A stretch of 64,000 bases of DNA from an uncultured Acidobacteriota bacterium (GTDB lineage Bacteria > Acidobacteriota > UBA6911). Both the position numbers and the translations under genes were made by a program. The stretch is taken from contig CAWJKZ010000010.1 in the NCBI GenBank assembly GCA_963843575.1, forward strand, positions 96,001-160,000. Direction: 5' to 3'. A model generated the notes under the pieces. It was not told the DNA's origin. It ran no database searches and saw only the letters and a list, made by a program, of their open reading frames with translations. Numbering within the stretch: position 1 is the first letter of the stretch; each line of letters starts with the position of its first letter. Shown one piece after another: positions 1 through 64,000 of this stretch.

Positions 1-103
1 CCACACGGTCGCCGCGGCTGTCGTGGGCCCGGTACACGGTGCCGAGCGTCCCCTCGCCGACCGGTTCCAGGATACTGTAGCCTTGCAGGTTTGTTGTGGA
101 CAT
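1..103 (-). CDS. Ser/Thr protein kinase, N-terminus only (runs off the window edge)
   Basis: Hand translation MSTTNLQGYSILEPVGEGTLGTVYRAHDSRGDRV has the Hanks-kinase glycine loop GxGxxGxVY; GAGGGGG lies upstream of the ATG. Confidence 0.75.
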   Translation of the reverse strand, partial: MSTTNLQGYSILEPVGEGTLGTVYRAHDSRGDRV

Positions 104-316
104 GACCCCCTCAGCCGACGGCCAGATACCATGGCCCTGTGCAAATTCTAAGCCGGGAAGGGGGAACGGTTTGTGAGCCGGGTCACTTGCCGGCCTTTCG
201 GCGATCAGCGTTAAAATCGCGCCGGCGAACGAGTATTATCTGTTCATCCACCTTTGCCGTCGGGGGAAGCCGTGGGCGTCTTGGCCCCCGTGAAGGTATT
301 CGACCAGGAGAACTAG

Positions 317-970
317 GTGAGAAAAACTCGGTTTGTTAACAGCGCGGCAATCGTTGTTCTGGCGTTGTGCGCAGTGTCGGTCGCAGCTTCCGGCTCGGGA
401 CAGGCCGGCGCAGAAGGCTGGCAGAGCCTGTTCGACGGCCGGAGCCTCGACGGGTGGGAGATACCCAAGTTCGGCGGGGACGGCAAGGTCCAGGTCCGGA
501 ACGGTCAGATCATACTGGGGACGGGGGTGACGCTGACGGGTGTGACCTCGACACGGAAGGACCTCCCCAAGATGAACTACGAGCTGAGCCTGGAGGCGAT
601 GAAGCTCGCGGGCAGCGACTTCTTCTGTGGGCTCACGTTTCCGGTGGGCGAATCGTACTGCAGCTTCATCGTCGGCGGCTGGGGCGGGGGCGTCGTCGGG
701 CTGTCGAGCATCGACGGCATGGACGCCTCGGAGAATGAGACCAGCCAGGGCATGGATTTCGCCAAGAACCGCTGGTACCGCATCCGTGTGCGCATCACCC
801 CCGGGCGGATCCAAGCGTGGATCGACGACCGGAACTTCGTCGACGTCGATACCAAGGGGAAGAGAATCTCCATCAGGCCGGAAGTGGATCTTTCGGTGCC
901 GCTGGGCGTCGCCGCGTGGATCACGGAGTCCGCGCTGCGGGACATCAAGATCCGCCCCGTCAAACCGTAG
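317..970 (+). CDS. Secreted DUF1080 / 3-keto-disaccharide hydrolase-like protein
   Basis: Signal peptide, WQSLFDGRSLDGW, NYELSLE and WYRIRVR motifs; AGGAG RBS. Confidence 0.8.
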   Translation: MRKTRFVNSAAIVVLALCAVSVAASGSGQAGAEGWQSLFDGRSLDGWEIPKFGGDGKVQVRNGQIILGTGVTLTGVTSTRKDLPKMNYELSLEAMKLAGSDFFCGLTFPVGESYCSFIVGGWGGGVVGLSSIDGMDASENETSQGMDFAKNRWYRIRVRITPGRIQAWIDDRNFVDVDTKGKRISIRPEVDLSVPLGVAAWITESALRDIKIRPVKP

Positions 971-1040
971 ACGCCGGGCTCCATCAGGAGTGCGGGGCTC
1001 GACGCAGCTTCGGGGCGGCGTCTGGGGGCGGCGCACACAA

Positions 1041-1098
1041 GCGAAGGCTTGCCACGGAAGAATACGGGAAAAACCTAACTTTGGATTTCCGTGGCAGG
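1041..1098. repeat. Short palindromic dispersed repeat, copy 1
   Basis: Arms CTTGCCACGGAA (1048-1059) and TTCCGTGGCAGG (1087-1098); aligns with the reverse complement of 11663-11727. Confidence 0.65.
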
Positions 1099-1199
1099 TT
1101 GTTGCGGTTGTATTTGAGCGGCGCTTCAGAGGGTTGCGATTTCCGATAGGGATTCCTGCGTGCTAAAGTAGAAAACTTAATGAGCAGGAAAAGGAGCGT

Positions 1200-2993
1200 A
1201 TGATCAGCGATCTCATTATTGGCATGGCCGGGTCGGGGGGAGACGGGATTGTCTCGGCCGGCGAATCCCTCATCACCGCCGCCGCGCTGGAGGGGTATTA
1301 CGCCATACTGACGAAGAGCTTCGGGTCGCAGATCCGGGGTGGCGAGTCGTCGTGTCGCATCCGGATCTCCAACCGGCAGGTCATGAATCCCGGCGGCACC
1401 CTCAACGTGGCGGTCGCACTGAACTGGGAAGACTTCCTCAAGTTCGGCGCCGAGCTTCCGGTGGGTGGTCAGACGATCGTCATCTACGACAGCAGGACAG
1501 GGGTAGCGCCCGACAAGCTTCCGCTTCCCGGGATCTGGCCTGCGGAGGTCATTGCCGTTCCCATCGAGCAGATGGCCAAACAGACCGCCGGGACGGAAAA
1601 GGCAAAGAACACGATCGTGCTCGGGCTGTTCGCCGGCTGGTTCGGGATTGCACGCCGCGCGCTCCTTTCGGGCATTCAGAAGAGGCTGGCCAAGAAAGGC
1701 GCCGCGGTGGTCGACGCCAACGAACGTGCCTTTGCCGCGGGGATCGAATACTCGGAATCTCACCCGCTCAGCGCCGGAAGCGCGATGCACCTGGCCGAAT
1801 CCGACGGCAAGACGAAGCTGCTGGTAGACGGCAACGAGCTGTGCGGTGCCGCCGCCATCTTCGCCGGGTGCCAGTTCTTCGGGGGCTACCCGATCACGCC
1901 CTCCACCGAGATCATGCAGTATCTGAACCGGGAGATCTGGAAGTACGGCGGGACGGTGCTCCAGGCTGAGGATGAGATCGCCGGCGTCGGCGCCGTCGTG
2001 GGGGCATCCTTCGCGGGCAAGAAAGCGATGACGGCGACTTCCGGGCCGGGTATGTCCCTGAAGACGGAGATCTTGGGACTCGCCACCATTGCCGAACTGC
2101 CGCTGGTATGCGTCGACGTCCAGCGTGGGGGACCCTCCACCGGCATCCCCACCAAGAGCGAACAGTCGGACGTGTTCCAGGCCGTCTTTTCCAGTCACGG
2201 CGACAACGTGCGCCCTGTCCTGGCCCCGATAAGCGTGGAAGATACCTTCGGGATCACGGTGGAGGCGTTCAACATCGCGGAGCACTACCAGACGCCGGTA
2301 ATCATTCTCTCGGATCAGGAAATCGGTCAACGGAAGGAGTCGGTGGTGCCGATCGACACCTCGCGCTTCCGCCTTGTGGAGCGAAAGCGGCCCTCGGCTA
2401 CCGACCTTCACCACTATGAACGGTTCCGCATCACCGAATCGGGAATCAGCCCGATCAGCCAGCCCGGCATGCGGGACGGGAATTATCTGGCGTCCGGCAT
2501 CGAACACAACGAGAAAGGCGCGCCCACGGCAAGCGGAGAAGTGCACGCGCGCATGAACGAGAAGCGCATCCGGAAGCTCAATCCGCTCAAGCGGCGCCGC
2601 GACCTGTTCGTGCTCGAGGGGGATCCCGACGCTCCCATCGCCCTGATCAGCTGGGGCAGCGTGGCGGGCGTCGCCGCCGAGGCCCTCCAACTGGCGCGCA
2701 AGGAGGGATTTCGCGTGAAGCTCCTGATCCCGAAGCTGATCTACCCGATTGCGCAGGAAGTCTTTCGCGAATTCTTCAAGTCGGTCGAAAACGGTCTGTT
2801 TGTCGAACAGTCGCACCAGGGCCAGTTCTACCGCCTGGTCCGGATGTTCGTCGACGTGCCGCCCGGAGTCGGGCAACTGGCGCGCAGCGGCTCCAACCCC
2901 ATTCTCCCGGGCGAGATCGTGGACCGCTTGCGGGAGATGGCGCTCGCCATGCAGCGCAGGCAGATGCCTGAGACGGAGCCCCAGCTCGGATAG
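1200..2993 (+). CDS. korA: 2-oxoacid:ferredoxin oxidoreductase alpha subunit (gamma-alpha fusion)
   Basis: GSGGDG, SQIRGGES, YPITP, QAEDEI, TATSGPG and QRGGPSTG motifs. Confidence 0.93.
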   Translation: MISDLIIGMAGSGGDGIVSAGESLITAAALEGYYAILTKSFGSQIRGGESSCRIRISNRQVMNPGGTLNVAVALNWEDFLKFGAELPVGGQTIVIYDSRTGVAPDKLPLPGIWPAEVIAVPIEQMAKQTAGTEKAKNTIVLGLFAGWFGIARRALLSGIQKRLAKKGAAVVDANERAFAAGIEYSESHPLSAGSAMHLAESDGKTKLLVDGNELCGAAAIFAGCQFFGGYPITPSTEIMQYLNREIWKYGGTVLQAEDEIAGVGAVVGASFAGKKAMTATSGPGMSLKTEILGLATIAELPLVCVDVQRGGPSTGIPTKSEQSDVFQAVFSSHGDNVRPVLAPISVEDTFGITVEAFNIAEHYQTPVIILSDQEIGQRKESVVPIDTSRFRLVERKRPSATDLHHYERFRITESGISPISQPGMRDGNYLASGIEHNEKGAPTASGEVHARMNEKRIRKLNPLKRRRDLFVLEGDPDAPIALISWGSVAGVAAEALQLARKEGFRVKLLIPKLIYPIAQEVFREFFKSVENGLFVEQSHQGQFYRLVRMFVDVPPGVGQLARSGSNPILPGEIVDRLREMALAMQRRQMPETEPQLG

Positions 2994-3034
2994 CCCCGCG
3001 GCGGCGCGCTTCGATTTATGAAAGGTCAACAGCC

Positions 3035-3925
3035 ATGAGCACAGCTCCCCCGAAAGCAGTCGAAGAGTACTCTTCCAAGGACTACAAGAGCGACCTGAAG
3101 CCCATCTGGTGCCCCGGATGCGGCGATTTCGGCGTAGTCTCCGCCATCTATCGCGCCCTGGCCAACATCGGCCGCCCGCCGCACGAGATCGCCTTCGTTT
3201 CCGGGATCGGCTGCTCGAGCCGAATCCCGGGTTATACCACCGCGTATGGCTTCAACAGCGTGCACGGCCGCGCGCTGCCCATCGCGCAGGGCATCAAGCT
3301 CGCCAACCCGGACCTCCTGGTGCTGGTCGCGGGGGGCGACGGCGACGGCTTCTCCATCGGCGGAGGACACGTGCCCCACGCCATCCGTCGAAACATCGAC
3401 CTGACGTACATCGTGATGGACAACCAGATTTACGGTCTGACGAAGGGACAGCTTTCGCCGACGTCCCCCAGGGGCTTGAAAACCTCCTCGTCGTCGTACG
3501 GCAGCCTCGAAGAGCCCGTCAACCCACTCCTCTACGTGCTGGGTTACGGGGCCGGTTTCGTGGCCCAGGGAACGCCGGCGGACATGGGCGGACTCGCGGA
3601 CATCATAGAAGAAGCCATCCGCTTCCCCGGCTTCGCCTTCGTCAACGTGCAGTCTCCCTGCGTCACGTTCGGACAACCCGAGGCGCAGCTGAAGGCGCAA
3701 AAAGCGACCATGCAGAGCCTGCAGGAACTGAAGCACGATCAGAGCGACCGCCTGAAAGCCATGGATCTCGCGCAGTGGTATGGGACGAGGCTGTACACGG
3801 GCGTCCTCTACCGTCACCCGAATCCGCCGCCCACCTACAGCGACCTGGTGGCCGAGCGCTGGAAGGAACTCGGTGCGGCGGCGGTCCCCAAATCCGAAAT
3901 CCTTCAGAACTTCATCCCGAAATAG
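3035..3925 (+). CDS. korB: 2-oxoacid:ferredoxin oxidoreductase beta subunit
   Basis: WCPGCG, SGIGCS, HGR, TPP motif GGDGDG...DN, YGLTKGQ, SPCVTF. Confidence 0.93.
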   Translation: MSTAPPKAVEEYSSKDYKSDLKPIWCPGCGDFGVVSAIYRALANIGRPPHEIAFVSGIGCSSRIPGYTTAYGFNSVHGRALPIAQGIKLANPDLLVLVAGGDGDGFSIGGGHVPHAIRRNIDLTYIVMDNQIYGLTKGQLSPTSPRGLKTSSSSYGSLEEPVNPLLYVLGYGAGFVAQGTPADMGGLADIIEEAIRFPGFAFVNVQSPCVTFGQPEAQLKAQKATMQSLQELKHDQSDRLKAMDLAQWYGTRLYTGVLYRHPNPPPTYSDLVAERWKELGAAAVPKSEILQNFIPK

Positions 3926-4050
3926 GCTACCGTCTGGAGATTCGGGTTACAGCCCTGCGGCGCGGGTCCGATTCCGGAGCATGATGCCAGGCCCGTCGCC
4001 CGCGGCGTTCAGGAGTCCGGGAGTAGCCGGAAGTACGGGTTGCCCTGTCT

Positions 4051-4659
4051 TCACCTCACGTTCTGGTCGATGAAATTCTTGAGGATCGGATAAGACACCC
4101 CGCCGACGACACGCTGTTCGCGACCACCGACGGTGACGAAAAAAGTGGGGGTGGAGGTCACGCCGCGGCCGTTCCCGATCATGACGGCTCGGTCGATCTC
4201 CTCGTCCACGGCCGGGCCTTCCATAATTTTCTTGGCGCGCGCCAGATCCTCGGGAGAGAGGGCGCGCGCGACGGCGGCTTCCACCTTGCCGTCGGCGGAC
4301 CACAGCGCCTGCTCGGTGTAAAGCGCATCGGATACCTGCGCCCACTGGACCCTGCCCAGTCGCTTGGCCGCGACCGCGAAACGCGACGCCACGCGGGCAT
4401 AGGGATGCTGCTTGAGGGGAAACTCGTAGTAGTAGATGCTGACCTTGTTGAACCGCGCGTAGTTCTCGATCACGGGGCGGACGGTTTCCAGGTAAAAGCT
4501 CCGGCAACTGGGACACTGGAAGTCCGAAAAGACCTCCATCTTCACGGGCGCGTTGGGCAGGCCGGCGACACACTCGAGGCTCTCGTCCACGAATCCAGGC
4601 GCCGGGCCGGCCAGGCCGAGGACGATGGTGATCCCGAGGACAGCAGCAGATCTTCTCAT
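4051..4659 (-). CDS. DsbA-family thiol:disulfide oxidoreductase
   Basis: Signal peptide, FSDFQCPSC, EFPL and GVTSTPTFF cis-Pro loop. Confidence 0.85.
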   Translation of the reverse strand: MRRSAAVLGITIVLGLAGPAPGFVDESLECVAGLPNAPVKMEVFSDFQCPSCRSFYLETVRPVIENYARFNKVSIYYYEFPLKQHPYARVASRFAVAAKRLGRVQWAQVSDALYTEQALWSADGKVEAAVARALSPEDLARAKKIMEGPAVDEEIDRAVMIGNGRGVTSTPTFFVTVGGREQRVVGGVSYPILKNFIDQNVR

Positions 4660-4814
4660 GAAGTCGTTCCCTCTCTCGATAGCATCGAAGCATACGGGTT
4701 CAGGGGCCTGGGTTCAAGCCTTCGGGCGGCCGAACGCCGCACTGCCGCCCGGGTTGATCTTTGCTCCGCTCTCTGCGAAAGTACTCGGAAGTACCGTGGA
4801 CGGAGGGTACCAGA

Positions 4815-6206
4815 ATGTCGGAGGCCGACCTGCTCTACTCCATAAACCCCGCGACGGAAGAGGTGGCTGCCACCTTCGAGCCGTTCCCGGCCGACCGCAC
4901 GGACGAGAGGATTCAAGGGGCGGCCCATACCTTCAGGGCGTGGCGGCGGACTCCATTGGGCGAGCGCGCCGCACTGCTGCGCGAGGCAGCATCCTGCCTT
5001 CGGCGCGGGAAGCCGAAGCTCGCCGGAATCATCACCGCCGAGATGGGCAAGCCGCTCGTCGAGTCCGAAGGCGAGGTGGAGAAGTGCGCGTGGGTGTGCG
5101 ACTACTACGCCGAAAACGGCGAACGCTTCCTGCGCGACGACCCGCGCGCCTCGAGCGCCTCCGAGAGCTACGTCCGGTATGGTCCGCTCGGGCCGGTCCT
5201 GGCGATCATGCCGTGGAACTTCCCGTTCTGGCAGGTGTTTCGCTTCGCGGCCCCCGCCCTGATGGCCGGCAATACCGCCCTGTTGAAGCACGCGTCCAAC
5301 GTGTGCGGCTGCTCGCTCGCCATTGAGCAGGTCTTCCGGGAATCCGGGTTCCCCGAGGGCTGCTTCGCCTCGCTCCTCGTGCCGGGCTCCCAGGTGGGCA
5401 GGATCATCGACGACCCGCGCGTGGCGGCGGTGACCCTGACCGGGAGCGAGAGCGCAGGGGCCGAGGTCGCCTCCCGCGCGGGGCGGGCCCTGAAAAAAAC
5501 GGTGCTGGAGCTCGGCGGATCCGATCCGTTCATCGTGCTGGAGGATGCCGACCTCGAGGCGGCGGTGGGCACCGCGGTGCGGGCGCGCTACATGAACGCA
5601 GGGCAGAGCTGCATCGCCGCCAAGAGGTTCGTCGTGGTCGAGCCGGTTTTCGATGAGTTCGAATCCCGCTTCTCACGGCGGGTCGCCGCGTTGAGAGTCG
5701 GCGACCCCACGGACCGCTCGACCGAGGTGGGGCCCCTGGCCCGTGCCGACCTGCTGGAGGCACTGCAAAAGCAAGTCCGGGCGTCCGCCGAGCGGGGCGC
5801 CCGCGTCCTGTGCGGCGGCAGCCGGAGACCGGGACGGGGTTATTTTTTCGCCCCCACGGTGCTGTCAGGCGTCCTTCCGGACATGCCCGCCGCCTGCGAG
5901 GAGGTGTTCGGGCCGGTCGCGGCGCTGATCCGGGCGCGAGATTGCGAGGAGGCCGTTTCCCTGGCCAACCAGTCCCGGTACGGGCTCGGCTCCAGCATCT
6001 GGACCGCCGACCTGAACCGGGCCCGGCGCATCGCCGCAGATATCGAGGCCGGCCAAGTGTTCATCAACGGCATGGTGGCTTCCGACCCGCGGCTCCCTTT
6101 CGGCGGGATCAAGCAGTCGGGCTATGGGCGAGAGCTGTCCGAACTCGGTTTGCGCGAGTTCGTCAACGTTCAGACCGTCTGGATCGGGCCGCATCTCGCG
6201 CGTTGA
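4815..6206 (+). CDS. NAD(P)-dependent aldehyde dehydrogenase, succinate-semialdehyde dehydrogenase-like
   Basis: PWNFP, TGS, LELGGSD, GQSCIA, EEVFGP and PFGGIKQSGYGRE motifs; start set at MSEAD after GGAGG. Confidence 0.88.
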   Translation: MSEADLLYSINPATEEVAATFEPFPADRTDERIQGAAHTFRAWRRTPLGERAALLREAASCLRRGKPKLAGIITAEMGKPLVESEGEVEKCAWVCDYYAENGERFLRDDPRASSASESYVRYGPLGPVLAIMPWNFPFWQVFRFAAPALMAGNTALLKHASNVCGCSLAIEQVFRESGFPEGCFASLLVPGSQVGRIIDDPRVAAVTLTGSESAGAEVASRAGRALKKTVLELGGSDPFIVLEDADLEAAVGTAVRARYMNAGQSCIAAKRFVVVEPVFDEFESRFSRRVAALRVGDPTDRSTEVGPLARADLLEALQKQVRASAERGARVLCGGSRRPGRGYFFAPTVLSGVLPDMPAACEEVFGPVAALIRARDCEEAVSLANQSRYGLGSSIWTADLNRARRIAADIEAGQVFINGMVASDPRLPFGGIKQSGYGRELSELGLREFVNVQTVWIGPHLAR

Positions 6207-8637
6207 GACCGCGCCGCTCGCCCCGCTTCGTGAAGGCGGTGCGGTAGACATCCTCGTAGCGCCGGGCGAAGTGGACTTTGATCCCCTTGGTCAGGTACTC
6301 GGGGAGTTCTTCGAAATCCTTCCGGTTGGCCTCGGGAAGGATCAGGACCTTGAACCCCACGCGCCGGGCGGCAATGACCTTCTCCTTGACCCCGCCAATG
6401 GGCAGGACTTGGCCGGTCAGGGTTAACTCGCCCGTCATCGCCATGTGAGGTATGACCGGCTCGTGCGTGATCATGGACACGAGCGCGGTCGCCATGGTTA
6501 CGCCGGCGGAGGGACCGTCCTTCGGTGTCGCGCCCGCCGGCACGTGGATGTGGACGAAGTGGGTGTCGAAATAGTCCGGGTTCGCCCCGTACTTCGCCAG
6601 GTGCGCCATGACGTACGAGTAGGCTATCGCCGCGCTCTCGAGCATCACCTCGCCGAGCTGACCCGTCTGCTTGAACCCTTTGTCTTTGCTGGGGGTGGCG
6701 GTGGCCTCCACCTGCAGGGTGACGCCTCCCATGCTTGTCCAGGCGAGGCCGGTCACGATGCCCGGCCGGATGCCAAACAGCTCGTCTGGGGTAAACACCG
6801 GTTTGCCAAGGTACTTCTCGACATCCGCCTTGTCGACGACGATCCTGCCCGCGGATTGGCTGGCGATCTCCATCGCGCCCTTGCGCATGATCTTGCGGAT
6901 GAGGTTTTCCAGGCCGCGGACACCCGCCTCCCGCGCGTAGCTGTCGATCAGGTGCACGAGCGCCGCCTTGCGTATCGTCACCTGTCCCGCCTTCAGCCCG
7001 TGACTACCCGCCGCCTTCGGTATCAGGTAGCGGCGGGCGATTTCGACCTTCTCCGCGGTGACGTAGCCCGAAAGGCGGATGACCTCCATGCGGTCCAGCA
7101 AGGGCCGCGGGATCGTGTCGACCTGGTTTCCCGTGGCCACGAACAGGACGTTCGAGAGGTCGAAGGGAACGTCGAGGTAGTGGTCGCGAAAGCTCCTGTT
7201 CTGTTCCGCGTCGAGCACTTCGAGGAGCGCCGAGGCAGGGTCTCCATGGAAGGAGGCGCCGACCTTGTCGATCTCGTCGAGCATGATTACGGGGTTGCTG
7301 GTCCCCGCAGTCTTCATTGCCTGGATGAACTTGCCCGGCATGGCTCCGATGTAGGTGCGGCGGTGACCCTTTATCTCTGCCTCGTCCCGCATTCCTCCCA
7401 GCGAGAAACGGTAGAAGTGCCGCCCCAGCGCATCGGCGATGCTCTTGCCCACCGAGGTCTTGCCGACCCCGGGAGGTCCGACCAGGCAGAGAATGGACCC
7501 GGCGATGTCGCCCTTGAGCTTGCCCACCGCCACAAACTCGAGGATCCGGTCCTTGACGTCCTTGAGGCCGTAATGGTCGCGGTCCAGGATCTTCCTGGCA
7601 CCCTCGATATCGTAGCGATCCTGGCTGTATTTTCCCCAGGGCAGGACCGTCAGCCACTCCAGGTAGTTGCGCGCTACCGTGTACTCGGGCGAGTTGGGTT
7701 CCAGCACCTGGTATTTCTCGATCTCCTCCTCGACGGTCTTCCTGGCCTCCGGGTTCAGCGTCAGGGTCTTGAGCCGCTCCTGGTACTTCTCCAGCTCCGC
7801 GGTTTTCCCCTCCTTTTCCAGCCCCAGCTCCTTCTTGATCGCCTTGAGCTGCTCCTTCAGGAAGAACTCCCGCTGTTGGCCCGATATCTTCTCCTGGATC
7901 TGGTGGGTGATCTCGGCCTGCAGCCTGGAGATCTCGACCTCCTTGCTGAGCAACAGGAGGACGCGGTCGATCCGGTGGCGCACGTCAAACGTCTCCAGCA
8001 CCTGCTGCAGCTCTTCACCGCTTGCCGTCGTGAGGTTGGCGGCGAAATCGGCCAGCCGCCCCGGGTCGTCGAGCGTAGAGCGGCTGAGGAAGAGCTTGAT
8101 GGCTTCGGACTGCAGGGGGTTCAGCTTGACCAGGTCCTTGAGTGCTGCAATAACGGCCATCGAGTAGGCCCGCAGCTCGGGGTTGACCGAGAGTTCCGTG
8201 GCGTAGTGATACCGCACCCCGGCGAGCATCGGCCCCTCGGTCTTCGTCACTTCTTCGAGCGTGAACCGTTCCATGCACTGCACGAGTACGTGAGCGGTCT
8301 CGTCCTCGTGGAACGCCCGGAGTATTTTGGCGGCCACTCCGACTTGGTGGAGGTTATCGGGCTCAACCGGCTTGTCCGCGTGGCGCAACAGAACGAGGCC
8401 CAGGGTCTTCGTGGTGAACTCTATCGCGTGCTGGATAGCAGAGAGGTGTTCACCCTCGACCTGCATCGGGATGGGAAGCCCGGGGAAAAAAGGCCGCTGC
8501 CTCAACGGCAGTATCGGGATCCGCTCGGGCAGTATCTCGGAGGCGAGGACAAGCCCCGGACCCTGCGTGGCTTCGGCTGCGGCGGCGGCCGCCCCTCTGT
8601 TCTCGTCCGCGGGAGCGTGCTCTTCCCGATCGTCCAT
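6163..8637 (-). CDS. lon: ATP-dependent protease La
   Basis: GPPGVGKT, HRRTYIGAMPG, LDEIDK, catalytic PKDGPSAG and IGGVKEK. Confidence 0.96.
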   Translation of the reverse strand: MDDREEHAPADENRGAAAAAAEATQGPGLVLASEILPERIPILPLRQRPFFPGLPIPMQVEGEHLSAIQHAIEFTTKTLGLVLLRHADKPVEPDNLHQVGVAAKILRAFHEDETAHVLVQCMERFTLEEVTKTEGPMLAGVRYHYATELSVNPELRAYSMAVIAALKDLVKLNPLQSEAIKLFLSRSTLDDPGRLADFAANLTTASGEELQQVLETFDVRHRIDRVLLLLSKEVEISRLQAEITHQIQEKISGQQREFFLKEQLKAIKKELGLEKEGKTAELEKYQERLKTLTLNPEARKTVEEEIEKYQVLEPNSPEYTVARNYLEWLTVLPWGKYSQDRYDIEGARKILDRDHYGLKDVKDRILEFVAVGKLKGDIAGSILCLVGPPGVGKTSVGKSIADALGRHFYRFSLGGMRDEAEIKGHRRTYIGAMPGKFIQAMKTAGTSNPVIMLDEIDKVGASFHGDPASALLEVLDAEQNRSFRDHYLDVPFDLSNVLFVATGNQVDTIPRPLLDRMEVIRLSGYVTAEKVEIARRYLIPKAAGSHGLKAGQVTIRKAALVHLIDSYAREAGVRGLENLIRKIMRKGAMEIASQSAGRIVVDKADVEKYLGKPVFTPDELFGIRPGIVTGLAWTSMGGVTLQVEATATPSKDKGFKQTGQLGEVMLESAAIAYSYVMAHLAKYGANPDYFDTHFVHIHVPAGATPKDGPSAGVTMATALVSMITHEPVIPHMAMTGELTLTGQVLPIGGVKEKVIAARRVGFKVLILPEANRKDFEELPEYLTKGIKVHFARRYEDVYRTAFTKRGERRGLNARDAARSRRSER

Positions 8638-8789
8638 GGTTGTCTCCCTTTGTGGCTCTGTGCCGCTCCAAATTTAATATCGGAAGCTCAGGAAGGCAAG
8701 AGAGGCTGCGTTGACGAGACGCGATGCCGGCCACCCGACTCGAGGCCCGTTTGATTGCCGGAGTGGAGTGGGGTGTTACAATAAAGGGA

Positions 8790-9737
8790 ATGCGGCTTGC
8801 CAGCGCCTTGCTCATTGCTGCCCTGCTCGCCTTTCCGGGAGCGACACTTCCGGCTCCCGGCCCAAAATCGTCCGAAGTCCAGAAGCCTCCTGTGATCACC
8901 CTCCCGGGCCTTCCCGGGTCCACGCGCCTCGCCGTGATCGGCGACGGGGGGACCGGCGGAGCACCGCAGTACCAGGTGGCGGCGACGATGGCCGCCGCCC
9001 ACTCCGTGTTCCCGTTTAGCTTCGTTCTGATGGTGGGCGACAACCTTTACGGAGGCCATGGCCCCGCCGACTACCGTGAGAAGTTCGAAGAACCCTACCG
9101 CGCCCTGCTCGACCGTGGCGTCCGGTTCTACGCCACGCTGGGCAATCACGATGATCCGAGCCAGCGGTTCTACAGGCAGTTCAACATGGGAGGGGAACGC
9201 TACTACTCATTCAAAGAGGGGACGGCCAGATTCTTCGCCCTGGACAGTACCTACATGAGCCGCGACCACATCGCATGGCTCGAGAAGCAGTTGAGGGAGA
9301 GTTCAGAACGCTGGAAAATCTGCTTCTTCCACCATCCCATTTATTCGTCGGGAAAGCGCCACGGATCGGATCTGAGCCTCCGGAAGGTGCTCGAGCCGCT
9401 GTTCATGCGGTACGGCGTCAACGCGGTATTCTCAGGACACGATCACTTCTACGAACGCATCGTGCCGCAGAACGGCATCGCGTACTTCGTGTCGGGTGCG
9501 GCGGGCCAACTGCGGAAAAACAACATCCGGCCCGGTGGCATCACCGCGCAAGGGTATGCAAGCGACCGGCAATTCATCCTGTTGGAGATCTCCGGCGACA
9601 CCCTCTATTTCCAGGCATTGTCGCGCACGGGGGCAACGGTGGACTCGGGGACCATCCCGCGGGTGGTCGAACCCACGGCAGGCACCCTGCAGGGCCCGAC
9701 GGCCGGCGTTCCCCTGCATCAAACCCCTCTCCGGTGA
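8790..9737 (+). CDS. Secreted calcineurin-like metallophosphoesterase
   Basis: Signal peptide; GDxG, GDNLY, GNHD, HHP and GHDH motifs. Confidence 0.88.
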   Translation: MRLASALLIAALLAFPGATLPAPGPKSSEVQKPPVITLPGLPGSTRLAVIGDGGTGGAPQYQVAATMAAAHSVFPFSFVLMVGDNLYGGHGPADYREKFEEPYRALLDRGVRFYATLGNHDDPSQRFYRQFNMGGERYYSFKEGTARFFALDSTYMSRDHIAWLEKQLRESSERWKICFFHHPIYSSGKRHGSDLSLRKVLEPLFMRYGVNAVFSGHDHFYERIVPQNGIAYFVSGAAGQLRKNNIRPGGITAQGYASDRQFILLEISGDTLYFQALSRTGATVDSGTIPRVVEPTAGTLQGPTAGVPLHQTPLR

Positions 9738-9753
9738 GAGCGGCGAAGGGAGA

Positions 9754-11112
9754 TCATTTTTTCAGGGCGATTTTGTCGCCATCGTTCAGCCCGTCGAGGC
9801 CGCGGACGACCAATTGCTCCCCTCCCGAGAGGCCCGACGAAATCTCCACCTGGCCCCAGAGCTCCTTGCCGGTCGTCACCGGCCTCCGGATGGCACGCCC
9901 CTCCTGCAGAAGGAACACGGCGGGGCCCGAAACCAAGGCAGACTTCGGGACAAGGATCCTCGCGGGTTGAGCGCCGGCCGATGGCCTGTTTTCCTCGAGG
10001 AAATTGACCTTCGCGTTGGTTTCCGGCCGGAGAAACTCGTCGGGAGCCGAGATCGCCACCTTCACCTGTATGGTCGCCTTCTGGCGGTTTGCCTCGGGGG
10101 CGATCTCCCTTACCCTGGCCTTGTACTTGCGGTCAGGGTAGCTGTCCGGGGAAACCAGACATGGCTGGCCAATGTGGACGCGCGGGATGTCCGCTTCGTT
10201 GATGTCGAGTTCCACCTCCAGTTCCTTCAGGTTGGCGATGCTGACCAGGGCTGACTTGGCGCCTCGTCCGCTGACATACCCGGTCGTCACCATCTCGCCC
10301 CTTTCTATGAGTCGCTCCAGGACCGTGCCGTCCACGGGCGCCCGGATGATCGTGTTTTCCAACTGGGCCTCCCACCAGCGGATGGCGGCCGCAGCTTCGG
10401 AGAGCTGTGCCCCGGCCAGCTCTATTTGCTCGCGGCGCGGCCCGAGCCGGGCCAGTTCGAAGTTTTCGCGGGCCACCTTGAGCTGGGCGACGGCGACCTC
10501 GTGGGCGTTCTGCGCGTCGTCGAGCACCTGCTTGGCGACGACTCCGCTCGAGTTGAGCTGGCGCGCGCGCTGGAGGTTGAGTTCGGCTGTCCTGACGTTG
10601 GCCGCTGCCTGCTCGACCGTGGCCTGGGCGCGCTGGATCTCCTGCGGGCGCGATCCCGCCGTCGCTTCGTTGAGCCGGGCCTGGGCAGCCGCGTGGCTGG
10701 CGCGCGCCTGGCCCAGCTGGGCCGTGATTTCGCGGTCGTCGAGCCGGGCGAGCACCTGCCCGCGCTTGACCGTGAAGCCCTTGTCGACGAGCAGTTCGGT
10801 CACCAGCCCGCTGAGCTTCGACGAGACTTCGACGCGGGTGCGCGGGATGACGTAGCCGCTCGCGGTCAGGAGGACGTCGTCGGCAGAAGGCGACTGCCGC
10901 ACGATGACGGCGACCTCGACTGCGCGCATCTTTGGAACGAGGGTGGCGAGGCTCACCGTCCCCGGGAAGAACACCACCGCCGCGGCGATCAGGAGCGCGA
11001 TCAGGGTGAAGCCGACGAGCAACACCACGGTTCGGCTGACTCCTCGGGCGCCCAGCTTCCTCTCGCGGTCGATCTTCAGAGACTGCAGGTCCTGGCTTAG
11101 TTTGTCAGGCAT
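9754..11112 (-). CDS. Efflux periplasmic adaptor subunit (HlyD/MacA-like)
   Basis: N-terminal TM, lipoyl half-motifs (VKRGQVLARLD, IRAPVDG) and a long coiled coil. Confidence 0.88.
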   Translation of the reverse strand: MPDKLSQDLQSLKIDRERKLGARGVSRTVVLLVGFTLIALLIAAAVVFFPGTVSLATLVPKMRAVEVAVIVRQSPSADDVLLTASGYVIPRTRVEVSSKLSGLVTELLVDKGFTVKRGQVLARLDDREITAQLGQARASHAAAQARLNEATAGSRPQEIQRAQATVEQAAANVRTAELNLQRARQLNSSGVVAKQVLDDAQNAHEVAVAQLKVARENFELARLGPRREQIELAGAQLSEAAAAIRWWEAQLENTIIRAPVDGTVLERLIERGEMVTTGYVSGRGAKSALVSIANLKELEVELDINEADIPRVHIGQPCLVSPDSYPDRKYKARVREIAPEANRQKATIQVKVAISAPDEFLRPETNAKVNFLEENRPSAGAQPARILVPKSALVSGPAVFLLQEGRAIRRPVTTGKELWGQVEISSGLSGGEQLVVRGLDGLNDGDKIALKK

Positions 11113-11364
11113 GGCGCAACTCTCATCCTGTCGATTTCCTGATATAAATCCGCTCCGGGCGAAACATTCAGGGTAAAGAGCGCCCGGCGGCGCGACCGCA
11201 GCATCTACCCTCGTCTCAACAACACCGCCGCCGGGCCTGCCCGTTGTGTGTGTATCGGCTTACAGGCTCCACAGTACTACCGACCGGCTCGCAGGCAAAC
11301 CCGTTTCCGGTGAATGGCGCAAAGCTCCGGGCGAATGGCGCCCGATGCACTATAATGGGCTGCG

Positions 11365-11661
11365 ATGCGCATCTTTTTCGAGCGCACCGGCGGTTTCGCG
11401 GGGCGGAAACTGCAGGCGCGCGTGGACACCTCGGCGCTGCCGGAGGCCGAAGCGGGCCGTTTGCATCGCCTCGTGACGGACTCGCGGTTTTTTGACCTGC
11501 CCGCGCGCCTCGAAGCGTCCGGGCCGCAAGCGGACCGGTTTCGCTACGTGGTAACCGTGCAGGCCGAGTCCCGCTCCCACACGGTCCAGGCCTCCGAGGC
11601 GGCCGTACCTGCCCGCATGCGACCCCTCCTCGACTGGCTCACCCGCCAGGGTCGTCCCTAG
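11365..11661 (+). CDS. Protealysin inhibitor emfourin (M4in)-like
   Basis: MRIFFERTGGFAG start, DRFRYVVTV, 98 aa, near a protealysin-like gene. Confidence 0.85.
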   Translation: MRIFFERTGGFAGRKLQARVDTSALPEAEAGRLHRLVTDSRFFDLPARLEASGPQADRFRYVVTVQAESRSHTVQASEAAVPARMRPLLDWLTRQGRP

Positions 11662-11662
11662 A

Positions 11663-11727
11663 CCGTTCCACGGGATTCAAATGTAGGTCTTTTCCGTGTT
11701 CTTCCGTGTCTTCCGTGGCGAGCCTTT
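11663..11727. repeat. Short palindromic dispersed repeat, copy 2 (inverted relative to copy 1)
   Basis: Reverse complement AAGGCTCGCCACGGAAGACACGGAAGAACACGGAAAAGACCTACATTTGAATCCCGTGG aligns with 1044-1094; has an extra CACGGAAGA unit. Confidence 0.65.
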
Positions 11728-11803
11728 TGCGGGGCCTCCGCCCGGCTGCAGCAGAAGAAATAAGCGGGGCCCGAGCGAAACTACCGCCGCAGGAGGAGTG
11801 GCT

Positions 11804-12349
11804 ATGCGGTGGAGATGGGGGTTGCTCCTGGGCACTGTGGCGCTGGCGTGCCTGTTCCTGGTGGCGTCGCAGGTGGTGGCGTTCCGGCATCGGGGCCTGC
11901 GGCCGGGAGAGATGCTTCCGAGCGCCACCCTGTGTGCGACATCCGGCGCGACGGTGAAAACAGAAAGCTGGCGCGGCAGCCCCACCCTGCTCGTGCTTTT
12001 CCGGCCGACGTGCCCGGCGTGCAGGGCTGAGATTGCCCTGCTGTCGGAGGTCGCACCCGAATTGGAGGGGCTGCGGATCGTGCTGCTGTCGGTCCAGTCC
12101 AGGGTGCAGGAAGACGACTTGCCGTTTCCCGTTTACACGGACCCTGACGGGAGCCTCCTGCGCAGGACGCGGAAGCTGCTGGTACCGGTGGTGTACGGCA
12201 TGGACCCCGAGGGGCGCGTCGTCTATGCCCGAGTGGGAAGCGGGAGCCGCGAGGAGGAACGGGCGATGCTTCGGCACCTGCTTTCCCGCCCTGGTTCATT
12301 GTTCAAAACCCTGCCGGAAGCGGGCGCCACGACGCGGCAGCCCGGGTAA
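11804..12349 (+). CDS. Membrane-anchored TlpA/AhpC-TSA-like thioredoxin-fold protein
   Basis: AGGAGGAG RBS, N-terminal TM, CPAC motif, FPVYTDPDG and DPEGRV. Confidence 0.75.
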   Translation: MRWRWGLLLGTVALACLFLVASQVVAFRHRGLRPGEMLPSATLCATSGATVKTESWRGSPTLLVLFRPTCPACRAEIALLSEVAPELEGLRIVLLSVQSRVQEDDLPFPVYTDPDGSLLRRTRKLLVPVVYGMDPEGRVVYARVGSGSREEERAMLRHLLSRPGSLFKTLPEAGATTRQPG

Positions 12350-12404
12350 CGCTTTTTTGTGCTAGAGTCTCCACGGATTCCAAATCCGAATGGAGTGGGT
12401 CTCG

Positions 12405-13427
12405 ATGACGCCTCGCGGCATTATCCCGCCGTACATCCTCCGTGCGATCGCCCAAAACGGAAGCTCGCGCCAGCAGGCGTGGGCCTGGTCCACCTTGACC
12501 GACACCGAGCAGTTCCGCGGACAGCGCAGGGTGCTCGCCCCGGTGTCCATCCTGGCGGTGCCCGGCACCGGGAAGAAGCGGCGCACCGTGTACGACGCCC
12601 GCCACAAGTACGAATTGCCCGGCCGGCTGGTACGCACCGAGGGAGAGTCGAAATCCAGGGATCCGGCGGTCAACGAAGCCTACGACGGGTGCGGAGCGAC
12701 CTACGATCTCCTCGCCCGCGTCTTCTCGCGCAACTCCCTCGACGACCGCGGGCTGCGGCTCGTCTCGTCCGTGCACTACGGCCACGCGTACGACAACGCC
12801 TTCTGGGACGGCCGCCAGATCGTTTTCGGGGACGGCGATGGGGAAGTGTTTGCCCGCTTCACCCGTGCCCTCGACGTGATCGGGCACGAACTGACTCACG
12901 GCATGGTCGAGTTCGTGGCCGGGCTGAAATACCAGGGACAACCCGGCGCCCTGAGCGAGTCGTTCGCCGATGTCTTCGGATCCCTCGTCAAGCAGTATAA
13001 GAAGAAGCAGTCGGCTGCCGAAGCTGACTGGCTCATCGGCGGGGACTTGTTCATGCCGGGCATAAACGGGAGGGGGATACGGTCGATGTCCGCGCCGGGG
13101 AGCGCCTACGACGATCCCCTGCTCGGGAGGGACCCTCAACCCGGGCACATGCGAGATTACATCCGCACCACCGACGACAACGGGGGTGTCCACCTGAACT
13201 CGGGTATCCCGAACCGGGCGTTCTACGGGGCGGCCGCACGGCTCGGCGGCTGCTCCTGGGAAAGGGCGGGCCGCGTCTGGTACACCACGCTCGTCAACCG
13301 GGTGAAACAGGGAACGACGTTCCGCGACGCCATGAACTTCACCGTGCAGACTGCAGGGGAACTGTACGGGACCGGGAGTGCCGAACACAAGGCTGTACGT
13401 GAGGCTTGGGCCGAAGTCGGGCTGTAG
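12405..13427 (+). CDS. M4-family protealysin-like metalloprotease
   Basis: Short propeptide IIPPYIL, NAFWDG, HELTH, ESFAD, DNGGVHLNSGIPN; no signal peptide. Confidence 0.92.
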   Translation: MTPRGIIPPYILRAIAQNGSSRQQAWAWSTLTDTEQFRGQRRVLAPVSILAVPGTGKKRRTVYDARHKYELPGRLVRTEGESKSRDPAVNEAYDGCGATYDLLARVFSRNSLDDRGLRLVSSVHYGHAYDNAFWDGRQIVFGDGDGEVFARFTRALDVIGHELTHGMVEFVAGLKYQGQPGALSESFADVFGSLVKQYKKKQSAAEADWLIGGDLFMPGINGRGIRSMSAPGSAYDDPLLGRDPQPGHMRDYIRTTDDNGGVHLNSGIPNRAFYGAAARLGGCSWERAGRVWYTTLVNRVKQGTTFRDAMNFTVQTAGELYGTGSAEHKAVREAWAEVGL

Positions 13428-13550
13428 CTGCCCAAGTGCCGGGCTGAGGAGGCTTTCCGACAGTCGACGGTTTCCGTAAAGACACGTGCGTCCGGGCTCC
13501 ACCCGGACTGGGGCCGCGTCGAGCCGACGCGGCCCACTTCGGCGCGAACA

Positions 13551-14546
13551 TCACACGGCGGGTGTGATGACGCGGCAGCCGATGGCCGCAAGCGATTCCG
13601 TGAGCCGGTCCAGCATGGCATGGTCTTCGTAGATGCCGAGGATCGATCCACCGGATCCGGCGTAGTGCGCGGAAGCCCCGGCAGCGCGCGCCCGCATCAC
13701 CATATCCACGTTGCGGGGATCCAGCTTGTAGATGGACGCGCGTGTGTCGAAGTTCTCGTCGATCAAGGCCCCCAGTCGCACGTGATCCCCGCGCAGGAGG
13801 CATTCCCGGCCTTCCAGGGCGAGATCCGCCACATGCTGCATCGCCTCGACCACCGCCTTCTCTCCCGACTCCCAGCGGGCCCGGATGTTGCTGTGGAATA
13901 TGCCGGAGATCTCGCTCAGGTCGGTCCGGTAGGCGACGTAGAGAGGCGGCAGAAGGGCAGGGTCGAGCGACTCGTAGCAGCCATGACCGTGCCGCTCCAT
14001 GAGCTCCCGGTTGAAATCCATGTAGGTGAGGCCGCCGTAGACCTGCGCCACCCGGTCCTGAAGACCGGCGGCGATGCCGATCTCCCGGGTTTCGACCGAG
14101 AGGATCAGGCCGGGGAGGATCGGCTTCGGAATGGAGACTTCGTAAAATAACATCAAGGCGCGAAAAACCGCCGTGATAATGGCGCTCGATCCCGCGAGGC
14201 CAACCTGGCGTGGGATGTCGGTCTCGTACCGGAGTGCGAAATTGCGGTCGTGGAGCTTGATGCCCTTTTCGGTGCAATAGTCGGCAAACCGCTTGATCGC
14301 GGCCTTGATCAGGCGGAGCCCCCCGTAATAGCCGTTCAGTTGCACATCCTGGACGAGTTCACCCAACCGGTCGAAGCAGCAGCGATCCTGCCGACTCAGG
14401 ATGATCTCCAGCTCGGGCCATTCATACAGCACGACCCGCGCGCTGAAGTTCTTCACGATGACGGAGATCGTCCGCCCGAAATACGCGTCCGACGGATTGC
14501 CCAGCATTCCGGCGCGGGCGTGCGCAACGGTTCGGATCACCCTCAT
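13551..14546 (-). CDS. GHMP-family sugar kinase, glucuronokinase-like
   Basis: [32 protein letters not shown] loop, [14 protein letters not shown] and GSGG. Confidence 0.85.
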
Positions 14547-15412
14547 TTCGGCACCTGGACAAGGGAGGCCAGCTTCGGGTACTCGGCCAGCGCGAACTCG
14601 ATGAACGCCTGAAAGTAGCTCTCGAAATTCCCGATGTCGTACCGGCGTTCACCCGCAGGCAAATGCATGCCGACGATCTTCTTCCCCTCCGCGAGCAGTA
14701 TCCGGATAGCATCGGTGAGCTGGATCTCGCCGTTTTTTCCCGGCGGCGTCTTCTCGAGCGCGGGGTAGACCTCGGGCGAGAAGACGTACCGGGAGGCGAT
14801 CGCCAGGTTGCTCGGGGCAGACTCGACCGAGGGCTTTTCGACGAGGTCGGTAATCAGGAAGGCTCCCCCCCCGAGGTCCGCACCCTCTTTGACCACCCCG
14901 TAGGAGGCGACAGACTCGCGCGCCACCTGTTCCACCGCGATCACACACCCGGCGCGCTCCGTCTCGAACACGTCCATCATGCAGCGCACCACGGTGGAGT
15001 TGCCGTGCAGGCCAATGATGCTGTCCCCGAGGGCGACGACGAAGGGTGCGTCCTGGGTGTAGTGCCGGGCGCACAGAATCGCATCCCCGAGACCCTTTTG
15101 CCGCCGCTGGCGGGTAAAAAAGAACTGCACGCGCATCCGCTCGTAGTCGAGTTCGGAGAGCAGATCCTCCTTCCCGGTCTCGCGCAGGTAGCGCATCAGC
15201 TCGTGGTCGAAGTCAAAGTGGTTTTCGATCGAACTCTTCCCTTTTCCGGTTATAAACAGGATCTGCTTCAGCCCGTTCGCCTCGAGTTCTTCGACCACGT
15301 ACTGGACGACGGGCTTCTTGGCGACGGGGAGCATCTCTTTGGGCTGCGACTTGGTGGCGGGGAGCAGTCTCGTCCCCAATCCGGCAACCGGCACGACAGC
15401 AATAGGTATCAT
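14543..15412 (-). CDS. UTP--sugar-1-phosphate uridylyltransferase (GalU-like)
   Basis: [40 protein letters not shown] and RYDIG; ATGA overlap with the kinase. Confidence 0.88.
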
Positions 15413-15475
15413 GCGGCCACTATTTATCACGGAAGCCCGGTCAAGAGAAGTTTGGTCTTCCAGCCCCGTACAGCG

Positions 15476-16246
15476 CTAGCGGCGCAGCCAGACCCGAACC
15501 CGGTAGTTCAACAGTCCGACGTACTCGTGCAGCGCGGCGTAGGTGTCTCTGGCTGCCGACTCGGACGGGAACAGGGCCAGCGGGCTGAGCGGAATGGGGG
15601 CGACGACGAAATCGCCGGGGGCGGCGACCGGCTCCGGGGCGATCGCGGAGAAGATGAACATGCTGCGCGGCATGTGCAGCGCGGAGGTGACCAGCAGGTA
15701 ACGACGCCATCCGCGGCCGCGCAGGATCACGCGGACCTGCTCCGCGCTCTCGAAGGTGTCGCGGGAACGGGGTTCAGGGACGATGTCGGCGGGTGGCACG
15801 CCCCAGCGCGCCAGGGTGTCGCAGGCCGCCTGGTTTTCTCCCTGCGCCGGGGTGAAGGGGTCGACGTGGCCGCCGGAGACGACGATCGGTTTGCGGACCT
15901 GCCGGTACAGGCGGAGCGCTTCGTCCAGGCGCCGGAACATCGAGACGTCTATTTGAGGCCGAGGGACCAGCCCTCCGGGCGGGGTCACACCGCCGGTTAG
16001 GACCACGATTGCGTCGTAGGAACCGACGGAGCGACAGTCGCGGACGGGCGGGTAACGAGATTCCAGGTAGTAACCGATGCCCCGGGCCGCGATGCCCGAG
16101 TGAAGGGCCGCGATGAACACGATCGAAAACAGCAGCAGAAGGCGCGCCCACGAGCGTCGCCAGAACACGAAAACGGCGCATAGCGCCAGCAGCCACAACC
16201 CGGGCGGGAGCAGCAGCAGCTTGAGAAACTGTTTCACGACGAGCAT
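15476..16246 (-). CDS. YdcF/ElyC/SanA-family (DUF218) membrane protein
   Basis: Two N-terminal TMs, DAIVVL, SGG, SRDTFE, LLVTSALHMPRS and LHEYVG. Confidence 0.85.
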   Translation of the reverse strand: MLVVKQFLKLLLLPPGLWLLALCAVFVFWRRSWARLLLLFSIVFIAALHSGIAARGIGYYLESRYPPVRDCRSVGSYDAIVVLTGGVTPPGGLVPRPQIDVSMFRRLDEALRLYRQVRKPIVVSGGHVDPFTPAQGENQAACDTLARWGVPPADIVPEPRSRDTFESAEQVRVILRGRGWRRYLLVTSALHMPRSMFIFSAIAPEPVAAPGDFVVAPIPLSPLALFPSESAARDTYAALHEYVGLLNYRVRVWLRR

Positions 16247-16568
16247 TGCGGCACCAGCCTCCCGCGGTCCGGAGTTTGTGCCGGCATTATCCACCGCGGA
16301 ACCGCGGGACGCAACCGACGGCCGGTTCGACCTGAACCTGTGGGTCGGGCGCGCCAGGGGGGGACAGGCAAAAATGAATGGCCCGCTCCCCGCCGCCATC
16401 TGTGGAGCTCTTTGAGGCCTCGACGTGAATTCCATGCCCGAACTCTTGGGCTCCAAGGCCTGGCGCCGAGGCAGGGGGCGTTCCTGCCGCAGGTTTACCG
16501 GGAAAGAGGCGTCACACTTCAGAGCGATTTTGTTAATTTCCCGGCCCCGGAAGTCCGATCAGACACAC

Positions 16569-17390
16569 ATGGCTACTTTCGCACTAACACTCACGATGCT
16601 GCTACAAGTCGTCTCGTCTTCGGAGATGAACTGTGTCGGGTTTATCCGCAACAGCCAACTGGCGGCCGAGGTCTTTGTCGCCGGCACGAACGAGGAAGGG
16701 ACAACCGCCCTGGCGGTCGAAGGTCACCTTGTTTATCTGAACGGCCCGGGGCTGTCCACACTCAGGGCGAGCGGGATATACCGGGTCGTGCGTCCCGAAG
16801 GTGCTCTCCAGGACCGCGGGACGCGGGAAGAAATGGGGACCTATTTCAGGTCGCTGGCCACGGTGCGGATTGAGAGGGTCGACGCCGAGAGTGCCGCGGC
16901 GGTCGTCCTGAGCACTTGCCAGCCGATCGCAAAGGGGGACCTGGTCGTTCCGGCGCTCGAACCGGGCCCCGTCGAGTTCAAGGGGGAGTTGTCGAACCGC
17001 CTGACGGCGTTTCCAGCGGAGGGGTTGAGCAGCGTAATCATCCTCGGCGAGGCAGACCTGCACCAGATGGCCACCGGAAACTTCTGCTTCATCAAGGTTG
17101 GGACGCGCGACGGAGTCAAGCCCGGGGACCGGTTCACCGTGTATCGCCTGCCGCCCCCCTTCCAGAACCGCGATCTGCTGGTCAACGGCGACGGGTGGAA
17201 GCAGAGCTACCGGAAGGTGAAAGTGGCGAGCTACGACCCTCGGCTGATCGCCATGCTGCGGGAACGCAACCTCCCGCCCCGGCCGATCGGCGACATCGTG
17301 GTTGTCGAGGCCGGGGAAACTTCGGCCGCGGCCCGCGTCGTCAACAGCCTGGTCGAGATCGAGCTGGGAGACGTCGTCGTCCGGAGATAG
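16569..17390 (+). CDS. Exported hypothetical protein with a FlgT-C/TsaP-like beta-rich region
   Basis: Short hydrophobic N-terminus; GTRDGVKPGDRFTVYR and GDIVVVE...AAARVVNS.VEIELGD patterns. Confidence 0.5.
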   Translation: MATFALTLTMLLQVVSSSEMNCVGFIRNSQLAAEVFVAGTNEEGTTALAVEGHLVYLNGPGLSTLRASGIYRVVRPEGALQDRGTREEMGTYFRSLATVRIERVDAESAAAVVLSTCQPIAKGDLVVPALEPGPVEFKGELSNRLTAFPAEGLSSVIILGEADLHQMATGNFCFIKVGTRDGVKPGDRFTVYRLPPPFQNRDLLVNGDGWKQSYRKVKVASYDPRLIAMLRERNLPPRPIGDIVVVEAGETSAAARVVNSLVEIELGDVVVRR

Positions 17391-17401
17391 CTGCGAAGCG
17401 T

Positions 17402-18001
17402 TCAGGAACCCGGCCCGGACGATTCGTCCTCGGGCGCGGCGGCCGGGGTTGCACGTTGCGGCTCCGCAAAAACTTGTGCCTCGAAGGTGTGGATGACGGT
17501 TGCAGGGTCAGCCGCCCTGTCTTCCGCCAGCCCCGCCTTGCGGCACGTCTGCGCCACAAACGTCGTCCGGTCCCAGTCGTACTGAGTGGCGACCTGTGGC
17601 AGCAGCAGGCCGCGGTTCGAACCCCGCACGATATACAGCCCGTGCCTTCCCACCTCAATCTCTTCAAGGTTCCGGATACGGCGGAACGGGGTCAACACCG
17701 AGATTTCAATGGTAAGGTGCGGCAGCTCTTCCGCGGTCACGGGCGAGAAGCGCAGGTCTTCGACCGCTGCGCTGACGGCGCAACGCTGCACGGTGCGGAA
17801 GAGCTCGCGTTCAGGTGCCAGCTGGCCGATGCAGCCGCGCAGTTCGGCGCCCCGGTGCAGCGAGACGAAGGCCCCGCTGCGCGCGCGCAGCTCCGGCCTG
17901 CTGGTGTGGTACTCCGGGACAGTGCTGGTGGCCAGGTAACTTTCCAGCGTGGCGCGCGCCAGAAGCAGGAGCTCGGTTTTGGCAGAATCGTTGAGAACCA
18001 A
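17402..18001 (-). CDS. amrA: AmmeMemoRadiSam system protein A (AMMECR1 family)
   Basis: GAFVSL, LRGCIG, D.RF, EISVLTP, GRHGL, GLLLPQVA and CRKAGL. Confidence 0.92.
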   Translation of the reverse strand: MVLNDSAKTELLLLARATLESYLATSTVPEYHTSRPELRARSGAFVSLHRGAELRGCIGQLAPERELFRTVQRCAVSAAVEDLRFSPVTAEELPHLTIEISVLTPFRRIRNLEEIEVGRHGLYIVRGSNRGLLLPQVATQYDWDRTTFVAQTCRKAGLAEDRAADPATVIHTFEAQVFAEPQRATPAAAPEDESSGPGS

Positions 18002-18024
18002 GGTTCAGCCGCCCTGTGCGTAAT

Positions 18025-18708
18025 CTAGAGGTCCACGGGGCCCTGGCGTCCCAGCGAGGCGCGCTGGCGCAGGCGCTCCATCTTCCGGAGCCGCCGCAGC
18101 TCGCGGCGCTCCTCAATGCGCTGCCGGCGGCGCTCCAGGATCTTGAGGCGCCGGTACTCCCGGTGTTTGATGCTGTTGTCGAGTCTCGACCAGAACTCGC
18201 GGAAGTATTGAACCATCGAAAGCAGGGCAAAAAACACCACCGCCCAGAGTAAGGCGTTGGCGGTCTGCAGTACCCAGCCCCCTCGCACGCGGCCGAGTAT
18301 GAGGCCGACGACCGCCGCCACCTGGGCGACCATCTTCCCCTTGCCCAGGCGGGACGCGTCGATCGTGAAGCCCTCGTGCGCCGCAATGCTGCGCAGCCCG
18401 CTGACGGCAAACTCCCGACCGATGATGATCACGACCATCCAGGCCGGGGCGATGCCCAGCTGAACGAGGGAGACGAGGGCCGAACAGATCAGCAGTTTGT
18501 CCGCGATCGGGTCGAGCAGCCGCCCTAGCGTCGTCACCTGCTTGCGTTTGCGGGCAAAGTAGCCGTCCAGCAGATCAGTGAGGGCGGCAGAAAGAAAAAG
18601 GCCGGACCCCCAGAACTCCCAATGCGCAATCTGCTTCGTGAGCAGCACGACAACCACGAAGGGGACCAGAAAGATCCGGGCCAATGTCAGTGCGTTGGGG
18701 AGATTCAT
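18025..18708 (-). CDS. pgsA: CDP-diacylglycerol--glycerol-3-phosphate 3-phosphatidyltransferase
   Basis: MNLPNALT start; CDP-alcohol motif DLLDGYFAR...GRLLDPIADK. Confidence 0.9.
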   Translation of the reverse strand: MNLPNALTLARIFLVPFVVVVLLTKQIAHWEFWGSGLFLSAALTDLLDGYFARKRKQVTTLGRLLDPIADKLLICSALVSLVQLGIAPAWMVVIIIGREFAVSGLRSIAAHEGFTIDASRLGKGKMVAQVAAVVGLILGRVRGGWVLQTANALLWAVVFFALLSMVQYFREFWSRLDNSIKHREYRRLKILERRRQRIEERRELRRLRKMERLRQRASLGRQGPVDL

Positions 18709-18805
18709 AGCCGGCTACTTTGCTGCCACTAGGGTACCACAGCTTAAACCGGTATCGACACAAGCAAAGAATCTGCCGGCGGCGGTGCTGTCCCGGTTCC
18801 GGGGT

Positions 18806-19663
18806 TTACGATTGGAGCACCACGGCGGAGCAGCAGTGCGTGAGCACCCGCTCGGTCGTGCTGCCGAACAGCATTTCCCGCATCGGGCGGTGCCCGTACG
18901 CCCCCATGACGAGAATATCGGCAGGCGCGGCGGAGACGAGTTCGCAGATCACCTCCGACGGCTTCGTCCCTACAATGACCTGTTTCTGCGGCTTGACCTG
19001 GTGGTGAGACAAGTACGCTTCGGCGGCGGCCAGGATCTCGAGCCCGGCCTCCTCGGAAGGCGACACGATGACGACCCTGCACCCGGTTCCCGGTCGCGCG
19101 GCCAACTCGGCCGCCACCTCGAGGGCCCGGGCCGCGTGACCGCTGCCGTCGTAGGCCATCACGATGTTGCGCGGCTCCTGCCCTTCCCCCAGGCTGCGTG
19201 CCGCGACGAGCACCGGCCGGACCGAGGCGCGGATCACTTGCGACACCAGCGGGTCGGGCCTGCTTTCGGCGCCCGGAGCCCTGGTGTATCCCGACCGCGC
19301 CATGACGACGATGTCGTGAGCCACCGCGGCCCGTCCGATGATCTCGCCGGGTATTCCGGTCTGCACATCCGTGGTGCACGGCAGGTCCCGGGCGGAACAC
19401 TCGCGGGCCAGCTGTTCGAGGCGGCCCTTCGAGAGTGAGACCATTTCGTCCAGAAGCGTCTGACTCTCCGCAATCGGAGGGGTCACGACCGAAGGCATGA
19501 AACCATCCGGCGTGCCCATCACCGGAATCTCAAAAGCCTTGATGTCGATGACCGCGAGTGCGTGTATCAAACTCCGGTCCTGGCGGGCGAGCCAGAACGC
19601 ATAATCCCGGGCGCCGGCCGAGAGCGGCCCGTCCGCCACGGGGAGCAGGATTGACCGAATCAT
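18806..19663 (-). CDS. Universal stress protein (tandem Usp domains)
   Basis: SILLPV, AYDGS and ILVMGAYGH...LFGSTT. Confidence 0.88.
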   Translation of the reverse strand: MIRSILLPVADGPLSAGARDYAFWLARQDRSLIHALAVIDIKAFEIPVMGTPDGFMPSVVTPPIAESQTLLDEMVSLSKGRLEQLARECSARDLPCTTDVQTGIPGEIIGRAAVAHDIVVMARSGYTRAPGAESRPDPLVSQVIRASVRPVLVAARSLGEGQEPRNIVMAYDGSGHAARALEVAAELAARPGTGCRVVIVSPSEEAGLEILAAAEAYLSHHQVKPQKQVIVGTKPSEVICELVSAAPADILVMGAYGHRPMREMLFGSTTERVLTHCCSAVVLQS

Positions 19664-19747
19664 CGATATAGCTCCGGTTCTTTGCTAGGGTTTCGACCGC
19701 AACTCATTAAACCACAAAATTCCGAACCTGAAGCAGCTTCCCGCGGG

Positions 19748-20881
19748 TCAGGCCAACCCGAGGTCGCTCTTGATCTTGAAGAGATTCATGATGTCCCTCC
19801 GGGAAACGATCCCGACCAGTCTCCCGTCTTCCATCACGGGCATGCGGCCGAGGTCGCTGCCGATCATGCGCGCCAGAGCGTCGGTAGCGTCGTCGGTAGG
19901 ACGCAGGCTGGGGACCTGTTCCACCGGCGTCATCACGTCCCGCACCTGCTTGAAGCCCCAGATCTCCCTGGGCACCTCCTTGACCTGTGTCAGCGACACC
20001 ATGCCGATGAATTCGTCACGATTGAACACCGGGAACGTCGTGAACTGGTGCTTGTAGATATAGTCCCGCACGAGATCATCCACGGGCGTGAGCCAGTCGA
20101 CCGTGACGAGGTTCTCGGTCATGATCTGCCGGACCTGCACGCCTGCCAGCGCCTGCCGCAGGACCACGGCCTGGTAGCTGCCGAGCGCGCTCTGCTTCAT
20201 GAACAGCCCGATCAGGATCAGCCACAGCCCCGAGACGATGCTCTGGGTGAAGAAGAACTGCAGGAACCCCAGGATCACCAGGAACAGCGCGAACGAGTTG
20301 CCGATCTGGCTGACGACCTTGGTCGCGCGGGCCATGTTGTTCCAGCGGTCCCACAGCACGGCGCGCAGCAACCGCCCGCCGTCCAGCGGGAATCCCGGGA
20401 TGAGGTTGAAAACCGCCAGCACCACATTGGCGGTCGCGAGATAGCCGGCGATGGCGGCGACCGCGTGCGCCCGGCCGAGCAGGAAAAGATAGAGATACAC
20501 GGCGCCGAACCCGAGCGCCAGGCCCATGCTCGCCGCCGGGCCCGCCAGCGCGATCAGGAATTCGTGACGGCCGGAGTTAGGCTCGGACGAGACCTGGGAG
20601 ACGCCGCCGAAGATGAACAGGCGGATGCTGGTGACCTGGATCCCGTGCCGCACGGCCACGATCGAGTGGGCCAATTCATGCAACAGCACCGAGAGGAACA
20701 ACAGTGTCGCCGTGATCAACCCCATCGCCCAGTACTGCGGCTTGGAAAAGTGCGCGTGGGTTTGAGGGAAAAAATTCTCCGCCATCGTGTAGATCACGAG
20801 GAAGAAGATGATAAACCACGAGTAGTCGATCGTGATCTGGATACCGGCCACACGAAGGAGTTTAAGGCTGCGAAATTGCAT
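19748..20881 (-). CDS. Site-2 protease (M50) with C-terminal CBS pair
   Basis: HELAH, AGP, NLIPGFPLDGGR and two CBS domains; start at 20881 or 20890. Confidence 0.9.
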   Translation of the reverse strand: MQFRSLKLLRVAGIQITIDYSWFIIFFLVIYTMAENFFPQTHAHFSKPQYWAMGLITATLLFLSVLLHELAHSIVAVRHGIQVTSIRLFIFGGVSQVSSEPNSGRHEFLIALAGPAASMGLALGFGAVYLYLFLLGRAHAVAAIAGYLATANVVLAVFNLIPGFPLDGGRLLRAVLWDRWNNMARATKVVSQIGNSFALFLVILGFLQFFFTQSIVSGLWLILIGLFMKQSALGSYQAVVLRQALAGVQVRQIMTENLVTVDWLTPVDDLVRDYIYKHQFTTFPVFNRDEFIGMVSLTQVKEVPREIWGFKQVRDVMTPVEQVPSLRPTDDATDALARMIGSDLGRMPVMEDGRLVGIVSRRDIMNLFKIKSDLGLA

Positions 20882-21053
20882 ACTTGCCATTATACGAGGT
20901 CGGCCCTTAATTATTGAGCTTTTGAAGGAACCCCTCACCGCGCCCGCCTGCCGCTCCAGCGCGCCCGGGCGATCCCCGGACGTGAGCCGTCTCCGCCCCG
21001 GATCGATTGACGCGGTGTGATAAAATGATCTGTTTCGGAGGGAGATCCAAATC

Positions 21054-22094
21054 GTGATTAAGGCACTCATACTTGCCGGCGGCAAAGGCGCGCGCCTTCG
21101 CCCGCTCGCGTTGCACACGCCCAAACCTATCGTGCCCCTGGCCAACATACCTTTTCTGTTTTTTCAGATCGACCACATCAAACAGGCCCGGATCACGGAA
21201 ATAATCCTGAGCCTCTCGTACCAGCCGCGCAAGATCACCGACATCTTCGGTGACGGCATGAAGTACGGGGTCACGATGCGTTACACCCACGAGGACTTGC
21301 CGCGGGGAACGGCGGGGGCGTTCAAGGCCGCCGAGAATCTCATCGACGATACGACGGTCGTCCTGAACGGCGACGTCCTGACCGACACCGACCTGCTCGG
21401 CGTAATCCGGTACCACAAGGAAAAACAGGCCGAAGCCACCATCGTGATGGCCCGTGTCATGAATCCCGCCGGTTACGGGCTGGTGGAAACCGACGTGGAA
21501 GGCCGGGTGGTCAGGTTCACGGAAAAACCCGCGGAGGATGAAGTCACGGGTGACACCATCAACGCCGGGATCTACATCCTCGAGCCCTCGGTGCTGCAGC
21601 GCATCTCCGTGGAAGGACCGCAGAGCTTCGAACGCGAGGTGTTCCCGGGCATGCTGCAAGATGGGGCGCGATTCTATGCCTATCTCACGCGGGGCTACTG
21701 GCAGGACATCGGGAGCCCGCAGAAATACCTCGAGGCTCACTACGGCATCATCTCCGGCCGCATGAAGCTCCCGGGGTACCCGTTGAAAGCCTGCCCTCCG
21801 AATGATTGGGACAAGCGCAACGTCAAGATCGACTCGTACTCGATCCTCGACGGCGGGTGCGTGATCAAACCGGGGGTGGCCATCGAGAATTCGGTCCTCG
21901 GCGAGGACTGCCGGGTCGAGGAGGGCACCCTGATCAAGGACTCGGTCATCTGGAGCGGCACCCGCATCCGGGCCACCGCGCGAATCGAGCGCGCCATCAT
22001 CGGAAGGCAGTGCCACATCGGCGAAGGTGTGCGGCTGCGTCCGGGGACCGTGCTCGGCGACAAGACAATCGTGACCGACTACAGCGTGCTTTAG
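21054..22094 (+). CDS. NDP-sugar synthase (mannose-1-phosphate guanylyltransferase-like) with left-handed beta-helix tail
   Basis: ILAGGKGARLRP, PKP, GTAGA, NGDV, EKP, INAGIY, W.DIG and hexapeptide repeats. Confidence 0.88.
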   Translation: MIKALILAGGKGARLRPLALHTPKPIVPLANIPFLFFQIDHIKQARITEIILSLSYQPRKITDIFGDGMKYGVTMRYTHEDLPRGTAGAFKAAENLIDDTTVVLNGDVLTDTDLLGVIRYHKEKQAEATIVMARVMNPAGYGLVETDVEGRVVRFTEKPAEDEVTGDTINAGIYILEPSVLQRISVEGPQSFEREVFPGMLQDGARFYAYLTRGYWQDIGSPQKYLEAHYGIISGRMKLPGYPLKACPPNDWDKRNVKIDSYSILDGGCVIKPGVAIENSVLGEDCRVEEGTLIKDSVIWSGTRIRATARIERAIIGRQCHIGEGVRLRPGTVLGDKTIVTDYSVL

Positions 22095-22125
22095 CCGAAC
22101 CCTCCGCTGGCCCGATCGATCCGGC

Positions 22126-23949
22126 TCATGCGCTGCCGTCGGGTGCCGGCGCGGCCGTCCTGGCGAAAAACTCGACGATCTGGCTCGCCGCCTTGGGACC
22201 GACATAGGGGGCAAGTTCCTCGAACCTGGCGTGCCGCACGCGTTCCAGGCTCCCGAAGGCCCTCAGCAGCACCTTCTTCCTCACCTCCCCGATGCCGGGG
22301 ACGTCCATGAGCTCCGAATCGAAATCGCGCAGTTCCCGCCTCTTCCGGTGATAGCTGACGGCAAAGCGGTGAGCCTCGTCGCGCATGACCTGGACCAGGT
22401 GGAGGATGGGAGAGCTCTTGTCCAGGACAACGGGTTCATCCCTGCCCTTCAGAAAGATGAGTTCTTCCCTCTTCGCTATCGCGGCCACCGGCTGATCCTC
22501 GAGACCCAGCTCCTCGAGCGCCGCGGCGGCGGCGGCCAGCTGCCCCCTCCCCCCGTCGATCAAGACGAGGTCCGGCAGCCGGCCTTCGTCCTGCTCCAGC
22601 ACGTTCTCGTAGTGGCGATGGACCACTTCGCGCATGGAGGCGAAGTCGTCGGGTCCCTTGACGCTCTCTATCTTGAATTTGCGGTAGCCGCCCCGCTTCA
22701 TCTCGCCGTTCTCGCACACAACCATGCTGGCAACCGTCTCGCTCCCCTGGACGTGGGAGATGTCGAAAGTCTCGATCCTGCGCGGGAGGCTGTCGAGGCC
22801 CAAGGCGGCCTGCAGCGGCTGCAGAATCTCCTCCCCCTTCGGTTTGAGGACGCGGAAGCGCGTCTCGAACGACATCTGCGCGTTGCGCATGACCAGGTCG
22901 AGCAAGCCGGCCTTGAGCCCTCGCCGCGGAGATCGGATGTGCACGCGACTCTTCTTGCGTTCCGACAACCATGTCTCCAGCACCTCGGCGTCTTCGATGT
23001 CTGCCGGGATGTAGATCTCCTTGGGTGTAAAGGTGTCCTGGAGGTAGTACTGCTTGAGGGCCGCTCCGAAAAACTCGCCCGGATCGAACGCGATCAGGTC
23101 CTCCCAGTAGAACTCCCGGCGTCCCATAATCCGTCCCCCGCGCATGGCGAAGACGGCCATGGCCAGGCGCTCCCCTTCGTTGTGGTATCCGAACAGGTCC
23201 GCGTCGTCCTGCCCTTCCAGCAGCATTTTCTGGCGCTCGGACATGTCGCTCACCATCGCGATCCAGTCCCGGTACAGGGCGGCGGCCTCGAAACGCAGGT
23301 CCTCTGCCGCCTCTGACATGCGTTGTTCCAGCTTGCGGATCAACTCCTCCGTTTTTCCCGAGAGCAGCAGCTTGACGTCCTCAACGGCGCGGTCGTACGC
23401 CTCCTTGCTGCAGAGCCCCGTCACGCAGGGGCCCAGGCAGCGCTTCATCTGGAAGTCAAGGCACGGTCTCGCCATCGAGCCGTCGATCTCCAGGTTGCAG
23501 GTGCGCAGCCTGAAATACTTGTTGACCAGCTTTATGGTGCGGCGCGCATAGCTCGCCGGCAGAAACGGCCCGAAGTACAGCGCCCCGTCGCGCCTCACCC
23601 TCCGGGTGATGAAGATCCTCGGGAAAGGTTCGTTGACGGTCAGTTTGAGGTAGGGGAAGCTCTTGTCGTCTTTGAGGTTGACGTTGTAGCGCGGCTGGTT
23701 CTTCTTGACGAGCGTCGACTCGAGTATCAGGGCTTCGACTTGGTTGTCAGTGACGATGTACTCGAGGTCGGCCACCTCGGAGACCAAGCGGCTGGTCTTC
23801 GGGTCGAGGGGGCGGCTCTCCTGAAAATACGATCGCACGCGGTGCCGGAGGGAGCGCGCCTTCCCGACGTAGATAATCTCGTCCCGGGCATTTTTATACA
23901 GGTACACGCCCGGGGAAGCCGGGAGTTGGTCGATCTTGTCCTGGAGCAT
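22126..23949 (-). CDS. uvrC: Excinuclease ABC subunit C
   Basis: GIY-YIG (PGVYLY..IIYVGKA), RIETFDISH, LIDGG, RDEAHRFA and HhH motif. Confidence 0.96.
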   Translation of the reverse strand: MLQDKIDQLPASPGVYLYKNARDEIIYVGKARSLRHRVRSYFQESRPLDPKTSRLVSEVADLEYIVTDNQVEALILESTLVKKNQPRYNVNLKDDKSFPYLKLTVNEPFPRIFITRRVRRDGALYFGPFLPASYARRTIKLVNKYFRLRTCNLEIDGSMARPCLDFQMKRCLGPCVTGLCSKEAYDRAVEDVKLLLSGKTEELIRKLEQRMSEAAEDLRFEAAALYRDWIAMVSDMSERQKMLLEGQDDADLFGYHNEGERLAMAVFAMRGGRIMGRREFYWEDLIAFDPGEFFGAALKQYYLQDTFTPKEIYIPADIEDAEVLETWLSERKKSRVHIRSPRRGLKAGLLDLVMRNAQMSFETRFRVLKPKGEEILQPLQAALGLDSLPRRIETFDISHVQGSETVASMVVCENGEMKRGGYRKFKIESVKGPDDFASMREVVHRHYENVLEQDEGRLPDLVLIDGGRGQLAAAAAALEELGLEDQPVAAIAKREELIFLKGRDEPVVLDKSSPILHLVQVMRDEAHRFAVSYHRKRRELRDFDSELMDVPGIGEVRKKVLLRAFGSLERVRHARFEELAPYVGPKAASQIVEFFARTAAPAPDGSA

Positions 23950-23988
23950 TCAGGAATTTAATCACAGAACGGCCCCAGTGTGGAGGGG

Positions 23989-24013
23989 GGGCGGGGTCGG
24001 CCGGACCCCGCCC
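23989..24013. terminator. GC-rich hairpin downstream of the 849-aa gene
   Basis: 10-bp stem GGGCGGGGTC/GACCCCGCCC; no U-tract. Confidence 0.35.
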
Positions 24014-24040
24014 GGAATATCAGGAAGCGCGCACTCCACT

Positions 24041-26590
24041 TCAGGGGACAGGGGTCTGGACCAGCGGCGGGACGGAGGTCAGGAACTCCGAGCGCGAACT
24101 GCCGAAGACCTCGAACACCATGATCGGGAGGTCGCTCGTGACGATGACGAACCCTGTGCTCGCCTTTGCCTGCAGGGCCGGGATCAGCTGACCCAGGGTG
24201 GCGGAGAGCCGGGCATTCCTCTCCAGCAGCACGTTGCTCTTGCCAAGGGAGACGTTCGTCGGCGAGAACGCCTCCACCTCGATGTTGGCGAAGGTACGGT
24301 TCGGGTTGAACAACGCCAGCCCCGTGTAATACTGCCCCTTGGCGGATTCGTCGAACGCCCCTTCGGCGAAATGCACCATCGCAAACCGGGTGCCCTTGGC
24401 GGCCACGAGGCTCCCGGTCGCCAGGTACCTGCCGTCGCGCGCGTCGCCGTAGAGCAAGCTGACGATCAGCCCGGGTTTCTCCGATTCCATGTGCAGCGTC
24501 CCCTGGTAGAGCGCCGGGTCCTTTAGTGGATCGGGGAATCCGAGGATCGCGTCGGCGCCCCCCGAGATCGATTCGTAGGGCTGCAGCGTACGTTCCGTCG
24601 GTTCCGCCTCGGGAGGAACGACCTCGCCTCGATCGTCCGTCACCCTGGCCGTGAATTTGACCGGGTCGGTGGTGACGTTCGTTATCGACAGGTTGGATAA
24701 GATCGGCGTGTCGAGTTTGCCGGCACCGCCGCTGGCAAACTGCACGGCATCGAACGTGGTTTCCGGATCGCCCCGGAAAGCCGCGGGGATCAGTGCAATC
24801 GAGTCGCCGATCCTGACGATCTCCAGGCCCTTGAGCTCCACGTCGGAATTGATCTCGAGGTACCCGCTCGCCAGCGGGTAGAAGGCGGTGGGGACCAGCT
24901 GAGATATCGGTTTGCGCACGCGGGCGTGCGCGGGCAACTTCAGGTTGAGGTACGCGATCATCGCGCCCGGGCCTTCGAGCGTCTTGGCGAACATCCGCAC
25001 CGTCATAGACGCTTCTATCTCGTTCGGGTTCAGCAGCGCGATCTCGGTCGTGGTCTGGGAGCCATACGCGGAAACTCCTTCGGTGATGCGCCCGAATCCC
25101 AGCAGTTTGCCCACGCGGGAGTCGGCGATGAAGCCGTCGAGCCGGGTGAGGTTGTTGGTGCCTGTCATGTAGAGGACGGTGACGCCGGCGCCGAGCGTGT
25201 AGGCTTCGATGTAGCCCTCGAAGTCACGGCTCGGGTCGAGGCCGAAAATCTGCCAGGCGACCAGGGACACCTGCTGGCTCGGCGGGACGGTGATGATGCG
25301 TGGATTGGTGGCGCCCGGGATCAGGGCACCCGCGTTGTCCTTGGCGATGAGCGCGACGTTCGCCCCCTCGGTGCCGAAGTTAGCCATCGCCAGTCCGGAG
25401 TAGACGGTCGCCGACTGGGTCAGGTCGGGGATGAGCAGGGTCGTGGGGCTGAGGGCGATCAAGCTCAAGGTGTTGCCGCCAAGGTCGAGCGAGGTCAGCG
25501 CGGTGCCGTCGCTCGTGAGGCCGAGCCGCACCGGGTTCGCCAAAGTGGAGATGCGCTTGCGCACCGCGGCATTCTCGACGTCGTAGGCGATGATGTCGTT
25601 CGTGCCGGCCGCAGGGATGTAGAGGGTGTGGCTGTCGGGACTGAAGACGGGCACCGTCTCGGTGGTGGGTTCGAATCCGGGGAACGCCAGGCTCTTCACC
25701 GGGAGCGCCTCGGGCAAGCTCATGAGCTCGAGGGTCTTGCTCAGGACGTTGACCACCGCGAGCCAGCGACCGTTGGGTGAGGCGACCAGCCTGGCCGGCC
25801 CTTTCCCGCCCAGCATCGCACGGCTCCCCGGGATCTTGCTCTTCAGGTCGTAAGTGAGGATCCGGTTGTCGCCGTACGAACCGACAAAGAAGTAGTCGCC
25901 GTTGACGGTCGACTGCACGTTGTTGAATGGCTCGGTCTGCGCTCCGCCGAAAACCGGGTTGTCGATGATCCCGATCGTAACCGTATCGATGATCCAGATG
26001 CTCTCCAGGTCGTCGGACTTCTTGCCGCTGCAGAGGACTGCGATGTGCTGGCCGTTGGGGAGCAGCGTCAGGATGTTCGGGTTCTTGTCGACGTGTATGA
26101 AACGATCCAGCTCCCCGGTTAGGGTGGTGAACACCGCGACCTGGTTGCGCGACGGGTCCGCGACGTAGAAGTTGATCCCGTCGCGGCTCATCACGATGTT
26201 GTTGCGGAAAGTGAAACCCGAGGGTTGATAACCGACGCCCTCGGGGATGCGCAGTTCCATCGTTTCCGCGTTGACGACGTAGAACCTCTGGGTGGTTACC
26301 CCGAGCACGACCAGCGTCCTCTCGTCCCGGCTGAGGGCCAGCGGTCCCACACCGGGAGGGAGCGAGAGCGAGCCGAGTATGGCGCCGGTCGTCCCCTTAA
26401 ATTTCTGGACCAGCCCCGAACCCGGGTTGGTCAGGAAGCCGACGTCCCCGGTCGACTTGAAGACTACGGTGGTGGAGTTGTCCAGGGTACCGGGCTGCCC
26501 CGGGACCTGCGCCAGTCGCACCTGAGCCGAAGCCAGCGCTGCAGACATTACCAAGGAAAGGGCTGCAATGGTGAATCGTGTCCTGATCAT
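24041..26590 (-). CDS. Large secreted protein: YncE-like beta-propeller plus about 4 repeated beta-sandwich-like modules
   Basis: Signal peptide; propeller repeats (LSRDE, MSRDG, ASPNG, FSPDS, LTSDG); repeated GLA(L/M)xN-type modules. Confidence 0.7.
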   Translation of the reverse strand: MIRTRFTIAALSLVMSAALASAQVRLAQVPGQPGTLDNSTTVVFKSTGDVGFLTNPGSGLVQKFKGTTGAILGSLSLPPGVGPLALSRDERTLVVLGVTTQRFYVVNAETMELRIPEGVGYQPSGFTFRNNIVMSRDGINFYVADPSRNQVAVFTTLTGELDRFIHVDKNPNILTLLPNGQHIAVLCSGKKSDDLESIWIIDTVTIGIIDNPVFGGAQTEPFNNVQSTVNGDYFFVGSYGDNRILTYDLKSKIPGSRAMLGGKGPARLVASPNGRWLAVVNVLSKTLELMSLPEALPVKSLAFPGFEPTTETVPVFSPDSHTLYIPAAGTNDIIAYDVENAAVRKRISTLANPVRLGLTSDGTALTSLDLGGNTLSLIALSPTTLLIPDLTQSATVYSGLAMANFGTEGANVALIAKDNAGALIPGATNPRIITVPPSQQVSLVAWQIFGLDPSRDFEGYIEAYTLGAGVTVLYMTGTNNLTRLDGFIADSRVGKLLGFGRITEGVSAYGSQTTTEIALLNPNEIEASMTVRMFAKTLEGPGAMIAYLNLKLPAHARVRKPISQLVPTAFYPLASGYLEINSDVELKGLEIVRIGDSIALIPAAFRGDPETTFDAVQFASGGAGKLDTPILSNLSITNVTTDPVKFTARVTDDRGEVVPPEAEPTERTLQPYESISGGADAILGFPDPLKDPALYQGTLHMESEKPGLIVSLLYGDARDGRYLATGSLVAAKGTRFAMVHFAEGAFDESAKGQYYTGLALFNPNRTFANIEVEAFSPTNVSLGKSNVLLERNARLSATLGQLIPALQAKASTGFVIVTSDLPIMVFEVFGSSRSEFLTSVPPLVQTPVP

Positions 26591-26681
26591 AGCTCCTCGA
26601 ATCGAACTCGATGGAAAACCCGGGCTCTCGAACTGCGCGGCAGACCGCAGGGCCGCACGGATTACGACTTGCCGGGCGGGG

Positions 26682-27290
26682 TTAGCCGGCTCCGGCGTTG
26701 CGCGACTCGCCGCGCTCGGGCGGCGCGGCCGCGATGGGCTCGAAGCAGCGGCGGCAACGGGCCTCGTAAATGTCGGAAGCCCCGACGATCACCCGCTCCT
26801 CGCTTGCGATGAGCCGTTGCGTGTGATTGGCCGGGTTGCCGCAACGCATGCAGATGGCCAGCGTCTTGGTGATGTACTCCGCGATCGAAAGAAGCTGCGG
26901 CATGGGCTCGAAGGGACGCCCCATGAAATCCTGGTCCAGCCCTGCCACGATGACCCGCTTGCCCATGTCCGCCAGCGTGTTGCAGACGGCGACAATCTCT
27001 TTGTCGAAGAACTGCGCCTCGTCGATGCCGACGACCTCGGTGCGCAGGTCCGTGTGCTGCAGTACCTCCTGGGCGGTGCTCACGACCTGCGAGGGCATTT
27101 TCTGCTCGCTGTGCGACACGATATGGTCCTGGGAAAAACGCGCATCGATGCTCGGTTTGAAGATCTGCACCCGCTGGCGGGCGATCTGCGCGCGGCGCAG
27201 CCGACGGATCAGTTCCTCGCTCTTTCCGCTGAACATGCTGCCGCAGATCACTTCGATCCATCCGACGTTGCCGCGAATCTGGCTGTCCAT
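26682..27290 (-). CDS. tdk: Thymidine kinase
   Basis: [28 protein letters not shown] and YEARCRRC. Confidence 0.95.
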
Positions 27291-27369
27291 AGCTTACGCG
27301 AACGGCAGGGCATCAGGCTGTCCCAGACAAGCTCTGCGTCCTTCGCCTCCCATCAAGTCTCGTACGTGC

Positions 27370-27816
27370 TCACGACCTGAACAGTGCTTCGAGCTCCTCG
27401 AAAGTGGCGTATATCCCTGAGCAGCAACCCAGGACCCAGCCGCTGATCGACGGCAGGGGGAGCGGGGTGACCATGTACACGGGGATCCCGCGGCAGCGCG
27501 CCCAGGTCAACTCAGCCGAGGTGCCGCCTCCGCGGGCGGCGTTTTGATCCCAGTAGCACACCACGCAATCGGCGCGCGAGACCACGTCGAGGTCGAAGTC
27601 AATGATCTTCCGCACCGCCGATTGGAACCTGGGCAAGTCCGTCGTCTTCCAGGCCCTCAGGTTCAGCTGCTCTTCCTCGGTCAGGGATTTGCGCTCGTCC
27701 TCGGCGGGATCGTAGACGTCGTGCCCCAACCCCCTGAGGAACGCGGCGAAATCGCGCCGCCAGCCGCGCCCGAGATCCGGCGCGTACTCGATTGCCCCGG
27801 CGAGGTACGCCAGCAT
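27370..27816 (-). CDS. Nucleoside 2-deoxyribosyltransferase / nucleotide N-hydrolase-like protein
   Basis: YLAGAI, VYDP, D...V..AD and GTSAEL motifs of the NDT superfamily. Confidence 0.7.
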   Translation of the reverse strand: MLAYLAGAIEYAPDLGRGWRRDFAAFLRGLGHDVYDPAEDERKSLTEEEQLNLRAWKTTDLPRFQSAVRKIIDFDLDVVSRADCVVCYWDQNAARGGGTSAELTWARCRGIPVYMVTPLPLPSISGWVLGCCSGIYATFEELEALFRS

Positions 27817-27824
27817 AGTGCAGC

Positions 27825-28286
27825 CTACAAGGGGCGTTCAAGCCGTTGGCGGACGGCCGCATTCACCTTCTTGCCGTCGACCAGCTTGCCCGCAAAGCGC
27901 GCCATGCACAGCTTCATGACCGCGCCCATGTCTTTCGGAGAGGACACGCCGGTCTCGCGGACGACCTCGTCGACCACGCGGGAGATCTCCTCGTCGGAGG
28001 CACCCGCCGGCAGGTATTCCTCGATGACCTTGATCTCGACCGACTCCTTCTCGGCCAGATCGGTACGCCCGCCCCGCGTGAACTGCTCTATGGAGTCCTT
28101 GCGCTGCTTGATCAGGGTCGAGAGCACCTGGATCACCTGCCCGTCGTCCAACTCCGCGCGCACCGGCAGCGCGATTTCCCTGTTGAGCACCGCCGCCTTC
28201 ATCATGCGCAGCACCGACAGGCGGTCGGCGGCCTTCGCCTTCATCGCGGCGGTGAGGTCCGCGTTGATCTTGTCCCTTAGTCGCAT
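27825..28286 (-). CDS. GatB/YqeY domain protein
   Basis: AMKAK, KQRKDSIEQF, EEYLP, DMGAVMK and VDGK. Confidence 0.92.
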   Translation of the reverse strand: MRLRDKINADLTAAMKAKAADRLSVLRMMKAAVLNREIALPVRAELDDGQVIQVLSTLIKQRKDSIEQFTRGGRTDLAEKESVEIKVIEEYLPAGASDEEISRVVDEVVRETGVSSPKDMGAVMKLCMARFAGKLVDGKKVNAAVRQRLERPL

Positions 28287-28317
28287 AGTCTCCCGCAGAG
28301 CGTGTGTGAACCGCTTA

Positions 28318-29121
28318 TTATGACAGCCTTGTCAAGGAATCCACTTTTCGGATGACCGAGAGCATCTGGTCGTGAATGAGGCCGTTCGAGACGAGGCATT
28401 GACGGTCGTGAATGGAGCCCTCGACCCCGCCCAGGTTCGTGACCCTGCCGCCGGCCTCGCGCACCAGGAGATACCCCGCGGCGCAGTCCCACGGGCTCAG
28501 CTTGAGTTCCCAGAACCCGTCCAGGCGCCCTGCGGCGACATAGCAGAAGTCGAGGGCCGCCGAACCGGCCCGCCGCAACCCGCGGGCCTGCCGCGCGAAC
28601 TCGGCGAAGTACTCGAGATTCGTCTCCTTGCTCGTGCGGATGTCGTACGGGAATCCGGTCGCGAGGAGACCCGACCCGAGCCGATCGGTGCCGGAAACCC
28701 GGATGGGAGCGTTGTTCAGGCACGCACCCGCCCCGCGCCGGGCGGTGAAGACCTCGTCGAGGTTCGGGTTGTAGACCACGCCCCACTCGAGCCGGCCCTC
28801 GATCTCCAGACCGATGGACACCGCGAACGCCGGAAAACCGTGCGCATAATTGGTCGTGCCGTCCAGCGGATCGATGACCCACGTGCAGGGTCCCGGCCGG
28901 GTGTCGGAGTATTTCTCCTCGGCCAGGATGCTGTGTCCGGGGAATGCCGCGCGGAGGCGCTCCACGATCAGCTCCTCAGCAGCCACGTCCACCTCGGTGA
29001 CGAGGTTGGTCTCCCCCTTGTGGGCTACGGCGAAACCGGTCCTAAACCTCTCCATCAGGAGCTTCCCGGCAGCCAGTGCGGCAGCCGTCCCCACTTCGGT
29101 GACCCGATCGAAAGAAATCAT
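28318..29121 (-). CDS. suhB: Inositol monophosphatase
   Basis: LVTEVD, EE, WVIDPLDGTTNY, GSAALD and WDCAAG. Confidence 0.9.
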   Translation of the reverse strand: MISFDRVTEVGTAAALAAGKLLMERFRTGFAVAHKGETNLVTEVDVAAEELIVERLRAAFPGHSILAEEKYSDTRPGPCTWVIDPLDGTTNYAHGFPAFAVSIGLEIEGRLEWGVVYNPNLDEVFTARRGAGACLNNAPIRVSGTDRLGSGLLATGFPYDIRTSKETNLEYFAEFARQARGLRRAGSAALDFCYVAAGRLDGFWELKLSPWDCAAGYLLVREAGGRVTNLGGVEGSIHDRQCLVSNGLIHDQMLSVIRKVDSLTRLS

Positions 29122-29210
29122 GTCAGATGTTCCCGGCAAGGCAGGCCGCCGCCCCGGCAGACGCGATGCCCATGGCCGTGGTAGTCCGGGGCAGGTCCGG
29201 GATTCCCGGC

Positions 29211-29906
29211 CTACCTCTCGTCGAGCTTCACGACCTCCACGCCCCTGGGCACCTTGAACTGGAACAGCTTGCCATCGACGCGGATGTTTGCGGCCAGATC
29301 CGTGAGGATGAACTCCGAAGTGTTGCCCGTCAGTTCGTGGATGACGATGCGGCGGATCTCGGAGCTGAGCCCGTCGACTTCCAACACCAGGTGCGCGTAG
29401 TCGCCCTGGGCGCGCGGCACCAACCGCAGGACTCTCGCGCCCCGCTCCCCGGGCCCGGATTCTGTCTCCCAGGAGACGGCGAAGCTTCCGGCGATGTCTC
29501 CCTGGCCGAGCAGGAACTGCAGGGGCGTGCCGTGCAGTTCCGCGGGGCTGTACCTCTGCACCATCACCTGCCGTTCCCCGGGCGTGTACAGGTAGCTCTC
29601 CCGGCCGTCGGCGATGAACAGCTTGGCCTCGGGCGACTTGTACTCCCAGCGCATCAGCCCGGGCTTCTTCATCCAGAAGGCACCCGACTCGGACTGTTCG
29701 ATCCCGGGCGCGCGGTAGTTCTGCCGGAAGTTCCCGCGGATCGTGCTCACCGAACCGTAGCGCTTCTGCAGGGAGGCCACGACGGACCGAAGCCCATCGT
29801 CTTCGCCATACCCCGCCAGTGTATAAAGACAAACGGCGAGCAGGATGTCAGAAGTGAAGACCGTCCATCGTCTGAGGCGCGAATTGTATGAGTACCGGTT
29901 TGCCAA
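29211..29906 (-). CDS. lolA: Outer-membrane lipoprotein carrier protein (start uncertain)
   Basis: GNFRQ, KKPGLMRWEY, FIADG and FQFKVP.GVEVV. Confidence 0.85.
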   Translation of the reverse strand: MANRYSYNSRLRRWTVFTSDILLAVCLYTLAGYGEDDGLRSVVASLQKRYGSVSTIRGNFRQNYRAPGIEQSESGAFWMKKPGLMRWEYKSPEAKLFIADGRESYLYTPGERQVMVQRYSPAELHGTPLQFLLGQGDIAGSFAVSWETESGPGERGARVLRLVPRAQGDYAHLVLEVDGLSSEIRRIVIHELTGNTSEFILTDLAANIRVDGKLFQFKVPRGVEVVKLDER

Positions 29907-29908
29907 GG

Positions 29909-30403
29909 TTATTGACTCTGCAGCTCTTCTTCCAGCTCCGGATTCTTGACCGTATCGATCAAGAGCAGGGCGATTCCGATGCTGATCGCCGAATCGGCGA
30001 CGTTGAACGTGGGCCAGTAGAACGTCTCGCTGTAATGGAACTCGATGAAGTCGACCACGAACCCGTGCACCACCCTGTCGGCGAAATTGCCCAGGATGCC
30101 GCCCATCGTGATGGCGAGAGCCACCTGCAGCAACACCCGGTGGTTCGGCATGCGGGTGCTGTACACGAGGATGACCGCCACGGCCACCACCGCCATGGCG
30201 GCCAGCACGTACGGCTTCCAGACCGACTGAAAATCGGCGAACAGGCCGAAAGCGACGCCGGTGTTGCGCACGTAGGAGAGGCGGAGCAGATTCGGGACGA
30301 GCTCGATCGCTTCGTGGAGGTCCATGCGGGAGCGAACCAGCCACTTGGTGAGGTGATCGAGGATCAGGACCCCCGCGGCCAGGAGATAGAATCTGCTTTT
30401 CAT
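29909..30403 (-). CDS. lspA: Lipoprotein signal peptidase (alternative start 30427)
   Basis: D.LTK, NTGVAFG, GN..DR, VVDFI and FNVAD. Confidence 0.93.
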   Translation of the reverse strand: MKSRFYLLAAGVLILDHLTKWLVRSRMDLHEAIELVPNLLRLSYVRNTGVAFGLFADFQSVWKPYVLAAMAVVAVAVILVYSTRMPNHRVLLQVALAITMGGILGNFADRVVHGFVVDFIEFHYSETFYWPTFNVADSAISIGIALLLIDTVKNPELEEELQSQ

Positions 30404-30423
30404 TGAAGACCGGTCCGGCTCGC

Positions 30424-33234
30424 TCAAGCCGTTTCCCTGACAATGGGCAAACAGCGTTCGCAGAGGATGGGGATGTCAGGGTCGCTGCCGACCTGGACGG
30501 AATAGTTCCAGCAGCGCTCGCACTTTTCGCCTTCGGCGGGGGAGACCGTCGATCGCAGCGGGGCGTCGTTCCCGGCGGCTTCCTCGACGTGCACCTGAGA
30601 CACGATGAAAATATACCTCAGATCGTCCGCATGACGCCGGAGCAATGCGGCCGTGTCGGGCCCGGAGGAAACCGTGACCTGCGCGTCCAGGGAGTTGCCG
30701 ATCGCGCGAGTCTGGCGCACCTCCTCGAGCGATTTCGAAACCACCTCTCTGACCTGCATGAGCTGGTCCCACTCGCGCAGCAGGTCGTCCCGGTCGTGAG
30801 CCGGGTTGTACTCGGGAAACAGTAGCGTGTGCACCGATTCGGCGCTGGGCCCGGGCTGCCCGCCCTGGTGCAATGACCGATACACTTCCTCAGCCGTAAA
30901 CGGGAGGATGGGGGCCATCAGGCGCATCACAGCATCCAGGATGTGCCGGAGCGCGGTCTGGGCCGAGCGCCGGGCGAGGGAGCGGGTGCCGGACGTGTAA
31001 AGCCGGTCCTTAAGGACATCGAAGTAAAACGCGGACATGTCGACCGTACAGAAGTTGTAGAGGGCCGTATACGCTTGCTGGAACTGGTAGTCTTCATATC
31101 CTTTGACGCATTTCTGGACGAGGCGCGCGGTCTTGGCCAGGGCCCAGCGATCGATCTCCAGCATTTCCTCGTAGGGGACGCCGTCGCGGGCCGGATCGAA
31201 CTGCGGGCGCGCCTTGTCGAGCTGATTGCTCAGGTTACCCAGCATGAAACGGCAGGTGTTGCGGATCTTCCGGTAAGCTTCCCCGAGACGGTCGAGCAGC
31301 TCGTCGAAGATGCGGACGTCCTCGACGTAGCTGACCGAACTGATCAGCAGGCGCGCGACCTCCGCGCCACGCTTGTCCACCAACTCGTTCGGGTCGATGC
31401 CGATCCCCTTGGACTTGGACATGGCGCGACCCAGTTCGTCCAGCATCCACCCGTGCGTGATCGACGCCCTGTACGGGGCGGTCCCGCAGAGGGCGACCCC
31501 GATCAGGAGGGAGCTCTGGAACCAGCCTCGGTACTGGTCGCCCCCCTCGATGTACAGGTCGGCGGGCCAGGGCAGGTCGGGACGCTTGCCGAGCGTCGCG
31601 AGGTGGCTGCTCCCCGAGTCGAACCACACGTCGAGGATGTCAAACTCCTTGCGGAAGTCGGTCCCGCCGCACTTGGCGCAGGCGGTCCCGGCCGGGACCA
31701 GTTCCCTGGATTCCCGTGCGTACCACGCGTCGGCGCCCTCGACGTCGAAAATCGAGGCGACGTGTTCGATGACTTTCCTGTCCAGAAGCGCCTCGCCGCA
31801 ACCCGCACAGTAGAAGGCAACAATAGGCACGCCCCAGTCGCGCTGGCGCGAGATACACCAGTCGGGGCGGTCGCGCACCATGTTCCCGATGCGCTCCTCG
31901 CCCCAGGACGGGATCCAACGGACCTTCCGGATCGCGTCGAGCACTCTCTGGCGATAGCCGGCGTGGTCGAGCGAGATAAACCACTGGGGCGTGGCACGAA
32001 ACACAATCGGATTGTGGCAGCGCCAGCAGTGGGGGTAGGTGTGCCCGAAGTTCTCGACGTGGAGCAACGCGCCGATGTTTTTGAGGTGTTCCACGATCAG
32101 CGGGTTCGCCTCGAGCACCTGCATACCGCCGAACCGCTCGACGTCGGGGGTGAACCGGGCCTTGTCGTCGACCGGGCAAAGGATGTCGAGCCCGTACTTC
32201 ACGCCCGTCACGTAGTCGTCGTAACCGTGCCCCGGCGCGGTGTGAACCGCGCCCGTCCCCGCTTCGAGCGTGACATAGTCGGCCAGCACGAGCAGCGATG
32301 ACCGATCGATGAACGGGTGGCGCGCCTTTTTCAGGTCCAGCAACCTGCCGCGGAACCGGGCAACCTCGACCGGCTCGTTCCACCCGAGCTTTGCGGCCAC
32401 CGCCTTGAGCAGTTCTGTGGCGACGATGAACCCTTTGCCGCCGACCCGAACCGCCGAGTATTCGTAGTCGGGGTGGAATGCGATCGCAAGATTCGCCGGG
32501 AGCGTCCAGGGCGTGGTGGTCCAGATCACTATCGACCAGTCTTGCCCACCGAGAGCCGGATTCACGTCCGAGAGGTCCGACACGACCGGAAAGGCCACGT
32601 ATACCGAGGGACTCGTGTGGTCTTCGTATTCCACCTCCGCCTCGGCGAGGGCGGTACCGCACGAAAAACACCAGTGCACAGGCTTCAGCCCCTTGTAGAC
32701 CAGCCCCTTTTCCACAAACTTGCCGAACGCGCGCGCGATGTCGGCCTCGTAGCCGAAGCTCATGGTGGTGTACGGTTTCGACCACTCGCCGAATACTTCG
32801 AGGCGTTTGAACCCGTCGCGCTGCACGTCGATGAACTTCTCCGCGTACTTGCGGCACTCGCGGCGGATCGCAACCTTGTTCATGGCCGCCTTCTTCGGCC
32901 CGAGCATCTGATCCACGCGGATCTCGATCGGCAGCCCGTGGCAGTCCCAGCCGGGGACGTATGGGGCGTCGAATCCCATCATACTGCGGGACTTCACGAT
33001 GATGTCCTTCAGGATCTTGTTCGTGGCCGTGCCCATGTGGATCGCACCGTTGGCGTAGGGTGGACCGTCGTGCAGCACATAGGACGGGCAACCCGCCCGG
33101 GCCGCCCGGATCTTGCCGTACACGTCGATCTGCTCCCAGTGCTTGAGCATCTCCGGTTCGCGCTGGGGAAGGTTGGCCTTCATCGGGAAAGACGTCTTGG
33201 GCAGGTTTATGGTGTTCTTCAGATCAAGGGCCAC
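30424..33234 (-). CDS. ileS: Isoleucine--tRNA ligase (type 1)
   Basis: [32 protein letters not shown] and C-terminal CERC..CERC; AGGAG before the GTG. Confidence 0.96.
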
Positions 33235-33306
33235 GGTATCTCCTGAGAGAAAATCGCTATGATACAAAAAACCGCCGCCGAATTACACAATATGGAGTAC
33301 ACCGCG

Positions 33307-33343
33307 CCTTCCGGCTTCCCGTGGCTTCCGGCTTCCGGCTTCC
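33307..33343. repeat. Heptamer tandem repeat (GGAAGCC units on the minus strand)
   Basis: CTTCCGGCTTCCCGTGGCTTCCGGCTTCCGGCTTCCG between tonB and ileS. Confidence 0.6.
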
Positions 33344-33350
33344 GTTTCTC

Positions 33351-34184
33351 TCAGTAGAGCCTGAAGGACACTTCGATGTTGGCCTGAACGTCGACTGGCT
33401 GGCCGTTGAGGGTGCCGGGCTTGAAGCGCCACTTCGTGGCGATGGTGTTGATCGCGGACTCGTCCAGCCCGTAACCCAGGCCGCGGATAACCTTGAAGCT
33501 GTCGACCGAACCGTCCTTGCGGATGATCGCCTGCAGCAGCACAAGGCCCTCCACGCGGGCTTTGCGCGCATCTTCCGTATATAGGGGAAGGGGCTGGAAG
33601 ATGACGGTAGGGGCCTTCACCCCACCGCCGACGCCGTAAACGCCGTCGCCGGGTCCGCCCGGACCGTTGCCGACGCCCGGACCGCGGCTGTTGCCGCCCA
33701 GACCGCCCGTGCCTGGGGGAGCGTTGATGTCCCCGATGCTCAACTCGTTGCCGATCTGCGCGACGATCTGAGGGGCCGGGTCGGGGACTGTCTGATAGAG
33801 GGGCTCGGGATCGTCGGGGGTGGGATCGGGAAAGGGGAGCGGCTGCGGTTTCGGTTTAGGCACCTCCAGTTTTTTCGGGGCGGTCTTCGGCTGGCCGCCG
33901 CCCGCCATGGAAGGAGGGCCGGCCAGGTTGCGCAGCGTGATCAACTGCCTGTTGTCGGGTATGAAGACGCCTGTCGTGGTGGCGAACCTGAGGACGAAGA
34001 GCAGGATGTGGAAAACCAGGGCAAAGAACATCGCGACCCGCAGCGCCCGCTTGTCGTCGGGATCGTCCGAATCGAGGTAGATGTTGTACGGGTCCACGAG
34101 GCGCGCCCCTGTCGTGTAGGGCCGCAACCCGAAGAATTTCATGAATCGGTCTGAGAACCTGTCCCAGTTTTCCCTTAAGCTCAT
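33351..34184 (-). CDS. tonB: TonB-family energy transducer
   Basis: TM with His (FHILL), Pro/Gly-rich linker and TonB_C (YTEDARKARVEG...WRFKPG...V.F). Confidence 0.85.
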   Translation of the reverse strand: MSLRENWDRFSDRFMKFFGLRPYTTGARLVDPYNIYLDSDDPDDKRALRVAMFFALVFHILLFVLRFATTTGVFIPDNRQLITLRNLAGPPSMAGGGQPKTAPKKLEVPKPKPQPLPFPDPTPDDPEPLYQTVPDPAPQIVAQIGNELSIGDINAPPGTGGLGGNSRGPGVGNGPGGPGDGVYGVGGGVKAPTVIFQPLPLYTEDARKARVEGLVLLQAIIRKDGSVDSFKVIRGLGYGLDESAINTIATKWRFKPGTLNGQPVDVQANIEVSFRLY

Positions 34185-34509
34185 AGTCTCAATATTAGGT
34201 GCCGGAACCATCTGGATCAAGCAAACCGTGATCCTGCATCCTACTAGACGCGTGCCACGCTCAATGGTTTCATCATATTTTCAGGATTTGCCGTGTTTGG
34301 CAAGCCGATTCACTGCCGCCTGACAAATCCGCATCTCTAAGTGGAAAAAACAACTTGCTGTGCGCACCTGTTCCGGTGTGCTAGGATTCGAGGCGCCTGC
34401 GGGCGGCAGGCCTCGAGGTGCCATCCCGGCGGATGCCAAAACGCCAGGTCAGGACGGGAGCGGGACGCGCCGGGGCATTGACTCTTCCTCCAGCCGAAGG
34501 AGAAGGTTT

Positions 34510-36537
34510 ATGGCAGACGTGAAAAGCTCGGGAGGCGGCGGGCTCCATTACAGGCCCTATGTCCCTCCGGAAACCACCATGACGGAGTTCAGCGGGCTGG
34601 CCCTCCTCTACGGCCTGGTGATGTCAGTCATCCTCGGCGCAGCGAACGCCTACCTCGGGTTGAAGGCCGGCATGACGATCGCCGCGACGTATCCGGCCGC
34701 CGTCATAAGCATGGCGCTGCTGCGCATAACCAAGGGGAGCATCCTCGAGGAGAACATCGCCCGCACGATCGGCTCGATCGGGGAATCGGTCGCCGCCGGC
34801 GCGATCTTCACGATCCCCGCCTTCATCATCTCGGGGGTCTGGAACAACCTCGAGGAGCACTACTGGGAAGCCACCGCGATCATGATGGTCGGCGGTATCA
34901 TGGGCGTCCTGTTCGTGACAATGCTGCGGCGCGTCATGGTTGAGGACGTCGAACTCCCGTACCCGGAGTCGGTGGCTGCCGGCGAGATCCACAAGGCGGG
35001 CAGGGCGGGGGGAACCGGGGCGCTCTACCTTGTCGTGGCCGGGGTCATCGGCGCGGCCATCCAAAGCCTGAAGCAGATGAACCTGTTCGCCTCGTCGTGG
35101 GAAAAATTCGTGGGCTTCAAGCGGGGAGGCGTTGTCCTGGGACGCGGGGGGGCGACCCTGCCGGGCAGCGGCGGCATCGTGCTGTCGAGCCCGGGGGTGA
35201 GCCCGGCCTACATCGGGGTCGGCTACATCATCGGGCCGCGGCTCGCCTCGCTGAACTTCGCGGGCGGACTGCTGGCGTGGGGTCTGTTCGTGCCGCTGCT
35301 CCTGTATCTCCTCGGCCCGACCCTGAACCTGTCCGGGACGGGCGGCGACACCGAGGCGTCCTGGCTTGCCCAGGCGACGACGCTGTGGCGCTACATCGTG
35401 CGGCCGATCGCAATCGGAGGCATGCTGATGAGCGCCGTCTACACTCTGTGGCGCATGAGGAAGAATCTCACCGGCGGCATGAAGCGTTCGATCTCCGACG
35501 TGCGCAAGGCGGCAGCGGGCGCGGCGCAAGTCGACCGCACCGAGCAGGACCTGAGCTTTCGTTCGGTCATCATCGGCATCAGCATCGCCGCCGTCTGCAC
35601 GTTTTTCCTCTACAACCACTTCAGCCGGAACGTTGGGGCGGCCATCACCGCGACCGTGGTGATGATCGTCGCGGGGTTTTTCTTCGCGGCCGTTTCCGCG
35701 TATCTGGTGGGGATGATCGGCTCCAGCAACAACCCGATCAGCGGCCTCACCCTTTCCACCGTGATCATCGCCGCCCTCCTGATGGTCGCGCTCGGCCAGA
35801 CAGGGACGGCGGGCATCGCCGCGGTGCTCGGCGTGGCGGGCGTCATCTGCGTGTCGGCGGCCGTCGCGGGCGAAATGCTGCAGGACCTCAAGGTCGGGCA
35901 CATCCTCGGGGGCACCCCCTGGAAGATGCAGGTCGGCGACCTGATCGGCACCGTCGTCGCATCGGCGGCGATGTTCTACCCCATCCTGGTGCTTCACCAG
36001 GGAGACATCAAGGCCAACGGCACGGGACTGGGCGGAGCAAACCTTCCGGCCCCTCAGGCCAGCCTCATGGCGCTCGTGTCGCAGGGTATCGTCGGCGGCG
36101 ACATGGCGTGGCCGCTGATAGGGGTCGGGATCCTGATGGCCGTCGGGTTCATCCTCGTTCAGGTGCGCAGCCCGATGCTCGTGTGCGTCGGGATGTATCT
36201 GCCGCTCGAGACCACCTTCGCCATCTTCATCGGCGGCGTCATCCGCGGCATCGTGGACAAGATGGCGGACGCGAGGCGGTTCAACGCCGCACAGAAAGTC
36301 AGGGTGGAGAACAACGGCGTCCTCTGCGCCGCGGGGTTGATCGCCGGCGAAGCCCTGGTGGGCCTTGTGTTTGCGGCGCTCTACTTCTACGAGATCCCGG
36401 TCTACAGCTTCTTTGATCGACCGTCGTTCGTCGGCAGCCTATGCGTTTTCGCCATCGTCGCCTTCGTGCTGACCGCGATCCCGCTGCGCAACGCGGGCAA
36501 CCCGGACGAACCGGCGCCGCCCAGCGCGATGGCCTGA
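34510..36537 (+). CDS. OPT-family oligopeptide transporter
   Basis: ANAYLGLKAG, ENIA, LPYPE, GSSNNPISG, LQDLKVG and LPAPQA; many TMs. Confidence 0.92.
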   Translation: MADVKSSGGGGLHYRPYVPPETTMTEFSGLALLYGLVMSVILGAANAYLGLKAGMTIAATYPAAVISMALLRITKGSILEENIARTIGSIGESVAAGAIFTIPAFIISGVWNNLEEHYWEATAIMMVGGIMGVLFVTMLRRVMVEDVELPYPESVAAGEIHKAGRAGGTGALYLVVAGVIGAAIQSLKQMNLFASSWEKFVGFKRGGVVLGRGGATLPGSGGIVLSSPGVSPAYIGVGYIIGPRLASLNFAGGLLAWGLFVPLLLYLLGPTLNLSGTGGDTEASWLAQATTLWRYIVRPIAIGGMLMSAVYTLWRMRKNLTGGMKRSISDVRKAAAGAAQVDRTEQDLSFRSVIIGISIAAVCTFFLYNHFSRNVGAAITATVVMIVAGFFFAAVSAYLVGMIGSSNNPISGLTLSTVIIAALLMVALGQTGTAGIAAVLGVAGVICVSAAVAGEMLQDLKVGHILGGTPWKMQVGDLIGTVVASAAMFYPILVLHQGDIKANGTGLGGANLPAPQASLMALVSQGIVGGDMAWPLIGVGILMAVGFILVQVRSPMLVCVGMYLPLETTFAIFIGGVIRGIVDKMADARRFNAAQKVRVENNGVLCAAGLIAGEALVGLVFAALYFYEIPVYSFFDRPSFVGSLCVFAIVAFVLTAIPLRNAGNPDEPAPPSAMA

Positions 36538-36547
36538 CCGAACCTCG

Positions 36548-36892
36548 ATGAACCGAACCAGGGGCGAACCCCTCAACCTGCTGGAACTCAAACCCAGCCG
36601 GAGTTTGGAGTGGGAGGACAACGCGGACGGCGAAGTCGTGCTGCTGGTCCCTAAATTCAGTGCGCCGCTCCTCCGCCGATGGCTTTTGCCCCTGTTGCCG
36701 ACCCCGGCGTTCCGGGTCAAACTGGACTCGTTCGGCACCTTCGTCTGGCGGCGCTGCGACGGGGTCACCCCGGTCTCCGAAATAGCGGCACAACTGAGCC
36801 GGAGGTTCGGTCCCGGCGTCGAACCCCTGTACGAGCGCATCGAGGTGTTCCTCAGGAAGCTCCAGCAGAACGGATTCATCACGATCGACTGA
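36548..36892 (+). CDS. Stand-alone PqqD-family / RRE-like protein
   Basis: VKLDSFGTFVWRRCDG..PVSEI...L...F and FLRKLQQNGFI match the PqqD winged-helix pattern. Confidence 0.8.
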   Translation: MNRTRGEPLNLLELKPSRSLEWEDNADGEVVLLVPKFSAPLLRRWLLPLLPTPAFRVKLDSFGTFVWRRCDGVTPVSEIAAQLSRRFGPGVEPLYERIEVFLRKLQQNGFITID

Positions 36893-36913
36893 TCTACACA
36901 CGAGGGTGCAACC

Positions 36914-38362
36914 ATGCCTAACCCAATCGAAGGCCTGAAACCGCAGATTGTCTGGAAGTACTTCGCCCAGATCGCCCGCATCCCGCGCGGGTCAAAGAAC
37001 GAGGCGGCGATCTCGAACTACCTGGTCGAAACGGCACGCAGTCTCGGCCTGGAGGTCTCCACGGACCCCGTCGGGAACGTCATCGTCAGGAAAGCCGCCT
37101 CCGAGGGGCGCGAGGGCGTGCGCAGCATCTGCCTGCAGTGCCACATGGATATGGTCTGTGAGAAAAACAAGGACAAGACGCACAATTTCGAGAAGGACCC
37201 GATCGAAATCGTGCGCCGCGACAACGTGCTGTGCGCAAACGGGACGACCCTCGGGGCGGACAACGGCATCGGGGTCGCCGCCAATCTGGCCCTCATGGAG
37301 GACAAGACGCTCCCGCACGGCCCCCTCGAGTTCCTGTTCACCGTCGACGAGGAGACCGGCCTGACCGGCGCCAACAACCTGCTGCCGGACTTCGTCCGCA
37401 GCCGCACCCTGATCAACCTCGATTCCGAGGAGGAGGGGTCGCTCTTCGTCGGCTGCTCCGGGGGCAAGGACACCAAGGCACGCTGGGCGGTCGAGTTCGA
37501 ACCCGCGCCTCCCGGACATGCGGCCCTGCAAATTGCCGTTCGCGGCCTTCGCGGCGGGCATTCCGGCCTGGAGATTGACAAGGGCCGAGGCAACGCGATA
37601 AAGCTCCTGACGCGGGTCCTGGCCCGGCTCTCGGAACTGGGCTGCCGCATCTCCAGCCTCTCGGGTGGGAACAAGCACAACGCCATCCCCCGGGAGAGCG
37701 AGGCCACCGTATTGGTCCCGAAGATCAACCTGGACCAGGCCTGCTCCGCCATCGAACGGCTCCAGAGTGTCCTCGGGTCGGAGATTGCCACGGTCGATCC
37801 CGACCTCGGCATCTCGTTCAACAGGCTCAAGGGCACGCGCAGGATACTCAAGCGGACCCAGCAGAAGAAGATACTGCAGGCCCTGACGGCCGTACCTCAC
37901 GGGGTCGTCAGGATGAGCGCCGACCTCCCGGGCCTAGTCGAGACCTCGACAAACCTGGCGGTCGTCGCCACCGGGAGGAAGGACGTGCTGGTCGTCACCA
38001 GCCAGAGGAGCTCCGTCGCGTCCGAGCTGGAGGACATCGCCCACGTCGTCAAGACGGTGTTCGAGATGGCCGGGGCCGAGGTCGCCGTCGGTGACGGCTA
38101 TCCCGGATGGAAACCCAACATGCAGTCGGAAATACTCGGGGTGGCGCAGCGCACCTACGAGGAGGTGTTCGGGAAAGCACCCGAGGTGCGGGCAATCCAC
38201 GCGGGGCTGGAGTGCGGCATCATCGGGGAGAAGTACGCGGGTATGGACATGGTCTCGTTCGGCCCCACCCTCGAAGGCGTGCACTCGCCCGACGAGAAGA
38301 TCTACCTGGACACCGTCGACCGCTTCTGGACCTACCTCACCGCCTTACTCCGCAACGCCTGA
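36914..38362 (+). CDS. pepD: Aminoacyl-histidine dipeptidase (M20C)
   Basis: HMDMV, TTLGADNGIG, DEETG, NLDSE, GGHSG, IHAGLECG and HSPDE. Confidence 0.93.
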   Translation: MPNPIEGLKPQIVWKYFAQIARIPRGSKNEAAISNYLVETARSLGLEVSTDPVGNVIVRKAASEGREGVRSICLQCHMDMVCEKNKDKTHNFEKDPIEIVRRDNVLCANGTTLGADNGIGVAANLALMEDKTLPHGPLEFLFTVDEETGLTGANNLLPDFVRSRTLINLDSEEEGSLFVGCSGGKDTKARWAVEFEPAPPGHAALQIAVRGLRGGHSGLEIDKGRGNAIKLLTRVLARLSELGCRISSLSGGNKHNAIPRESEATVLVPKINLDQACSAIERLQSVLGSEIATVDPDLGISFNRLKGTRRILKRTQQKKILQALTAVPHGVVRMSADLPGLVETSTNLAVVATGRKDVLVVTSQRSSVASELEDIAHVVKTVFEMAGAEVAVGDGYPGWKPNMQSEILGVAQRTYEEVFGKAPEVRAIHAGLECGIIGEKYAGMDMVSFGPTLEGVHSPDEKIYLDTVDRFWTYLTALLRNA

Positions 38363-38448
38363 AGCAATCCCCGGAGCCGGCCGCCGACGACGTTGGCGAC
38401 CGGCTTCGTTGTCGAGACCCCTCGCTCCTCCAAAACGCGCGCCCGAAG

Positions 38449-38477
38449 TTGACAGGCTGGTTCCCTGATTTTATTAA
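38449..38477 (+). promoter_or_regulatory. Sigma70-type promoter of the first hsp20
   Basis: TTGACA-17 bp-TATTAA, then AAGGAGGAG RBS. Confidence 0.7.
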
Positions 38478-38498
38478 GTCGGCGAAAGGAGGAGCACA

Positions 38499-38960
38499 AT
38501 GACCGTCAAGTTGAGCACCCAGACAAACCCGACTCAGCGGCAAGGGACTTTCCCGGCGTCACCCTTCAGGCTTTTCGAGGACTTCTTCAACGACTGGGCC
38601 CTCAAGACCGCCCAAACAAGGACTTCGGACGATCTCCGGCCGGCCGTCGACGTCATCGAGAAAAACGGCAACATCGTCCTGCGCGCCGAGGTGCCCGGGC
38701 TCAGTGAACAGGACCTAGACCTGCGGATCGAAGGGTCGGTCCTGACAATCCGAGGGGAGAGGAAGCAGGAACCCGAAGCCGAAGGCTACGCCTACCACCA
38801 GGTCGAGGGCTTCTACGGCACCTTCAGCCGTTCGTTCACACTGCCCCAGTCCGCCGACGTCACGCAGATCGACGCAACCTGCAGGAATGGCGTCCTGACT
38901 GTCACCATTCCGCAAAAGCCCGAAACCCAGCCGCGCACCATCAAGGTAGCAGCTAGATAA
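38499..38960 (+). CDS. Hsp20/alpha-crystallin family protein
   Basis: PAVDV, AEVPG, LTIRGERK, YGTFSRSFTLP and NGVLTVTIP. Confidence 0.92.
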   Translation: MTVKLSTQTNPTQRQGTFPASPFRLFEDFFNDWALKTAQTRTSDDLRPAVDVIEKNGNIVLRAEVPGLSEQDLDLRIEGSVLTIRGERKQEPEAEGYAYHQVEGFYGTFSRSFTLPQSADVTQIDATCRNGVLTVTIPQKPETQPRTIKVAAR

Positions 38961-39003
38961 TTCCCTGAATGTCAATGGTTTTCAGGATAATCTCGCCCGC
39001 GCT

Positions 39004-39032
39004 TTGACAATGGTCAACTAAGATTTTATATA
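39004..39032 (+). promoter_or_regulatory. Sigma70-type promoter of the second hsp20, overlapped by a palindrome
   Basis: TTGACA-17 bp-TATATA; TTGAC-N4-GTCAA at 39004-39017. Confidence 0.65.
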
Positions 39033-39068
39033 AAGAACGTGCTAAGGAAACAAGGGAGGGTGAGTGAG

Positions 39069-39515
39069 ATGAGAATGGTACCGTATGTTCGGAGAGAGGT
39101 CGGATCCAGGCTGGATCCGTCGAGGGTTTTTGAGGATTTTATCGAAGATTTTCTCGCCCCTGTCTCGGCCCCTTCTTCGGCCCGCAGGTGGATGCCCGCG
39201 GTCGACGTGCTCGAGAAGGACGGGGACCTGATCCTGCGGGCGGAGCTGCCGGGCCTTGAGGAGAAGGACATCGACCTGAAGCTTGAAGGGAATGTCCTTA
39301 CCCTGAAAGGCGAGCGGAAGCTCGAAAACCGGGAAAACGGCGACAACTACCAGCGGATCGAGAGTTTCTACGGTACGTTTTCCCGTTCGTTCACGCTGCC
39401 GGAATCGGCCGACCGCGACAGGATCAGCGCGGACTATAAGAACGGCATTCTGACGGTGAAGGTGCCGCAGCGGCCCGAGGTCAAGCCGCGCGAAATCCAG
39501 GTCAGCGTGCACTGA
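39069..39515 (+). CDS. Hsp20/alpha-crystallin family protein (paralog)
   Basis: PAVDV, AELPG, YGTFSRSFTLP and NGILTV. Confidence 0.92.
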   Translation: MRMVPYVRREVGSRLDPSRVFEDFIEDFLAPVSAPSSARRWMPAVDVLEKDGDLILRAELPGLEEKDIDLKLEGNVLTLKGERKLENRENGDNYQRIESFYGTFSRSFTLPESADRDRISADYKNGILTVKVPQRPEVKPREIQVSVH

Positions 39516-39524
39516 TCCGGCTTT

Positions 39525-39742
39525 CCCTTAGTACACAGTCTCATAAGTACGCTGACGTATTTTTCAGGACGCAGAACAACAGGGCGATGAAAAACCAAAG
39601 CCAAAACAGAACGCAAATTCCGCGGATCCAACGGATTCACGCGGATCGATCGGGGCCTGTCGCCAGGTCAATCTGTGGGGATCCGCGCGCCTCCGCGTCC
39701 TGACAAATGCGTTGGCGTATTTGTGAACATCAGTACTTAGGG
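39525..39742 (+). ncRNA. Candidate structured RNA or MITE-like long hairpin
   Basis: 39542-39575 pairs with 39692-39725 (32 of 34 positions paired, 5 G-U), with additional outer and inner stems. Confidence 0.45.
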
Positions 39743-39866
39743 TGGTGCGTGGCCGGGATGCATAATGATTGGCAGAGGTGTCTCGCCGCTCGAAGGAACC
39801 GGACGAATGAAAGCACAAAAGGGGCTCCCTGCTGCGGCACGGAGCCCTTTGCGTTGAGGTGGACAC

Positions 39867-42458
<2,592 letters not shown>

Positions 42459-42518
42459 ATGGCCCCCGGATGGGCCCGGCCGGTGTGCTAAAATATCGAT
42501 CTGGGAGGTTGAGCCACT

Positions 42519-43358
42519 TTGGTAAACAACATCAAGACGGTGCTTCTTCTCGGCCTGATGACGGGGCTCATCCTGTTCATCGGCAGCTTCTGGGGCCGGG
42601 GCGGGCTCACAATCGCGCTGGTCATGTCGGTGCTGATGAATGTCGGGAGCTACTTCTTCTCCGACAGGATAGCGCTCTCGATGTACGGGGCCAAGCCGGT
42701 AAGCCGCGAACAATGGCCGCGCCTCTACAGCATCGTCGAGTTTCTCTGCAGCCGCCACAACATGCCGATGCCGAAGCTCTATGTGATTCCGTCGGACTCC
42801 CCGAACGCCTTCGCCACCGGCCGCAACCCGGAGCACGCCTCGGTAGCGGTGACGGAAGGGGCCATGCGGCTGCTGGACGAGAACGAACTCCAGGGCGTCC
42901 TTGCACACGAGATCGCGCACGTCAAGAACCGCGACATCCTTATCAGCAGCATCGCGGCCACTCTGGCCGGCGTGATCATGTGGGTGGCGAACATGGCCCG
43001 TTTCGCGGCATTCTTCGGCGGCGGCCGCGACCGGGAAAACAGCGGCGGCGCCCTGGCCGGCCTCGTTACGATTATCGTCGCCCCGATAGCGGCGATGATG
43101 ATCCAGATGTGGATTTCCCGCACGCGCGAGTACCAGGCGGACGCGAGCGGCGCCGAAGTGTTGGGCAGCGGCCAGGGCCTCGCCTCGGCCCTGCGGAAGC
43201 TGGACGCGTACTCCAAGAGACTGCCGTTGGACGCTTCGCCGAGCACGGCGCACATGTTCATCGTCCATCCGTTTTCCGGCAGCGCGCTGCTCAATCTCTT
43301 CAGCACCCATCCGCCGATTCAGAAGCGCATCGAACGGCTCGTCGGACAAAACCGCTAG
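42519..43358 (+). CDS. htpX: Zinc metalloprotease HtpX
   Basis: PNAFATGR, HEIAH, SRTREY.AD and STHPP. Confidence 0.93.
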   Translation: MVNNIKTVLLLGLMTGLILFIGSFWGRGGLTIALVMSVLMNVGSYFFSDRIALSMYGAKPVSREQWPRLYSIVEFLCSRHNMPMPKLYVIPSDSPNAFATGRNPEHASVAVTEGAMRLLDENELQGVLAHEIAHVKNRDILISSIAATLAGVIMWVANMARFAAFFGGGRDRENSGGALAGLVTIIVAPIAAMMIQMWISRTREYQADASGAEVLGSGQGLASALRKLDAYSKRLPLDASPSTAHMFIVHPFSGSALLNLFSTHPPIQKRIERLVGQNR

Positions 43359-43428
43359 TTGGCGCAGGGCAGCATCACGGGGCTTGAGAAGGTTCCGGGG
43401 CTGTTGCTGTACCGGTACGGGTAGGAGA

Positions 43429-44040
43429 ATGGACGTCAAGAAAATACCGATCAACGGCGACCCACCGCAGGAATTCCAGGTCATCGACAAGAGGCACTTC
43501 TCCGGTACGGAGGGAATTCCCGCGGGCTCCCCCGGCGAGGAGAGGTCGCGCTACCCCAGCTTTGTCGAGGAATTGATGGGCAAGGTATCGGAAATGGAGA
43601 AGCGTTTCGCGCAGAAGAAGGTCGAGATGCAGGGAGAACTCGACCGCACCAGGGCGCGACTCCAGGCCGACTTCGAGCGGCAGGTCGAGCTCGAGAAGCA
43701 TAAGCTCCTCCTCCCCTTTCTCGAAGTGCTGGACAACCTCGACCGAGCGCTCGACTCTCCGGCCGGCGGCGGGAACTGCGACCGGCTTCGGGAGGGGGTC
43801 GAGATGACGCGATCGCTTTTCCGGGCAAAGCTTGTGGCACAGGGCGTCGAGGTGATCCCGGTTCTCGACCAGCCCTTCGATCCCAACGTTTCGGAAGCCG
43901 TCGGGACCGTCCCGGTGGCGGACGAAGCGAGCGACGGCGTGGTCATGGAGGAGGTCAAAAGCGGCTACAGCCTGGGAGATCGGCTCGTGCGCCCGGCGCA
44001 GGTGCGGGTTGGCCGGTATGCACCCGCGCCCCCGGAATAG
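43429..44040 (+). CDS. grpE: Nucleotide exchange factor GrpE
   Basis: LEVLDNLDRAL, FDP...EA and GY.L..RLVRPAQV.V. Confidence 0.88.
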   Translation: MDVKKIPINGDPPQEFQVIDKRHFSGTEGIPAGSPGEERSRYPSFVEELMGKVSEMEKRFAQKKVEMQGELDRTRARLQADFERQVELEKHKLLLPFLEVLDNLDRALDSPAGGGNCDRLREGVEMTRSLFRAKLVAQGVEVIPVLDQPFDPNVSEAVGTVPVADEASDGVVMEEVKSGYSLGDRLVRPAQVRVGRYAPAPPE

Positions 44041-45177
44041 TCACTTCACCGCCTCGGGCAGCACCCAGATTTTTCCATCGTGGCAGACCACCACCCGCGT
44101 CCCGGGTCCCTTGAGCGCCGAGAGATCAGGGAGTGCGCCGAGCAGCGATCTCAGTTCGGGCGAACCCTCCCTGGCCTCGACGACCGGGGCTTCCGGGTTT
44201 CGGGCACATCTCCCATCCACCCAGTAGTCCTCCACGCGATAGAAGGTGATATCCCCGGCAGCCCGTCGGGGGTAGGGATTCGCGGTCGGGTCGGCCGAGG
44301 CAAGGTCGCGCACTGCGCCGGCCGGAGCCATTCCTGCAGCCTGTCGCAAGGAGACCGAGCGGGCAGGAGCGAGGGCGGGCTGGGGGTGGGCTCCGGCCGC
44401 ACTCAGCCGCGCGGACTTCTGCATGGCCAGCTCTCCGGAGACTGCGGCTTCCCGTCGAACATCTTGCGGGCCGGGGGCGGATGGGGACGCCCCGGCGACG
44501 ACACCGGTCGCGGTCGCCCCGACGGCACCGGTGTCGGTCACGGCGTCTTTCGGTGCGACCGACGCTGCAGGTGCCGCCGGCGGGCGCAATTCATTCTGTT
44601 CCCGCAGGTCTCCCTTGGCCTCGGAGGCTGCCGGCATCTCGTCGGCCGGCTTTTCGTGATCGCGGACCACCGCTTGTGTTTCTTTCGGTGCGGTATCCGG
44701 CGAGACAGCCCGGTACCGTTCGGCCGAGAGCCGGGCGCTAGGGCCCTGCGCAGGCGCGTCCTTGCGAGATTCGGCCGGGGGCGCCGGAACCTGGGATTGC
44801 GCCACCTCCTCCTGCTTGAATGACGGCTCCTTCCCGGTTCTGACAAGAACCAGCGCGGCAACGACCGCCACGAGCGCCAGGGCGGCCGTGGCGAACGCCG
44901 GCCGCCAGAGCCAGTTCAACGGCGACACCCCGTGCGCCGCGGCTGCAGCTCGGGTGGCGGGCTCCGAGGGAGCCCCGGCGCTCAGGGCAAGGCCGAGAAC
45001 TTCGCGGCAGGACGGGCACCTGGACGCGTGCTCTTCGAAGGCGGACCTCTGCTCCCGGGGCAGGGCGGAGTCGAGATAGGCGGCGATCGTGTTGTCGTCC
45101 GGGCAGACCGTCGCAGGCTGGTCCGGCGCCCTCGTCAAGGCCCTGCGCAACACTCCTTTCATCTCCCGATCAGTCAC
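44041..45177 (-). CDS. Zinc-binding (zf-HC2) transmembrane anti-sigma factor
   Basis: CPD...AAYLD, HASRCPSC, one TM and an Ala/Pro-rich linker; directly downstream of a sigma factor. Confidence 0.8.
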   Translation of the reverse strand: MTDREMKGVLRRALTRAPDQPATVCPDDNTIAAYLDSALPREQRSAFEEHASRCPSCREVLGLALSAGAPSEPATRAAAAAHGVSPLNWLWRPAFATAALALVAVVAALVLVRTGKEPSFKQEEVAQSQVPAPPAESRKDAPAQGPSARLSAERYRAVSPDTAPKETQAVVRDHEKPADEMPAASEAKGDLREQNELRPPAAPAASVAPKDAVTDTGAVGATATGVVAGASPSAPGPQDVRREAAVSGELAMQKSARLSAAGAHPQPALAPARSVSLRQAAGMAPAGAVRDLASADPTANPYPRRAAGDITFYRVEDYWVDGRCARNPEAPVVEAREGSPELRSLLGALPDLSALKGPGTRVVVCHDGKIWVLPEAVK

Positions 45178-45201
45178 AGCAACCCTCTACGGTTAAGACG
45201 G

Positions 45202-46053
45202 TCAGACCGTCCCGTCTTGCACTATTTTGCCGGAATCGGAAACGCCGGCGGCACCCGGGGAGCCCAGAGATTCCTGCAGCCAGAGTTCCGGGGCCCGGGC
45301 GGAGAGTTCCCAGAGCCCCTCCACTTCCCTAGGGCCCAGGCCGTGCCGCACCCTGAATTCCCGTTCCACTCGCTTGCGGAGGCCATTGCGCAGGCCCTCC
45401 AGCCAGCGCGACACGGTCGATTCGTGCACGCCGAACTGGGCGGCAATGCCGTGCAGCGGCACGTTTTCCACGTAATACAAGCCGAGCAGGAGTCGGTCGC
45501 GCCCGGGCAACCCCCGGATTTCGGCGGCGAGCAACTCCGAAAGAATGCGTCCCCACCTCTCGTCGAGCTGCCGGCCGGCGTCGGCCGGAACGGAAAGCCC
45601 TTCGCCCTGGACTGCGCCCCCGGCCTCCGCGACCTCCTCCAGCGAGACGTTTCTCCGTCCCTGCCGGAAGCGGTCGATGGCCGAGCGTGCGACCGCCACC
45701 CGCAACCAGGCGAGGAGGGAGCCGCGCCCGTCGAACCCTGCCAGTTTCCGTCCGTCGGCCATGAGGTTGCGCACGAGCTCCTGCGCCAGATCCTCGGCCT
45801 GGTCCGGGTTGCGGCATGCCTGCAGGGCGAAGCGCTTGAGGGCCGGGAGAAACTCGCCAGCGAAGTGATCCCAGGCACCGCGGTCACCGCGGGCGCATCC
45901 CATCGCCAGGAACAGGTCCTCTTCGTGGATGCCGGACGCGTGGGGCTCCCGCAGCACCTGCTGCAGCCGCGCGGCGTAGTCCGCCAGGGGCAGATCGACC
46001 CTGGGGTATCGTTTCCGGCAGCGGTCGAATGTGTTGCGGATATCCGGTCCCAT
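45202..46053 (-). CDS. ECF-like sigma-70 factor with N-terminal extension
   Basis: DLFLAMGCARGD, AEDLAQE, region 2 (GRGSLLAWLR) and region 4 (GVHESTVSRW). Confidence 0.85.
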   Translation of the reverse strand: MGPDIRNTFDRCRKRYPRVDLPLADYAARLQQVLREPHASGIHEEDLFLAMGCARGDRGAWDHFAGEFLPALKRFALQACRNPDQAEDLAQELVRNLMADGRKLAGFDGRGSLLAWLRVAVARSAIDRFRQGRRNVSLEEVAEAGGAVQGEGLSVPADAGRQLDERWGRILSELLAAEIRGLPGRDRLLLGLYYVENVPLHGIAAQFGVHESTVSRWLEGLRNGLRKRVEREFRVRHGLGPREVEGLWELSARAPELWLQESLGSPGAAGVSDSGKIVQDGTV

Positions 46054-46189
46054 AGTCCGTTTCTATTGAACCACACTGCTGCCCGGGGTACAAAGACCGG
46101 ACTCGGGGCTTCCCTCCCCGTTGCCGTCTTTGCCCCTCGATTCATGGTAGTATTAGCCGCTCAAGCCACGGAAAGGAACTGCGGTTTCG

Positions 46190-47464
46190 ATGTCCATCAA
46201 GGTCCTGACGAAGAACATGCATGTCCCCGGCCTGCCGCAGATCGGGGTCTACTTGTCTCTCGGGGGCTACGCGGCCCTGGGCAAGGCCGTGCGCGACTTC
46301 AAGCCGGCCGACGTCGTGGATGCCGTCAAGAGATCCGGTTTGCGCGGGCGGGGAGGGGCGGGGTTCCCCACTGGCGTGAAGTGGAGTTTCGTCCCGCGGA
46401 ATTCGGGGAAACCGATCTACCTGTGCGTCAACGCGGACGAGAGCGAACCCGGGACCTTCAAGGACCGGCTGATCATCGAAAAAGACCCGCACCAGCTGAT
46501 CGAAGGGACTGCCATCGCCGCGTATGCGCTCGAATGCCACAAGGCGTTCATCTACATCCGGGGAGAGTTCGCCTATGGGGCGCGGCTGCTTGACCAGGCA
46601 GTGGCCGAGGCCTACGACAAGGGTTTCCTCGGCCGCAACATCCTCGGCTCCGGGTTTGATCTCGATGTCGTCGTGCACCGCGGGGCTGGAGCCTATATAT
46701 GCGGCGAGGAGACCGCGTTGCTCGAGTCGCTGGAAGGCAAGCGCGGCCATCCCCGGCTGAAACCCCCATTCCCCGCCGTCGTGGGATTGTACAAGTGCCC
46801 CACCGTGATAAACAACGTCGAGACCCTGGCCAACGTCCCCCATATCATCAACAACGGCCCGGCGTGGTTCGCGGCGATCGGCGTGGAACGCAACACCGGA
46901 ACCCGGTTGTTCGGAGTGAGCGGACACGTGCAGCGGCGGGGCGTCTACGAGCTCCCCATGGGAGTGACCCTGCGCGAGCTGATCTACGACCATTGCGGCG
47001 GGATCCGCGACGGCAGGAAGTTGAAAGCGGTCGTTCCGGGCGGCTCCTCGGTGCCGGTGCTGCCGGCCGGCAGCGTTGATGTGCGGCTCGATTTCGACTC
47101 GGTCGCCAAGGCTGGGAGCATGCTTGGGTCGGCCGGGGTGATCGTGATGGACGACTCGACCTGCATGGTCAAGGCCGTCGGGCGCATCACCAGGTTCTAT
47201 GCCGAGGAATCCTGCGGCCAGTGCACGCAGTGCCGCGAGGGGACGGAGTGGCTGTATCAGATCCTGAACAGGATCGAGGCCGGCGCCGGGCGGCCCGGCG
47301 AACTCGAGGTGTTGCTGGACATCTGCACGAACATGAAAGGGCGCACGATTTGCCCGCTCTCGGATGCGGCAGCCATGCCGGTCGAGAGTTACATCCGCAA
47401 TTTCCGCGACGAATTCGAGGCCCACATCCGCGAGCGCCGCTGCGTCGTGAGCCCTGCCCATTGA
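46190..47464 (+). CDS. nuoF: NADH-quinone oxidoreductase subunit F
   Basis: GRGGAGFPTG, NADESEPGTFKD, GAGAYICGEET and ESCGQCTQCREG...TICPL. Confidence 0.93.
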   Translation: MSIKVLTKNMHVPGLPQIGVYLSLGGYAALGKAVRDFKPADVVDAVKRSGLRGRGGAGFPTGVKWSFVPRNSGKPIYLCVNADESEPGTFKDRLIIEKDPHQLIEGTAIAAYALECHKAFIYIRGEFAYGARLLDQAVAEAYDKGFLGRNILGSGFDLDVVVHRGAGAYICGEETALLESLEGKRGHPRLKPPFPAVVGLYKCPTVINNVETLANVPHIINNGPAWFAAIGVERNTGTRLFGVSGHVQRRGVYELPMGVTLRELIYDHCGGIRDGRKLKAVVPGGSSVPVLPAGSVDVRLDFDSVAKAGSMLGSAGVIVMDDSTCMVKAVGRITRFYAEESCGQCTQCREGTEWLYQILNRIEAGAGRPGELEVLLDICTNMKGRTICPLSDAAAMPVESYIRNFRDEFEAHIRERRCVVSPAH

Positions 47465-47493
47465 AGAGGCTGTCCAGCGGTTGACGTTTCCGC

Positions 47494-47532
47494 ACAAAAC
47501 AAATGCGTCCGGACCCAAAGCCCGGACGCATT
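47494..47532 (-). terminator. Intrinsic terminator between convergent nuoF and TPR genes
   Basis: Perfect 11-bp stem AATGCGTCCGG/CCGGACGCATT with a TGTTTTG tail on the minus strand; second hairpin at 47548-47572. Confidence 0.6.
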
Positions 47533-47585
47533 GGAATATTCGAGGGGCGTGGGCGGGCCGACCCCGCCCACGTTGCTGAGGCTGC

Positions 47586-49109
47586 CTACTTCTTGCGGCT
47601 GATCACCACGAGCAGTGACTTCGCGTTGCTTACGTGCCCTTCGTCTTTGCCGAGTTCCACGTACTTGTTCAGCATCTCCTGGGCTCGCTTGTACTCCTTC
47701 TTCTCGTAGAAAAGGAGCGCGCCCAGTTCGTAGTAGGCCTCGGCGTTTTGCGGGTTGATCTTCAACGCCCGTTCGAACGCCAGTATCGCCACATCGGCAT
47801 TCCCCGCCTTGTTCTGAGCCATCCCCATGTTGAACATCACCTTGTCCGCCGGATCGGATCCAGCAGTGCGCGGGTCCGCGTAGAGATTCAGGGCCTCGTC
47901 GTACTTCTTTTCGTTCATGTAGTACTGGGCGAGAGCCTTGCGGTAGGTAGGGTCGTCCGGGGAAATCTCGATCGCCTTGTTGAAAGCCTTGATGGCCTCC
48001 TCGTGGTTTTTCAGCTGCGCGTAAGACCTCCCGACCTGCGCCCAGATGCCGGATTGCCTGGCCTCGGGGACCAGCGCGCGGGCCTCTTCGTACTTTTTCA
48101 GCGCCCCGGCGTAGTCGCCCGTCTTGTAGAGCTGGTCGCCCGCCTCCAGGATACCCCTGGCCTGGTTGAGCGAGTCGTTCAGCTTGAAGTCCGCGACGCG
48201 CTTCTTCATTTCCAGGTAGGCGGATTCCGCGGGCTTGATTTTGAGCGCCTTGTCAATCGTTGCCCCGGCCTCGTCGTACCGTTTCGCATTCGCCAGCGCC
48301 AACGACAGGTTGTAGTAGAGGTCGGGGTCGTCCGCGTCGATCTTGACCGCCTGCTGGTAGTTCGAGATAGCCTCGTCGAACTTCTTCTCCGCGAGCGCCT
48401 TGTCTCCAGCGTCCCGCAGCTTGAGAGCAGGAATCTTTATCCGGACTTCTTCGATGCGCTTGCCCATCTCCACGTAGGGATTCGGCCCGCTGGCGTCGGC
48501 CTTCTGCGGCATTTCGGCCAGGGCCGCGGCGATTCCCGCCACCCTCTTCAATTCCTGTTCCGCCTCGTCCCACTTGCGGTCCTGGATCAAAGCAATGGCG
48601 AGGTTGAAGTGGGCATCAGGGCTGGAGGGGTTGATCTCGAGCGAGGCCCGAAGCTCTTTCACCGCTTCCGCCGGTTTGTTGGCGCGCAACAACTCGACCG
48701 CGCGCGAGAGCGCCTCGAAGCCCTTCTGGTTCACCGCCGGGTCTTCGAAGTAGACCTTCTGCAGGGGATCGCCGGGCTGAAACTTGAGCGACACACTCTC
48801 CGTCGCTCCGCCCTTGAGCGATACGAACTCATATATGGCGGGCGCCAGCGCGTCCTTCCGGCCGATAACCCGGTAGACGCCGTCGTCGAGCTTGTTGAAG
48901 GCGGCCAACCCCTTATTGTCGGACTTCTTGTCCTTCCACTTGCCGGTCTGGAGATGTTGAACCTTTACCTGCACGCCCGGGACGGGGGCGCCGGCCTGAT
49001 CCGTGCACAGCACGTTCATGGTGCCTTCGGCAAAGGCCGGCAGCGCCATCAGCACAATCGCTAGGAAAATGGTCGATTTAAAAAACACGTTACACGAGAG
49101 AGGTCTCAT
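47586..49109 (-). CDS. Secreted TPR protein with N-terminal carboxypeptidase-regulatory-like domain
   Basis: Signal peptide, DQAGAPVPGVQV...GVYRV and many TPR repeats. Confidence 0.85.
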   Translation of the reverse strand: MRPLSCNVFFKSTIFLAIVLMALPAFAEGTMNVLCTDQAGAPVPGVQVKVQHLQTGKWKDKKSDNKGLAAFNKLDDGVYRVIGRKDALAPAIYEFVSLKGGATESVSLKFQPGDPLQKVYFEDPAVNQKGFEALSRAVELLRANKPAEAVKELRASLEINPSSPDAHFNLAIALIQDRKWDEAEQELKRVAGIAAALAEMPQKADASGPNPYVEMGKRIEEVRIKIPALKLRDAGDKALAEKKFDEAISNYQQAVKIDADDPDLYYNLSLALANAKRYDEAGATIDKALKIKPAESAYLEMKKRVADFKLNDSLNQARGILEAGDQLYKTGDYAGALKKYEEARALVPEARQSGIWAQVGRSYAQLKNHEEAIKAFNKAIEISPDDPTYRKALAQYYMNEKKYDEALNLYADPRTAGSDPADKVMFNMGMAQNKAGNADVAILAFERALKINPQNAEAYYELGALLFYEKKEYKRAQEMLNKYVELGKDEGHVSNAKSLLVVISRKK

Positions 49110-49416
49110 AAATTTTTGATCTTCCAGTTCGGGTGATTATCTAGGTTCCGGGTCATGCTGCCCTTAAGTAATATGGCCCGACGCCTCCAGCGTTTGCTGG
49201 CACAATAATCCGGCATGGGTCCACAGTATCCTGGGCATTATAGCTCGATCGGCTCCAATGCGATACCCCACAACCCGCTTTCTCACCTTAGGCGCCGGTG
49301 GCGGTTCGACTCGCGGCTGCCCCGGGGTGTCCTGGCGGCGATTCCTTTCACGCAAACGCCTGCCGGTTCCGCTATACTGAGTGAAGCAGCGGGTGCAGGG
49401 CGTTCTCGTATCGTCC

Positions 49417-50451
49417 ATGAACAGACAGCTCGGGCTACTGATCGACGACATTTATCTGCTCCACGAACCGGGGAGCCGGCATCCGGAATCGCCCGCGCGG
49501 CTGAGGGCTATTCGCCAGGCGCTGGAAGCCTCGGGGGCGTTGCAGCGGTGGCGGCGCATCGACCCGCGTCCGGCGCAGGTCGAGGAACTTGAGCTCATCC
49601 ACCACCCGAGCCTGCTCGAGCACGTCGAGCGTGCCGCACGACGGGCGCCGGCCTATCTCGATCACGACACCGTGGTTTCCGGCGAGAGCTACCGGACCGC
49701 CCTGTTCGCCGCGGGCGGGGTGCTGGAATGCACCGAAGCGCTCTGTCGCGGCGAGATCCGGCGGGCCTTTGCATTTGTGCGCCCCCCCGGTCACCACGCG
49801 GAGCCCGACAAGTCGATGGGTTTCTGCCTGTTCAACAACGTCGCGCTCGCCGCGGCATACGCCCGCGTGGAACACAAACTCGAGCGCGTGGCGGTCGTCG
49901 ACATCGACCTGCACCACGGCAACGGCACCCAGGCCTGCTTTTACGACGACCCGCACGTCTTGTATGTCTCCTCGCATCAGTTCCCGTTCTACCCGGGGAC
50001 TGGCGACCATCACGAAGTCGGGGTAAGGGAAGGCGCGGGCTACACCGTCAACTTTCCGCTCCCTGAGGGCTCGGGGGACGAGGCGCTGGTGCCGATCTAT
50101 GCGAATATCGTTGGCCCGATCCTGCGACAGTACGCTCCCCAGCTCGTACTGGTTTCCGCCGGCTTCGACGCCCACTTCAAGGACCCCCTGGGCGGTCTGC
50201 GCGCCACCCCGCGCGGCTACGGTTCGGTGGCCGCCAGCCTGATCCTGGCGGCGGACGCGTGTTGCGACGGCAGGATCTGCTTTGTGCTCGAAGGGGGATA
50301 CAACCTCGAGGCGCTGCAGACCTGCACGCGAGCGGTGATGGAACAGATGGAGGCGGAGCGGCCGGAGGAGTCCGTCGCGGGAACAAACGGGGCTTTCGCC
50401 CGCGTCCACGAAAAAGCGCGCAGGGGCTTCGGCCACTTCTGGAAGTTCTGA
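49417..50451 (+). CDS. Histone deacetylase-family amidohydrolase
   Basis: HPESPARL, RPPGHHA, GFCLFNN, DIDLHHGNGTQ, SAGFDAH and LEGGY. Confidence 0.92.
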   Translation: MNRQLGLLIDDIYLLHEPGSRHPESPARLRAIRQALEASGALQRWRRIDPRPAQVEELELIHHPSLLEHVERAARRAPAYLDHDTVVSGESYRTALFAAGGVLECTEALCRGEIRRAFAFVRPPGHHAEPDKSMGFCLFNNVALAAAYARVEHKLERVAVVDIDLHHGNGTQACFYDDPHVLYVSSHQFPFYPGTGDHHEVGVREGAGYTVNFPLPEGSGDEALVPIYANIVGPILRQYAPQLVLVSAGFDAHFKDPLGGLRATPRGYGSVAASLILAADACCDGRICFVLEGGYNLEALQTCTRAVMEQMEAERPEESVAGTNGAFARVHEKARRGFGHFWKF

Positions 50452-50485
50452 CGAAAGAAGGGCCGGAAAGGTTTAAGATAGTGGG

Positions 50486-51313
50486 ATGATGCGTCCGCCG
50501 GCAGTGGCTGGCCAGTTCTACCCCGCCGACCCCGGCGCGCTGCGCAGGGTTGTAGAGAACCTCGTGCCGTCCCCGGCCAGCGCCGTAGAGGCTGTCTGCC
50601 TGGTTTCACCGCATGCCGGGTACGTGTACTCGGGGGCGGTTGCGGGCGCGGTGTTCGGCGCGGTGCGACTGCCCCGGTATTTCATCCTGATGGGGCCGAA
50701 CCACACGGGTCTCGGAGTCCCGCTCGGTGTGAGCCCGGCAGACGAGTGGAGCACACCGCTGGGTCGGATCGCAGTCGATCCGGAGCTCAACGAACGTCTC
50801 CTGGCGGAAATACCCATCCTGGCGCCGGACGGCGCCTGCCACGCTCGCGAGCACTCCATCGAGGTCCAGTTGCCCTTTCTGCAGGCCAGGGTGCCGGATC
50901 TCCGGTTTGCCGCGATCTGCGTCGGGACCTCCGTTTTCGAGGCACTCGTGGCCCTGGGGCACGGATTGGCCCGCGTCGTCGGCTCCTGGTCCGAACCGAT
51001 CTTGATCGTGTCGAGTTCGGACATGACGCACTACGAGCCTGCAGACGTGGCCAGGCGCAAGGACCGTCTGGCCATCGACCGGGTTCTGGCCGTCGACCCC
51101 GGCGGGCTCTACCGAACCGTGCGGGAAAACCGGATCTCCATGTGCGGCTTCGCGCCGACGGTCGCGGCCCTGACCGCGGCCCGCGATCTCGGAGCGACCG
51201 CCGGGCGGCTGGTCCGGTATGCGCATTCGGGGGAAGTCAGCGGCGACTTCGATCGGGTGGTGGGATACGCGGGGATAGTGGTGGCAGGGGGAGTCGAGGG
51301 AGAAGGCCCCTAG
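50486..51313 (+). CDS. amrB: AmmeMemoRadiSam system protein B (MEMO1 family)
   Basis: RPPAVAGQFYP, PHAGYVYSG, GPNH, EHSIEVQLPFLQ, SSDMTHY, MCG and VVGYA. Confidence 0.93.
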   Translation: MMRPPAVAGQFYPADPGALRRVVENLVPSPASAVEAVCLVSPHAGYVYSGAVAGAVFGAVRLPRYFILMGPNHTGLGVPLGVSPADEWSTPLGRIAVDPELNERLLAEIPILAPDGACHAREHSIEVQLPFLQARVPDLRFAAICVGTSVFEALVALGHGLARVVGSWSEPILIVSSSDMTHYEPADVARRKDRLAIDRVLAVDPGGLYRTVRENRISMCGFAPTVAALTAARDLGATAGRLVRYAHSGEVSGDFDRVVGYAGIVVAGGVEGEGP

Positions 51314-51807
51314 CGCATGGCGCCCGACAGGAGGGCGTGCCGTTTGATCTGGTGCGCGTGGCAGACGGCCACCGCCAGGGCATCGGCGGCGTCCGGGTCC
51401 GGGGTCTCGGGCAACCGCAGCAGCAGTTGCACCATGGCCTGTACCTGTGCTTTTTCGGCCCTTCCATACCCGACGATCCCATTCTTGATTTCCAGCGGCG
51501 AGTACTCGTAGACCGGGATTTCGTGCTGGGCGGCGACGAGGAGCGCGATGCCCCTGGCATGACCGAGGCGCAAGGCCGATTTCACGTTGACGGCGTGAAA
51601 CACCTCTTCGATGGCCAAGACCTCCGTTTTTTGCTGGTCCAGGATGCGGGACAACTCAAGGTAAATCTTGAGCAGGCGTGTAGGAAACGGGCGGCGTGGC
51701 TGAGTTCGCACGGTACCCCAGACTACGGCCTCGTGGCTCGATCCGTCGCTTTCGATGATGCCGTAGCCGGTATTCTCGCTACCGGGGTCGATCCCCAGGA
51801 TTCGCAT
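51310..51807 (-). CDS. ruvC: Holliday junction resolvase
   Basis: ILGIDPG, AIEEVF, LGHARG, GYGRAEK and DAADALAVA. Confidence 0.94.
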   Translation of the reverse strand: MRILGIDPGSENTGYGIIESDGSSHEAVVWGTVRTQPRRPFPTRLLKIYLELSRILDQQKTEVLAIEEVFHAVNVKSALRLGHARGIALLVAAQHEIPVYEYSPLEIKNGIVGYGRAEKAQVQAMVQLLLRLPETPDPDAADALAVAVCHAHQIKRHALLSGAMR

Positions 51808-51817
51808 CGAGCGGCCG

Positions 51818-52564
51818 TCAGGAAGCTTCCTGGAGCTCCGCCTCGTCGATATCAAAATTCGCCCAGACATTCTGGACGTCTTCGTGCTCTTCGAGGGCTT
51901 CCATGAGCTTCACCATCGTTTGGGCGCTCTTGCCCTCGAGCTTGACGTAGTTCTGGGGCACCATGGAGATCTCGGCGGCCCCGATCGCGATGCCGGCCGC
52001 TTCGAGCGCCGTTTTGACCGCGTCGAAGGCCTCGGGCGAGGAGAGAACTTCGTAGTTGTCCTCGTCCTCCCGCATGTCGTCCGCGCCTGCGCTGAGCGCG
52101 ATGTCGAGCAGCTTTTCTTCGCTGACGGCGGACTTCTCTATTACGAAGTACCCCTTGCGGTCGAACATCCACCCCACGCAACCGGTTTCACCGAGGTTGC
52201 CGCCGTTTTTGGACAGGATGTGCCGGATTTCGGCGACGGTGCGGTTGCGGTTATCCGTCAGGACGTGGACGTAGAGTGCGACGCCTCCCGGCCCGTACCC
52301 CTCGTAGTTGACGTCCTCGTAGGTGATTCCCGGGAGTTCGCCGGTCCCCCGCATGATAGCTCGTTTGATGTTGTCGGCCGGCATGTTGGCTGCCTTCGCG
52401 GTGCTGACCGCGAGCCGCAGCCGCGGATTGGCATCGACGTCTCCGCCCCCGTTGCGCGCCGCAACGGTCATCTCCTTGATCAGACGTGTGAATATGCGAC
52501 CCCGCTTGGAATCGGCTGCGGCCTTCTTGTGCTTGATAGAATGCCATTTGGAATGACCTGACAT
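51818..52564 (-). CDS. yebC: YebC/PmpR-family protein
   Basis: [22 protein letters not shown] and DVQNVWAN. Confidence 0.94.
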
Positions 52565-52806
52565 AAAAGACTCCTTTTCGCAGAAATCCACTTATTTTAA
52601 CATATGCGGGCCGACATGGAGTTTCGGAAGTCCGGCGGACCGGCCCCGTACCCCTGGTGGGCGTCAAACGGCTTCTCCAAGTTCGGGTTCGCGGCGGCCG
52701 GCCCGGGTGCGCGATCCGGCACGTTGTGTACCAGGGCCCGAAGCAGATGCCGCAGGATGAACGAGAGCGCTGAATTTTACCCATTCGAGACAGGAACGCA
52801 AGGCAC

Positions 52807-53379
52807 ATGACCCAGGAAGAAGTAATCCTCCTCTTCAAAGAATCCGGAGCGTTGCTGGAGGGCCATTTCAGGCTCACCTCCGGGCTCCACAGCAGCCAGT
52901 ACCTCCAGTGCGCGCTGGTCCTGCAGAACCCGGCGTACGCCGCCCGGCTGGGAAAGGAACTCGCGGAGCGGCTGCTGGAGCTGGCGCCCCCCCCGAATCT
53001 CGTGCTGGCCCCGGCGCTGGGCGGCATCCTGGTCGCCCACGAGGTCGCGCGGGCACTCGGGGTGCGCGGGCTGTTCGCCGAACGGGTTGAGGGCAACCTG
53101 ACCTTGCGCCGCGGCTTCTCGGTCGGTGCGGGTGAACGCTGCTACGTGGTCGAGGACGTCGTGACCACGGGCGGGTCGACCAGGGAGACGGTGGATGTGG
53201 CGCGCCGGCACGGCGGGGTGGTGACGGCGGCCGGGGCGCTGATCGACCGCAGCGGCGGCCGCAGCGATCTTGGGGTGCCGCGCGTTGCCCTGGCTGTGCT
53301 TGACATTCCGACCTACGCGCCCGAAGCCTGTCCGCGGTGTGGGGCCGGCTCGGTTGCGGTCAAACCCGGCAGCCGATGA
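52807..53379 (+). CDS. pyrE: Orotate phosphoribosyltransferase
   Basis: GHFRLTSGLHS and VVEDVVTTGGS. Confidence 0.92.
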   Translation: MTQEEVILLFKESGALLEGHFRLTSGLHSSQYLQCALVLQNPAYAARLGKELAERLLELAPPPNLVLAPALGGILVAHEVARALGVRGLFAERVEGNLTLRRGFSVGAGERCYVVEDVVTTGGSTRETVDVARRHGGVVTAAGALIDRSGGRSDLGVPRVALAVLDIPTYAPEACPRCGAGSVAVKPGSR

Positions 53380-54161
53380 AACGGAATCGCACCCTGCGGC
53401 TGACTGTCGCCTTTGACGGCGGCGGGTACTTCGGCTGGCAGATCCAGAAGGACCAGCCGACCGTCCAGGGCACCCTCGCCGAGGCGATCCGGCGCATCAC
53501 GGGGGAGGCGGTGAAACTGGTGGGGAGTGGACGAACCGACGCCGGTACCCACGCCCGGGCTCTCGTCGCGAGTTTCACGACCACCTCCTCCATCGCCCCG
53601 AGGTCGCTCACCCGGGCGCTGAACAGCGTCCTGCCATCCGACATCCGGGTCCTTGCGGCGCGGCTCGCGCCCGCCTCCTTCGACGCGAGACGTGCCGCGC
53701 GCCGCAAGACATACCGGTACCAGGTTTTTCGTGGGCAGGTGCTCCCCCCGCATCTGGCCCGCGAACACTTCCATTTCCCCTACCCGATCGACCTCGCCGC
53801 CATGGAGGAGGCGACGTCCCTGTTTGTCGGAGAACACGATTTCGCCGCCTTCGCGGCGGCCCCGCGGAAGGCCGCGGCGCGTGAATCGGAAGCCGCCCCC
53901 CGCGACGCACCGGTTCGCGGGACGGTGCGGCAGATCTACCGCTGCCAGCTCAGGAAACGGGGGGCGCGACTGCTACTCACGGTCGAAGGGAATGGTTTCC
54001 TGCACCACATGGTCCGCAACATCGCGGGGACGTTGCTCGAGGTCGGACGCGGTCACCTGAACCTGGACCACGTGCGCGAGCTTTTCCGAGAACGCGACCG
54101 CACGAAGGCGGGCTTCACGGCGCCGGCCCATGGTCTGGTGCTGGTCAGGGTCTCGTATTGA
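53376..54161 (+). CDS. truA: tRNA pseudouridine(38-40) synthase
   Basis: GWQIQ, GSGRTDAGTHA, GFLHHMVR and APAHGL; ATGA overlap with pyrE. Confidence 0.93.
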   Translation: MKRNRTLRLTVAFDGGGYFGWQIQKDQPTVQGTLAEAIRRITGEAVKLVGSGRTDAGTHARALVASFTTTSSIAPRSLTRALNSVLPSDIRVLAARLAPASFDARRAARRKTYRYQVFRGQVLPPHLAREHFHFPYPIDLAAMEEATSLFVGEHDFAAFAAAPRKAAARESEAAPRDAPVRGTVRQIYRCQLRKRGARLLLTVEGNGFLHHMVRNIAGTLLEVGRGHLNLDHVRELFRERDRTKAGFTAPAHGLVLVRVSY

Positions 54162-54216
54162 CCTTTTCGCACGATTTTTTGCTAGGATGTCCCATCGGCT
54201 TCAGGAAGACCCGGCG

Positions 54217-54981
54217 ATGAAAAACGCGACCGAGCTGGCCAAACCCGGCAGCGCCGAGGCTAGGCTGGTAAAGAAGATCGACCCGAGCCGCCTGCCCAGG
54301 CACCTGGCGGTGATCATGGACGGCAACGGCCGGTGGGCGGGGTTGCGCAAGCTCCCACGCGTCGCCGGCCACCGCGCCGGGATAGAATCCGTTCGCGAAA
54401 TCGTCGACGTCTCCGCGCGTCTCGGCCTTCAGGTACTGACCCTGTACGCCTTTTCCGTTGAAAACTGGAAGAGGCCCCGCTCCGAGGTCCGGACCCTGAT
54501 GCGGCTGCTGAAGGAGTACATCCGGCGCGAACTGCACAACCTGCACGGGAACAACATCCGGTTCCGGGCGATCGGCAGGATCCAGGAACTCGAGCTTTCC
54601 GTGCGGCGGGAACTCGAGCACGCGATGCAGGTGACGAGCGACAACAGCGGCATGCTGCTCAACGTGGCGCTGAACTACAGTGGACGGACGGAGATCGTCG
54701 ACACCGTCAACCGGCTCATCGAACAGGTCGGCTCAAACGGCGGCGGGGCGGTCGTGACCGAGCAGGACATCTCGGGCGCGCTGTACACCTCCGGGATCCC
54801 CGACCCCGACCTCCTGATCCGAACCAGCGGGGAGATGAGGGTCAGCAACTTCCTGCTATGGCAGATCGCGTATTCGGAGATCTACGTCACACCCACGTAC
54901 TGGCCCGATTTTCGGCGCAGGGACCTGTTCGAGGCCCTGCTCGACTACCAACGCAGGGACCGGCGCTACGGCGGCATCTGA
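54217..54981 (+). CDS. uppS: Undecaprenyl diphosphate synthase
   Basis: IMDGNGRW, FSVENWKR and IRTSGEMRVSNFLLWQ. Confidence 0.94.
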   Translation: MKNATELAKPGSAEARLVKKIDPSRLPRHLAVIMDGNGRWAGLRKLPRVAGHRAGIESVREIVDVSARLGLQVLTLYAFSVENWKRPRSEVRTLMRLLKEYIRRELHNLHGNNIRFRAIGRIQELELSVRRELEHAMQVTSDNSGMLLNVALNYSGRTEIVDTVNRLIEQVGSNGGGAVVTEQDISGALYTSGIPDPDLLIRTSGEMRVSNFLLWQIAYSEIYVTPTYWPDFRRRDLFEALLDYQRRDRRYGGI

Positions 54982-55007
54982 GGCGCGCGCTCCTCTCGGA
55001 TGGGAAC

Positions 55008-55814
55008 ATGGTCAAGCGTGTGCTCTCCGCACTGCTGCTGATCCCGGCCGTACTCGCCTTCGTCGTGTACGCGCCCCCGCGTCTTTTCCTCGCGGGACTC
55101 GCGGCGGTAGGGGCTCTCTGTCTCTACGAGTACTTCCAGCTGGTCCGGGGCATGGGGCTGGTGGCCCGGCCGTGGTTCGGCACGATCTCGTTCTGGGTGC
55201 TGATGGCCTCCTTCCACGAACAGTGGGTGCCGCCTGAGGCTGCGGCCGCCGGCGTCCTGATTGCGGCTTTCCCGGCCGTCGTCTGGAGCCGCGATCCCGT
55301 TCGCGAGAACGTTTTGAGCCTGATGGCGACTCTGTTCGGTGTGTTTTATGCCGCGCTCTCCCTTTACCCGGCGGTTCCGGTGCGCTTCAATCCTGGCGCA
55401 CCGTCGGGCTTGCACTGGATCATGATCCTGCTTGCGGTGCTCTGGGCGGGCGACACGGCGGCCCTCCTGGTCGGCCGCAGTTTGGGTCGCACCCCGTTCG
55501 CTCCCCGGATCAGTCCAAAGAAGACGAACGAAGGGGCGATCGGTGGCCTGCTGGCCGGTACCCTCGCGGCCCTCCTGCTGCAGGTGTTCGTATTCCCCGA
55601 TCTGCCTCTCGGCCACGTCGTCGCCGTGTCCCTTCTGCTGGGGGCCTTCGGGCAACTCGGCGACCTCGCGGAATCGTCGCTGAAACGTGCGGCCCAGGTC
55701 AAAGACAGTTCCCATCTGATTCCCGGTCACGGCGGCGTGCTCGACCGCATCGACAGCCTGATGTTCGCCTTCCCCGTACTCTACCTTTACCTTCTCCTGT
55801 TCAATCCGCGCTGA
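55008..55814 (+). CDS. cdsA: Phosphatidate cytidylyltransferase
   Basis: SPKKT.EG and GDLAESSLKR...KDSS.LIPGHGGVLDRIDS. Confidence 0.93.
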   Translation: MVKRVLSALLLIPAVLAFVVYAPPRLFLAGLAAVGALCLYEYFQLVRGMGLVARPWFGTISFWVLMASFHEQWVPPEAAAAGVLIAAFPAVVWSRDPVRENVLSLMATLFGVFYAALSLYPAVPVRFNPGAPSGLHWIMILLAVLWAGDTAALLVGRSLGRTPFAPRISPKKTNEGAIGGLLAGTLAALLLQVFVFPDLPLGHVVAVSLLLGAFGQLGDLAESSLKRAAQVKDSSHLIPGHGGVLDRIDSLMFAFPVLYLYLLLFNPR

Positions 55815-55904
55815 CGGCGCCGCCGACGGGACGGGCCAAATGTTCGTGGCGTTGGCAGGCGCGATCCGATAATATTTGGGACTTACCGAGCTTGAAGGCA
55901 CTGC

Positions 55905-57092
55905 ATGAAAGCGATTTCGCTCCTGGGATCGACGGGATCGATCGGCACCAATACCCTCAGAGTCACGTCGAGTTTCCCGGAGGTGTTCCGGATCGTTGGC
56001 CTGGCCGCCGGCAGGAACGTCGCCCTCCTGGCCGAGCAGGTCGAACAGTTCCTGCCCCAGATTGTTTCCTGCAGCACCGAGAAGTCGTCGAAGGAGCTGC
56101 AGTCGCTGCTGAGGGAGCGCGGGTTCGCCATGTCGAAGACCCGCTTTGTCTCCGGCGTGGAGGGCCACGTCGAGGTGTCGTGCCATCCGGAGGCGACGGC
56201 CGTTCTGTCCGCTATCACCGGGGCCGCCGGGCTGTTGCCCACCTACCGGGCCCTTGAGAGGGGTAAGAGCGTAGCCTTGGCCAACAAGGAGACGCTGGTC
56301 ATGGCGGGCCAGCTTATGATGGCGCAGGCGCGCGCCCACGGGGTGGAGATTCTCCCGGTCGACAGCGAGCACAACGCCATTCACCAGTGCCTCAGGGGCG
56401 GGGAACACCGCGAGGTGCGCAGGCTGATTCTGACCGCTTCGGGGGGACCGTTCAGGGCATTGTCCAAGGAACAGCTCCTCTCGGTCACACGCGAGCAGGC
56501 GCTGAATCACCCGACCTGGCGCATGGGCCGCAAGATCACGATCGATTCCGCCACCCTGATGAACAAAGGGCTCGAGGTGATCGAAGCCTCGTGGCTGTTC
56601 GGATTCCGGCCCGAAGGCATCGACGTCGTGGTGCACCCGCAGAGCATCGTCCACTCGATGGTGGAATTCGTGGACGGGTCGGTTCTGGCCCAACTCGGCC
56701 TGACCGACATGAGGGTCGCCATTCAATACGCGCTCACCTACCCGGAACGGTGGCGCTCTCCCCTGCCGGGGCTGGATCTGTCCAAGCTCGCGAAGCTGGA
56801 ATTCTTTGCGCCCGACCTGGAAAAGTTCCAGTGCCTGAACCTGGCGTATCGCGCACTGCGCTCCGGAGGCACGGCGCCCGCGGTTCTCAACGCCGCCAAC
56901 GAGGTGGTCGTGGAAGCATTCCTCGAAAACGGCATCCCCTTTCACCAGATCCCCGGGATCATCGAATCGGTGCTCGACGCACATTCACCCCAGGACGCCT
57001 CGTCGATCGAGGCGGTTCTTGGTGCCGATGCCTGGGCCCGCAACGAAGCGCGCCATTATGCCGCAACCGCATCGTCCGCACATGGCCGCTGA
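55905..57092 (+). CDS. dxr: 1-deoxy-D-xylulose-5-phosphate reductoisomerase
   Basis: LGSTGSIG, LANKE, PVDSEH, HPTWRMG, NKGLEVIEA and NAANE. Confidence 0.96.
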   Translation: MKAISLLGSTGSIGTNTLRVTSSFPEVFRIVGLAAGRNVALLAEQVEQFLPQIVSCSTEKSSKELQSLLRERGFAMSKTRFVSGVEGHVEVSCHPEATAVLSAITGAAGLLPTYRALERGKSVALANKETLVMAGQLMMAQARAHGVEILPVDSEHNAIHQCLRGGEHREVRRLILTASGGPFRALSKEQLLSVTREQALNHPTWRMGRKITIDSATLMNKGLEVIEASWLFGFRPEGIDVVVHPQSIVHSMVEFVDGSVLAQLGLTDMRVAIQYALTYPERWRSPLPGLDLSKLAKLEFFAPDLEKFQCLNLAYRALRSGGTAPAVLNAANEVVVEAFLENGIPFHQIPGIIESVLDAHSPQDASSIEAVLGADAWARNEARHYAATASSAHGR

Positions 57093-57187
57093 AAACGCCC
57101 GCGGATCTCGGCGCCCCCGGCCCGCTGCATTTGTTCTTTCCCGGTGTTTGAGGCATCATAATATCGGGTGGAGGTGATTCGCGACTC

Positions 57188-58570
57188 ATGCTCCTGACTA
57201 TCTTAGCGTTCATCGTAGTGCTCGGGATCACCATCACGATCCATGAGTTCGGGCATTTCGCCATGGCCAAGCTGCTGAAGATCCGGGTCGTGGTGTTCTC
57301 GATCGGGTTCGGCCCGCGCCTCGTCGGTTTCACGCGCGGGGGGACCGAGTACCGGTTGAGTCCATTCCCGCTGGGCGGCTATGTGAAGATGGCGGGCGAG
57401 ACTTTCGACGAAGAGCGCCAGGGGGCTCCCGACGAGTTCCTGTCCCACCCCAAGTGGCACCGGTTCCTCGTCGCGATAGCCGGCCCGTCAATGAACATCC
57501 TGCTGGCAATCGCCATCGTTTCGGTATCGTACATGCAGGGGATGTACGTGCCCCGGTACCACAAAGAACCGGCGCTCGTCGGGCCGGTCGTGGCCAACTC
57601 CAGCGCCCGCAGGGCCGGGCTACAGACCGGGGATCTCGTCCTCTCGGTGCGCGGCAACGGGGTGAAGACATGGGAGGACATGGAGATCGCGCTGGCAACC
57701 GCCCCGCGTGACACGCTGGACATGGTCGTCGAACGCCAGGGGCGGCGCATCCTGATTCACTTCGATGCGCCGAACTCCGCCAACGTCGATCCGGGCAACC
57801 TCGGGTTTAAATTCTCCATACCCCGCACCATCGTGGCAAGCGTCGACCGGAGCTCGCCGGCCAAGGCCGCCGGGCTCCGTCCCGGTGATGAAATCCTCGC
57901 GGTGCGCGGCGCGGGAATGAGCGGCCACAGCTACGACGAGATCCTCAACATTATCTCCGAGAGCAAGGGCATCCCGCTGGCGTTTGAGGTCTTCCGCCCG
58001 AGCGAGCCGCTCAAACCGGGCGGAAACTGGGATAGCAGGGCCGAACCGTCGTCCGGCGAAATCGTTCAGCTGACGATCACACCGATCGAGACCGAAAAGG
58101 ACCGGGTCATCATCGGTTTCGTGCCGGAGATCCCCGCGGACCTCGAGAAGTTCGGGTTGGGTGGGGCCATCGCTCAGTCGGTGCGCCGCAATTACGAGAT
58201 GTCGGCGCTGACCTTCAAGATCATCGGCAGGATCTTCACCGGCTCGGCCTCGGTCAAGACGATTTCCGGGCCGCTCGAGATCGCACGCATATCCGGAAGC
58301 GCTGCCCGTACGGGCAGCGCTTTGGTTTTCTTCGGATTTCTTGGACTGGTAAGCCTTCAGCTCGGGGTTTTCAACCTGCTTCCGATCCCGATTCTCGACG
58401 GCGGGGTTATCGCCCTCCTCGTCATCGAGAGCGTCATCGGACGGGACCTGAGCCTCGGCATAAAGGAGAAGATCGTCCAGGTGGGGTTCGTCTTCCTGAT
58501 TCTCCTCATGGGCTTTGTTGTATTCAACGACCTGTCGAAGCTGGTCGATTTCGACAAGATCTTCCGCTAG
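57188..58570 (+). CDS. rseP: RIP metalloprotease RseP with two PDZ domains
   Basis: [13 protein letters not shown] and [11 protein letters not shown]. Confidence 0.93.
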
Positions 58571-58902
58571 AAGCTGGACAGTGCCGCAGCCTCGTTGTCA
58601 TAGACCTGGAAGACGGTCAGCAGCTTGGTGATGGCTAGCAGCTCCTGGATTTTATTGGTCAGGTTCAGGAGTTTCAGCTGCCCGCCCTTGTTCGTCACCG
58701 TCGTGTAGGTGCTGACCAGTTCGCCGATCCCGGAACTGTCGATGTAGTTCACGTCGGCCAGGTTCAGAATGATCTTCTTGCCGCCGTTTGCCAGCACTTC
58801 ACGAACGGTATTGCGAATGGCCATTGTCCCCTCGCCAAGGGTGATCTTGCCGCTGCAATCCAGGATGTTCACGTCGCCAACCATCCGAGCATCGATCTTC
58901 AT
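58567..58902 (-). CDS. STAS anti-sigma factor antagonist (RsbV/SpoIIAA-like)
   Basis: [11 protein letters not shown] phospho-Ser motif; 111 aa; AGGAG RBS. Confidence 0.92.
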
Positions 58903-58912
58903 TTTTCTCTCC

Positions 58913-59341
58913 TTAATTTGAAGACACCTTCTTCACCATGTGCACTTCCATGCCCCCGTGCGAGAGCGGCTTGAACTCGACCACGTCCATGAAGGAACGG
59001 ATGTAGAAAATACCACGACCGCTGGGCTTGAGCAGGTTTTCGGGGTCCAGCGGATTCGGCAGATCGTCTACCAGGAAGCCGGCCCCCTGATCTTTCACCG
59101 AAATGTCCAGGTGATCCGGCGCAACCTCAAACCGGATGTCGACTTTCTTGCCCTGGTCCAGTTTGTTCCCGTGTTGAATGGCGTTGGTAACGGATTCCCG
59201 GACGGACATGCCGATCCAGTGGGCTGTGTCGTCGTCGAAGCCCATGAAACTGGTTATACAGTCAGTCAGCGTCTGCACCAGATCGAGGTATTCAAGCGCG
59301 CTGCCAATGCTTACCTCGATCCTGTTGGCAATCGTATTCAT
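58913..59341 (-). CDS. Anti-sigma factor / Ser kinase (RsbW/SpoIIAB-like)
   Basis: [17 protein letters not shown] and SGRGIF..RSFMD. Confidence 0.9.
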
Positions 59342-59462
59342 CCGGTGGCAATCAACTGGATCGGTAACAACGTCAACGGGGAGCGTTCTCGGAACGCCGC
59401 GCGTCATCTTAATCGGCTATCTTCAAGCGTGTCAAGGGAAACAACCGCAGCCCCAAGACACG

Positions 59463-59981
59463 TCAAATCTCGGTCGGCTGGGTTGTCCCGACGATGCCGG
59501 GGGCACGTCGGTAGTCCTTCTTCGTGACCCCGGACTTGCGCAGGATCAACTCCGGCTGCCCGACACCCGAGGCATCCGGCACCTCGCCGACTTTCCGATA
59601 CCCGAGCCTCTCGAAAAAGCGCTGGGCGGGTTCGTTCGAAGCACCGATGGAAACGAAGATGTTCGGACTTCTGCCGAAGACTTTTCTCTCGACGAATCCC
59701 ATCAGCTGCCGTCCGATGCCGTGACGTCGCTTGTCCTGGCGGACGGCGATGAAGCGCACGCATCCTCCGTCCGCGATCACCGGATCGGGGATGAAGCACG
59801 CGATGCCCGTCGGGACAGAGTCCTCCTCCGCGATGAACGTGTCTCCGCGGCCCACGGCATTTTCGAGAATCCGGCGGAGGTTGTCCTCGCTGTATCCCCG
59901 AGAAATCCAGGGGTCGCTGCAGGCGAGGATCTCGAGGCTCCGAGGAACATCGCTTTCCGTGATCTCACGTATCCTGGCCAT
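59463..59981 (-). CDS. GNAT-family N-acetyltransferase
   Basis: RRHGIGRQL acetyl-CoA motif and N..AQRFFERLGY; GGAGGA RBS. Confidence 0.85.
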   Translation of the reverse strand: MARIREITESDVPRSLEILACSDPWISRGYSEDNLRRILENAVGRGDTFIAEEDSVPTGIACFIPDPVIADGGCVRFIAVRQDKRRHGIGRQLMGFVERKVFGRSPNIFVSIGASNEPAQRFFERLGYRKVGEVPDASGVGQPELILRKSGVTKKDYRRAPGIVGTTQPTEI

Positions 59982-60230
59982 CTGTTCCTCCGACCGTTGT
60001 CGTGGGACGGGGCATCGCGGGCGCGCACTGGGGAGCCTACGCCAGCCTCGCGCACAAATTTAATGCCAAACCAGGCAATGTTCAACTCTTAAGGTGCGCC
60101 GTGTCGAAACCTGTGAGCGAGCGCTCCAACAGTGGCCCTCGCGCGCGCCACAGGTCCAAAGGAAATTTTATTGGATCGGCACCATCTCGCCCCAGCCCCG
60201 GAGATCCATACAGTGCCTCCAGCGCTCCAA

Positions 60231-60262
60231 GGGGGGCGGCTCGCAATCGACGACCGCCCCCC
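60231..60262. terminator. GC hairpin downstream of the small ORF
   Basis: GGGGGGCGG(C)TCG / CGACCGCCCCCC stem; no U-tract. Confidence 0.35.
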
Positions 60263-60278
60263 CTCCAGGCTGCCGTTG

Positions 60279-60395
60279 CTACTTCTGACTCTCGTTGTTC
60301 GTCTTGGCGGATTTCTTGCTCGTACGGTTCAGGAGAAACAGGCCCACCAGGGCCGCGACCGTAAGCACAACAACTATCATGTTATCAAACGTCAT
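60279..60395 (-). CDS. 38-aa single-TM small protein (below the ORF-track cutoff)
   Basis: MTFDNMIVVVLTVAALVGLFLLNRTSKKSAKTNNESQK; GGGGGAG RBS upstream. Confidence 0.6.
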   Translation of the reverse strand: MTFDNMIVVVLTVAALVGLFLLNRTSKKSAKTNNESQK

Positions 60396-60445
60396 GGACA
60401 CAACTCCCCCGATTTTGCGATCTGCGGAAAGAAAATCTCACCGGA

Positions 60446-60799
60446 CTAAGGGCGCGGGTCGGCTGGGGGCGAGCGGGGAGAGGGACCACCGAAATCGAGA
60501 AGCCCGGGGGAGGTCTCCGGGCCGCTGTCCTCCAGCGGTCGAAAAGAACCGGGTTCCGGTTCGGGCAAGCGACCGGCGAGGAAGAGCAGCAGAAGCTGCG
60601 GCCCGCGGTCGGGGCGGTCCTGTGCGGTCGCCAGGCCGGGATAGGCCACATCCATCCGGGCGTACGATGGCGAAGCGCCGCCCAGGTCGCCGCCGCCCGG
60701 CCCGGTGAAGAGGCACACGGGCAGCAGCAGCAGCCCTGCGATCAGCGCGCTGCCCACGAAGGCCCTGAAGGCCGCTGCTTCGGTCGACGGAATTCTCAC
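60446..60799 (-). CDS. Hypothetical membrane-anchored Pro-rich protein ending near RSPP (start uncertain)
   Basis: Hydrophobic FVGSALIAGLLLLPVCLF, low-complexity linker and C-terminal PSPRSPPADPRP. Confidence 0.4.
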   Translation of the reverse strand: MRIPSTEAAAFRAFVGSALIAGLLLLPVCLFTGPGGGDLGGASPSYARMDVAYPGLATAQDRPDRGPQLLLLFLAGRLPEPEPGSFRPLEDSGPETSPGLLDFGGPSPRSPPADPRP

Positions 60800-61043
60800 A
60801 GCGGCCAAAGTGTACCTCAGCCCGGCACAGAGCCACAACCCCATAGGGAACAACCCGCGCGCCCCGCGAAGGGCCGCTGCGCCCGTCCGAAGGCGATCTC
60901 CTGAGCAAAAGACAGTCTGAGCCTCGACCTCCCGGCCTCTCCTCCGGCACGAAACCCGGTGTGCGGGCGCCGGAGCCAATTCTCAGCATTGTCGGGGTCT
61001 TTCCGCTATAATGCAGCGCGGTTTTCAAGAGGGAGAACTGATC

Positions 61044-61793
61044 GTGACAACTAATCTGGTACTGATCCGGCACGGGCAGAGCACGTGGAACCTGGAGAAC
61101 CGATTCACCGGGTGGACCGACGTGGACCTGACCGACCAGGGCCGCAACGAGGCGATCCTCGGCGGCAAGCTTCTGCGAGAACAGGGATTTACCTTCGATG
61201 TCGCCTACACTTCCGTGTTGCGGCGCGCCATCAAGACGCTTTGGCTGGTCATGGAAGAGACCGGTCTCGAGTGGATCCCGGTAACCCGGGCCTGGCAGCT
61301 GAATGAGCGCCACTATGGAGCCCTCCAGGGCCTGAACAAGTCTGAAATGGCGGCGAAATACGGCGAGGAGCAGGTCAAGATCTGGCGCCGCAGCTACGAC
61401 GTGCCACCCCCGCTCCTGGACCCGGACGACGAACGGCACCCACGGTTCGACAGGCGCTACGCGGCGTTGCGGCCCGAGGAACTGCCCCGAGCCGAATCGC
61501 TGAAGCTGACCGTGGAGCGCATGCTCCCATACTGGCACAGCACGATTGCTCCCGTCGTCAAGACCGGGCAACGGGTGCTCATCGTCGCCCACGGAAACAG
61601 CCTGAGGGCGCTGGTCAAGTACCTGGACGGCGTCTCCGACAAGGAGATTGTCAGCCTCAACATACCGACGGGCATCCCGCTAGTCTACGAACTCGATCCC
61701 GACCTGAAACCGCTCAGACACTATTATCTGGGGGACGAGGAGGCGGTGCGCAAAGCGATGGAAGTGGTCGCGGCGCAGGGCAAGGCCAAGTAG
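61044..61793 (+). CDS. gpmA: 2,3-bisphosphoglycerate-dependent phosphoglycerate mutase
   Basis: [24 protein letters not shown] and NIPTGIP. Confidence 0.95.
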
Positions 61794-61926
61794 GAAGCCG
61801 GGAGCCCTCTTTCATTGGTGCGATTTCGCGGACGGGGGCAGATACCGCCCAGTCGGGGCGATGATGCGCGGGATAGTTCGCGAGCCGAAAGCCGGTCGCT
61901 GAACGGTCCGGCCACGCCGCGTTTTA

Positions 61927-64000
61927 TCACTGGCTCGGAGGATCGGCGGAGGGCCCCGCTGCCCGTGCGTCTTCGGACGCCTCCTGCCAGACCTGCTTCA
62001 CGACGTCGGCGGGATGGGCGGAGTGCAGTTCCGCCTCCAGCCGGCGCAACGCCACCCTGACGACGTCGCGGTGGTGCAGTTTGTGACCGGGTCCCTTGTC
62101 CGCCAGTTCGAGCCAGAGCCGGTGCAGCAGCTCCATGTCCTCGGGCCACAACCTCGGCGGGTGAGGGCCGAGGTTGAAGAAGATCGGTTCGCCGGTGATT
62201 TCGTCCAGGATCTCCAGCGACAGCTGCGGCCGCCGTGCGGGCAGCTTCTCCCACGCGTCGCCGAATGCCTTGGCCTGCTCGGAAGGCGTCATCTTCGCCG
62301 AGAGCCCCATCACCACCTGCGTCGACTTGAGCCTTTGGGCGACGTCGACGATCGCCCGGTTGTAGTCTCGCCCCGGCACCACCAGCAGCTCGACGTGCTT
62401 CCCCGCTTTCTCCGCGAGCGAGACGACGTTGCTGAAGAGCTCGGCGATTTTGTGCGAGAAGATCTGGTCGACGTCGAGCTCGTACCCACCGCTGCCGTGC
62501 TGGCTGACCCTTTTCACGGTGAGGACCACCACGTCGATCTTGCGGGTGTCGATGCGGTCCAGGATGCGCTTCAGGTGCTGCAGCTGGTACGGATTGCGGA
62601 CCGGGACGAGCACGTTCCCGGGCCGGGCGGTGATCGACTCCTCGGAGAGCATCTCCTGGGTCACCAGCCGGAACTTTTCGAAGTCTACCCGCTGCCCGGC
62701 TATCTTTTTCTTGTTGTAGTACTCGCTCACCTGGAAGACGCCGAAGATGGCGACGGTGAAGCCTATGCCCCAGATCGTCGCCACCTTCTTGGTGAACAGG
62801 TTCACGATGGCGAGGGAGAAGAGGGAGAGCGTGATCAGGCTCAGGCCCAACGGGATCTCCCACTTGCCGATCCTGGGGTTGAGCGGCACACGCCACTCGC
62901 GCGGCCCGGGGAGCTTGTAGCGGAGCACCAGCACCGAGAGAGCCTTCATGGCGAAGCTCCAGACGACGCCGAAGGCATAGGCGTCGCCGAGCAGCTGCAG
63001 ATCGCCCCGCGTCAGGACTACCGTGAACACCTGCAGGAAGACCACCATCGTGATCAGCCGGTAGCTGCTGCCGTACTTGCGATGGGGCGTGCGGAACCAG
63101 TCGGGGAGCACGCCGTCCTCTGCCACCCGGTTCAGCACGCCGTTGGAACCGACGATGGCGGTGTTTACTGCGCCCGACAGGATGATCGTGCCGACGACCA
63201 CCACGAACGCGTGGAACAGGAGCCTCAGGGGGAGCGGACCCACGACGTTCATCGCAAGCCCGCCGATGATGTTGTTGATATAGATGTGCACGCGCTCCTG
63301 GTCGGGTATCAACATTACGGCGAAAAACGACACGAGGGCAGTGAACATCAGGCTGTAGACGGAGATCACGAGCCCGGCGCGTTTCAGGTTCTTGAGCTTC
63401 GGCGAGGCGATTTCGCGGTTCACCTGCGCCAGGCTCTCCTCGCCGCTCATCGCCAGCAGCGAGTGACCCAGCCCGACCAGGATCGCGATGAAGGTGATCT
63501 GCGGGGCGATCGTCCCCTTCAGCCAGCCCAGGGCGTCGTCGCTGAAATGAATCGTGGAAAGGGTAGGGAACGGCACGGGCGAGTAGCCGCGGCCAAAAAT
63601 GGTGATCAGGCACCACGTGATCAGCACCACGACCATCGCCGTCGTCAACTGCATGATGCGCAGGGCCTTGAGACTCGACTCGTGCATCCCGATGACGTTC
63701 TTGCGCCAGAAATAGAGCGTCACCCCCACGGTGAAGAGCGCAGCGAAATACGGGGGGTACACCTTGAACCCCGGCGAGTTCAGAAGGTCGGCCATCTCGT
63801 TGAGCAGCCCGGCGAGGTAGAGACCCGCGCTCACGCCGCTGATGGGGCCGGTCAGGACGTAATCGAACATGAGGGCTGAGACGGCGAATTTGGCGAGGTT
63901 CCCACCCAGAGCCTCGTGCACGACGCGGTAGACGCCCCCGCGCACGAACATGCTGCAACCTTCGATGTACACCGCCCGGACGGCGTTGGCGAACAGCATG
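61927..64000 (-). CDS. APC-family permease with cytoplasmic Usp-like C-terminal domain (5' end outside the window)
   Basis: GGVY, FDYVLT, SGEES and multiple TMs followed by a soluble alpha/beta domain. Confidence 0.85.
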   Translation of the reverse strand, partial: MLFANAVRAVYIEGCSMFVRGGVYRVVHEALGGNLAKFAVSALMFDYVLTGPISGVSAGLYLAGLLNEMADLLNSPGFKVYPPYFAALFTVGVTLYFWRKNVIGMHESSLKALRIMQLTTAMVVVLITWCLITIFGRGYSPVPFPTLSTIHFSDDALGWLKGTIAPQITFIAILVGLGHSLLAMSGEESLAQVNREIASPKLKNLKRAGLVISVYSLMFTALVSFFAVMLIPDQERVHIYINNIIGGLAMNVVGPLPLRLLFHAFVVVVGTIILSGAVNTAIVGSNGVLNRVAEDGVLPDWFRTPHRKYGSSYRLITMVVFLQVFTVVLTRGDLQLLGDAYAFGVVWSFAMKALSVLVLRYKLPGPREWRVPLNPRIGKWEIPLGLSLITLSLFSLAIVNLFTKKVATIWGIGFTVAIFGVFQVSEYYNKKKIAGQRVDFEKFRLVTQEMLSEESITARPGNVLVPVRNPYQLQHLKRILDRIDTRKIDVVVLTVKRVSQHGSGGYELDVDQIFSHKIAELFSNVVSLAEKAGKHVELLVVPGRDYNRAIVDVAQRLKSTQVVMGLSAKMTPSEQAKAFGDAWEKLPARRPQLSLEILDEITGEPIFFNLGPHPPRLWPEDMELLHRLWLELADKGPGHKLHHRDVVRVALRRLEAELHSAHPADVVKQVWQEASEDARAAGPSADPPSQ

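Follow-up and report, generated by a model that had tools for sequence, protein, structure and literature searches.

Capsules, exopolysaccharides and cell-envelope glycans that contain uronic acids receive them from UDP-glucuronate (UDP-GlcA), which is also the precursor of UDP-xylose and related sugars, and to our knowledge textbooks name a single bacterial source for it, namely the oxidation of UDP-glucose by Ugd. The question raised by the locus described here, which lies in a soil-type Acidobacteriota genome (88% complete), is whether some bacteria may also activate free D-glucuronic acid (GlcA) directly. The window, i.e., the whole stretch of 64,000 nucleotides that was analysed, carries two overlapping genes, P0002 and P0001, which probably form a self-contained module converting GlcA to UDP-GlcA; we assign this reading a probability of about 0.62, and we infer the substrates of both enzymes from comparative evidence. 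In the proposed pathway, the GHMP kinase P0001 would transfer phosphate from ATP to the anomeric hydroxyl of GlcA, with GlcA-1-phosphate (GlcA-1-P) as the product (EC 2.7.1.43), as its orthology suggests, and the GalU-family enzyme P0002 would transfer UMP from UTP onto GlcA-1-P, giving UDP-GlcA and pyrophosphate (EC 2.7.7.44), a step predicted from gene linkage, the chemistry of the family and an altered sugar pocket. The same route from GlcA through GlcA-1-P had been suggested by an earlier sequence-only reading of this DNA, and comparative genomics supports it. The salvage route appears well supported because kinase homology, a paralogous partner, synteny, co-occurrence and an active-site change all bear on it.

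The gene structure is firmly established. Both genes are on the minus strand, the transferase first and the kinase second. P0002 occupies 14543..15412 if its ATG start is taken (289 aa), or 14543..15430 with a GTG start (295 aa), the ATG at 15412 being in frame and six codons inside the GTG-started ORF; P0001, a protein of 331 aa with an ATG start, follows at 13551..14546. They are joined by an ATGA stop/start overlap at 14543..14546 on the same strand, where the kinase starts with ATG (14546-14544) and P0002 stops with TGA (14545-14543), so that the genes overlap by four bases (junction letters ...CCGAAATGAGGG...). The ORF list and the sequence at the junction thus agree with the two genes and the ATGA overlap that had been noticed before. 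The overlap suggests that the translation of P0002 and P0001 may be coupled, and the same -4 overlap is seen again in related loci. By itself, an overlap of four bases is usual in operons and common between unrelated neighbours; what goes beyond chance is the conservation of the kinase/GalU pairing across phyla, not the overlap itself. Two neighbouring reading frames were considered and rejected. The first, a 399-aa minus-strand ORF directly after the kinase (12303-13502), was discarded as a third operon gene for want of a family match and for its wrong-frame composition, and a convergent M4 peptidase gene on the plus strand (12390-13427) lies across the same stretch. The second, an upstream DUF218/ElyC-like gene (15476-16456), was discarded as a part of the module after tblastn gave one weak partial match in 80 loci. 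Scans of the window for tRNA genes and Rfam families gave no match.

The family membership of P0001 is clear from several comparisons. The protein matches GHMP_kinases_N (PF00288, 42.7 bits) and GHMP_kinases_C (PF08544, 21.3 bits), both above the cut-offs, and its identity to the GKUP kinase domain of Danio rerio (zebrafish; NP_001107088.2) is 44% across 330 aa (E 4e-92), whereas its scores against the HddA model (46 bits, cut-off 600) and the GalK model (22 bits) are low. A peptide of the Lilium glucuronokinase, printed in PMC2823444, is identical to residues 12-25 of P0001 at 11 of 14 positions; the direct comparison with plant enzymes covered this peptide. A kinase tree was built from 44 rows, i.e., 38 of the glucuronokinase family and six other GHMP kinases of the host genome, with no plant sequence among them. 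P0001 and 37 other family rows, including that of D. rerio, fall on one side of a branch 2.56 long (SH-aLRT 86), and the IspE, ThrB, GalK, GalK-like protein, 762-aa GHMP protein and Fkp of the host fall on the opposite side; the root of this tree is unsure because the outgroup branches are very long. The identity to the D. rerio enzyme, the low HddA and GalK scores and the tree together bear out the proposal of the sequence-only reading that the kinase stands nearer to glucuronokinase than to GalK or HddA. The motifs quoted there, LLPPL among them, are all present in the P0001 translation, and all are included in the 53 positions that show little or no variation among 38 bacterial and eukaryotic members. 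Its label of "plant-type", however, has to be dropped, since the family, besides its plant enzymes, has members in animals and protists and in no fewer than 594 bacterial species. Among the relatives of P0001, the JGI name is glucuronokinase in 34 of the 41 named rows, and the nearest clusters in a Protein Atlas search are GHMP kinases, unnamed or loosely named. The solved structures nearest to P0001 are HddA-like kinases (3k85, E 1e-12), no glucuronokinase structure being among the matches of the PDB search, and a literature search found no assayed bacterial member of this kinase family or of the linked GalU family. By orthology, P0001 is considered a putative glucuronokinase (EC 2.7.1.43, KEGG K16190).

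P0002 is likewise safely placed in its family. It matches NTP_transferase (PF00483) with 98.6 bits and has no match to PF01704, the family of plant USP; a profile search with PF01704 found no match in the host genome, nor in the control genomes. Its similarity to Bacillus subtilis YngB (7o2n) is strong (E 1.6e-62), and against the GalU equivalog TIGR01099 it scores 293.6 bits, below the cut-off of 326.8. A second, housekeeping galU, whose presence the sequence-only reading had wished to see checked, was found elsewhere in the host genome (G000:C13:685312-686106) with 380.4 bits, over the cut-off, and because of this second gene P0002 is a paralogue. Residues A16, G17, K31, E32, Q108, G113, D136, G178, E198 and K199 of P0002 are invariant in 31 P0002-type sequences, and they align, in the same order, with Ala13, Gly14, Lys28, Glu29, Gln105, Gly110, Asp133, Gly172, Glu191 and Lys192 of YngB, which are listed as catalytic, Mg2+-binding or uridine-binding in passages of PMC7961091. 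In the alignment, P0002 keeps every ligand of uridine, Mg2+ and phosphate.

The kinase and this GalU clade are tightly co-inherited. Among the 80 best bacterial loci of the kinase family, a GalU homologue adjoins the kinase on the same strand in 55, upstream in 27 and downstream in 28, and clustering of the ORFs found no other neighbour family in more than 8 loci; a conserved third gene of the module was rejected on this ground, and no transporter or glucuronidase was found conserved beside the pair in these 80 loci. The remaining 25 loci have no adjacent partner, some of them ending at a contig edge; when ten of the genomes concerned were searched, four had a clade member elsewhere, four had a distant homologue alone (141-171 bits) and two had none. 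Fusions of the two functions also occur, namely P0124, whose N-terminal half is 40% identical to P0002, and G189, in which both domains share a single frame of 637 aa. Three genome samples are in agreement with this picture. In the Acidobacteriota (n = 201), the kinase (at least 60% identity) occurs in nine genomes and the P0002-type GalU (at least 62%) in the identical nine, so that this type is restricted to kinase carriers, and the remaining GalU matches are all at most 50% identical to P0002. Seven of the 81 Cytophagales genomes have the kinase, the identical seven have a TIGR01099 GalU, and 74 have neither; in the Verrucomicrobiota (n = 101), kinase and GalU are found in the identical 23, adjacent in 18 of them, and the other 78 are without a GalU-family gene. 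All GalU matches in these last two samples are the kinase-associated ones. In a GalU tree, 72 kinase-associated rows form one group (SH-aLRT 98) joined by one unlinked GalU whose genome carries the kinase, and 25 unlinked GalUs fall outside it.

What P0002 might accept as its sugar phosphate can be considered at one position of the active site. Asp134 of YngB, equivalent to Asp131 of PaUGP, is described in the literature as contacting the glucose moiety, and it is Ser137 in P0002, with Ser in 36 of 36 P0002-type sequences. The 28 downstream-linked GalUs have Thr (26), Ala (1) or Cys (1) here, and six of six further Cytophagales sequences have Thr, so that the sugar-contacting Asp is never present in the aligned kinase-associated GalUs; the copy of Spirosoma telluris, a cultured carrier, is one of the Thr-type enzymes. 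Among 26 unlinked GalUs, a contrast set taken almost entirely from one phylum, the residue is Asp in 23 and Glu, Val and Thr in one each; in all such tallies, related genomes do not count as independent observations. Even among true UGPases this position varies to some extent: the K. pneumoniae UGP has Val138, and its V138A/D mutants are reported to retain 61-67% activity. Further changes of the P0002 clade are A15V, F22L, I42V, A49L, G261E and K269F, together with small insertions. According to passages of PMC12203929, the ordinary UGPases tested there had less than 10% activity with GlcA-1-P, which makes a specialised GlcA-1-P enzyme plausible. The strict co-occurrence, the synteny, the fusions and the loss of the sugar-contacting Asp lead us to infer that P0002 may have shifted toward a uronic acid 1-phosphate, and the change from Asp to Ser/Thr offers a simple specificity hypothesis that is open to test.

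The alternative that survives best is that the linked GalU clade consists of broad UDP-sugar pyrophosphorylases, USP-like in function, which make both UDP-glucose and UDP-GlcA and would be dedicated to GlcA-1-P only where a housekeeping GalU is kept, as in the present genome. We consider it rather unlikely, although a real competitor. A second GalU match is absent in eight of the nine kinase-positive Acidobacteriota genomes, where the P0002-type enzyme is the sole GalU match at E 1e-40 and, for this reason, may also, or mainly, make UDP-glucose; each GalU match of the Cytophagales and Verrucomicrobiota samples is kinase-associated, the catalytic and uridine-binding residues are all canonical, and true UGPases can do with a non-acidic residue in place of the Asp. 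Nevertheless, the same two samples also speak the other way, since genomes without any GalU-family gene (74 of 81 and 78 of 101, respectively) must obtain UDP-glucose from another enzyme, GalU being dispensable for it there, and a separate GalU passing the cut-off is retained in the host genome and in at least three others.

A second alternative, which we regard as improbable, retains the architecture of an anomeric sugar kinase with a UDP-sugar pyrophosphorylase and assigns it to another sugar, such as galacturonic acid, glucose, galactose or a pentose, the specificity of the bacterial kinase having diverged. The distance to the characterised enzyme (just 44% identity) leaves room for such a change, as GHMP sugar kinases readily switch substrate, but the 53 near-invariant positions across 38 bacterial and eukaryotic members, and internal branches between the eukaryotic and bacterial rows that are short relative to any other GHMP family, argue against it. 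The Arabidopsis and zebrafish enzymes are moreover reported as strictly GlcA-specific in passages of PMC2823444 and PMC3938481. On the side of the partner, many linked enzymes score above the curated cut-off of GalU, a Glc-1-P enzyme (13 of 15 in one set, seven of seven in Cytophagales and 14 of 23 in Verrucomicrobiota, many of them downstream-linked), and the linked enzyme is the sole GalU homologue in most carriers, yet a sugar pocket that has lost an acidic residue is suited to a substrate that is itself acidic. Finally, a GlcA-releasing enzyme is absent from the neighbourhoods of the loci, which is in line with another sugar, while the host genome already carries a separate GalK and an Fkp-like fucokinase, which is not. 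The last alternative, that a duplicated housekeeping galU came by chance to lie beside an unrelated GHMP kinase, could appeal to the frequency of 4-base overlaps between unrelated neighbouring genes and to flanking genes that vary on both sides between loci, but can be dismissed as extremely improbable in view of an adjacency that recurs in both orders, in 55 of 80 loci and in many phyla, of the fusions, and of the identical carrier-genome sets in three samples, which contradict it.

Among known systems, the proposed GlcA salvage module most resembles zebrafish GKUP (NP_001107088; PMC3938481) and its animal and protist relatives, in which a kinase domain homologous to P0001 over its full length is encoded immediately after a nucleotidyltransferase and the same conversion of GlcA through GlcA-1-P to UDP-GlcA is proposed. 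There, however, the two functions are in one polypeptide, whereas they are encoded here by two separate overlapping genes, and P0002 is a GalU-family protein whose similarity to the N-terminal domain of GKUP (BLASTP E 0.06) is limited to the G-rich N-terminal loop; that domain of the D. rerio protein had no match in the bacterial loci compared. The bacterial fusions P0124 and G189 are independent of GKUP, a GalU-type domain being used instead. Passages of PMC3938481 describe the zebrafish enzyme as specific for GlcA and show that the pyrophosphorylase activity of its N-terminal domain was not demonstrated in vitro. The Arabidopsis and Lilium enzymes, GlcAK (EC 2.7.1.43; PMC2823444), belong to the same kinase family and follow the same two-step salvage logic, but the second step in plants is performed by USP, which is unlinked and unrelated to P0002; glucuronokinase homologues in "a few bacteria" were already mentioned in the same paper. 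With bacterial GalU (TIGR01099; YngB 7o2n, H. pylori 3juk, and the enzymes of P. aeruginosa and K. pneumoniae), P0002 shares fold, family and ligands, and it differs from them in lying below the equivalog cut-off, in forming its own clade with the kinase-linked GalUs, and in having Ser for Asp. Fkp (L-fucokinase/fucose-1-P guanylyltransferase) and the HddA/HddC heptose activation system also combine a GHMP anomeric kinase with a nucleotidyltransferase, but their sequence similarity is remote, as in the HddA score given above, and they use GTP as nucleotide and other sugars.

In the host genome, the salvage route would operate alongside the de novo Ugd route and the housekeeping GalU, and would compete with UxaC-dependent catabolism of GlcA. 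UxaC is present, and so is a TuaD-like Ugd, a gene that the sequence-only reading had also marked for a search; its presence fits a salvage function rather than a sole route to UDP-GlcA. In the 88%-complete host genome, no match was found for GH67, for GH115 or for MIOX, the source of GlcA in plants; for MIOX, the control genomes were without a match too. In the Verrucomicrobiota, just two of the 23 kinase-positive genomes have a TuaD-type Ugd, which makes a Ugd-free sole route conceivable in many carriers. We tentatively extend the proposal, while thinking the extension somewhat more apt to fail than to hold: the "galU" clade of Acidobacteriota, Planctomycetota, Verrucomicrobiota, Cytophagales and allied phyla would consist of dedicated UDP-glucuronate pyrophosphorylases instead of UDP-glucose pyrophosphorylases, forming with the bacterial glucuronokinase a mobile, two-gene and sometimes fused, Ugd-independent route to UDP-GlcA, which could be the sole route in many carriers and the prokaryotic origin from which eukaryotes obtained their glucuronokinase.

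If the GlcA reading is correct, polysaccharide-degrading soil and aquatic bacteria could build the GlcA that they scavenge straight into their own glycans, and many genes now annotated as "galU" or "GHMP kinase", which occur in at least 594 species, would receive a corrected name. It would also provide a bacterial UDP-GlcA pyrophosphorylase, an activity that could not be shown for the zebrafish fusion enzyme, and compact bacterial enzymes for the one-pot synthesis of UDP-GlcA. As a minor observation on the surroundings of the pair, an SDR epimerase/dehydratase, to which no curated model gives a specificity, follows it in five loci.

In the window, the genes for a GalU-family nucleotidyltransferase (P0002; 14543..15430, minus strand, an open reading frame of 295 aa from GTG) and a GHMP kinase (P0001; 13551..14546, minus strand, an open reading frame of 331 aa from ATG) lie head to tail on the same strand. 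Their junction (...CCGAAATGAGGG...) contains the ATGA overlap described in the sequence-only reading, in which four bases are common to the TGA of P0002 (14545-14543) and the ATG of P0001 (14546-14544). The end it gave for the pair, 15412, marks an ATG that is in frame with the GTG start and lies six codons inside the P0002 frame, and both GTG 15430 and ATG 15412 are possible starts; the kinase motifs it listed are all found in the translation of P0001. A 399-aa frame directly 3' of the kinase (12303-13502, minus) was rejected as a shadow of the convergent gene for an M4 (thermolysin-family, protealysin-like) peptidase with a protealysin propeptide (12390-13427, plus; PF02868 185.7, PF01447 98 and PF16485 29.5 bits), and hence the kinase is the last gene of the transcription unit. 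Upstream of P0002, a profile match identifies a DUF218/ElyC-like membrane protein (15476-16456, minus), which is not conserved next to the pair at other loci. Further away lie genes for a CDP-alcohol phosphatidyltransferase (18025-18708, minus; 143.7 bits) and a nucleotidyltransferase whose C-terminal domain is a left-handed beta-helix (21054-22094, plus; 178.8 bits), separated by ~2.3 kb containing universal stress protein and M50/CBS protease genes; the two might perhaps activate an alcohol or sugar. Scans of the whole 64-kb window for tRNA and tmRNA, and for Rfam families at the gathering score, returned none.

The kinase had been proposed to be a glucuronokinase rather than GalK or HddA, and at the level of sequence family this assignment holds. 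Pfam resolves nothing more specific than the N- and C-terminal GHMP domains, and none of the NCBIfam models comes near its cut-off, the best being HddA (46 bits, cut-off 600), with GalK at 22 (cut-off 443). A PDB search found no glucuronokinase among the structures, and its top match was the HddA-like kinase 3k85 (E 1e-12). P0001 is 44% identical to the kinase domain of the zebrafish glucuronokinase with putative uridyl pyrophosphorylase (D. rerio NP_001107088.2) over 330 residues (E 4e-92), and its residues 12-25 share 11 of 14 positions with a Lilium glucuronokinase peptide printed in the available part of PMC2823444. Homologues of similar length in a large protein collection are bacterial (63-90% identity); among the matches listed, 41 carry names, of which 34 are 'glucuronokinase' and one a generic kinase name, all from JGI, and the other six bear the NCBI names 'GHMP kinase' or 'mevalonate kinase family protein'. 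Longer proteins matching at E <=1e-5 number 449, and those listed are mostly eukaryotic PF00483+PF00288 fusions named as the zebrafish enzyme is; one of their clusters includes NP_001107088.2 and XP_005157584.1, accessions cited (the former as.1) in the consulted portion of its characterization paper, PMC3938481.

In a fast maximum-likelihood phylogeny of 44 rows (P0001, 22 bacterial sequences, 10 eukaryotic domains, five fusion or long forms, and six other GHMP kinases of the window's own genome), built without plant sequences, a branch 2.56 long (SH-aLRT 86) separates all 38 glucuronokinase-like rows from the rest, and the eukaryotic rows form a single starred group, although the root is unreliable because the outgroup branches are very long. 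The 38 rows share 53 invariant or near-invariant positions. Judged by sequence, P0001 is thus a new bacterial member of the known glucuronokinase family. The family also includes long forms (P0122, 590 aa; L151:2838-4532, L153:3001-4719, L152:2984-4300), whose N-terminal ~120-300 residues have no Pfam match and resemble neither P0002 nor the zebrafish N-domain; those from genomes G032, G124 and G085 are 38-41% identical to P0001 (BLASTP), and these genomes lack a P0002-type GalU.

P0002 is a clear homologue of GalU (E 1.6e-62 to Bacillus subtilis YngB), and scores 293.6 bits on TIGR01099, below the 326.8 cut-off. The second, housekeeping galU that the sequence-only reading had suggested looking for is present in the same genome (27 contigs, 88% complete) at C13:685312-686106 (380.4 bits on TIGR01099), and its product is 46% identical to P0002, which by homology is a GalU-family paralogue. 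The N-terminal pyrophosphorylase domain of the zebrafish enzyme, in contrast, is unrelated to P0002 (E 0.06). In the 626-aa metagenomic fusion P0124, the N-terminal half is 40% identical to P0002 and the C-terminal half 48% identical to P0001.

The association recurs widely. A scan taking one genome per species gave at least 599 pattern matches, at least 594 of them encoding a kinase relative, and the carriers among the matches listed include Acidobacteriota, Planctomycetota, Verrucomicrobiota, Bacteroidota (Cytophagales), Hydrogenedentota, Sumerlaeota, Kiritimatiellota, Lentisphaerota and others. Of the 80 best loci, 55 have a GalU homologue directly beside the kinase and in the same orientation, upstream in 27 (57-93% identity to P0002) and downstream in 28 (39-47%); the remaining 25 have unrelated neighbours, some being cut by contig ends, and no third gene family is common to more than eight loci. 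In the window's phylum, nine of 201 genomes encode the kinase (>=60% identity) and the same nine a P0002-type GalU (>=62%), always adjacent and in one (G189) fused into a 637-aa frame. GalU matches in 138 other genomes of this sample are all <=50% identical (G079, G182 and G054, which are unpublished, were counted solely as kinase-negative with ordinary GalU), and four further genomes have distant kinase homologues (37-42%), none with a P0002-type enzyme. Kinase and GalU clade likewise coincide in seven of 81 Cytophagales genomes (adjacent in six) and 23 of 101 Verrucomicrobiota genomes (adjacent in 18), neither occurring in the remaining 74 and 78; as related genomes are not independent, these counts are descriptive rather than statistical tests. 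Ten genomes without an adjacent partner were searched, and four have a clade member elsewhere, four a distant homologue only (141-171 bits), and two none. Functional coupling of the two genes is, in our judgement, very highly probable.

The GalU family as a whole has no match at E 1e-60 in those 74 Cytophagales and 78 Verrucomicrobiota genomes; Spirosoma has a distant homologue (~146 bits). At five loci, an SDR nucleotide-sugar epimerase/dehydratase gene lies directly 3' of the pair (L023:7134-8162, L069:7890-8843, L080:7890-8843, L098:7890-8852, L077:7901-8956); the L023 product partially resembles UDP-xylose synthase and ArnA-type models, and these enzymes may be users of the predicted UDP-GlcA. 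Two records titled Heliomicrobium (Bacillota; L030, L033) carry a kinase and GalU nesting tightly among Blastocatellia (Acidobacteriota), and these bins may be mislabelled.

The partner enzymes also form a distinct clade. A rapid phylogeny of 100 GalU-family rows unites all 36 P0002-type enzymes, all 34 downstream-linked ones, the two bacterial fusion domains and a single unlinked GalU, which comes from a kinase-positive genome, in one group (SH-aLRT 98). The 25 GalUs without a kinase link fall outside it (one housekeeping copy from the window's genome, three from other carriers, 20 from members of the phylum that are kinase-negative, and one from G210, where the kinase homologue is distant only), although, being nearly all from one phylum, they limit the proof value of this split. 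When P0002 is aligned to YngB, with residue roles as given in the available text of PMC7961091, all uridine, Mg2+ and phosphate ligands are kept, and position 137 corresponds to Asp134, which touches the glucose moiety in YngB. This position is Ser in all 36 P0002-type enzymes, Thr in 26, Ala in one and Cys in one of 28 downstream-linked enzymes, Thr in six further Cytophagales copies and Cys in both fusions; the 26 unlinked GalUs have Asp in 23 and Glu, Val and Thr in one each, the lone Thr again coming from a kinase-positive genome. Loss of the acidic side chain would be expected in a pocket accepting a C6 carboxylate. According to the accessible part of PMC11796359, the equivalent Asp131 of PaUGP helps to coordinate glucose and D131A is nearly inactive, but the K. 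pneumoniae enzyme has Val138 there and tolerates changes, which makes the signature suggestive rather than diagnostic. Private changes of the P0002-type enzymes include A15V, F22L, I42V, A49L, G261E, K269F and small insertions.

Conversion of GlcA via GlcA-1-P to UDP-GlcA, as proposed from the sequence, is supported as far as computation reaches; we infer the substrates of both enzymes and place the full reading at a probability of about 0.6. Ordinary UGPases show <10% activity with GlcA-1-P, according to the section of PMC12203929 consulted. The P0002-type enzyme is the sole GalU match in eight of the nine kinase-positive phylum genomes, and many downstream-linked GalUs exceed the curated GalU cut-off, so UDP-glucose may be a further product of some of them, or some may be UDP-sugar pyrophosphorylases of broad specificity. 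The literature searched yielded no characterized bacterial glucuronokinase or paired GalU. In the parts of the papers available, homologues in 'a few bacteria' were mentioned in the 2009/2010 Arabidopsis study (PMC2823444), and bacteria were said to encode only a pyrophosphorylase related to the zebrafish N-domain (PMC3938481). What is new here is the conserved, sometimes fused pairing of the kinase with a distinct GalU clade without the sugar-contacting Asp.

The genome also encodes Ugd, which the sequence-only reading had listed among its checks, as a TuaD-like UDP-glucose 6-dehydrogenase (517 bits), and the uronate isomerase UxaC (652 bits); the pair would therefore operate in salvage, alongside de novo synthesis and GlcA catabolism. 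GH67 and GH115 were not found in this 88% complete assembly, and searches for MIOX and PF01704 are uninformative, since the controls gave no match either. Among Verrucomicrobiota, a single TuaD-type query, which other subtypes would escape, detects Ugd in two of 23 kinase-positive versus 19 of 78 kinase-negative genomes. The window's genome further encodes GalK, an Fkp-like bifunctional fucokinase/fucose-1-P guanylyltransferase (C13:162200-165406; 452 bits, cut-off 721) and, just past the window's end, a 762-aa GHMP-domain protein without a curated family (C10:160130-163333). Together these give the organism several salvage routes that use an anomeric kinase.
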